From Gammaproteobacteria bacterium (GTDB lineage Bacteria > Pseudomonadota > Gammaproteobacteria > GCA-001735895), in the NCBI GenBank assembly GCA_020354435.1, contig CP070646.1:2988175-3021721 (forward strand): a stretch of DNA of 33,547 nucleotides, in the 5' to 3' direction. Below the pieces are notes generated by a model that was not told the DNA's origin, made no database searches, and saw only the letters and a list, made by a program, of their open reading frames with translations. This document shows, in pieces, positions 1 to 33,547 of the stretch. Both the position numbers and the translations under genes were made by a program. Every line of letters starts with the position of its first letter. Position 1 is the stretch's first letter.

Positions 1-1
1 T

Positions 2-139
2 GCGGTTTACGCGGGCCACAAGGCGGCACGCGAACTGGGGCAAGGCGAAGCCGGGGCCAGGCGGGACCGTGTCGTGTTGCGAGGTTGGTCGACAATGTCG
101 CGGCGGCGTTCGGGCCCGGTTAATTCGGACTGTTGTTGA
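2..139 (+). CDS. 3' end of a second TMADH/histamine-dehydrogenase-like flavoprotein (truncated by window start)
   Basis: Frame 2 reads AVYAGHKAARELGQGEAGARRDRVV...TGA(137-139); matches AAAVYDGHSAARYLE near the C-terminus of the 444..2495 protein. Not in ORF track. Confidence 0.7.
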   Translation, partial: AVYAGHKAARELGQGEAGARRDRVVLRGWSTMSRRRSGPVNSDCC

Positions 140-152
140 TAGAATGAGTTGC

Positions 153-428
153 ATGGATAACGCAAAACAACATGATCCCGTTTCGCCTGGCAACGGCAAG
201 AGCCGAGGTATTCCGCTCTGGTTCAAGTTGTTCGTGGTTGTGTTGATCGCGCTGGTGATTTCGAAAATACCGGGGCTGCAGGTATTTATCCAGATTAGCT
301 ATGACGGAACTCCGTTTCTCGCGGCATTGACGGATGTGCGCATTTACTTCGTGCCGCTGATTTTAGTGCTGCTCTATATCCTGTTCGCCTGGATAGGCAG
401 GAAAATACTCGGTCGCGAAGATCCTTGA
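153..428 (+). CDS. Small hypothetical membrane protein with two hydrophobic segments
   Basis: Segments WFKLFVVVLIALVISKI and IYFVPLILVLLYILFAWIG; start at ATG 153 or 144 is more plausible than 69, which overlaps the upstream gene. Confidence 0.7.
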   Translation: MDNAKQHDPVSPGNGKSRGIPLWFKLFVVVLIALVISKIPGLQVFIQISYDGTPFLAALTDVRIYFVPLILVLLYILFAWIGRKILGREDP

Positions 429-443
429 AGCATTGGTGATGTA

Positions 444-2495
444 ATGGCAAGAGACCCCAGGTACGATATTTTATTCGAACCAGTCAAGATCGGCCCGGTA
501 ACGGCGCCTAACCGCTTTTACCAGGTTCCGCACTGCAATGTGCTCGGGCATGCGCGGCCACGCGCCGAGGCCGCCAACCGCGCGGTCAAGGCGGAGGGAG
601 GCTGGGGCGTCATTTGCACCCAGGAGGTCGAGATCCACCCGAGCGCGGAATTGGCGCCATACGTCGAAGGCCGCCTCTGGGACGAACGTGATATTCCGCA
701 GCACCGGCTGATGACCGATGCCGTGCACGAGCACGGTGCGCTCGCCGGCATCGAGCTGGTTTACAACGGTTTCCATGCCTCCAATCTTTACAGTCGAATC
801 GCGCCGATGGCGCCCAGCGCAACGCCGGTGCACGCCGTGCAGCCGATACAGGCGCGCGCCATGAACAAGCGCGATATTGCCAACCTGAGGCGCTGGTACG
901 TGCAGGCCGCACGGCGCGCAAGGAAGGCAGGTTACGACATCATCTACGTCTATGCCGGGCACGACATGACCATACTGCAGCATTTTCTCAAGCCACAGTA
1001 TAACCAGCGCAGCGACGAGTACGGCGGCAGCCTGGAAAACAGGGTCAGACTCACGCGCGAAGTGCTGCTTGAGGTCAAGGAGGCGGTGGGTCATGAATCT
1101 GCGGTCGCGTTTCGTTTTGCCACCGACGAGCTCATGGGGTCGCATGGTTTGCAGGCCGAATCGGAAGGGCGCGACGTGGTTGGCATGCTGGCAGAAATAC
1201 CGGACCTGTGGGACGTCAACATCAGCGACTGGGGCAACGATTCCTCGACCGCGCGTTTCGAGCCCAACGAGGGCTACCAGGAGCCCTATACCGCCTTCGT
1301 CAAAACGCTGACCAGCAAGCCGGTGGTCGGAGTCGGGCGCTTTACCTCGGCCGACGCGATGCTGTCGCAGATCAGGCGCGGCGTGCTCGACCTGATCGGC
1401 GCCGCACGACCATCGATCGCCGATCCGTTCCTGCCGCGCAAGATCGACGAGGGTCGCATCGACGAAATCCGCGAATGTATCGGCTGTAATATCTGCGTCG
1501 CGCAGGACATGCTGTCGGCGCCTATCCGCTGCACCCAGAATCCGACCCAGGGTGAGGAATGGAAGCAAAACTGGCACCCTGAGCGCATCGATGCCGCCGC
1601 CAGTGACGACGCGGTGCTGGTTGTAGGCGCCGGCCCGGCCGGGCTCGAGTGCGCCCTGCAGCTCGCCAACCGCGGCTATTCGGTCACCCTGGCTGAAGCC
1701 ACCGAGCGCCTGGGCGGCAGGGTTTCGAGGGAATGCGAGCTGCCCGGCCTGTCGAGTTACGCGCGCGTGCGCGATTACCGCGAAAACCTGCTTCGGCAAA
1801 AAACCAATGTCGAGATTTATCTCGACAATCGTCTATCGGCGCAGGACGTGGTCGATCTCGAGATAGCGCACGTGCTGGTTGCCACCGGCGCGAGCTGGCG
1901 TGCAGATGGCGTCGGACGTCAGCATCACTTTCCGATAGACGGCATCGAAGCGATCGAGGTGTTGACGCCGGACGATGTGCTCGCTGGTGCGCAGGCGCGG
2001 GGCAGGGTGTTGATTTACGACGACGATCATTACCTCATGGGCGGTGCCATTGCCGAGCTTTACCGCGAACAGGGGCACGAGGTATGCCTGTTGACACCGG
2101 CATCGATCGTTTCCGCGTGGACCGAAAACACGCTGGAGCAAGCCAAGATTCAGCAACGCCTGCTGGCGCTCGGAGTCGAGCTGGCGGTATCGCTGGAGCT
2201 GGTTAGCGTGGGTGCGGGTGAAGCCACCGTCGCCAACGTTTATGCTGGCGATCGTCAGCAGAAAATTGCTTTCGACTCGCTGGTGATGGTGACATCGCGC
2301 GTGTCGCGGGATGAACTTTACCAGGAACTGATCGCATTCGAGGATCGGTTCAAAAGCCTGCGCGCGATCGGTGATTGCCACGCGCCCGGCACCGTGGCCG
2401 CGGCGGTCTACGATGGCCACTCGGCGGCGCGCTATCTGGAAGTCGATGCGGATCCATACGCACCGTTGTACGTGCGCGAAATCCCGCAAATATAA
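444..2495 (+). CDS. Histamine/trimethylamine dehydrogenase family iron-sulfur flavoprotein (OYE-like TIM barrel plus ADP-binding domains)
   Basis: NRFYQVPHC (Cys for 6-S-cysteinyl-FMN), YVYAGH (catalytic Tyr/His), R.DEYGGSLENR, 4Fe-4S motif CIGCNIC-x11-C, VVGAGPAGLE. Confidence 0.93.
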   Translation: MARDPRYDILFEPVKIGPVTAPNRFYQVPHCNVLGHARPRAEAANRAVKAEGGWGVICTQEVEIHPSAELAPYVEGRLWDERDIPQHRLMTDAVHEHGALAGIELVYNGFHASNLYSRIAPMAPSATPVHAVQPIQARAMNKRDIANLRRWYVQAARRARKAGYDIIYVYAGHDMTILQHFLKPQYNQRSDEYGGSLENRVRLTREVLLEVKEAVGHESAVAFRFATDELMGSHGLQAESEGRDVVGMLAEIPDLWDVNISDWGNDSSTARFEPNEGYQEPYTAFVKTLTSKPVVGVGRFTSADAMLSQIRRGVLDLIGAARPSIADPFLPRKIDEGRIDEIRECIGCNICVAQDMLSAPIRCTQNPTQGEEWKQNWHPERIDAAASDDAVLVVGAGPAGLECALQLANRGYSVTLAEATERLGGRVSRECELPGLSSYARVRDYRENLLRQKTNVEIYLDNRLSAQDVVDLEIAHVLVATGASWRADGVGRQHHFPIDGIEAIEVLTPDDVLAGAQARGRVLIYDDDHYLMGGAIAELYREQGHEVCLLTPASIVSAWTENTLEQAKIQQRLLALGVELAVSLELVSVGAGEATVANVYAGDRQQKIAFDSLVMVTSRVSRDELYQELIAFEDRFKSLRAIGDCHAPGTVAAAVYDGHSAARYLEVDADPYAPLYVREIPQI

Positions 2496-2523
2496 ATCGA
2501 TAGATACGGGTATAGTTTTCGAA

Positions 2524-3441
2524 TCAGGCGCGGTTGGCGCCGAGCACGTAGAGCATTTCCAGGCCCAGTGTGGCACCGGCCAGCGAGGTGATTTGGGCGT
2601 GATCGTATGAAGGTGCAACCTCGACCAGATCCATGCCGACCAGGTTGATGCCCTGAAGTCCGCGGATGATCTTGAGCGCGCGGTCCGAGGTCAGGCCGCC
2701 GGCAACCGGGGTGCCGGTGCCGGGCGCGTAAGCCGGATCGAGGCAATCGATATCGAAGGTCAGGTAACAGGGACTGTCGCCGACACGCTGCTTGATGCGC
2801 TCGACAATACTGTCGGCATCGAGATCGTTGGCTACCGCGGCGCTGATGACTTCGAATTCGTGACGACTTTCGCTGTACTCGGTACGAATGCCGACCTGAA
2901 CACTGCGGTCGGCATCGATAATGCCCTCGCGCGGCGCGTGGTAAAACATGGAGCCATGGTTGTATACCGCCTTGTCTTCCATGTAGGTGTCGGTGTGGGC
3001 GTCGAAGTGAATCATCGCAAGCTTGCCGAACTGTTTGTGATGCGCACGCAACAGCGGCAGCGTGACGAAATGATCGCCGCCGAGACTGAGTACCGTTTTG
3101 CCGGCCGCGAGTAATCTACCGTAGTGCGATTCGACCGCGTCGAACAGCGCCTCATGGTTGCCGGTGGGAAATTCGAGGTCACCGTAGTCGGCCACGCGCA
3201 AGCGTTCGAACAGGCTGAAATCCCATGGCCAGCGTTTGTTTTCCCAGCGCAGATTGGCGCTGGCGGAACGTATACCGCCCGGGCCGCCGCGCGTACCCGA
3301 GCGTCCGCTGGTGCCGAGATCGTAGGGCAGGCCGACGACGAAAACATCGGCGTCGTCCGGGTTGCGGCTCAGAGGCCGGCCCATGAAGCTGTAGATATTA
3401 GCGTAAATCGAATAGCTGTTAAGAATTTCTTCGCGGCTCAT
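2524..3441 (-). CDS. speB: Agmatinase (ureohydrolase family)
   Basis: Metal-binding motifs GGDH, HFDAHTD, TFDIDCLDP, plus APGTGTP and HGSMFYHA. Confidence 0.92.
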   Translation of the reverse strand: MSREEILNSYSIYANIYSFMGRPLSRNPDDADVFVVGLPYDLGTSGRSGTRGGPGGIRSASANLRWENKRWPWDFSLFERLRVADYGDLEFPTGNHEALFDAVESHYGRLLAAGKTVLSLGGDHFVTLPLLRAHHKQFGKLAMIHFDAHTDTYMEDKAVYNHGSMFYHAPREGIIDADRSVQVGIRTEYSESRHEFEVISAAVANDLDADSIVERIKQRVGDSPCYLTFDIDCLDPAYAPGTGTPVAGGLTSDRALKIIRGLQGINLVGMDLVEVAPSYDHAQITSLAGATLGLEMLYVLGANRA

Positions 3442-4803
3442 TTACAGGTACCAGTCGTATTCACGGGCGCTGATGTGGTTGTCGAAAATCGTCGCTTCGG
3501 CGGCGCGATGGTAGCAGTACAAATCGATGAAATCGGCACCCATTATTTTCTTCAGCGCGTCGCTGGCAGCGGTTGCCGCCAGCGCGTCGGCCATTTTCAA
3601 CGGCAGATTTTCATCACGACCCTCGACCGCTTCGGTGGTCGGCTGGCCGGGGTTGAGCTGGTTGTCGATGCCGTGCAGCATGCCGGCCAGCGATACCGCC
3701 ATCGCCAGGTACGGATTGGCGTCGGCGCCGGGGACGCGATTTTCGACGCGCCAGGCGCCCTGTTTGGGCAGCGGAATACGGAATGCAACCGTACGATTCT
3801 CGTTACCCCAGGTCAGGCTTACCGGGGCACAGCTGATACCGCCACGATAGCGACGATAGGAATTGACGTTCGGTGCCCAGAAGGACATCGCCGCCGGCAT
3901 GGTGTCGAGTAAGCCGCCGATCGCGTGATGCAGTCGCTCGTCTGCACTGTCGCCGGCGGCGAAGATATTTTGCCCCTTTTCGTCGACGATGCTGATATGC
4001 ATGTGCAGGCCGTTGCCGGCATGCTCCAGCAGGGGTTTGGCGATAAAGCTGGCGCAGATGCCGTGGCTTTTGGCGACTTCGACAACGGTTCGTTTGAACA
4101 GGCTGGTTTCGTCGGCCGCCCTGAGTACATCGTCGTGATGGTTGAAGTTGATTTCGAACTGCCCGGGTCCCAGTTCCGATGAAATGGCACCGGTGTCGAT
4201 ATTCTGCAGTTGGCAGGCATGGATGATGTCGTCGATGACGTTTTCGAAATCGCCAACGCGGGTGCTGGACAACACGGTTGCGGTATCCTTGCGCCCGGTT
4301 TTCGGATTACGCACGATTTGCAACAAACCATCTGCGTCACGTTTAGCGTCGAACAGGTAAAACTCGAGTTCGAAGGCGACCACGGGATGCCATTGCCGTT
4401 CGGCGAAGCTGTCCGCCACCTTTTGCAGGATGTAGCGTGGTTCGAAGAACGACGGATGCTCGTCGCGACAGGTGGTTGCCAGCATTTGCGCGCGCGGCTT
4501 GTTGCCCCAGTTATTCAGGCACAGGCTGCCGGGGACGAGGAAGAAATGCCCGTCCGGGTCGCCATCGTCGATGCCGTAGGGGATACCGTCCATCGGCTCA
4601 CCGAGCGTGTTGAGTACGAACATGCTGGCCGGCATGGCGAGCCCCTCGCGCGCAAAAGAAGCCAGTTTTTCGACCGGATATCGTTTACCGAAAAAGTGCC
4701 CGCAGATGTCCGTGGCCAGAATCTCGACCTGCTTGAGCCCCGAATTGGCCTTTAGAAAATCCTCGATCTCGGAGGTCAGTTGTGGGCTGTTTTTATCAAG
4801 CAT
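3442..4803 (-). CDS. Glutamine synthetase-like gamma-glutamyl-amine/polyamine ligase (PuuA/PauA-like)
   Basis: FELEFYLF, ELGPGQFEINF, GNGLHMHIS, ENRVPGADANPYL, C-terminal EYDWYL; TAA-ATG junction directly abuts speB. Confidence 0.88.
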   Translation of the reverse strand: MLDKNSPQLTSEIEDFLKANSGLKQVEILATDICGHFFGKRYPVEKLASFAREGLAMPASMFVLNTLGEPMDGIPYGIDDGDPDGHFFLVPGSLCLNNWGNKPRAQMLATTCRDEHPSFFEPRYILQKVADSFAERQWHPVVAFELEFYLFDAKRDADGLLQIVRNPKTGRKDTATVLSSTRVGDFENVIDDIIHACQLQNIDTGAISSELGPGQFEINFNHHDDVLRAADETSLFKRTVVEVAKSHGICASFIAKPLLEHAGNGLHMHISIVDEKGQNIFAAGDSADERLHHAIGGLLDTMPAAMSFWAPNVNSYRRYRGGISCAPVSLTWGNENRTVAFRIPLPKQGAWRVENRVPGADANPYLAMAVSLAGMLHGIDNQLNPGQPTTEAVEGRDENLPLKMADALAATAASDALKKIMGADFIDLYCYHRAAEATIFDNHISAREYDWYL

Positions 4804-4837
4804 CAGGTTAATCGTTTATTCGGGAATGAGTGTCATA

Positions 4838-4916
4838 TTTGTGATCACGCCTATACCGCATGATACCGGTGTGCAGGTTTCGTGGCGAGGTCCGATTCGG
4901 TGAAAAAGTGATCACT
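4838..4916. promoter_or_regulatory. Two palindromic operator-like sites upstream of the glutamylase-speB operon
   Basis: TTTGTGATCACG at 4838-4849 and AGTGATCACT at 4907-4916. Confidence 0.55.
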
Positions 4917-4934
4917 AAAACCCGCTGGCGCCGT

Positions 4935-5645
4935 TCAGGCGACACCCTTGAAATAATCATGAATTCCATCGACGGTATTGATCGAAGCAATACCGTCGCG
5001 AATGTCTGCCTCGATCGCACGACGCAGGCCAAATGCATTGCGCTGGCGCAGCGCCTCCAGCGCTTCGGCATGGCGATCGACCAGATAGACCTTTTCCAGC
5101 TTGGCAATGGCGATGCGCGAAAACGGTCCCAGTTGTAACCAGAGGCTTTCGATCAACGGCACCGAAATCTGAAACGGATTTGCCTGGTACAGGTGACGAT
5201 GAAAATCCTGATTGCACAGGCTTATGTGATCGGTATCGCTGTTTTCAACGGCTTCATCTACCTTGCTGTCGAGCACTTCGAGAATCTCGATATCCTTTTC
5301 CGTTATATAAGGCAGAGCGCCTTCCGCGGCGTGTGTTTCGAGCAGGATGCGCAGGTCGCAAAGCTCGCTGAATTTCTCCGCCGTCATCAAGGGCACGATC
5401 ACCCGGCGGTTGTTCTTGACCTCGACCGCGCCTTCGCATGCCAGGCGATGCAGGGCTTCGCGCACCGGCATCGGGCTGACGTGCAGAATTTCCGCTAGTC
5501 CGCGAATCGTCAATGGCTTGCCCGGTTCGATACGGCCGCACAACAGGTTGTTGCGCAGCAACTGGTACACCCATTGATGGGTCTTGAGGTCATCCGTTTT
5601 CGTGATCATCAGCAGTTCCAGATCCGCTGATTCGTTTGATTTCAT
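4935..5645 (-). CDS. GntR family transcriptional regulator (FCD domain)
   Basis: wHTH LTIRGLAEILHVSPMPVREALHRL; FCD-type NQDFHRHLY and H.EALEAL. Alternative start ATG at 5609 (MITKT...). Confidence 0.92.
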   Translation of the reverse strand: MKSNESADLELLMITKTDDLKTHQWVYQLLRNNLLCGRIEPGKPLTIRGLAEILHVSPMPVREALHRLACEGAVEVKNNRRVIVPLMTAEKFSELCDLRILLETHAAEGALPYITEKDIEILEVLDSKVDEAVENSDTDHISLCNQDFHRHLYQANPFQISVPLIESLWLQLGPFSRIAIAKLEKVYLVDRHAEALEALRQRNAFGLRRAIEADIRDGIASINTVDGIHDYFKGVA

Positions 5646-5741
5646 GAGTGATTTTCCGCCGGCAGGGATGCGAAATATTTAATCACAAAAGACCAGCCAT
5701 CTCCAATAGCCCACTTGCCCGAGCCCGTGACAGGTCGATAG

Positions 5742-5755
5742 AATATGATCACATT
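5742..5755. promoter_or_regulatory. Operator-like palindrome in the divergent gntR/amidotransferase promoter
   Basis: AATATGATCACATT, near-perfect palindrome sharing the TGATCAC core with the 4838 and 4907 sites. Confidence 0.55.
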
Positions 5756-5836
5756 AACGCAATTCAGCCGCGCTCATTCCTACCGGCCCGATAGCGGTAA
5801 TGGTATATTGATCGCGCTTTTTACAGGTAAACGCCA

Positions 5837-6577
5837 ATGAAAATCGGAATCCTTGAAACCGGATTGTTGCGTGAACGCATGCTGCCGCGCTTCGATCCCT
5901 ATCCAGTCATGTTCGCGGAATTTCTCGGCCTGGCACATCGTGATTTCGAATTTAAAACCGTCAGCGTGGTGCGTGGGGAAGTCGCGGCTGCAATCGACGA
6001 TTGCGACGGTTGGCTGATCACCGGATCACGGCACGGGGTTTACGAAAATCTCGACTGGATGGCACCGCTACAGGATTTCATCCGGCAACTGGCTGCGACC
6101 GAGGTGCCGCTGATCGGGGTTTGCTTCGGTCATCAGATTATCGCCCAGGCGCTCGGCGGGGAGGTGGTCAAGTCGGACAAGGGCTGGGGTGTCGGCGTGC
6201 ATACCTACCGGGTCGAAAAACAGCATTCGTGGATGCCGACGCATCCCGCCAGCTGTAACCTTTACGCTTTTCACCAGGACCAGGTGGTCAGTCTGCCGGA
6301 ACATGCCGAGGTTTTCCTGAGCTCCGAGTTTTGCCCCTATGCGGGTATGAGTTATGGCAGGTCTATCATTACTGTGCAGGCGCATCCCGAATTCGGCGAA
6401 GACTACGAAACCGCATTGCTCGAAGCCTACGGCGGCAGCGTGGTGCCCGGGGCTGTGACGGCGGAGGCGCTGGCTGCCATGAGCGCCGGTGCGAGCGCCG
6501 ATACCGAGCTGCTGGCTAACTGGTTTGCGGATTTCTTTCTATCGCGTCATGCGCAGGCACTGGCCAGTTCTGCCTAG
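5837..6577 (+). CDS. Class I glutamine amidotransferase-like protein, probable gamma-glutamyl-amide hydrolase
   Basis: ITGS, nucleophile GVCFGHQ, HQD, QAHPEF (Cys-His-Glu triad); context next to a PuuA-like ligase. Confidence 0.88.
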   Translation: MKIGILETGLLRERMLPRFDPYPVMFAEFLGLAHRDFEFKTVSVVRGEVAAAIDDCDGWLITGSRHGVYENLDWMAPLQDFIRQLAATEVPLIGVCFGHQIIAQALGGEVVKSDKGWGVGVHTYRVEKQHSWMPTHPASCNLYAFHQDQVVSLPEHAEVFLSSEFCPYAGMSYGRSIITVQAHPEFGEDYETALLEAYGGSVVPGAVTAEALAAMSAGASADTELLANWFADFFLSRHAQALASSA

Positions 6578-6759
6578 GACCGGGCCAGTACCGGTTTGTC
6601 GAGCTGTGCCCTGAGAAATGCTTCGAATTCGTCCTGCTGCATCGGTTTGCCGAAATAATAACCCTGCATGAAATCGCAGTTGAGCGAGCGCAGGAACTCC
6701 CATTGCTCGGATTTGCCGACGAGGCGCTGCAGTTGGGTCTCGCGCCGGTCAATCGGACT
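6574..6759 (-). pseudogene. C-terminal remnant of an EAL (c-di-GMP phosphodiesterase) domain gene
   Basis: Minus frame reads ...EQWEFLRSLNCDFMQGYYFGKPMQQDEFEAFL...TAG; bounded upstream by in-frame TAA (6760-6762), no room for a full domain. Not in ORF track. Confidence 0.8.
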
Positions 6760-6800
6760 TTACGCGAACGACTGGAAACGGATACGGAAGCTAAAAAATC

Positions 6801-6817
6801 AGTTTCAAATTGAAACT
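6801..6817. promoter_or_regulatory. Perfect palindrome upstream of fadE, candidate operator
   Basis: AGTTTCAA-A-TTGAAACT, 75 bp upstream of the fadE ATG. Confidence 0.45.
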
Positions 6818-6892
6818 TTATATTGCTGGCAGTGTCGATTTAATATACTGTTAACCACTGCTTGACTGATTCAATAACACTGACTTAAACCG

Positions 6893-9433
6893 ATGAACAT
6901 TCTGGTCCTGCTCGGTGCCCTGTTCGTGCTGTTTTATACGATTGCGCGGCATCAAATTCCGTTTCGAATCCTTGCCCTGGCCACTGGCCTGTTCCTTATC
7001 GTTTTCACGCTGGCCGGCGGCTTTAGTTTTTTCTGGGGGCTGTTGTTCTGGGTCGCTTTCCTTGTGCCCACTTTGTTGCTGGGACTGCCGCAACTGCGCC
7101 TGCAATGGTTGTCGCGTCCGTTGCTCAAGCGTATCAGCAAAGTATTGCCGCCGATGTCTGACACCGAACGTGCCGCCATCGAAGCCGGCAGCATCTGGTG
7201 GGAAGCCGAGCTGTTTCGCGGCAATCCCGACTGGAGTCTGCTGCAGGGTTATTCCATGCCGAAGCTGAGTGACGAGGAACAGGCGTTTATCGATGGGCCG
7301 GTGGAGCAGTTATGCGCGATGCTCGACGATTGGGATATTACTCACAATCGCATGGATTTGCCGCCCGAGGTCTGGGCTTTTCTCAAGCGGTACGGTTTTT
7401 TCGGCATGATCATCCCGAAACGCTACGATGGACTCGAGTTCAGCAATCACGGCCACTCCTGTGTCGTCACCAAGATTGCCGCACGCAGCATTTCGGCCGG
7501 GGTGACGGTCATGGTACCGAACTCGCTGGGACCGGCCGAGCTGTTATTGCATTACGGCACCGAAGCGCAAAAAGACTACTACCTGCCGCGACTGGCCAGA
7601 GGCACGGAAATTCCCTGTTTCGCGCTGACCGGCCCGTTTGCCGGATCCGATGCCGGTGCGATCCCGGATACCGGCGTGGTCTGCATGGGCCAGCACGAGG
7701 GCCGGCAGGTTCTGGGTTTGCGCCTCAACTGGGATAAGCGTTACATCACGTTGGGCCCGGTGGCCACGGTGCTGGGGCTGGCATTCAAGGCTTATGATCC
7801 CGACGGTTTGCTCGGTGATGAGGAGGAGCTCGGTATCACCTGCGCATTGATTCCGGCCGAGACCCCCGGCGTCGAAATCGGTAACCGGCACTTCCCGCTG
7901 AATTCGGCATTCCAGAACGGGCCGAACAGCGGCAGGGATGTCTTCATTCCGATGGATTACATCATCGGCGGCCAGGAAAACATCGGCAAGGGCTGGCGTA
8001 TGCTGGTCGAATCCCTGTCGGCCGGGCGTGGTATATCGCTGCCCGCCGTCGGCGTTGCCGCCGGCAAGGCCTGCGCCCGTACCACCGGTGCTTATGCCCA
8101 TGTGCGCAAGCAGTTCAATACCTCGATCGGCAAGTTCGAGGGCGTCGAGGAAGCGCTGGCGCGTATCGGCGGGCTTGCCTACATGATGGATGCCGGTCGC
8201 CTGCTGACCCTGAGCGGGCTCGATAGCGGTGAAAGGCCGTCGGTCGTTACCGCGATACTCAAGTGTTTCAATACCGAGCAGATGCGCCAGGTCGTCAATG
8301 ATGCGATGGACGTGCATGGTGGACGCGGGATTTGTATGGGGCCCTCGAACTACATCGGGCGTCCCTACCAGACCCTGCCGGTAGGGATTACCGTCGAGGG
8401 CGCCAACATCCTGACCCGCAGCATGATCATATTCGGGCAGGGCGCGATTCGTTGCCATCCCTACATCGTGCGCGAAATGGAAGCCGCGATGCTGCAGGAT
8501 GAAGTCGCCGCCGAAACTGCCTTCGACCAGGCGCTGCGCGGGCACGCCGAATACTTCCTGACCAATTTCTGTCGTGCCATGGTCTATGGCATCAGCGGCA
8601 GTCACCTGGCGCCGTCGCCTTGTCCGGGCCGTATCGGTGCCTACTACCAACGACTTGGCCAGATGAGCGCTGCTTTCGCGGTGACCGCCGACCTGGTGTT
8701 GATGATTCTCGGCGGGGCTTTCAAACGTAAGGAAAAACTCTCCGGCCGCTTTGCCGACGCATTGTCCTACATGTTTTATGCATCCGCGGTGTTGAAGAAA
8801 TTCGAAGCCGACGGCCAGCCGCGCAGCGATTTGCCGCTGGTCGAGTGGTCGGCCAAGTACTGCCTCTACCAGGTGCAGAACGCGCTCGACGAAATCCTGC
8901 GTAATTTTCCGATCAAGTGGCTGGGCGTCTTTATCCGCCATTCGATATTTCCACTGGGCCTGAGCCTGCGTCCGCCGAATGACTCGCTCGGCCACCGTGT
9001 CGCATCGCTGTTGATCCGTCCCGGCGAGGCGCGAGACCGTTTGACAGAAGGTATTTATATCAGTGATGATCCCGATGATATAACCGGCTGCCTCGAGGAT
9101 GCGTTGCACAAGGTAATCCGCGCGGAACCGGTGGAAAGGCGCTTGCGCCATGATCAGATTACGCAGCACGGGCTCGAGGATTACCCGCAATGGATCGAAA
9201 GATTGCGTGAATCGGGTCAGTTAACTGCCGAGGAAGCTGATATATTGCTGCAGGCCAGGGCGGCGACCGCGCGGGTTATCAGGGTTGACGATTTCAAACC
9301 CGAGCAGATGGCGGCGGGGGCCGCCGCGCCGCAAAAGTCAGCGTCTGCGGGCAAGCCGGTTAAAAAGAAATCCGCGGTCAAAAAAAAGGCGGTGGCAAAA
9401 AAGAAGCGGGCACAGGCAAAAGCGGAACAATAG
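6893..9433 (+). CDS. fadE: Acyl-CoA dehydrogenase FadE (membrane-anchored, long form)
   Basis: N-terminal TM segments; LPPMSDTERAAIEAG, VMVPNSLGPAELL, CFALTGPFAGSDAG, ITVEGANILTRS; Lys/Ala-rich tail. Confidence 0.95.
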   Translation: MNILVLLGALFVLFYTIARHQIPFRILALATGLFLIVFTLAGGFSFFWGLLFWVAFLVPTLLLGLPQLRLQWLSRPLLKRISKVLPPMSDTERAAIEAGSIWWEAELFRGNPDWSLLQGYSMPKLSDEEQAFIDGPVEQLCAMLDDWDITHNRMDLPPEVWAFLKRYGFFGMIIPKRYDGLEFSNHGHSCVVTKIAARSISAGVTVMVPNSLGPAELLLHYGTEAQKDYYLPRLARGTEIPCFALTGPFAGSDAGAIPDTGVVCMGQHEGRQVLGLRLNWDKRYITLGPVATVLGLAFKAYDPDGLLGDEEELGITCALIPAETPGVEIGNRHFPLNSAFQNGPNSGRDVFIPMDYIIGGQENIGKGWRMLVESLSAGRGISLPAVGVAAGKACARTTGAYAHVRKQFNTSIGKFEGVEEALARIGGLAYMMDAGRLLTLSGLDSGERPSVVTAILKCFNTEQMRQVVNDAMDVHGGRGICMGPSNYIGRPYQTLPVGITVEGANILTRSMIIFGQGAIRCHPYIVREMEAAMLQDEVAAETAFDQALRGHAEYFLTNFCRAMVYGISGSHLAPSPCPGRIGAYYQRLGQMSAAFAVTADLVLMILGGAFKRKEKLSGRFADALSYMFYASAVLKKFEADGQPRSDLPLVEWSAKYCLYQVQNALDEILRNFPIKWLGVFIRHSIFPLGLSLRPPNDSLGHRVASLLIRPGEARDRLTEGIYISDDPDDITGCLEDALHKVIRAEPVERRLRHDQITQHGLEDYPQWIERLRESGQLTAEEADILLQARAATARVIRVDDFKPEQMAAGAAAPQKSASAGKPVKKKSAVKKKAVAKKKRAQAKAEQ

Positions 9434-9483
9434 TCCGAACCCGCTCCTTAATAGATAAGCCGATGCCAGTTGGGGGGTGAGAA

Positions 9484-11139
9484 ATGGAGAAGGTCTGGTT
9501 AAAAAGTTATCCGCCGGGAATTCCGGAGGAGATCGATGTCAGTGGCTATCAGTCGGTCACTGACGTGTTCGAGCAGGCGATCGATCGCTTTGGCGAAAAA
9601 CCCTGTTTCGCCAACCTGGGCACGACGCTGACCTACAGTGAGATGGATCGGTATACCGACCAGCTGGCCAGCTATCTGCAAGGCTTGCCCGGCATGGAAA
9701 AAGGCGATCGCGTCGCGATTATGATGCCGAACGTTTTGCAAAATCCAATCTCGATTTTCGCCACGCTGCGCGCGGGCTTTACCGTCGTCAATACCAACCC
9801 GCTGTATACTTCGCGTGAACTCCAGCACCAGTTGTCGGATTCGGGCACCAAGGCCATCATCGTGATGGAGAATTTCTGTCACACGCTCGATGAAGTGATC
9901 GACGAAACTCCGGTCCAGTACGTGATTACGACCCAGCTCGGCGATCTGCTGCGGTTTCCGAAGTCGATAATCGTCAACCTGGTGGTCAAGTACGTGAAGA
10001 AAATGGTGCCGGCATTCAGTCTGCCGCAGCGCGTGACCTTTAAGAATGCGTTGCAGCAGGGCGCCGCCAGACCCCATCAGGCGGTGCCCTGTTCTCACGA
10101 CGATCTGGCCTTCCTGCAATACACCGGCGGCACCACCGGCGTCGCCAAGGGTGCCATGCTGACGCATGGCAACATGATCGCCAACATGCAACAGGCTTCC
10201 GCCTGGATCAAGAATATCGTCGAGGATGGCAAGGAAGTCATTATTACCGCGCTACCGCTCTATCATATCTTTTCGCTGACGGCCAATTGCCTGACCTTCA
10301 TGAAGGTCGGAGGCCTGAATTACCTGATTACCAATCCGCGAGATATGCCCGGATTCGTCAAGGAATTGCAGGGTCTCAGGTTTACCGCGATGACCGGGGT
10401 CAATACGCTGTTCAACGGCCTGATGAACACCCCGGGTTTCGAAAATATCGATTTTACCTCGCTCAAGCTGTCACTGGGCGGTGGCATGGCGGTTCAGCAA
10501 CCGGTCGCCGAACGTTGGCAGAAGCGGACCGGAACGCCGCTGCTCGAAGCCTACGGTCTGACCGAAACCTCACCGGCGGTGTGCATCAATCCGCTCAATC
10601 TGAAAGAATACAACGGTGCTATCGGCTTGCCGGTGCCGTCTACCGAGGTTTCGGTACAGGACACCGAGGGAAATATTTTACCCCAGGGGGAAATCGGAGA
10701 GCTCTGCGTCCGCGGGCCGCAGGTCATGAAGGGTTACTGGCAGCGCCCCGAAGAAACCGCCAAGGTCATATCCAGCGACGGCTGGTTCAAGACCGGTGAC
10801 GTCGCGCAAATGGACGAACAGGGATATTTTCGCATCGTCGATCGCCTCAAGGACATGATCCTGGTCTCCGCATTCAACGTTTATCCGAACGAGGTAGAAA
10901 CCGTGATTGCAAGCCACGAGGGCGTTCTCGAGGTCGGCGTCATCGGTCATCCGGACGAAACCAGCGGGGAAGTGGTCAAGGCGGTGATCGTCAAGAAAGA
11001 CCCGGCCCTGACCGAAGAGGCGGTGATCGAGCACTGCCGTAAAAATTTAACGGGATACAAGGTCCCAAAAATAGTAGAATTCCGGGACGAGTTGCCTAAA
11101 ACCAATGTAGGCAAGATTCTACGGCGCGAACTGAGGTAG
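9484..11139 (+). CDS. fadD: Long-chain fatty acid-CoA ligase
   Basis: MEKVWLKSYP start, QYTGGTTGVAKG, YGLTETSP, RGPQVMKGYW, LPKTNVGKILRRELR. Confidence 0.95.
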   Translation: MEKVWLKSYPPGIPEEIDVSGYQSVTDVFEQAIDRFGEKPCFANLGTTLTYSEMDRYTDQLASYLQGLPGMEKGDRVAIMMPNVLQNPISIFATLRAGFTVVNTNPLYTSRELQHQLSDSGTKAIIVMENFCHTLDEVIDETPVQYVITTQLGDLLRFPKSIIVNLVVKYVKKMVPAFSLPQRVTFKNALQQGAARPHQAVPCSHDDLAFLQYTGGTTGVAKGAMLTHGNMIANMQQASAWIKNIVEDGKEVIITALPLYHIFSLTANCLTFMKVGGLNYLITNPRDMPGFVKELQGLRFTAMTGVNTLFNGLMNTPGFENIDFTSLKLSLGGGMAVQQPVAERWQKRTGTPLLEAYGLTETSPAVCINPLNLKEYNGAIGLPVPSTEVSVQDTEGNILPQGEIGELCVRGPQVMKGYWQRPEETAKVISSDGWFKTGDVAQMDEQGYFRIVDRLKDMILVSAFNVYPNEVETVIASHEGVLEVGVIGHPDETSGEVVKAVIVKKDPALTEEAVIEHCRKNLTGYKVPKIVEFRDELPKTNVGKILRRELR

Positions 11140-11144
11140 TCTGA

Positions 11145-11549
11145 ATGAGCAGTAAAGACGACCCTGAGATTGCTCTGGATCTTCCGGACAATCTCGAAGA
11201 CCTGTCCTTTGACGACTGGTGCGAAATACACCAGAGCGATCCGCAGCGGTTCGAGCGTTGCCGTCTCAAGGTTCTGAATGACTTGATCGATTCCGCACCG
11301 CCCGAATCGCAATCGCGGCTGCGCGGCATGATGTTCAGAATGGAGGGCGAATCGAGACGTTCCAAATCTCCGCTGGGATACAACCTGCGCCTGTCATCGA
11401 TGATGATAGAATTGCTCGACGACATGCGCGCGCAGATTCACCTGCTGTGCGCCGGCGATATCAAGAACCTGGAAGAACAGGTGCTGAACCCGGCCAGCGC
11501 GGAAATCATTCCGTTCCAGTCGGCGGGGAAAGACGAACGGGCGGGCTAG
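11145..11549 (+). CDS. DUF3135-like small helical protein
   Basis: LSFDDW...DPQRFE...LIDSAP...RLRGMMFR pattern; 5 bp after the fadD stop. Confidence 0.65.
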   Translation: MSSKDDPEIALDLPDNLEDLSFDDWCEIHQSDPQRFERCRLKVLNDLIDSAPPESQSRLRGMMFRMEGESRRSKSPLGYNLRLSSMMIELLDDMRAQIHLLCAGDIKNLEEQVLNPASAEIIPFQSAGKDERAG

Positions 11550-11562
11550 CCTGTCTCACGAT

Positions 11563-11592
11563 ATTAATACTCCAGTGATTAATACTCCAGTG
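11563..11592. repeat. Perfect 15-bp tandem duplication
   Basis: ATTAATACTCCAGTG at 11563-11577 and 11578-11592. Confidence 0.9.
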
Positions 11593-11613
11593 CCGATCGA
11601 TGCGGAATGCAGA

Positions 11614-11928
11614 CTAGTAGCCGCTGATTTTCGCGTGCAGCGGTTTGCTTTCCTCGTAACGCTGCATTTGTTCGGCTGAAGCCTCGGTCTGGTGGTTGCT
11701 TTTCCATTCCTCGATCGTCATGCCGTAGACATAGCGCTGGGCATCGGCATAGTCGAAGTCGGGATCCATTTTTTTAACCTCGGCGGAATACCACTTCGAC
11801 AGGCAATTGCGGCAGAACCCTGCGAGGGTCATCAGGTCGATATTCTGTACATCGGTGCGCTGCTGTAGATGGGCCACCAGCGCGCGGAATGCAGCCGCTT
11901 CGGCCTGGATTTGCTGATCTTTGGTCAT
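11614..11928 (-). CDS. DUF1244 family protein
   Basis: AAAFRALVAHLQQRTDVQNIDLMTLAGFCRNCLSKWY, VYGM..EEWK..HQ; ATG 11928 has a GGGGAG RBS. Confidence 0.85.
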   Translation of the reverse strand: MTKDQQIQAEAAAFRALVAHLQQRTDVQNIDLMTLAGFCRNCLSKWYSAEVKKMDPDFDYADAQRYVYGMTIEEWKSNHQTEASAEQMQRYEESKPLHAKISGY

Positions 11929-11976
11929 GACTTTCGACTCCCCTATAATGGGCGCAATTTTTAGCAAAAAAACTTC

Positions 11977-14016
11977 ATGCCGGCAATCGATATCAAGCGC
12001 TGGATGACGACGCTGCTGGCACAGTTGCGCACAAGCCGGCAGCGTCAGCTCGTGCTGCTGCAGGGACCGCAGGCCTGGTGTGACAGCCAGTTGGCCGCCC
12101 TCTCGGGACTCGATGTGGCATTGCTGCTGCTGTCGAATCGCAGCGAGTTGCCGGCGGCAATCGCGTTCGACAAGGTCGAGACCTGTCTCGGTAGCGAGAG
12201 CAGGCTGGTGGTCATGGACCTGTTCGACGGTTTCAATCCGGATGTGTTGTGCATTGCCGGCGGACTGGTGCGCGCCGCTGGTGTATTGATATTGCTGTCT
12301 CCGGAGAGTGAAAACTGGGACACCGCTTCTGATCGTTATGCCTGCTGGCAGGGCGGCAAGCGCTCTCCGCGCGCCTTTTTTGTCGAATACTTTTTCCGCA
12401 GTTTACAGCTCGATGGCGAAATCGGAATCCCGCTGACGCCGGATACTCAACCGGGCTCGACACCCGTGCTGCCGCAACTGGAGCAAACCCTGGTCGAAAA
12501 TGGCGAGACCGCTGAGCAGTCGGTCATCCTGCAACAGATCGAAAAATGGGCCGACGGCAAACCTGGTGGATGCATTCTGATCAGCGCCGATCGCGGTCGC
12601 GGAAAAAGTACCTGCCTCGGTCTGCTGGCCGCGCGTTTGCAGGCACGCCATCGGCTTCTGGTATCGGCAAATTCGCGAAGTACAGCGGCGCTGCTGCTGG
12701 CTCGAGTGCCCACGATCGAGTTCGTTGCCCCGGATCAGCTGCTGCGCCACTGCCCGCAGGCAGACCTGGTGCTGATCGACGAGGCGGCAATGATTCCACT
12801 GCCGATGCTGCGCCAACTGACCCGGATATATCCGAAACTGGTTCTGGCCACGACCACCGGCGGATACGAGGGCACCGGGCAGGGATTCATGCTGCGCTTC
12901 GTGGCGGACATGGAGAGCCGCGGCCTGCAGCGTTATCGGCTCGAGTCGCCGGTGCGCTGGTGTCGGGGCGACCTGCTCGAGGCCTGGCTCAACCGTTGCC
13001 TGTTGCTGCAGGCCGAAGACGACGAGGCGGTGGAATCACAGCAATCTGTCGACGATTATACCATCGAGCTGCTGGCGCAGCCGGGCGCGGCGGAAAACTG
13101 GCCGCTTTTGCGACGGGTTTACGCACTGCTGAACTCGGCGCATTACCGTACGCGACCCTCGGACCTGCGTATGCTGATGGAAAATCCCGATCAGCGGCTG
13201 CTCGTCGCACATCGCGATAACAACGTAATCGGCGTTGCCCTGTTGAATCTCGAGGGTGGTTTCAGCGAAACCCTGTGCGACGAAATATTTTACGGCCGGC
13301 GCCGACCGCAGGGTCACCTGCTGGCGCAGATGCTGACCGCGCAATCCGGCCTGAAACGATTTGCCGGATACCGCGGCCTGCGTGTGCAACGGATCGCGGT
13401 CGCCGCTGGCTGCCGTCGCCGCGGACTCGGAACGCGGCTGCTCGAGTACGCGTTCGAACTCGGTCGCGACAACGGCCTCGATTATATGGGTGCCAGTTTT
13501 GCGCTCGACCCCGATAGCGCGAGTTTCTGGCAGCAGGCTGGATTCCGGCTGGTACATGTCAGTTTTGCGCGGGGCAAGTCGAGCGGCAATCACTCGGTAG
13601 CGGTGCTGCGTCTGATCAACCCCGCGCTCGAGCCGGACATAAAACAGCTGCAGCAGCGTATCCAGCGGCAGTTGCCCATCTGGCTGATCCAGTTTTTACA
13701 GACCATGGAAGCGCAACAGGTAACCGCCCTGCTGCGCTTTGCCGACTATCGATATGAGCCGGCTGAACTGGAGCTGCAGGAAATCGAAGCCTTTGCCAGC
13801 GGTAACAAGGGTTTTGAACTCTGCTTTGCCAGCCTGCAAAGATTCGTCATGGGCTGTATCGCGCGGGGAGCAGATTCTCCCGACCGCCTGCTGGTCGAGA
13901 AAGCGGTACAGAATCGGGACTGGAGGCTGCTCGAACGCGAATCGGGTAGCGACGGCCGCAGGCAACTGCAGCAACGTCTGCGCCTGCAGGTCGATGCACT
14001 GCGTAAAGCTTGCTAA
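11977..14016 (+). CDS. tmcA: tRNA(Met) cytidine acetyltransferase TmcA (helicase plus GNAT)
   Basis: ADRGRGKS, IDEAAMIP, TTTGGYEGTGQGF, AHYRTRPSDL, RRPQGHL, RVQRIAV...RRRGLG. Confidence 0.9.
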   Translation: MPAIDIKRWMTTLLAQLRTSRQRQLVLLQGPQAWCDSQLAALSGLDVALLLLSNRSELPAAIAFDKVETCLGSESRLVVMDLFDGFNPDVLCIAGGLVRAAGVLILLSPESENWDTASDRYACWQGGKRSPRAFFVEYFFRSLQLDGEIGIPLTPDTQPGSTPVLPQLEQTLVENGETAEQSVILQQIEKWADGKPGGCILISADRGRGKSTCLGLLAARLQARHRLLVSANSRSTAALLLARVPTIEFVAPDQLLRHCPQADLVLIDEAAMIPLPMLRQLTRIYPKLVLATTTGGYEGTGQGFMLRFVADMESRGLQRYRLESPVRWCRGDLLEAWLNRCLLLQAEDDEAVESQQSVDDYTIELLAQPGAAENWPLLRRVYALLNSAHYRTRPSDLRMLMENPDQRLLVAHRDNNVIGVALLNLEGGFSETLCDEIFYGRRRPQGHLLAQMLTAQSGLKRFAGYRGLRVQRIAVAAGCRRRGLGTRLLEYAFELGRDNGLDYMGASFALDPDSASFWQQAGFRLVHVSFARGKSSGNHSVAVLRLINPALEPDIKQLQQRIQRQLPIWLIQFLQTMEAQQVTALLRFADYRYEPAELELQEIEAFASGNKGFELCFASLQRFVMGCIARGADSPDRLLVEKAVQNRDWRLLERESGSDGRRQLQQRLRLQVDALRKAC

Positions 14017-14038
14017 CATGGCGCAAAACGAGGAAAAA

Positions 14039-14578
14039 ATGTCACAGGACGTTATCGACTTCTGGTTTTCCGACAGGGTACGCAAGCTCTGGTTCAACTC
14101 GACGCCCGAGTTTGATCGCGAGCTGCGCGAGTCTTATCGGGAGACCTGGGAAAAAGCGAAGCGCGGTGAGCTCGATCACTGGAAACGAACCGCCGAGGGT
14201 TGCCTTGCCCTGGTCGTTATTCTGGATCAGTTTCCGCTGAACATGTTTCGGGATACCGCCGAGAGCTATTCCACCGAGGTGCAATCGCGCGAGGTTGCCC
14301 GCCATGCGCTGGCGCTCGAATTCGACCGTTCGCTGGAAAGCGGGCAAAAGGCTTTCCTGTACATGCCGTTCATGCACAGCGAAGACCTGGCTGACCAGAA
14401 ACTGGCGCTCGAACTGTTCGACCAACCCGGCCTCGAATCGAACCTGCGATTTGTTCGTCACCATCATGATATCGTGGCGAAGTACGGCCGTTTTCCGCAC
14501 CGCAACGCAGCGTTGGGGCGTGACAACACCGAGGCCGAAATCGAGTACCTCAACTCCAAGGAAGCCTTTAGCGGTTGA
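14039..14578 (+). CDS. DUF924 family protein
   Basis: VIDFWF, ILDQFPLNMFR, FLYMPFMHSE, GRFPHRN..LGR; ATG 14039 follows GAGG (ATG 14018 is an alternative). Confidence 0.88.
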   Translation: MSQDVIDFWFSDRVRKLWFNSTPEFDRELRESYRETWEKAKRGELDHWKRTAEGCLALVVILDQFPLNMFRDTAESYSTEVQSREVARHALALEFDRSLESGQKAFLYMPFMHSEDLADQKLALELFDQPGLESNLRFVRHHHDIVAKYGRFPHRNAALGRDNTEAEIEYLNSKEAFSG

Positions 14579-15924
14579 TACTGTCCATACAACAGCAGAT
14601 TAACCAGTATATCTGGGATTACGATGCCTGCGATCCCGCGGCGCCGGCAGCACCATTTCGCCATTTTTTGCAACTCGCCGTGATGGTCGGCCGCGACCTG
14701 ATGGGTGGCATGATTACGTTGCGCGCGATGAGCCTGGTTTACACCACGCTGTTGTCGATCGTTCCTTTACTCGCGGTCAGTATCTCGATGCTGAAGGGAT
14801 TCGGCGTACACGATCAGCTCGAGCCGACGCTGGTGCAAATACTCGCGCCCATAGGCGAAAAAAGTACTGAAATCAGCGCCCGCATCGTCGAATTCGTCGA
14901 GAATATGCAAATCGGCGTACTTGGCGCGGTTGGTCTGCTGCTGTTGCTCTATACGGCAATCTCGCTGATACAGAAGATCGAATCCGCTTTTAACTACACC
15001 TGGCGTCTGCGCAGCAGCCGCACGCTGATGCAGCGCTTCAGCGATTACCTCAGCGTGATCATGGTCGGGCCGGTGCTGATGTTTGCCGCGGTTGGCATAA
15101 CCGCCTCGCTCGGCAGCAATTACATCGTCGACTACCTCAACAACCTGCCTTTCATGAACGATCTGCTGCGCTTTGCCGGCAAGCTGCTGCCTTTCGTGCT
15201 GGTGATCGCGGTCTTTACCTTCATCTACATGCTGGTGCCGAATACCCGGGTACACTTCGGTTCGGCCCTGTACGGCGCGGTCGTGGGCGGAGTGCTGTGG
15301 CAAACCGCGGGTATTCTGTTTACCACTTTCGTCGGCGGTTCCGCCAGCTATACCGCAGTTTATTCCGGGCTCGCGATTCTGCTGGTATTCATGATCTGGC
15401 TCTACGTGAGCTGGATAATCCTGTTGATCGGCGCCAGCATCTCGTTTTATCACCAGCATCCTGAATACCTCAAGTGGAAAAAACGGGACCTGCGTTTAAG
15501 CGCGCGCATGCGCGAGCAGCTTGCGATACAGGCAATGTTCGATATTGCTCGCGCGCATGACCGGCCCTCCGAACCGGCGCCGATACTTGAAAACCTGGCG
15601 GCTTACCAACAGGTACCGATCGAAATGATGCAGCGCATGCTGGACGCGCTCGAGTCCGATGGGCTGCTGCAGCGGTCGGCGGGGTATCCGCCAGCTTACC
15701 TGCCTGGTGCGTCGCTGCAGCGAATTCGGCTGCTGGATATTCTGCGTAGCGCACGCCGCGCCGAAGAGGACGGATATCACGACAGTTTACGCAGCGATGC
15801 GCCGGTGTCGGCCTTGCTGGGCGGGCTGGACCAGGATCTCGCCAACCGCCTGGGCGATACCAGCCTGGCCGACCTGTTAAAAAACCTGGAGGACAACGCG
15901 TCCGATGAAGATAGTCTCGTTTAA
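14575..15924 (+). CDS. YihY/BrkB family membrane protein with C-terminal wHTH-like extension
   Basis: RAMSLVYTTLLSIVPLLA, IESAFNYTW, YMLVPNTRV, WLYVSWIILLIGA; soluble C-terminal ~150 aa. Confidence 0.85.
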   Translation: MILSIQQQINQYIWDYDACDPAAPAAPFRHFLQLAVMVGRDLMGGMITLRAMSLVYTTLLSIVPLLAVSISMLKGFGVHDQLEPTLVQILAPIGEKSTEISARIVEFVENMQIGVLGAVGLLLLLYTAISLIQKIESAFNYTWRLRSSRTLMQRFSDYLSVIMVGPVLMFAAVGITASLGSNYIVDYLNNLPFMNDLLRFAGKLLPFVLVIAVFTFIYMLVPNTRVHFGSALYGAVVGGVLWQTAGILFTTFVGGSASYTAVYSGLAILLVFMIWLYVSWIILLIGASISFYHQHPEYLKWKKRDLRLSARMREQLAIQAMFDIARAHDRPSEPAPILENLAAYQQVPIEMMQRMLDALESDGLLQRSAGYPPAYLPGASLQRIRLLDILRSARRAEEDGYHDSLRSDAPVSALLGGLDQDLANRLGDTSLADLLKNLEDNASDEDSLV

Positions 15925-16762
15925 CGTCAACAGTCTGCGCCAGCGGCTGCACCAGCTGCAAAGCGTGATCGACAAACACGCTGCCGAATTTATCGGTCTG
16001 CAGGAAACCAAGGTGCAGGATGACGAGTTTCCGCTCGATGCCGTTAGCGAAATGGGCTACGAGGTTATTTACCTGGGTCAGAAAACCCATTACGGGGTTG
16101 CCTTGCTGTCGCGCCGCGCCAGCATCAAGGCATGGTACGGTTTCCCCGGTGACCATGATGAATCGCAGAAGCGTTTTATCGGCGGGCAGTATGAACTCGA
16201 CGGCGATTCGATATTCATATTTAACGGTTACTTCCCGCAGGGCGAGAGCAGGGACCATGCGGTCAAATTTCCGGCCAAGCGACAGTTTTACCAGGATACG
16301 ATCGAGTTTCTGGGCAACTATGACATGAACCAGGCCAGGCTCGTGATCATGGGTGATTACAATATCGCACCGCAGGACACGGATATCGGTATTGGCGAAG
16401 AAAACGCCCGGCGCTGGCTGAGGACAGGTAAAACCAGTTTTCTACCGGAGGAAAGAGAATGGTTTGCGCAGCTGACGGCGCTGGGTCTGCACGATGGATT
16501 TCGCCTGTGTCATGCCGACGAGGATAACTGCTTTAGCTGGTTCGACTATCGCAGCCGTGGTTTCGAGCGAGCTCCCAAGCGCGGCCTGCGTATCGATCAC
16601 CTGCTGGTTTCGGAACTACTCAAGCCCAGCGTGGTCGATGCCGGGGTAGACTATGATATACGCGCTATGGAGAAACCTTCCGACCATGCGCCAACCTGGA
16701 TCGAACTGGAACTTAATGGTGCGCCTGATCGTAGCGGTGGTCTTGCGGGCTCGGAGTCATAA
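15905..16762 (+). CDS. xthA: Exodeoxyribonuclease III
   Basis: SFNVNS, GLQETKV, YFPQGE, MGDYNI, FSWFDYRS, GLRIDH, KPSDHAP. Confidence 0.95.
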   Translation: MKIVSFNVNSLRQRLHQLQSVIDKHAAEFIGLQETKVQDDEFPLDAVSEMGYEVIYLGQKTHYGVALLSRRASIKAWYGFPGDHDESQKRFIGGQYELDGDSIFIFNGYFPQGESRDHAVKFPAKRQFYQDTIEFLGNYDMNQARLVIMGDYNIAPQDTDIGIGEENARRWLRTGKTSFLPEEREWFAQLTALGLHDGFRLCHADEDNCFSWFDYRSRGFERAPKRGLRIDHLLVSELLKPSVVDAGVDYDIRAMEKPSDHAPTWIELELNGAPDRSGGLAGSES

Positions 16763-16865
16763 GGAGTTGTACAGCAAAGCAGCATTTGTGCCCGCGCTGA
16801 TCTGGAACAGCAAGTGAGGCGTATTTTCCTGTCACCTAGATACTATTAACATGTGGAGATAAATC

Positions 16866-17489
16866 ATGTTTGCACGACCCACCGAAATTCCTGCCCCGGA
16901 CCAGGCCTTGCCGGGCCGTGCCGAGGCCATGCAGTTCGACCCGAAACACCTGGTGCTCGGTACTTCGATGGTGACGCCGTTTCCCGAGGATTGCGAACAG
17001 ATCGTGTTCGGGCTCGGCTGCTTCTGGGGTGCTGAACGCAAGTTCTGGAACCTGCCCGGTGTTTATACGACCGCGGTCGGATATGCCGCCGGACATACGC
17101 CAAATCCGACCTACCAGGAAGTCTGTACCGGCATGACCGGTCATAACGAGGTAGTGCTCGTGGTTTATTACCCGTCGCAGATCGATTTCGAGTCGCTACT
17201 GAAGCTGTTCTGGGAATCGCATGATCCAACCCAGGGTATGCGCCAGGGTAATGATCAGGGTACCCAGTACCGTTCCGGTATTTACTATCATGACGACCGC
17301 CAGCGCGCGGCCGCCGAGGCGAGCCGCGAGGCGTACCAGCATAAACTGGCGACCGCAGGTTACCCGGCAATCACCACCGAGGTATTAGCGGCCGGCCCGT
17401 TTTATTATGCCGAGGATTATCATCAGCAATATCTGGAAAAGAATCCGGCCGGCTATTGTGGCTTGGGCGGCACAGGAGTATCTTGTTAG
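16866..17489 (+). CDS. msrA: Peptide methionine sulfoxide reductase A
   Basis: [48 protein letters not shown]; GGAG RBS. Confidence 0.97.
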
Positions 17490-17581
17490 AAACGTAATTA
17501 GGAATATCGCCTAAATTAATGATTACTAATAATATTAGGCATATTTAATATAACCAAACTCCGGTCGGTCTGGCAGTTGCT

Positions 17582-18046
17582 ATGAAAACAACAGGCGTTT
17601 GCCGGAGCTCGCCAACGATTTCGGCTATATTGTTTGCCGTGGCAATCCTGTTCCCGCTGACGGTGATCGCAGCGGATGAGGCGTCGCAATCCGCATTTCC
17701 GGAGAATCTTGCGGTCGCTATCACGATCGACTCCGAACACCTGATTGAACTCTACCAGGCGGTACCCGGCCTGACGATCATCGATTCGCGTTTTGCCGGG
17801 GATTACGCTCTCGGCCATATCGAGCCATCGCACAATTTACCCCTGGTCCGTACCGACTGTAAATCATTGTCAAAACTGGCAAATTCCATGGAACAGGCTA
17901 TGGTCTTCTAGTGTAATGGGAACGCGGGGGATGCAAGCATCGAAGCCATTCAGATAGCGTCGGGCTGTGGCTACAAAAGGTTGTTCTGGTTTCGGGGTGG
18001 ATTCGTCGAGTGGAAGGATAAGGATTATCCCTATGTGATCGAGTAG
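17582..18046 (+). pseudogene. Signal-peptide-bearing rhodanese-domain protein interrupted by in-frame TAG (17909-17911)
   Basis: IIDSR...GHI...NLP then VF*CNG...GYKRLFWFRGGFVEWKDKDYP to TAG 18044-18046; the frame is continuous (155 codons). Confidence 0.8.
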
Positions 18047-18050
18047 TCTC

Positions 18051-20783
18051 TTGCTAGCGCGTATTTACAGCTTCAAGTTCATTATCGGCTTCGCTCTGCT
18101 GTGGCTGGGCGCGCTCGCTTATGGGCTGGCGATTTACAGCACCCAGGTGTATCGCGCGCACGCGATCCAGGCGCAGGTCGACTCGCTGCAATCGATGCTC
18201 GAGCGCGAAAGCCGCGATGCCATTCGGCAACTCTACGAAAAGCAGAAGCAATTTGCCTTCAAACTGCAGAGCGAGGCTCCGTTCAAGGCGGCCTTGGAAA
18301 AACGCGATACCGCGAAGATGCAGGCCTGGCTCGGCGAAAGCTATAGCCGTTACCAGGTTGCCGCCGGCGAATTCAAACTCAAGACCATTGTCGTACGCGA
18401 TCTGTCCGGCCAGATTTTTGCCCACAGTTCTGACGACGGTCTCAATACTTATGCTGGCTGCCCGACCGCACTGGAATCGATCGGCGGTTCGCAAATCCGC
18501 CTGTTGAAACCGAGATACACTCTTTGCAGTTTCGACAAACAGCTGTTCAGCGAGGTACTGGTGCCGGTCGGAGCGTTCGAGCCCAGGGCCTATTTGCACA
18601 TCGTTGCCTACGCCGACGCCGGCCTGAAGGCCATCGAGCAACAGATGCGGATGCCGATCAATATCGATCATGGTGCCGGTTCGAATCTTTACCGTTCCTC
18701 GGACTGGATCGAAGCCGGTTCGGACAGTCATCTGTTTCCCAGTTACAAACTCTATGGTGACGATGCTTTTCTCGGTGCCGTCATCAGCGCCGCCTTCGAC
18801 CAGCAACCGGTTATCGATCGGCTGGCGAAAACCGAAACCAGTTTTTTCATCATCACCACGGTTGCCACGGTGAGCGCTTTGCTGCTGGTGCTGTTCCTGC
18901 TCAATCGCGCCTTCGTGCCAATGAACAAGCTGCGAAATTCGGTGGGTGCGCTGTTGACCGGACGTTACGCATCGATCAGCGAAGAAAAGTTACCGAGCGA
19001 GTTGAAAGATCTCGTGGTCGCCTACAACGAAATGGTCGAAGGCCTCGAAATCGAAACCATATCGCGCCGGCAGATGGAGGAAAAACTGCGCTCGGAGAAG
19101 GATTTTATCTCCACCACGCTCGACTCGATCACCAATCCGGTCATCGTTATCGATTCAAAAGACCGCATCAAACTGATGAATCCTGCTGCCGAGAAACTTT
19201 TTGGCGACAAGGAAGCGCAGCTGATCGATACGTCGATACACGAGGTTTTGATTCTCTACGCCAATCGCCAGACCACGCGCATCGTCGATATCAGCCAGCT
19301 GCTCTCGCGCAAGCTTTCGATCAGCTCGATGTTTTTCTACGACTCCGACCGCAATATCGTCGAGCTCGAGTTTTCCGCTTCGCCTATGATCGACATGGAG
19401 GCCGAGGACGTTGGCTTCGTCATCATTCTCAAGGACGTGTCCGAGGATCGCAAGCTGCGCCGCAAACTGAGCTATGAGGGCAGCCACGACCAGCTCACCG
19501 GTTTTCTCAACCGCGGTGCTTTCGAACAGAAATTCGAAACCCTGGTAACCGAGAACAACAACTCGGAGCCGCAGCACGTGCTCGCCTTCCTCGATATCGA
19601 CCAGTTCCGCGTGGTCAATGAAACCTGCGGCAGCGCGGCCGGCGACCTGCTGCTGAAACAGGTCAGCGCCATGGTTAAAAAACATGTGCGCAAGTCCGAT
19701 ATCCTGGCACGCCTGTCCGGCGATGAATTCGGCATTATCATGCCTTTCTTCGAGATGGAGGGCGCGCTGCAGGCGATCCAGAAAATTATCATCGAGATCC
19801 AGCATTCGGGATTCGTCTGGAATGAGCAGGAGTACCTGATTACCGCCAGTATCGGTGTCATGGTCTTCGGCCGCATGAGCGACGAATACGCCGATTTTTA
19901 TTCCAAGGTAACAACAGCCTGTTATCTGGCCAAGCAAAACGGCGGTAACCAATATCACTTCATCGGCGAAAATGATGAAAAAGTCATGGCCCAGCAGGTT
20001 TCGATGGAGTGGGTGGCCGGCATCATGGAGGGTTTCAGCGAAGATCGTTTCTGCCTGTATGTGCAACCAATCGTCTCCATCGACAAGGAGGAAAGTCATA
20101 CGCATTACGAAGTTCTGATTCGTTACATGGCTTCTGATGGCGCGATCATTTCACCCAACGACTTTCTGCCGCCGGCCGAACGTTACAACCTGATCGAGCG
20201 TATCGACAGCTGGGTGGTTACCAACGTTATCGACTGGCTGCAGCAGCATCAGCACAGGCTCAACGATGTCATGTTTTCGGTCAACCTGTCGGGGCGCAGC
20301 ATCGGTTCCCAGACTTTCCACAAGTTTCTGCGCGACAGCCTGACCGTCAGCGATATCGATATCAGTCAACTGTGTTTCGAAATTACCGAGACGGCGGTGG
20401 TCGACAACGTCGAGAAATCGGTCGAGTTCATTAATTCGATCAAGCAGCTCGGCGCCAAGTTTTCTCTCGACGATTTCGGAACCGGCTTGTCTTCGTTCAG
20501 CTACCTTAAGCAGTTTCCGGTGGATTATCTGAAGATCGATGGTGAATTCGTGCGCGATATCATCGACGACGACAAGAGTTATGTCTTCGTGCGTTCGATG
20601 ACCGAAGTGGGACATTGCCTCAATATGGAAGTGATCGCCGAGTTCGTCGAATCCGATACGATGTTCGAACTGCTGCGCAAGGCCAATGTCGACTATATCC
20701 AGGGATACCAGGTTGGGAAACCGGCCGCGATCGACACCCTGGTCGAGCACATGTCCGGCCTCGATCAGGCCAGTCAGGCCTGA
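18051..20783 (+). CDS. Membrane-bound diguanylate cyclase/phosphodiesterase (periplasmic sensor-HAMP-PAS-GGDEF-EAL)
   Basis: Two TM helices; HDQLTGFLNR, RKSD I-site, SGDEF, EVLIR, DDFGTG, AEFVE, QGY. Confidence 0.93.
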   Translation: MLARIYSFKFIIGFALLWLGALAYGLAIYSTQVYRAHAIQAQVDSLQSMLERESRDAIRQLYEKQKQFAFKLQSEAPFKAALEKRDTAKMQAWLGESYSRYQVAAGEFKLKTIVVRDLSGQIFAHSSDDGLNTYAGCPTALESIGGSQIRLLKPRYTLCSFDKQLFSEVLVPVGAFEPRAYLHIVAYADAGLKAIEQQMRMPINIDHGAGSNLYRSSDWIEAGSDSHLFPSYKLYGDDAFLGAVISAAFDQQPVIDRLAKTETSFFIITTVATVSALLLVLFLLNRAFVPMNKLRNSVGALLTGRYASISEEKLPSELKDLVVAYNEMVEGLEIETISRRQMEEKLRSEKDFISTTLDSITNPVIVIDSKDRIKLMNPAAEKLFGDKEAQLIDTSIHEVLILYANRQTTRIVDISQLLSRKLSISSMFFYDSDRNIVELEFSASPMIDMEAEDVGFVIILKDVSEDRKLRRKLSYEGSHDQLTGFLNRGAFEQKFETLVTENNNSEPQHVLAFLDIDQFRVVNETCGSAAGDLLLKQVSAMVKKHVRKSDILARLSGDEFGIIMPFFEMEGALQAIQKIIIEIQHSGFVWNEQEYLITASIGVMVFGRMSDEYADFYSKVTTACYLAKQNGGNQYHFIGENDEKVMAQQVSMEWVAGIMEGFSEDRFCLYVQPIVSIDKEESHTHYEVLIRYMASDGAIISPNDFLPPAERYNLIERIDSWVVTNVIDWLQQHQHRLNDVMFSVNLSGRSIGSQTFHKFLRDSLTVSDIDISQLCFEITETAVVDNVEKSVEFINSIKQLGAKFSLDDFGTGLSSFSYLKQFPVDYLKIDGEFVRDIIDDDKSYVFVRSMTEVGHCLNMEVIAEFVESDTMFELLRKANVDYIQGYQVGKPAAIDTLVEHMSGLDQASQA

Positions 20784-21793
20784 GCAACTACTCTCAGGGC
20801 TTTCAGAGTATTGCGCATTTCGCGAAAGTTCGGCACCTCCGCCTGCCGCAGTAATTCTTCACGCTCCTCGACCGAACGCGATGCTGCCACCTCCCTGATT
20901 GTCTCCATCGCGATATGCGGCGCGACCATGTGCAGAAAATCGAACTGGTAGGCCGAGATATGGCGCGAGTGGCGGAATCCGATCTTGATCATGCTATCGG
21001 GGAACAGGTGGCTGGCATCGATGTAAACCAGGTCGGAATCATCCTCGCGCCAGGCCATCTCGGCGATGATGCCGGCGCCCATGCCGAGGCGCACATAAGT
21101 CTTGATGACGTCCGAGTCGGTCGCCGTGAAGGCCACGCGTGGTTCCAGGTTGGCGTGCTGGAAAGTCTTGTCGAGCTGCGAGCGCCCGGTCAGGCCGAGC
21201 ATATAGGTCAGAATCGGGTGGCTTGCCAGGTCGGATAGCGTAATATCCTTGATCCGCGTCAGTTCGTGGTTCGGCGGTACGACGATGTAACGGTTCCAGC
21301 GATAGGCCGGGATCGTGACCAGCTCGCCGCGCTCATCGATCACTTCGGAGGCAATGACGAAATCGACCTGGTTGTTGGCGGCGAGTTTACACATAGATTT
21401 GGGATTGCCCTGGTGCACGCGCAATTCGATATGAGGATACTTGTTCGAGAAACGTTGCATTATGGGCGGCAGAATGAACTGAGCCTGGGTGTGCGTGGTC
21501 GCGATAGTCAGGCTGCCGCGATTGCTCTTGCTGTATTCGCGCGCGGCACGCTTGATGTTGCGCGCACTGTTGAGCAGGTCGGTGACATGTTCGAGAATGG
21601 CGTGCCCCGCCGGCGAGATCGCTGTGAGTTTTTTACCCGAGCGTTCGAAGATCTGGATGTCGAGTTCGTCTTCCAGCAGCTTGATCTGATGGCTGACACC
21701 CGGCTGCGAGGTGTACAACTCTTCGGCGGCGGCGGAGACATTCAAGTTGTTGCGCACCACCGCATCGAGAAAGCGAAGCTGTTGCAGTTTCAA
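20774..21793 (-). CDS. cysB: CysB/Cbl family LysR-type regulator
   Basis: KLQQLR..., LYTSQPGVS, TIATTHTQA, HQGNP, FTATDSDVIKTYVRLGMG; TTG start. Confidence 0.9.
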   Translation of the reverse strand: MKLQQLRFLDAVVRNNLNVSAAAEELYTSQPGVSHQIKLLEDELDIQIFERSGKKLTAISPAGHAILEHVTDLLNSARNIKRAAREYSKSNRGSLTIATTHTQAQFILPPIMQRFSNKYPHIELRVHQGNPKSMCKLAANNQVDFVIASEVIDERGELVTIPAYRWNRYIVVPPNHELTRIKDITLSDLASHPILTYMLGLTGRSQLDKTFQHANLEPRVAFTATDSDVIKTYVRLGMGAGIIAEMAWREDDSDLVYIDASHLFPDSMIKIGFRHSRHISAYQFDFLHMVAPHIAMETIREVAASRSVEEREELLRQAEVPNFREMRNTLKALRVVAQA

Positions 21794-21878
21794 TGGTTCG
21801 AACGATTATCCCGTTACAGGTAGATCCGGAGTTTACAAGGAAAATGCCGCATGACAACCAGTTTTTGGCTCGACCAAA

Positions 21879-22592
21879 TCAGGCTTTTTTATCGAAGTCG
21901 ATCGACTTGATTCGCGGCGAAAGATTGATTTCGTCGATGACGATATTCGGGCTACTGCCTAGTATTTGCGCCACCAGTCGTGCCACATCGCCGACTTCGA
22001 TCGCATTCTCCTGGTTAGCGCCTGGTGCGAAAGGCAGGTCGTCGAAAAAGGGGCTGCGCACCATGCCTGGATTAATCAGGCTTACGTGGATGCCGTCGCT
22101 GGCGCAATCCTCGCGCAGCGACAGGCAGAATCCGCGCAGGCCAAATTTGCTGGCACAGTAAACGGCGCCCTTTTTGCCCGCTACCAGCGCCGACTCGGAA
22201 CCGATGAAGATCATCCGGCCCCGGCCGCGGCGACGCATGGACGGCAACAACAAACGGCTGATGATCATCGCGCTGAGCAGATTCACGCGCAGCAGTTCCT
22301 CCATCTGCGCGACGGAGAATTGCTCGATCGAACCGAAGCGACCGAGACCGGCGGCATGCACCAGGGCATCGACGTCGCGTTTTTCGAGTAGCGCCTTCAG
22401 TTGCGATTCGACTTGTGACGGATCGGCGAAGTCGAGCGGCAGCGCGGTGAAGTTTTCGTGTTCGAGTGCATCCACCTGGCCGCGTCGGCTGAGGCCGATG
22501 ACTTTATAGCCCTGCTGCAGCAGCAACTGCGCGCAGGCCAGGCCGATGCCGGAGCTGGCACCGCTAATCAGGACGGATTCTGTTTCAGCCAT
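21879..22592 (-). CDS. Short-chain dehydrogenase/reductase
   Basis: SGASSGIG, catalytic S...YCASK, INPGMVRS. Confidence 0.9.
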   Translation of the reverse strand: MAETESVLISGASSGIGLACAQLLLQQGYKVIGLSRRGQVDALEHENFTALPLDFADPSQVESQLKALLEKRDVDALVHAAGLGRFGSIEQFSVAQMEELLRVNLLSAMIISRLLLPSMRRRGRGRMIFIGSESALVAGKKGAVYCASKFGLRGFCLSLREDCASDGIHVSLINPGMVRSPFFDDLPFAPGANQENAIEVGDVARLVAQILGSSPNIVIDEINLSPRIKSIDFDKKA

Positions 22593-23583
22593 GCCATTCG
22601 CAGGGGTGGTAGCTTTCTGCCGGAATATGTTTCATCAATTCAGCTTCGCAGAACTCGATCATTGCCTGCTCGCGTTCGAGCGGGTAACTGATAATACCAT
22701 TGTCCAGCTGCATGTTTTGCGCGAACAGCGGCTCTTCCGGATATAGCCGCGAAATCCGGCGGAAATGATCGCGCGTCAGGCGGAAACTGCCGAGGCTGAC
22801 CGAGTGTAGTCTGGAGGCGTCAATTTTCGCGAAAACCTGTTGCAGCAATTCGACGAAGGCGTTCTGATAGTCGCGATGATAGACCACCGGATCGAAACGC
22901 AGACCTACCGGCCAGCCGGCATCGAGCAAACGGCGCATGGCGTCGACGCGTTTGTCGATCGCCGGCACTCCGTGTTCCAGCTTGCTGTGGCTGAAGCGAT
23001 CGCTGAAACTGAACGCGGTGACCACTCGCGCTACCGGCTCCATCTGCAGCATCGAGCGTACCTGCGTGCTCTTGGTGCGTAACTCCATCCAGGCGTTATC
23101 GATGGAAGCGATCAGTGGTACGAAGTATTCGGTGAAACGCGTCATTGGCTCGTTTGCCAGGCTGTCGCAGTCGTAACCCGAGTAAAACCAGACCGGCCGG
23201 TGCGGATGCGCCGCGGCGGTTTGACGGATCTGTTCGCCGAAATCCTCGTAGTTGACGAACAGTACCTGGTGCGCCGACTGGTACATGCCCTGTAAAAAGC
23301 AATAGCGACAATCGTAGATGCAGTTGAGCATATGCGAAAAGTAATAGTTGAAATCACCACCCAGGCCATAGCCGTCGGGCGCGGCCAGTACCTGACCACG
23401 GTTTTTGCGTGCGATGATCAGGGCTGGATTTTTTTTCTGCAGGCGAAAGTTCTGCGCGCGCGGGTTGAAAACCTCGCCGTAAAATTCGATTTCGGTCACG
23501 GGGAGTTTATGCAGGCGCTGAAGCAATCGCCGCGCGCGCGGATGATCGCGTAGCTCCGATTCTATGTAAACGCGGCTGACCAT
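22585..23583 (-). CDS. Spore photoproduct lyase-like radical SAM protein
   Basis: NCIYDCRYCFLQ (CxxxCxxC), FVNYED, ELRTKS, GLRFDPV, SLGSFR; start at ATG 23583, 2 bp after the upstream stop. Confidence 0.85.
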   Translation of the reverse strand: MVSRVYIESELRDHPRARRLLQRLHKLPVTEIEFYGEVFNPRAQNFRLQKKNPALIIARKNRGQVLAAPDGYGLGGDFNYYFSHMLNCIYDCRYCFLQGMYQSAHQVLFVNYEDFGEQIRQTAAAHPHRPVWFYSGYDCDSLANEPMTRFTEYFVPLIASIDNAWMELRTKSTQVRSMLQMEPVARVVTAFSFSDRFSHSKLEHGVPAIDKRVDAMRRLLDAGWPVGLRFDPVVYHRDYQNAFVELLQQVFAKIDASRLHSVSLGSFRLTRDHFRRISRLYPEEPLFAQNMQLDNGIISYPLEREQAMIEFCEAELMKHIPAESYHPCEWHG

Positions 23584-23585
23584 GG

Positions 23586-24395
23586 TTACAGTTCCTCGGC
23601 ATCGCGATAGCTGATTTGTTCCAGGGTCGCGATCATGCCGGCAGCGTTTTTTTGCTGCGCCAGCCTTTCCAGCAACGCCTCCGGACTGAAATCCCGATTC
23701 GACAGGTAGCGCCACAACACACGTAACCGGTTTTTCTGGGTTTGCGTGAAATGCGCCATTCCAAGCAGCTGCCGCCAGGACTCGGCGGAGAACTCCAGCG
23801 CCGATATTTCACTCTCGAGGTCGAGCAATGCGGTGGCCTCGATATCGATGGCCTCAATGTTACCCTGAATCAGGTCGCTCACCTGCTGACGCTTGCGGCC
23901 GGTCTGGTGACGGCGATTGTCGCTGATCACCTTTAACGAGCGGGTTAGTTCGGCGCTGCTGAAGCGCAGGGCACTGTAGATGAAGCCACTGGCCTCCATG
24001 TCGAACAGGCAGTCGTCGCGGTAGTCCTGTCTGGCCTCGCTGAGGGTCAGGCAGGCTCTGGCCGGCAGGGGTGAGGAAACCACGGGCGCGGGATAGTAAC
24101 GTTGGCCACTGTCCGCATCGACTATCTTGTCGAGCGCGAACAGCTTGCCGATGTCGTCTTCGGCGGCGCCGGCGACACCCAGATTGATCCAGGCCAGCGC
24201 CGGCTCACGCGCGTTTTGCGCAGCGATCCAGGCGCAGGCGGCGGCGCTGGCAATCTTGCCTGTGCCGCTGATGATGCAAACCATGCCGTCACCGCGGTAA
24301 ACGTCGAAGGCGTTATCGTCGTGTGATTTTTTCAGGCGATAGAAGTCGATGACCGGCTTGGCCTCGCAGTGTAATGCGCATACCCAGATCAGCAT
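23586..24395 (-). CDS. Nucleosidase/nucleoside phosphorylase fold protein (MTA/SAH nucleosidase-like) with C-terminal helical extension
   Basis: ALHCEA, SGTGKIASA, INLGVAG, DMEASG, KVISD. Confidence 0.8.
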   Translation of the reverse strand: MLIWVCALHCEAKPVIDFYRLKKSHDDNAFDVYRGDGMVCIISGTGKIASAAACAWIAAQNAREPALAWINLGVAGAAEDDIGKLFALDKIVDADSGQRYYPAPVVSSPLPARACLTLSEARQDYRDDCLFDMEASGFIYSALRFSSAELTRSLKVISDNRRHQTGRKRQQVSDLIQGNIEAIDIEATALLDLESEISALEFSAESWRQLLGMAHFTQTQKNRLRVLWRYLSNRDFSPEALLERLAQQKNAAGMIATLEQISYRDAEEL

Positions 24396-25225
24396 GACTG
24401 CCTCGCCCGCTGCCAGAAATCGCGCAGCGGCGCAAACTCGGCGATCAACGCTTTATTGTCATGCTTGATCGCACCTTTGAGCAGAATATCGAGCTTGGCC
24501 AGCAAAACCGCCGTAGTTGCCGAACGCTGTTCGGCTGAAAGCGTTTGTTGCGTGAGCAAGCGGTGCAGCGCGCGCACGCGAAAGCGGTCCATGATCGGAT
24601 GACGGCGCGATAGCTGGTCATCGTGGCCGCCGTACTTGACGATCAGGGCCGCCTCCAGGTAGTGCACCGGGTAGCGATGGCACAGGCGTAACCACAGGTC
24701 GTAATCTTCGCAGGCCGGCAGCGCCGGGTCGAACAGGCCCGATTCCAGCAACACCGATTTCCTGATAACCGATGCCGACGGTGATATCGCGCACAACGGC
24801 AGGCAGTGTTCGAAAATCCAGCCGCCACTCTTGCGGTGCTTGTTCATCGGATTGACCCGGACACCGCGTCGCATCCAGATTTCGTCGGAATGAAACAGGA
24901 CAAAATCCGGATGTTGCGCATGGGCGGCACGAATGCGGGCGATTTTCTCCGGCAGCCAGCTGTCGTCGGAATCGAGCAGTGCGATCCAGTCGAATCGAGC
25001 CGCGTTGATGCCTCGATTGCGCGCCTCGCTGACGCCGAGATTCGGCTGACGGATGATTTTAACGGCTGCATAGGCTTTTGCCACCATCTCGGCGCTGCCG
25101 TCGGTAGAGCCGTCGTCGACGAGTATGACCTCGTCCACTGGCGATGTTTGCGCGAATACTGACTCGAGCGCTCGCTCGAGCGTATGCCTGCGATTGTAAC
25201 TGGGTATGACGACGGATATACGCAT
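24389..25225 (-). CDS. Family 2 glycosyltransferase
   Basis: SVVIPSYNR, VDDGSTDGS, NLGVSEARNRG, LDSDD, EDYDLWLR; no TM segment. Confidence 0.92.
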   Translation of the reverse strand: MRISVVIPSYNRRHTLERALESVFAQTSPVDEVILVDDGSTDGSAEMVAKAYAAVKIIRQPNLGVSEARNRGINAARFDWIALLDSDDSWLPEKIARIRAAHAQHPDFVLFHSDEIWMRRGVRVNPMNKHRKSGGWIFEHCLPLCAISPSASVIRKSVLLESGLFDPALPACEDYDLWLRLCHRYPVHYLEAALIVKYGGHDDQLSRRHPIMDRFRVRALHRLLTQQTLSAEQRSATTAVLLAKLDILLKGAIKHDNKALIAEFAPLRDFWQRARQSC

Positions 25226-25248
25226 GGCTGCCGGAAGCAGGCGGCTAC

Positions 25249-25581
25249 CTAGGACTTCTGCGGGATACTGGCCTGCCCCGGGAAAGTAGTGACGCTGGAG
25301 CCGTCGCTGTCGAGAATGCGGTTTTTGCCGCTGCGTTCCACCTCGTCGATGCGGATGACGGCGAAGTGCGGAATATAGGTATTTTTGACGTTGGCAAATT
25401 CAAGCTTGAGTTTTTCCTCCGCGGGGTCGATCAGCAGCTTGGACTGCTCGCCGAAGATTATTTCACCGATCTCGATGAATCCCGCCATCTGCGACTGGCT
25501 GACTTCGTGCGCATAGAGTTCGTATATCTTGTTATTGTTATGGAACTGGATGCGGAAAGTCGGTTTCTTTGACTTGCTCAT
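25249..25581 (-). CDS. DUF1820-like protein
   Basis: F.N.NKIYELYA, GFIEI, DPAEEKLK.EF, YIP..AVIRIDEV. Confidence 0.75.
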   Translation of the reverse strand: MSKSKKPTFRIQFHNNNKIYELYAHEVSQSQMAGFIEIGEIIFGEQSKLLIDPAEEKLKLEFANVKNTYIPHFAVIRIDEVERSGKNRILDSDGSSVTTFPGQASIPQKS

Positions 25582-25590
25582 AACTAAAAA

Positions 25591-25851
25591 CTAATTCGAC
25601 TGCATCAACTCGTCAAGCTCGCCATCCATGTGTAGCTCGGTGAGCTCATCGAATCCGCCGATGGGTTTGCCGTCTATGATGATCTGCGGCACCGTGCGTG
25701 AACCGTTGGTGACATCGAGAAATTCCTTCATTGCCGCATTGTCGTTGTCGATGCGAACTTCGTCGTAATCGATTTCCCATTTCTCCAGCATCATCTTGGC
25801 GCTATTGCAAAAGGCGCAATTTGCCGTGCTGTAAACTGTAACTCGGGCCAT
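25591..25851 (-). CDS. grxC: Glutaredoxin (Grx3/GrxC-like)
   Basis: CAFC dithiol, RTVPQI, IGGFDEL; ATG 25851 with AGGA RBS. Confidence 0.88.
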   Translation of the reverse strand: MARVTVYSTANCAFCNSAKMMLEKWEIDYDEVRIDNDNAAMKEFLDVTNGSRTVPQIIIDGKPIGGFDELTELHMDGELDELMQSN

Positions 25852-25927
25852 GGTTTCCTGCCGTCCGAAAAAAGTGGTGCGCAATTTTACTACAGAGTTT
25901 GCCGCTGCCATAGTCGGCACAAACAGA

Positions 25928-26373
25928 CTATGCCATGCCCTTGATCGCGAGTATGACCTGTTGCGCAGGGTCTTCAGCAGGCTTAACTGTTGGTCGCTAA
26001 TGTGGATCGATTCGTCGCTGGCACTGTCCGGGTTACTGCCGCCGCCTCGCTGCACTCCTGCTGCAGTGAGCTTGTCAATCGCGCGCGCCTATTCGTACAG
26101 GTAGAAGCGCAGCGGCACCTTGCCCAGCTGCCGCAGCAACGCACAAAGAAACGCTTCTTCATGATTGGGTACATTGAGCGTGCGTGCCAGTGAATTTGTC
26201 AGCGAGCCGCTGAACAAAGCCTTCACCGCGTTTTCCTCTAACTGCGAAGCCTGTAGCTTGTTTTGCATGTGCTTGAACAGGATCAATCCGGTGGCGATGC
26301 TGCGCACCGGGTTGATGCCGAGCACCTGCTGTACTTCGAATCGATCGATTTTGCGGGGGAAACTGGTTGCCAC
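25928..26373 (-). pseudogene. Internally deleted remnant of a Ser/Thr kinase-HDOD signalling gene
   Basis: Kinase-like start KIDRFEVQQVLG joined to HDOD-like LG..PVRSIA...EEAFLCALLRQLGK; TAG at 26089-26091; after a frameshift ends LSLLKTLRN/QVILAIKGMA-TAG(25928-25930). Confidence 0.7.
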
Positions 26374-26435
26374 GTCAAACTTCAGGACAATGCTGTGTCG
26401 TTAAAGTATAGACGTCCGCCGTGAGTCTGCCGTTG

Positions 26436-26750
26436 TCAACAGGGTTCCTGTACCAGTACCCAGGGTTTCACCACGACCGCCCACAGCGTGGCGTCGGCTT
26501 CGATCCATTCGCGCGCCTGCGCATCGGCGACGGGGCCGATCTGCATCGAATCAGTCCATTTTTTAACCTGCTCGATATCGTCCTGCTCGAGCGCGTAGGC
26601 GACATCGACCAGGTCCAGTTCGGAATCGACCCGCATGACCTTGCCGGCGGCGAAGAAACGCTGTAGTTCCGACCATCCGATCCTGGCAGTCTCGCTGTTG
26701 ATCCTGGCGTGCTTGAGTTCGCGGTCCCGGCGCAGCAGTTCTTCGATCAC
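26436..26750 (-). CDS. DUF2288 family protein
   Basis: ETARIGWSELQRFFAAG, LDLVDVA, LWAVVVKPWVLVQE; 4-bp overlap with the oxyR stop. Confidence 0.82.
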   Translation of the reverse strand: MIEELLRRDRELKHARINSETARIGWSELQRFFAAGKVMRVDSELDLVDVAYALEQDDIEQVKKWTDSMQIGPVADAQAREWIEADATLWAVVVKPWVLVQEPC

Positions 26751-27676
26751 GCGACGGATTGAATGATGTCGACGCCGTCCAGCGGGCTGGTCTGGATGGT
26801 ATCGCGAATCGTAAAAATGGCTTCTTTGCGCGGGTAGTGCTTGCGCCAGGCTATCGCGACGGTGCGGCTGGGCGAGGGCTCGCTGAATGGTTTGATATCG
26901 ATCAGTGACTCGTTCTTCTGGCTTTGCGTGATACTGGTGCGCGGTAGCACGGTAATCCCGGTGCCGGCAGCCACCATGTGGCGGATGGTTTCCAGCGAGC
27001 CACCCTCGAGCGTGCGCGTCAATTCGCTATCGCCCGACATGCAGTCGGGGCAGGCTTCGATGACCTGGTCGCGGAAGCAGTGACCGGCGCCTAGCAGCAT
27101 CAGGTCCTGCGACGCCAGGTCCTCCGGCTTGATCTTGTCGCGCTGTTTCCATTCGTGATTACGCGGCAGGGCGACGACGAAAGGCTCGTCGTAAAGCGGC
27201 GCAGTTTCGATACCCGGCTCGTCGAACGGGTAGGAAATGATGATCGCATCGAGCGCGCCCTGTTTCAGCGACTGGAACAGGTTGGCGGTAAAATTTTCTT
27301 CGATGATCAGCTTCAGGTTAGGCGCGGTTTTGCGCAGTTTCGGAATCAGGCTCGGTAACAGGTAGGGGCCGATGGTGTAGATCACACCGAGCTTGAACTG
27401 GCCCGACAGCGGATCTTTGCCCTGCTGTGCGATCTCGGTCAGTATCTGCGCTTCCTGCAGTACGATATAGGCCTGGTTGATTATTTGCTGGCCGATTTCG
27501 GTGATACGGATTTCATTCTTGGAGCTGCGCTCGAACAGGCGAACGTCGAGTTCTTCCTCCAGTTTCTTTATCGCGATACTTAGGGTAGGCTGGCTCACGA
27601 AACAGGCCTGAGCCGCCTTGCCAAAATGGTTCTTTTGCGAGACTGCGACGATGTATCGAAGTTCGGTGAGTGTCAT
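26747..27676 (-). CDS. oxyR: Hydrogen peroxide-sensing regulator OxyR
   Basis: MTLTELRYIVAV, CFVSQPTLS, IYTIGPYLLP, GHCFRDQVIEAC (both redox cysteines), SLETIRHMVA. Confidence 0.93.
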   Translation of the reverse strand: MTLTELRYIVAVSQKNHFGKAAQACFVSQPTLSIAIKKLEEELDVRLFERSSKNEIRITEIGQQIINQAYIVLQEAQILTEIAQQGKDPLSGQFKLGVIYTIGPYLLPSLIPKLRKTAPNLKLIIEENFTANLFQSLKQGALDAIIISYPFDEPGIETAPLYDEPFVVALPRNHEWKQRDKIKPEDLASQDLMLLGAGHCFRDQVIEACPDCMSGDSELTRTLEGGSLETIRHMVAAGTGITVLPRTSITQSQKNESLIDIKPFSEPSPSRTVAIAWRKHYPRKEAIFTIRDTIQTSPLDGVDIIQSVA

Positions 27677-27677
27677 G

Positions 27678-27749
27678 ATAGTCAAAATTTATTAAATCAT
27701 TCGATAGATTTTGCATAAAACCTTCTTGCTTGCAATCAATAATTTCTAT
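27678..27749. promoter_or_regulatory. Putative OxyR/LysR binding sites in a short divergent promoter
   Basis: ATAG-N7-TTAT (27678-27692), ATAG (27704-27707), ATCA-N7-CTAT (27735-27749); AT-rich. Confidence 0.55.
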
Positions 27750-28218
27750 GAAAAAGATTTTGCTCAGATTTTTAACCATCGAGTCGTACGAGTCTGAACC
27801 CGTTGACCTGGAGCATGCGCTGCGGGTGGCAACCGCGGTTTTGCTGGTCGAGGTCACGCGCGCAGACTTTATCGTGCAGCCGGCCGAGCGGGCGCGGCTG
27901 CGGCAGTTGCTGGAAAGTCAGTTCGGATTGTCGTCAGCGGAGCTGGATGCGTTGATGACCCAGGCCGAGGCGGATGCCGACCGGCTGGTCTCGATCCAGC
28001 ACGTAACCCGCCTGTTGAATGAGCATTATGATCATGCGATGAAACTGCGTGTGGTCGAGATGATGTGGAATCTTGTCTACGCCGACGGCGAGAAGGATCA
28101 CTACGAGGAGCATTTGATCAGGCAGGTTGCCGAGCTGCTGTACCTGTCGCACAGCGAATTCATCCAGGCCCGTCACAAGGCCGAGGAATCAAAGGGGTCA
28201 GTGTCGATTGATCGCTAG
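27748..28218 (+). CDS. TerB-like (tellurite resistance B fold) protein
   Basis: ATAVLLVEVTRAD, MWNLVYADG, YEEHLIRQVAELL; ATG 27748. Confidence 0.85.
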   Translation: MKKILLRFLTIESYESEPVDLEHALRVATAVLLVEVTRADFIVQPAERARLRQLLESQFGLSSAELDALMTQAEADADRLVSIQHVTRLLNEHYDHAMKLRVVEMMWNLVYADGEKDHYEEHLIRQVAELLYLSHSEFIQARHKAEESKGSVSIDR

Positions 28219-28240
28219 CGATCAATCGACACTGACCCCT
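28193..28240. repeat. 48-bp perfect palindrome (REP-like element / possible bidirectional terminator)
   Basis: AGGGGTCAGTGTCGATTGATCGCT|AGCGATCAATCGACACTGACCCCT, 24-bp arms, no spacer, no mismatch. Confidence 0.92.
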
Positions 28241-28247
28241 GCGTTGG

Positions 28248-28850
28248 CTAGAAGTTCCCGAGGTAGATGATCGGCGGCACGAGCAGCATCTTGACCACCA
28301 GGATTAGCAGGATGGCAAACAACGGTGACAGGTCGAGGCCGCCGATCGGCGGCACGAATTTTCTTATCGGTTTGAGCGCCGGCTCGGCAAGCTTGTCTAC
28401 CAGGCCGATCACCGGGTTGTAGTGCCCGGGATTAACCCAGCTGAGTATCACCTTGATGATGACCGCGACCAGAAAAACTGTCAGCACTAATGCAATCAGG
28501 TCGGCGATGCAGAATATCAATAGCCCACCGTAGCTGACGCCGAGCGGTGCCATGACGCCGCCGATATGCACCGCTTTAATCGATAACGCTCGCAGCAACA
28601 AAAACTTGGTGAATATCAGCGCCAGGCACAATACGATGGATGAAGTGTCCTGGCCACCGACACTGGGGATGAACCGGCGCAGAATTTTAAGCGGTGGCGT
28701 GGTCAGCCTGACGATGAATTGTGAGACCGGATTGTAAAAATCGGCGCGTAACATCTGTAACAGGAATCGCAGTAGTACCAACAGGATGTACAGATCGAAC
28801 AGCGTGTTGATGATCAACATTAACGGAGATGTCAGATAGCCGGAACCCAT
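28248..28850 (-). CDS. yggT: YggT family membrane protein
   Basis: RADFYNPVSQFIV.LT.P, ILSWVNP, GGLDLSP; downstream of proC. Confidence 0.92.
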   Translation of the reverse strand: MGSGYLTSPLMLIINTLFDLYILLVLLRFLLQMLRADFYNPVSQFIVRLTTPPLKILRRFIPSVGGQDTSSIVLCLALIFTKFLLLRALSIKAVHIGGVMAPLGVSYGGLLIFCIADLIALVLTVFLVAVIIKVILSWVNPGHYNPVIGLVDKLAEPALKPIRKFVPPIGGLDLSPLFAILLILVVKMLLVPPIIYLGNF

Positions 28851-28853
28851 TGT

Positions 28854-29678
28854 TCAATCCTGTTCTGCGGTTAGTTCGTGAGCCAGTTCGCGCGCGCGCT
28901 TTTGCGCGGCTGCGGTGGCATCCGTCACCAGTTGTCCGAGCTGGTTATTCTGCATCGACAGAATGGCCTGCTCGGTGGTGCCCTTTTTCGAGGTTACCTG
29001 TGCCCGCAGCTTGATCACGTCTTCATCAAGCGCCATCGTGGCGGCGCCGAGCGCTGTCTGACGAGCGAGCCGTGCCGAGGTTTGCTGCTCGAGCCCCAGT
29101 TTTACGCCCGCCGCTTCGAGTAATTCGATAAAGTAAAAAAAGTAAGCGGGGCCACTGCCTGAAATCGCGGTCACCGCATCGAGATCGGTTTCGTTCTCGA
29201 CCCAGATGCAAATGCCCACTGCCTGCATTATTTCTTCCGCCAGTTGTTTCTGTTCGGCGCTCACCAGCGAATTGGCCCAGAGTCCGCTGGCGCCGAGTTG
29301 CAGCAGGGCGGGGGTATTGGGCATGCAGCGGACGATAGTCCTGCCGCCGCCCAGCCATCGATCGATTGCATCGGCGGGAACGCCGGCGGCGATACTGATA
29401 AACATCTGCCCGGGCCTCGACGGAATTTCCGCGAGCTGTTCGCAAACGATACGCATCACCTGCGGCTTGACCGCTAGCATGACGACGTCCGCCTGTCGCG
29501 CGCTGGCAAGCGAATCCTGCGAGGTATCGATTTCAAAACGATCTTGCAACTGTTGCAATTGTTCCGTTGAGATATCGCAGGCCGTTATCGCCGTGTGATC
29601 ATAGCGGTTGGATATCAGTCCACCGATCAGACTGGCTGCCATGTTGCCCGCGCCGATAAAACAGATTGTCTGGTTCAA
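28854..29678 (-). CDS. proC: Pyrroline-5-carboxylate reductase
   Basis: FIGAGNMA, LAVKPQ, RCMPNTP, TAISGSGPAYFF, VTSKKGTT. Confidence 0.96.
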   Translation of the reverse strand: MNQTICFIGAGNMAASLIGGLISNRYDHTAITACDISTEQLQQLQDRFEIDTSQDSLASARQADVVMLAVKPQVMRIVCEQLAEIPSRPGQMFISIAAGVPADAIDRWLGGGRTIVRCMPNTPALLQLGASGLWANSLVSAEQKQLAEEIMQAVGICIWVENETDLDAVTAISGSGPAYFFYFIELLEAAGVKLGLEQQTSARLARQTALGAATMALDEDVIKLRAQVTSKKGTTEQAILSMQNNQLGQLVTDATAAAQKRARELAHELTAEQD

Positions 29679-30358
29679 GTTCGCTCCCCGAAAATCGCGG
29701 TGCCTATTCGTACCAGGGTGGAGCCTTCGGCGATTGCCGCATCCATATCCTGGGTCATTCCCATCGACAAGGTATCACAGTCGATGCCCTGCTGTTTTAG
29801 CGTGGCCAGGGTTTCGGCCAGTTGCGCAAAGGCGAGACGCTGTTGGTCGAATGTCGGCCGCGGCGCGGGGATGGTCATCAATCCCCGCAGCCGGATGCCG
29901 GGCAGTTCGTGTATCGACGCCGCCAGTTCGACAACCGCGTCGAGTTCGATCCCGGCCTTGCTCTCCTCGTGATCGATATTGACCTGGATGCAGACGTTGA
30001 GCGGCGGCTTGCCGGCCGGTCGCTGTTCGCTCAGCCGGCGCGCAATCTTTACCCGATCGATGCAGTGTGCCCAGTCGAAGGCTTCGGCGATGCTGCGCGT
30101 TTTGTTGGATTGAATTGCACCGATGAAGTGCCAGCAGATATCGAGATCGCTGAGTTCCTGCATTTTTTGCAGGGCTTCCTGCAGGTAATTTTCGCCGAAA
30201 TGTTTCTGTCCCAGTTCATAGGCCACGCGGATATCGCTGGCCGGTTTTTGCTTGCTCACCGCGAGCAGTAAAATCGTTTTCGGATCACGCTGGCAGGCCT
30301 CGGCGGCCTGCGCTATTTGCGCGTGAATTCGATTTAGATTTTTTCCAATATTCTGCAT
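29675..30358 (-). CDS. yggS: PLP homeostasis protein YggS
   Basis: LAVSK, FGENYLQE, WHFIGAIQSNK, LSMGMT.D, VRIGTAIFG. Confidence 0.96.
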   Translation of the reverse strand: MQNIGKNLNRIHAQIAQAAEACQRDPKTILLLAVSKQKPASDIRVAYELGQKHFGENYLQEALQKMQELSDLDICWHFIGAIQSNKTRSIAEAFDWAHCIDRVKIARRLSEQRPAGKPPLNVCIQVNIDHEESKAGIELDAVVELAASIHELPGIRLRGLMTIPAPRPTFDQQRLAFAQLAETLATLKQQGIDCDTLSMGMTQDMDAAIAEGSTLVRIGTAIFGERT

Positions 30359-30487
30359 AGGTTTTGCTATAGTTTATTTGTTAACAAGGCTATAGCGAGC
30401 CACCGATTATAATCAGTTTGTTAGCAGTCGATAAGCAAAACCCGATAACAATCCTATAATACCCGTAAAACAACCTAGGCAATCTCA

Positions 30488-31522
30488 ATGGATATAGCTC
30501 AACTCCTTGCTTTTGGCGTCAAACAGGGCGCTTCGGATTTACACCTGTCGGCGGGTTTGCCGCCGATGATTCGAGTCGATGGTGATATCCGCCGCATCAA
30601 CGTGCCGGAGATGGATCACAAGCAGGTGCACGACATGATTTACGACATCATGAGTGACAAGCAACGCAAGGATTACGAAGAGTACCTCGAGACCGACTTT
30701 TCTTTCGAGATCCCGGGGCTGGCGCGTTTTCGCGTCAACGCCTTCAACCACAATCGCGGCGCCGGCGGCGTTTTCCGGACCATTCCGTCGAAGATTCTGA
30801 GTCTCGAGGATTTGAACGCGCCCAAAATCTTCCAGCAAATTTCCGAGTATCCGCGCGGCATCGTGCTGGTTACCGGGCCTACCGGATCGGGTAAGTCGAC
30901 CACGCTGGCAGGCATGATTGACTACAAGAACGACAGCGAGTACGGCCATATCCTGACGGTAGAGGATCCGATCGAATTCGTGCATGAAAGTAAAAAATGC
31001 CTGGTCAACCAGCGCGAGGTACACCGCGATACGCTCGGCTTCAACGAAGCGCTGCGCTCGGCGCTGCGCGAGGACCCCGACACCATTCTGGTTGGCGAGA
31101 TGCGCGATCTCGAAACCATACGTCTCGCCCTGTCCGCGGCCGAGACCGGCCACCTCGTGTTCGGCACGCTGCATACCAGTTCGGCGGCCAAGACCATCGA
31201 CCGTATCGTCGACGTATTCCCGGCAGCGGAAAAGGCCATGGTGCGTTCGATGCTGTCGGAATCGCTGAAGGCGGTCATATCGCAAACCCTGATGAAAAAA
31301 ATCGGTGGCGGTCGCATCGCCGCGCACGAAATCATGATCGGCACGCCGGCGATTCGTAACCTGATTCGCGAAGACAAGGTGGCGCAGATGTACTCGGCGA
31401 TACAGACCGGACAGAATGTCGGCATGCAGACGCTGGATCAGAACTTGAAAACTTTGCTGGCATCAGGCGTCGTTTCCAAGGACGAGGCCCAACGTAAAGC
31501 GGCCAATCCGGATGCGTTGTAA
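30488..31522 (+). CDS. pilT: Type IV pilus retraction ATPase PilT
   Basis: ASDLHLSAG, GPTGSGKSTT, LREDPD, TLHTSSA, AIRNLIRE motif; divergent from yggS. Confidence 0.97.
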   Translation: MDIAQLLAFGVKQGASDLHLSAGLPPMIRVDGDIRRINVPEMDHKQVHDMIYDIMSDKQRKDYEEYLETDFSFEIPGLARFRVNAFNHNRGAGGVFRTIPSKILSLEDLNAPKIFQQISEYPRGIVLVTGPTGSGKSTTLAGMIDYKNDSEYGHILTVEDPIEFVHESKKCLVNQREVHRDTLGFNEALRSALREDPDTILVGEMRDLETIRLALSAAETGHLVFGTLHTSSAAKTIDRIVDVFPAAEKAMVRSMLSESLKAVISQTLMKKIGGGRIAAHEIMIGTPAIRNLIREDKVAQMYSAIQTGQNVGMQTLDQNLKTLLASGVVSKDEAQRKAANPDAL

Positions 31523-31553
31523 TTTTGCGAATAAATCCTGGTAGGAGAATCTA

Positions 31554-32723
31554 GTGGATCGTAACAAGGCAATCAGTTTCATGCATGACCTGCTGCGCAT
31601 GATGGTGAGCAAGGATGGGTCGGACCTGTTCATTACCACGGGTTCACCGCCGGCGATGAAAATTGATGGCAAGGTCGTTACCGTTTCCAAGCAGAACCTG
31701 TCGCCCAACCACACGCAGATGCTGGCACGTTCGATCATGAACGACAAGCAGGTGTCAGAGTTCGAGGAAAAGCAGGAATGTAACTTTTCGATCGCGCTGC
31801 CCGGTGTAGCTCGCTTTCGTGTCAATGCTTTCGTGCAACGCGGTAGCTCGGGTATGGTGCTGCGGATTATTAACTCGGAAATTCCGAGTTTCGACGAACT
31901 GAACCTGCCGCCGATTTTGCAGGACATCGCGATGACCAAGCGTGGATTGGTTATTTTTGTCGGCGGCACCGGCTCGGGTAAATCGACCTCGCTGGCGTCG
32001 ATGGTGGATTACAGGAATCGCAATTCCTACGGCCATATCATCACTATCGAAGACCCGGTCGAATTCGTGCACGACCATCGCAATTGCCTGGTCACCCAGC
32101 GCGAGGTCGGGGTCGATACCGAGTCGTATGAAATCGCCTTGAAGAATACGCTGCGTCAGGCGCCCGACGTCATCCTGATCGGCGAGATCCGCGATCGCGA
32201 GACCATGGAGCACGCAATCGCGTTTGCCGAAACCGGGCACCTGTGCCTGTCGACGCTGCACGCCAACAGCACCAACCAGGCGCTGGACCGGATCATCAAC
32301 TTTTTCCCGGACGAGCGCCGACAGCAGTTGCTGATGGACTTGTCGCTGAACCTGAAGGGGATGGTGTCGCAGCGCCTGATTCCGAAGATCGACGGCGCCG
32401 GCCGAATTCCCGCGATCGAGGTCATGTTGAACACGCCGCTGATGGCCGACCTGATTTTCAAGGGCGACGTGCATGAGATGAAGTCTCTGATCGCAAAGTC
32501 CAACGAGGCCGGCATGAAGACTTTCGACCAGGCCCTGTTCGATCTCTACGAAGATCAGAGGATTACTTTCGAAGACGCGTTGCGTAATGCTGATTCGGTT
32601 AACGATATTCGTCTGCGTATCAAGCTCGAGAGCGACACCGCGCGTAAAACAGGCGTGGTCGAGGATCATCGCGACTTCGAACTCGAAGATTCAGATGAAG
32701 AAGCCGCCAGCGGTATGATTTAG
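31554..32723 (+). CDS. pilU: Type IV pilus ATPase PilU
   Basis: GSDLFIT, GGTGSGKSTS, LRQAPDVILIGE, LHANSTNQALDRIINFF, LLMDLSLNL. Confidence 0.95.
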   Translation: MDRNKAISFMHDLLRMMVSKDGSDLFITTGSPPAMKIDGKVVTVSKQNLSPNHTQMLARSIMNDKQVSEFEEKQECNFSIALPGVARFRVNAFVQRGSSGMVLRIINSEIPSFDELNLPPILQDIAMTKRGLVIFVGGTGSGKSTSLASMVDYRNRNSYGHIITIEDPVEFVHDHRNCLVTQREVGVDTESYEIALKNTLRQAPDVILIGEIRDRETMEHAIAFAETGHLCLSTLHANSTNQALDRIINFFPDERRQQLLMDLSLNLKGMVSQRLIPKIDGAGRIPAIEVMLNTPLMADLIFKGDVHEMKSLIAKSNEAGMKTFDQALFDLYEDQRITFEDALRNADSVNDIRLRIKLESDTARKTGVVEDHRDFELEDSDEEAASGMI

Positions 32724-32737
32724 GCAGGAGAGGTAGT

Positions 32738-33547
32738 ATGCCCCGCGAACCCACCACGAAGCTGCTCGAACCTTATCTCAAAATCATGGTTGAGAAGCAG
32801 GCTTCGGACCTGTATTTCGTTACCGGTGCGCCGCCTAACATGAAAACCCAGGGCAATACCGCCGCGATCGCGAAGAACCCCTTCCAGAGCGGGCAGGTCA
32901 TGAAGCTGGCCTATAGCCTGCTCAACGACGAGCAGGTACGCGACTTCGAAATCAACCGCGAGCTGAACCTCGGTTTTACGCTGAACGATGTCGGCCGTTT
33001 CCGCGTCAATATTTTCATCCAGCGTTCCGAAGTTTCGATGGTCATTCGCTACATCAAGTGGGACATTCCTACCATCGACGAGCTCGGCCTGCCGCAGGTG
33101 CTGAAGGAAGTCGTCATGAACCAGACCGGCCTGGTGCTGGTGGTAGGCTCTACCGGTTCGGGTAAATCGACCTCGCTGGCAGCGATGCTCGATCATCGCA
33201 ATAATACTGTTGGCGGTCATATGCTGACGATTGAGGATCCGATCGAATTCGTCTTTCGTCACAAGAAGTCGATTGTATCCCAGCGCGAAGTCGGTATCGA
33301 CACGCTGAGCTACGCCAATGCATTGCGCGAGGCGCTGCGTGAAGCGCCGGAAGTGATCATGATCGGTGAGGCGCGCGATGCCGAAACCATGAAGGCGGCG
33401 ATTAACTTTGCCGATACCGGCCACCTGTGTCTGACGACGCTGCACGCGGTTAACTCGAACCAGGCGATGGACCGGATCATGAATATGTTCTCGCACGACA
33501 TGCGTGAACAGTTGTTGATGGACCTGTCGCTCAACCTGAAGGCGGTT
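32738..33547 (+). CDS. Second PilU-like ATPase (runs off window end)
   Basis: ATG 32738 after AGGAG; ASDLYF, GRFRVNIF, GSTGSGKSTS, IEDPIEF, LREAPEVIMIGE, LLMDLSLNLKAV; open to the end. Not in ORF track. Confidence 0.93.
   Translation, partial: MPREPTTKLLEPYLKIMVEKQASDLYFVTGAPPNMKTQGNTAAIAKNPFQSGQVMKLAYSLLNDEQVRDFEINRELNLGFTLNDVGRFRVNIFIQRSEVSMVIRYIKWDIPTIDELGLPQVLKEVVMNQTGLVLVVGSTGSGKSTSLAAMLDHRNNTVGGHMLTIEDPIEFVFRHKKSIVSQREVGIDTLSYANALREALREAPEVIMIGEARDAETMKAAINFADTGHLCLTTLHAVNSNQAMDRIMNMFSHDMREQLLMDLSLNLKAV

Follow-up and report, generated by a model that had tools for sequence, protein, structure and literature searches.

In the biosynthesis of the hopanoid side chain, the radical SAM enzyme HpnH acts as adenosylhopane synthase and HpnG, a member of the PNP family, cleaves off the adenine. 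The route goes on by reduction to bacteriohopanetetrol and the action of the glycosyltransferase HpnI (PMC13459092). The four-gene cassette reported here would provide the same activities in the same logical order, namely radical SAM chemistry, adenine removal, ring opening with reduction, and glycosylation. In the arsenosugar route, the radical SAM enzyme ArsS adenosylates dimethylarsenite, and an MftF-like family 2 glycosyltransferase (GT2, TIGR04283) is associated with it. The cassette resembles this route by analogy, as radical adenosylation would be combined with a small soluble MftF-like GT2 in both. However, its radical SAM protein does not belong to the ArsS family, its GT2 scores 63.6 bits with TIGR04283 and does not reach the cut-off of 182, and no arsenic methyltransferase was found in the cassette loci. 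Thirdly, the capping of mycobacterial lipoarabinomannan with methylthioxylose (MTX) starts from 5'-methylthioadenosine (PMC11127046, PMC12088412). The likeness here is that an adenosine metabolite becomes a 5-substituted pentose which is installed by a transferase. If the MTX genes encode the enzyme families that we take them to encode, this route has no radical SAM enzyme; it uses a lipid-linked donor and a GT-C enzyme, neither of which was seen in the cassette loci.

The window, i.e., the whole stretch of DNA analysed, comprises 33,547 nucleotides of a gammaproteobacterial genome (contig CP070646.1). The cassette consists of four co-directional ORFs, and the ORF calls and translations show intact catalytic motifs in all of them (Table 1).

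Table 1. Genes of the cassette and its upstream neighbours, with positions in the window
Feature	Position	Strand	Description
GT2 glycosyltransferase	24389-25225	minus	278 aa, soluble, family 2
MTAN-like nucleosidase	23586-24395	minus	269 aa
SPL-fold radical SAM	22585-23583	minus	332 aa
SDR	21879-22592	minus	237 aa, classical
DUF1820 protein	25249..25581	minus	110 aa; 125.5 bits PF08850
Glutaredoxin 3-like gene	25591..25854	minus	87 aa counted from internal ATG

The first-pass annotation had described four same-strand genes joined by a 7-nt overlap, a 2-nt gap and an 8-nt overlap, with intact core motifs, and the DNA letters agree. The GT2 stop and the nucleosidase start share 7 nt (ATGCTGA, 24389-24395), the nucleosidase TAA is followed by CC and then by the ATG of the radical SAM gene (gap at 23584-23585), and the radical SAM stop and the SDR start share 8 nt (ATGGCTGA, 22585-22592). 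The four genes are real and translationally coupled. Gene overlaps are frequent in operons; the arrangement goes beyond chance because it is conserved in other genomes, not because of the overlaps. As the start of the radical SAM gene, we took the ATG which aligns with residue 1 of the orthologues. The longest ORF begins with a GTG at 23715 and runs into the nucleosidase gene, and alignments with orthologues give it no support.

Two further genes on the same strand lie upstream. The DUF1820 gene is located 23 nt from the GT2 gene. It is syntenic in 9 close MAG loci and in loci L089 and L090, lies beside the cassette in L042, and was not found adjoining the cassette in the remaining genome loci; possibly, it is an operon member in this lineage only. 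A further 9 nt upstream of it is the glutaredoxin 3-like gene, whose product scores 64.5 bits with PF00462 and 88.6 with TIGR02181 (cut-off 90), and which is possibly the first gene of the transcription unit. Of 49 genome loci, 4, which belong to 3 families, have a glutaredoxin gene adjoining the cassette, and a thioredoxin gene lies upstream of the type-3 locus L093. The link between glutaredoxin and cassette is weak.

Radical SAM protein: The cluster motif is C88xxxC92xxC95, and all three cysteines are invariant in the orthologue alignment. The protein scores 60.1 bits with PF20903 (SPL family in the broad sense), above the gathering threshold of 27, 73.5 bits with TIGR04070 (spore photoproduct lyase, EC 4.1.99.14), below the equivalog cut-off of 400, and 47.5 bits with TIGR03886 (SPL family of non-sporulating bacteria), below the cut-off of 437.55. 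The NCBIfam scan at E ≤ 0.001 gave only SPL and Rv2578c-type models, and no HpnH model. In Foldseek, the AF2 model (pLDDT 91.4) matched the SPL structures 4fhf/4fhc with a TM score of 0.85-0.87 at 17-18% identity over about 343 columns. We used SplB of Geobacillus thermodenitrificans (PDB 4fhc/4fhf) as the reference. The two proteins have the full-length fold and CxxxCxxC in common. Equivalents of SplB Tyr96, of the SAM-binding Lys174 and Ser195, and of Arg273 are kept; the last of these is R268, which is invariant in type 1, the class of the cassette. According to the SPL structure paper, Arg273 contacts SAM and the lesion phosphate. Also retained is the SPL beta-hairpin with its conserved tyrosine, and the tyrosine of this region, Y300, is conserved across all three types of radical SAM protein described below.

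The residues for the radical relay and for base binding differ. SPL Tyr98, of the radical relay, is replaced by Phe96, which is invariant in 45 of 45 sequences, and in the two remaining SPL-like types Phe or Ser is found at this position. The H-atom donor Cys140 corresponds to Tyr137 in at least 90% of the 45 sequences; a cysteine two residues further on, Cys139, is present in less than 90% of them. The alternative donor cysteine of clostridial enzymes (Ser76 position) has no counterpart either, as residues 70-80 include no cysteine. Across the three types, the Cys140 position is occupied by Tyr, Glu or Gln, and the alignment revealed no H-atom donor residue conserved in all of them. Among the residues that bind dihydrothymine, Arg193 gives way to Ala190, which is invariant, and the cassette protein lacks two residues where Glu268 would align; the SPL site also includes Tyr339, and our mapping covers the other two. 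The cassette hosts are non-sporulating, and unlike SplB, the cassette protein is obligately paired with a nucleosidase. Because Cys140, Tyr98, Arg193 and Glu268 are missing, the protein is, judged by its residues, not a canonical SP lyase, as had been proposed from the first reading of the DNA. In SPL, the Cys140/Tyr98 relay has been proposed as a possible route for SAM regeneration (SPL paper). Its absence fits SAM as a consumed co-substrate.

Nucleosidase: The first 175 aa or so of the protein make up the catalytic domain, and the C-terminal part (about residues 180-269) forms a helical domain. There is no Pfam match, and the NCBIfam models all stay below cut-off; the score with TIGR03664 (futalosine hydrolase) is 34 bits (cut-off 124.7). 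With the AF2 model (pLDDT 94.4), all Foldseek matches listed, to rank 50, are MTA/SAH or futalosine nucleosidases, with E values down to 1.7e-12, and no solved structure matched the helical C-terminal domain. The motifs E11, M133-E134 and S158-D159 are conserved among orthologues. In the profile-to-PDB alignment, the invariant residues E11, G46, N71/G73/G76, E134, K155 and D159 align with catalytic motifs of MTAN, and invariance of E11, E134 and D159 was counted in 37 sequences. We take these three to be the equivalents of the catalytic Glu12, Glu174 and Asp197 of MTAN, and Glu134 presumably corresponds to the MTAN glutamate that binds the ribose 2',3'-OH. Thus, MTAN (Pfs), the futalosine hydrolase MqnB and the cassette nucleosidase have the same fold, with the equivalents of E12, SGIGK, NTGSAG, ME174 and SD197 invariant. 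Unlike solved MTANs, the cassette protein has about 90 additional C-terminal residues that form a helical domain and, unlike MTAN and MqnB, its gene always goes together with one for an SPL-like radical SAM protein. The family comprises 2258 cluster representatives at E ≤ 1e-30.

The extra domain probably serves for docking. A complex model of nucleosidase and radical SAM protein, with our own alignments as input, gave an ipSAE of 0.79, which is a model's confidence, and the best control gave 0.00. In the calibration, 58 of 80 solved complexes attained this ipSAE mark, as did 2 of 110 mismatched pairs. The runs agreed in at least 93% of their contacts, with a partner pLDDT of at least 88. The predicted interface is formed by the C-terminal helices of the nucleosidase and conserved residues of the N-terminal region of the radical SAM protein, and the predicted docking site takes in residues 285-290 of the latter, just before the hairpin, and loops beside the SAM site. 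The model supports docking of the nucleosidase through its C-terminal helical domain, a feature in which the cassette would differ from the HpnG system.

GT2 and SDR: The GT2 scores 114.7 bits with PF00535. D85xD87D88 and E173D174 are invariant in 35 sequences, and a family-specific motif, GGHxDQLS, occupies residues 199-206. No NCBIfam equivalog was reached at cut-off, and no membrane segments are predicted. The SDR scores 136 bits with PF00106, likewise with no NCBIfam equivalog at cut-off. Across 32 sequences, its Gly-rich loop G11xxxG15xG17 and N104, S132, Y145 and K149 do not vary. R36, which follows strand 2, is likewise invariant and, by the usual SDR cofactor rules, suggests NADP(H).

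To place the cassette among other genomes, we used a family-balanced sample of 401 Gammaproteobacteria genomes (GT2 scored in 400). The radical SAM orthologue is present in 51 of the 401, and 50 of these 51 have the nucleosidase as well; the last one has a divergent ORF in the nucleosidase slot. The GT2 gave 54 orthologue-level matches (54/400 genomes), all in genomes with an SPL-like/nucleosidase system, and none in the other 338 genomes. Among the 51 type-1 genomes, 43 have the GT2 and 8 lack it. At 49 type-1 loci from 49 genomes, the nucleosidase gene is directly upstream in 42, the GT2 adjacent in 32, and the SDR adjacent in 31, in each case directly downstream of the radical SAM gene, a position which it also holds in 46 of 48 metagenome loci. 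Where the nucleosidase gene was not adjacent, it was found elsewhere in the genome (4/4 genomes tested); an orthologue-level SDR was not found in any of the 5 SDR-less genomes tested. About one third of type-1 systems have no dedicated reductase, and of the 48 metagenome loci with sufficient flanking sequence, 27 contain just the radical SAM and SDR genes. The SDR and GT2 are not universal; the radical SAM-nucleosidase pair is the obligate core.

Altogether, we found these four functions in three architectures. The type-2 arrangement has an operon of GT2, a short nucleosidase and SDR (6/8 loci). A long SPL-like radical SAM gene is located elsewhere in 7 of 8 genomes, and in 6 of these 7 it is on a different contig from the nucleosidase operon. 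In type 3, the nucleosidase is fused to the GT2, and next after the SPL-like gene comes one for an aldo-keto reductase (3/3), which takes the place of the SDR. The nucleosidase can also be fused to the radical SAM protein, as in L079 (657 aa), in Fusobacterium vincentii (623 aa) and in a 207-member Fusobacteriota cluster (619 aa). The view of the first-pass annotation that the four genes form one set is supported by this check of neighbourhood and co-occurrence, with co-conservation at locus and genome level and with fusions. Since even an unlinked radical SAM gene leaves the nucleosidase together with GT2 and reductase, or in a fusion, the ribosyl product would be an on-pathway intermediate and not waste. 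The exchange of SDR for aldo-keto reductase points to carbonyl reduction.

We consider the chances about even that the cassette is one instance of an uncharacterised pathway of four enzymes which is widespread and follows HpnH/HpnG logic: a ribose derived from an adenosyl group would lose its adenine and then be reduced and glycosylated. The core would be the SPL-fold radical SAM enzyme and the MTAN-like adenine nucleosidase docked through its extra domain. The accessory enzymes would be a soluble GT2 and an NADPH-type carbonyl reductase, for which one variant uses an aldo-keto reductase in place of the SDR. The radical SAM enzyme would use SAM as co-substrate, and the 5'-deoxyadenosyl radical would add to an sp2 carbon of an abundant acceptor, with the 5'-deoxyadenosyl group staying on the product. 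The docked nucleosidase would hydrolyse off the adenine and expose a ribose hemiacetal, the reductase would convert the open-chain aldehyde to a polyol, and the GT2 would add a sugar. Several findings count against this pathway: the type-1 systems without reductase or GT2, the metagenome loci with radical SAM and SDR only, and the lack of a conserved H-atom donor across the radical SAM types. The SPL fold, Y300 and the DNA-related neighbours in Fusobacterium also leave room for a nucleic-acid substrate.

The obligate pair alone fits equally well with ordinary H-atom abstraction, in which 5'-deoxyadenosine is formed stoichiometrically, the nucleosidase clears this inhibitory by-product, and SDR and GT2 act on the main substrate and not on a SAM-derived ribose. 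Loss of the Cys140/Tyr98 relay predicts stoichiometric 5'-deoxyadenosine, docking or fusion would suit local product removal, and MTAN-type enzymes are known to hydrolyse 5'-deoxyadenosine (PMC6079011). However, the genome already has a separate housekeeping MTAP/MTIP-type phosphorylase gene elsewhere. A by-product scavenger is expected to stay with the radical SAM gene; hence the unlinked type-2 radical SAM genes, with the nucleosidase in the GT2/SDR operon, count against clearing, and in type 3 the nucleosidase is fused to GT2 and not to the radical SAM protein. We regard this explanation as unlikely. Both it and the HpnH/HpnG-like route had been put forward in the first-pass annotation; the latter has gained from the nucleosidase travelling with GT2 and reductase and from the reductase exchange, and clearing is now the less favoured of the two.

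It is quite improbable that 5'-deoxyadenosine or a close adenosyl metabolite is itself the building block, made by the radical SAM enzyme, from which a 5-deoxypentose is freed by the nucleosidase or a phosphorylase, reduced or epimerised by the reductase, and installed by the GT2 on a glycan or lipid carrier, in analogy to the MTX capping described above. A known pathway does draw a pentofuranose from an adenosine metabolite (PMC11127046; Rv0539/mtxS, PMC12088412). The nucleosidase-GT2 fusion supports a hand-over between both enzymes, and in 2 loci a gene for a PTP-like phosphatase is inserted between those of the GT2 and the nucleosidase, a hint that a sugar intermediate is phosphorylated. 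However, the radical SAM enzyme would then need to have evolved to cleave SAM in an uncoupled manner, which to our knowledge is unprecedented; the GT2 is soluble with no GT-C partner in any locus, and the hydrolase-type MTAN motifs would yield no sugar-1-phosphate for activation.

We also give little credence to a radical SAM enzyme acting on nucleic acid, in repair of a non-SP DNA/RNA lesion or in the installation of a hypermodified base, with the partners processing the adduct: the full-length SPL fold with hairpin and Y300, the invariant R268, and neighbouring genes (UDG-superfamily and YjbR near the Fusobacterium fusion, a radical SAM-HhH/DUF4130 pair near a gut contig copy, Dus directly downstream in one genus) speak for it, but Arg193, Glu268 and the H-donor Cys are missing, Glu134 in its presumed role implies a free ribonucleoside-type substrate for the partner, docking would be expected to crowd the DNA-binding face of SPL, the protein is near neutral (pI 7.2), each DNA-related neighbour is confined to a single lineage, and PADLOC gave no match.

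The pathway of adenosylation, adenine removal, reduction and glycosylation most likely represents, by analogy, hopanoid-type logic in a setting free of hopanoids, performed by a radical SAM enzyme of unrelated fold, and not spore-photoproduct repair; squalene-hopene cyclase (PF13243) was not found in the cassette genome (84.8% complete). Our literature search found nothing on the four-gene cassette, in keeping with the earlier statement that no characterised pathway has this set, and co-conservation and fusions likewise back the earlier idea of an undescribed tailoring route, whose chemistry we infer. More tentatively, and with somewhat less than even confidence, we propose that the SPL-fold radical SAM enzyme and its docked nucleosidase form a machine which C-adenosylates a common acceptor and strips the adenine at once, and that the remaining ribose-derived five-carbon chain is then reduced and glycosylated. 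If true, bacteria without hopanoids would make metabolites or lipids of a new class, decorated with polyol glycosides, and radical adenosylation would have arisen independently for a fourth time, with HpnH, MqnE and ArsS as the earlier known cases.

The cassette comprises four consecutive ORFs on the minus strand of the window (21879-25225), which encode a GT2 glycosyltransferase, a nucleosidase-like protein, a radical SAM protein and a short-chain reductase (SDR). A gene for a CysB-type regulator lies downstream. As the start of the radical SAM gene, we chose the ATG matching residue 1 of the orthologues; the alternative, longer frame is GTG-initiated from 23715 and overruns the nucleosidase gene. 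The first-pass annotation had described the junctions as a 7-nt overlap, a 2-nt gap and an 8-nt overlap, and reading the sequence gives exactly these: ATGCTGA for GT2/nucleosidase, TAA-CC-ATG for nucleosidase/radical SAM and ATGGCTGA for radical SAM/SDR.

Coordinates of the cassette genes, the two genes upstream and three further features of the window
Feature	Position	Strand	Product	Remark
Glutaredoxin 3-like gene	25591-25854	-		9 nt upstream of the DUF1820 gene
DUF1820 gene	25249-25581	-		23 nt upstream of the GT2 gene
GT2 glycosyltransferase gene	24389-25225	-	278 aa	
Nucleosidase-like gene	23586-24395	-	269 aa	
Radical SAM gene	22585-23583	-	332 aa	
SDR gene	21879-22592	-	237 aa	
ORF downstream of the OxyR-like gene	26436-26750	-	104 aa	
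Sensor-like gene	18051-20783	+	910 aa	
TmcA-like gene	11977-14016	+	679 aa	

A consensus scan found no terminator-like sites on the minus strand within the cassette; its yield of promoter-like sites did not exceed that from shuffles. None of the listed holders of sequence data is recorded as RNA. Two runs are tagged RNA-Seq by guess only, with DNA carry-over possible; one of them, X19, contains short, 100% identical contigs over the 3′ end of the SDR gene, the radical SAM gene and the GT2 gene and, under the same caveat of carry-over, contigs spanning the nucleosidase/radical SAM junction (23401-23639); these contigs do not count as evidence of expression.

Three other features of the window were noted. 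The 104-aa ORF directly follows an OxyR-like gene and overlaps its stop; it has no NCBIfam match and is 55-75% identical across close MAG loci. The 910-aa protein, whose gene is convergent with that of the CysB-type regulator, appears from its translation to be a membrane sensor combining a GGDEF-like segment (SGDEF) with an EAL-like one. The third is a homologue of TmcA-like tRNA(Met) cytidine acetyltransferase (290 bits, cut-off 700).

Curated models describe the cassette proteins only in broad terms. GT2 matches PF00535 with 114.7 bits and stays below every NCBIfam equivalog cut-off, its best matches (EpsD, MftF and the arsenosugar-associated TIGR04283) each being far under threshold. A PF00106 score of 136 bits places the SDR among the classical short-chain reductases, to which the SDR cofactor rule presumably applies. 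The radical SAM protein reaches 60.1 bits against the broad Pfam SPL family, 73.5 bits against the SPL equivalog (cut-off 400) and 47.5 bits against TIGR03886 (cut-off 437). The nucleosidase-like protein has no Pfam match and, in its N-terminal part, resembles futalosine hydrolase weakly (34 bits vs 124.7); its family comprises 2258 cluster representatives at E ≤ 1e-30, for which no curated model attains its cut-off. In all four proteins, the catalytic motifs are invariant across the orthologues.

Structures predicted from alignments of orthologues are confident for the radical SAM protein (pLDDT 91.4) and the nucleosidase (pLDDT 94.4). The former superposes over its full length on SPL structures (TM 0.85-0.87, identity 17-18%). 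The first ~175 residues of the latter match solely MTA/SAH nucleosidases (MTAN) and futalosine hydrolases; they are followed, at residues ~180-269, by a helical domain which none of the matched nucleosidase structures has. The conserved residues make up an intact, adenine-releasing MTAN active site, where we take the residue roles to be those of MTAN. A separate housekeeping MTAP/MTIP-type phosphorylase is encoded in the same genome.

The string grx-DUF1820-GT2-nucleosidase-radical SAM-SDR is intact in nine close MAG loci. We sampled 401 Gammaproteobacteria genomes, balanced by family, and found 50 full radical SAM orthologues (E ≤ 1e-83, identity ≥ 42%) and a further one cut short by the end of its contig, separated by a clear score gap from other SPL-like proteins (E ≥ 1e-29). 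Flanks of about 6 kb on either side were taken for the 49 orthologues in other genomes; as kin genomes and loci are included, the counts are not independent. In 42 of the 49 loci, the nucleosidase gene immediately precedes the radical SAM gene on the same strand. Among the remaining seven, one leaves no room on its contig, one leaves only ~1 kb, and in two an unannotated ORF of 220 or 246 aa occupies the slot. By E-value and identity gaps, GT2 was called in 32/49 loci and SDR in 31/49; nucleosidase, GT2 and SDR occur together in 17/49. Other gene families occur next to the cassette in six loci at most. A sodium:solute symporter gene is an occasional extra (three loci), and a PTP-like phosphatase gene sits between the GT2 and nucleosidase genes in two.

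A metagenome scan returned 80 loci, 48 of them with sufficient flank, and here SDR predominates (46/48) over nucleosidase (21/48) and GT2 (20/48). The 27/48 loci with radical SAM and SDR only count against the unity of the cassette; the metagenome loci were ranked by similarity and probably derive from a few abundant lineages. In the four genomes with radical SAM-SDR-only loci, a full-length nucleosidase orthologue is encoded elsewhere in every case (E 1e-66 to 1e-85), in one of them adjoining GT2.

In three SDR-less loci of one genus (L061, L067, L073), a dihydrouridine synthase (Dus) gene begins 6 nt past the radical SAM stop codon. We noted this neighbour because SPL chemistry acts on a dihydropyrimidine; the adjacency is possibly chance synteny. 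A zinc-ADH/MDR gene was considered as a stand-in reductase of SDR-less loci and rejected as a general feature, since only L070 and L056, of one family, share it.

The system occurs in three architectures, of which type 1, with a short radical SAM protein of SPL fold, is that of the window. Type 2 is a GT2-short nucleosidase-SDR operon, complete in 6/8 loci, with 52-57% (GT2) and 41-45% (SDR) identity to the window proteins. The SPL-like radical SAM gene carried by seven of the eight type-2 genomes is longer (about 420-480 aa); it lies on a different contig in six of them and is a convergent neighbour in the seventh. Type 3, seen in three genomes of two families, consists of a nucleosidase-GT2 fusion of ~500 aa and an SPL-like gene with an aldo-keto reductase gene immediately behind it.

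Examples of the type-2 operon are L098 (G325:C69, 3659-7257) and L189-L195, none of which has a radical SAM gene within. Convergent next door in L098 is a 476-aa SPL-like gene whose product has an N-terminal region of ~190 residues and the SPL domain from about residue 198. The type-2 N-terminal extension was considered as the missing C-terminal domain of the nucleosidase and dismissed, as hhalign detected no similarity (probability 1.4%). Type-3 loci, with a nucleosidase(PNP_UDP_1)-GT2 fusion, are L093 (G053:C4, 4752-9322), L091, L092, L196 and L197; in L093, a thioredoxin gene lies just upstream.

Nucleosidase and radical SAM enzyme are truly fused in a 657-aa protein (L079), the sole find of a weak search for longer proteins, and in a 623-aa ORF of Fusobacterium vincentii, which is followed by an SDR gene. 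A third case of such a fusion is a Fusobacteriota cluster (207 members, 619-aa proteins) whose model aligns with the nucleosidase. Several apparent fusions suggested by long open frames, in genomes G274 and G194, proved to be overlapping frames.

The cassette occurs in sediment Gammaproteobacteria and F. vincentii, and look-alike clusters have members labelled Fusobacteriota, Bdellovibrionota, Bacillota, Chlamydiota and Acidobacteriota. The spread is patchy, with a single find in a second, differently drawn 400-genome sample of the phylum. The F. vincentii locus L102 (NZ_CP084075.1, 1186666-1199607) is on a 2.1-Mb, chromosome-like replicon labelled plasmid; neighbours of the fusion are YjbR, SDR, MBL-fold, UDG-superfamily, 5-formyl-THF cyclo-ligase and KpsF-like genes. 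Homologues with 31-32% identity are found in unannotated, unverified faecal records named 'Bacteriophage sp.' (L103 = MT835514.1, also MT835770.1), which hold SDR, a 160-aa ORF and an SPL-like radical SAM gene; cation-efflux, B12-radical SAM/DUF4080 and radical SAM-HhH/DUF4130 pair genes are nearby in L103. Their content looks bacterial more than phage. The 160-aa ORF of L103, which is flanked by the genes for SDR and radical SAM enzyme, is not nucleosidase-like. For the cassette itself, PADLOC gave no match to defence systems and PHROG only a sub-threshold match to phage.

The nucleosidase profile and the GT2 protein then served as queries against the 401 genomes, and the resulting lists were compared. 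Among the 51 genomes bearing a radical SAM gene of type 1, 50 encode the nucleosidase (E ≤ 1e-10). In the one exception, the nucleosidase slot is taken by a divergent ORF that retains a match in its C-terminal domain (E 1e-5). In the genomes beyond these 51, the profile picked up eight short nucleosidases without the C-terminal domain and one partial match resembling ordinary MTAN. All 54 GT2 matches at E ≤ 1e-45 fall in SPL-like/nucleosidase genomes (43 type 1, 8 type 2, 3 type 3), with none in the remaining 338 scored genomes. GT2 is missing from 8/51 type-1 genomes, and a search of five SDR-less genomes found an SDR at orthologue level in none; therefore, reductase and transferase are accessory. 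The radical SAM-nucleosidase pair is the core. The counts show the four enzymes to be, as a set, genetically inseparable. The co-conservation on which the first-pass annotation made its reading depend is seen in loci and genomes alike, with SDR and GT2 as accessory members.

Nucleosidases partnered by a short type-1 radical SAM enzyme always have the C-terminal helical domain, and those partnered by the other types do not, a distribution that fits a docking role. Complex prediction supports binding of the two proteins, with an ipSAE of 0.79 (best control 0.00), a model confidence obtained from our own alignments and not a measurement. In calibration, the ipSAE mark was reached by 58/80 solved complexes and 2/110 mismatched pairs. 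At least 93% of the contacts agree between runs, with a partner pLDDT of 88 or more. The predicted interface comprises helices 193-269 and loops 99-112 and 143-150 of the nucleosidase. On the radical SAM side, it involves N-terminal residues 3-54, including the conserved Q44, R47 and Q49, the loops 197-202 and 234-237 adjacent to the SAM site, and the segment 278-290 immediately preceding the beta-hairpin. The face on which the nucleosidase would sit is deduced from these residue lists only.

Residues were mapped by HMMER alignment to the Geobacillus SPL chain, using those named in the consulted portion of PMC3467042. The cluster cysteines, Tyr96, Lys174, Ser195 and Arg273 of SPL are kept as C88/C92/C95, Y94, K171, S192 and R268. 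Cys140, the H-atom donor (PMC3467042), is replaced by Tyr137, and the alternative Cys site of clostridial SPLs is also without Cys. Tyr98 is replaced by an invariant Phe96. The same portion proposes the Cys140/Tyr98 relay as a possible route of SAM regeneration in SPL (PMC3467042); its loss fits SAM as a consumed co-substrate. Arg193, which binds dihydrothymine, is replaced by an invariant Ala190, and Glu268 falls within a two-residue deletion. Type-2 and type-3 enzymes likewise have no equivalents of Cys140, Tyr98, Arg193 and Glu268, and the hairpin-region tyrosine Y300 is retained across all three types. Gammaproteobacteria, the hosts here, do not form endospores. Judged by these residues, the radical SAM enzyme is not a canonical SP lyase, in agreement with the first-pass annotation. 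In thousands of bacteria that do not sporulate, databases carry such genes under the label 'spore photoproduct lyase' or 'DNA photolyase', which by the present evidence is wrong.

For the reaction sequence, we consider most likely a route in which the radical SAM enzyme would transfer an adenosyl group onto an acceptor, the nucleosidase would remove adenine, the reductase would turn the exposed sugar into a polyol and GT2 would glycosylate it; its chances are about even. The logic is that of the hopanoid side chain, where HpnH, HpnG and ring opening to bacteriohopanetetrol precede HpnI, as outlined in the part consulted of PMC13459092, but the radical SAM fold is different. No squalene-hopene cyclase is detectable in the window's genome. 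The nucleosidase keeps company with, or is fused to, GT2 and reductase also where the radical SAM gene lies apart, and therefore the ribosyl product is more likely an intermediate than waste. In type 3, an aldo-keto reductase replaces the SDR, so the reductase step is likely a carbonyl reduction, e.g. of an open-chain aldose. Together with the loss of the Cys140/Tyr98 relay, these points lead to the proposed sequence. That the nucleosidase merely clears 5′-deoxyadenosine is unlikely; in its favour, only the radical SAM-nucleosidase pair is obligate. A nucleic-acid substrate, of which the retained beta-hairpin and single-lineage neighbours such as the UDG-superfamily gene in Fusobacterium give a hint, is very improbable. 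We give equally little credit to a deoxypentose-building route resembling methylthioxylose capping, as far as the consulted parts of PMC11127046 and PMC12088412 describe it.

Full-text literature searches on SPL or radical SAM with nucleosidase, glycosyltransferase, SDR and adenosylation found no paper on the cassette, in line with the first-pass annotation, which knew of no characterised pathway with this four-gene set. SPL is unmentioned in the part consulted of a 2026 review of lipid-modifying radical SAM enzymes (PMC13459092). Under both the adenosylation and the clearing reading, the question is directly testable, as the core consists of two soluble proteins, natural fusions exist and SAM is the sole required co-substrate known so far. 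If the simpler clearing reading is true, the nucleosidase would be the first case of a 5′-deoxyadenosine-removing partner that is dedicated to, and physically coupled with, a radical SAM enzyme. If adenosylation is true, the radical SAM enzyme would catalyze a new reaction on the SPL scaffold, and the cassette would define a family of glycosylated products not yet known.
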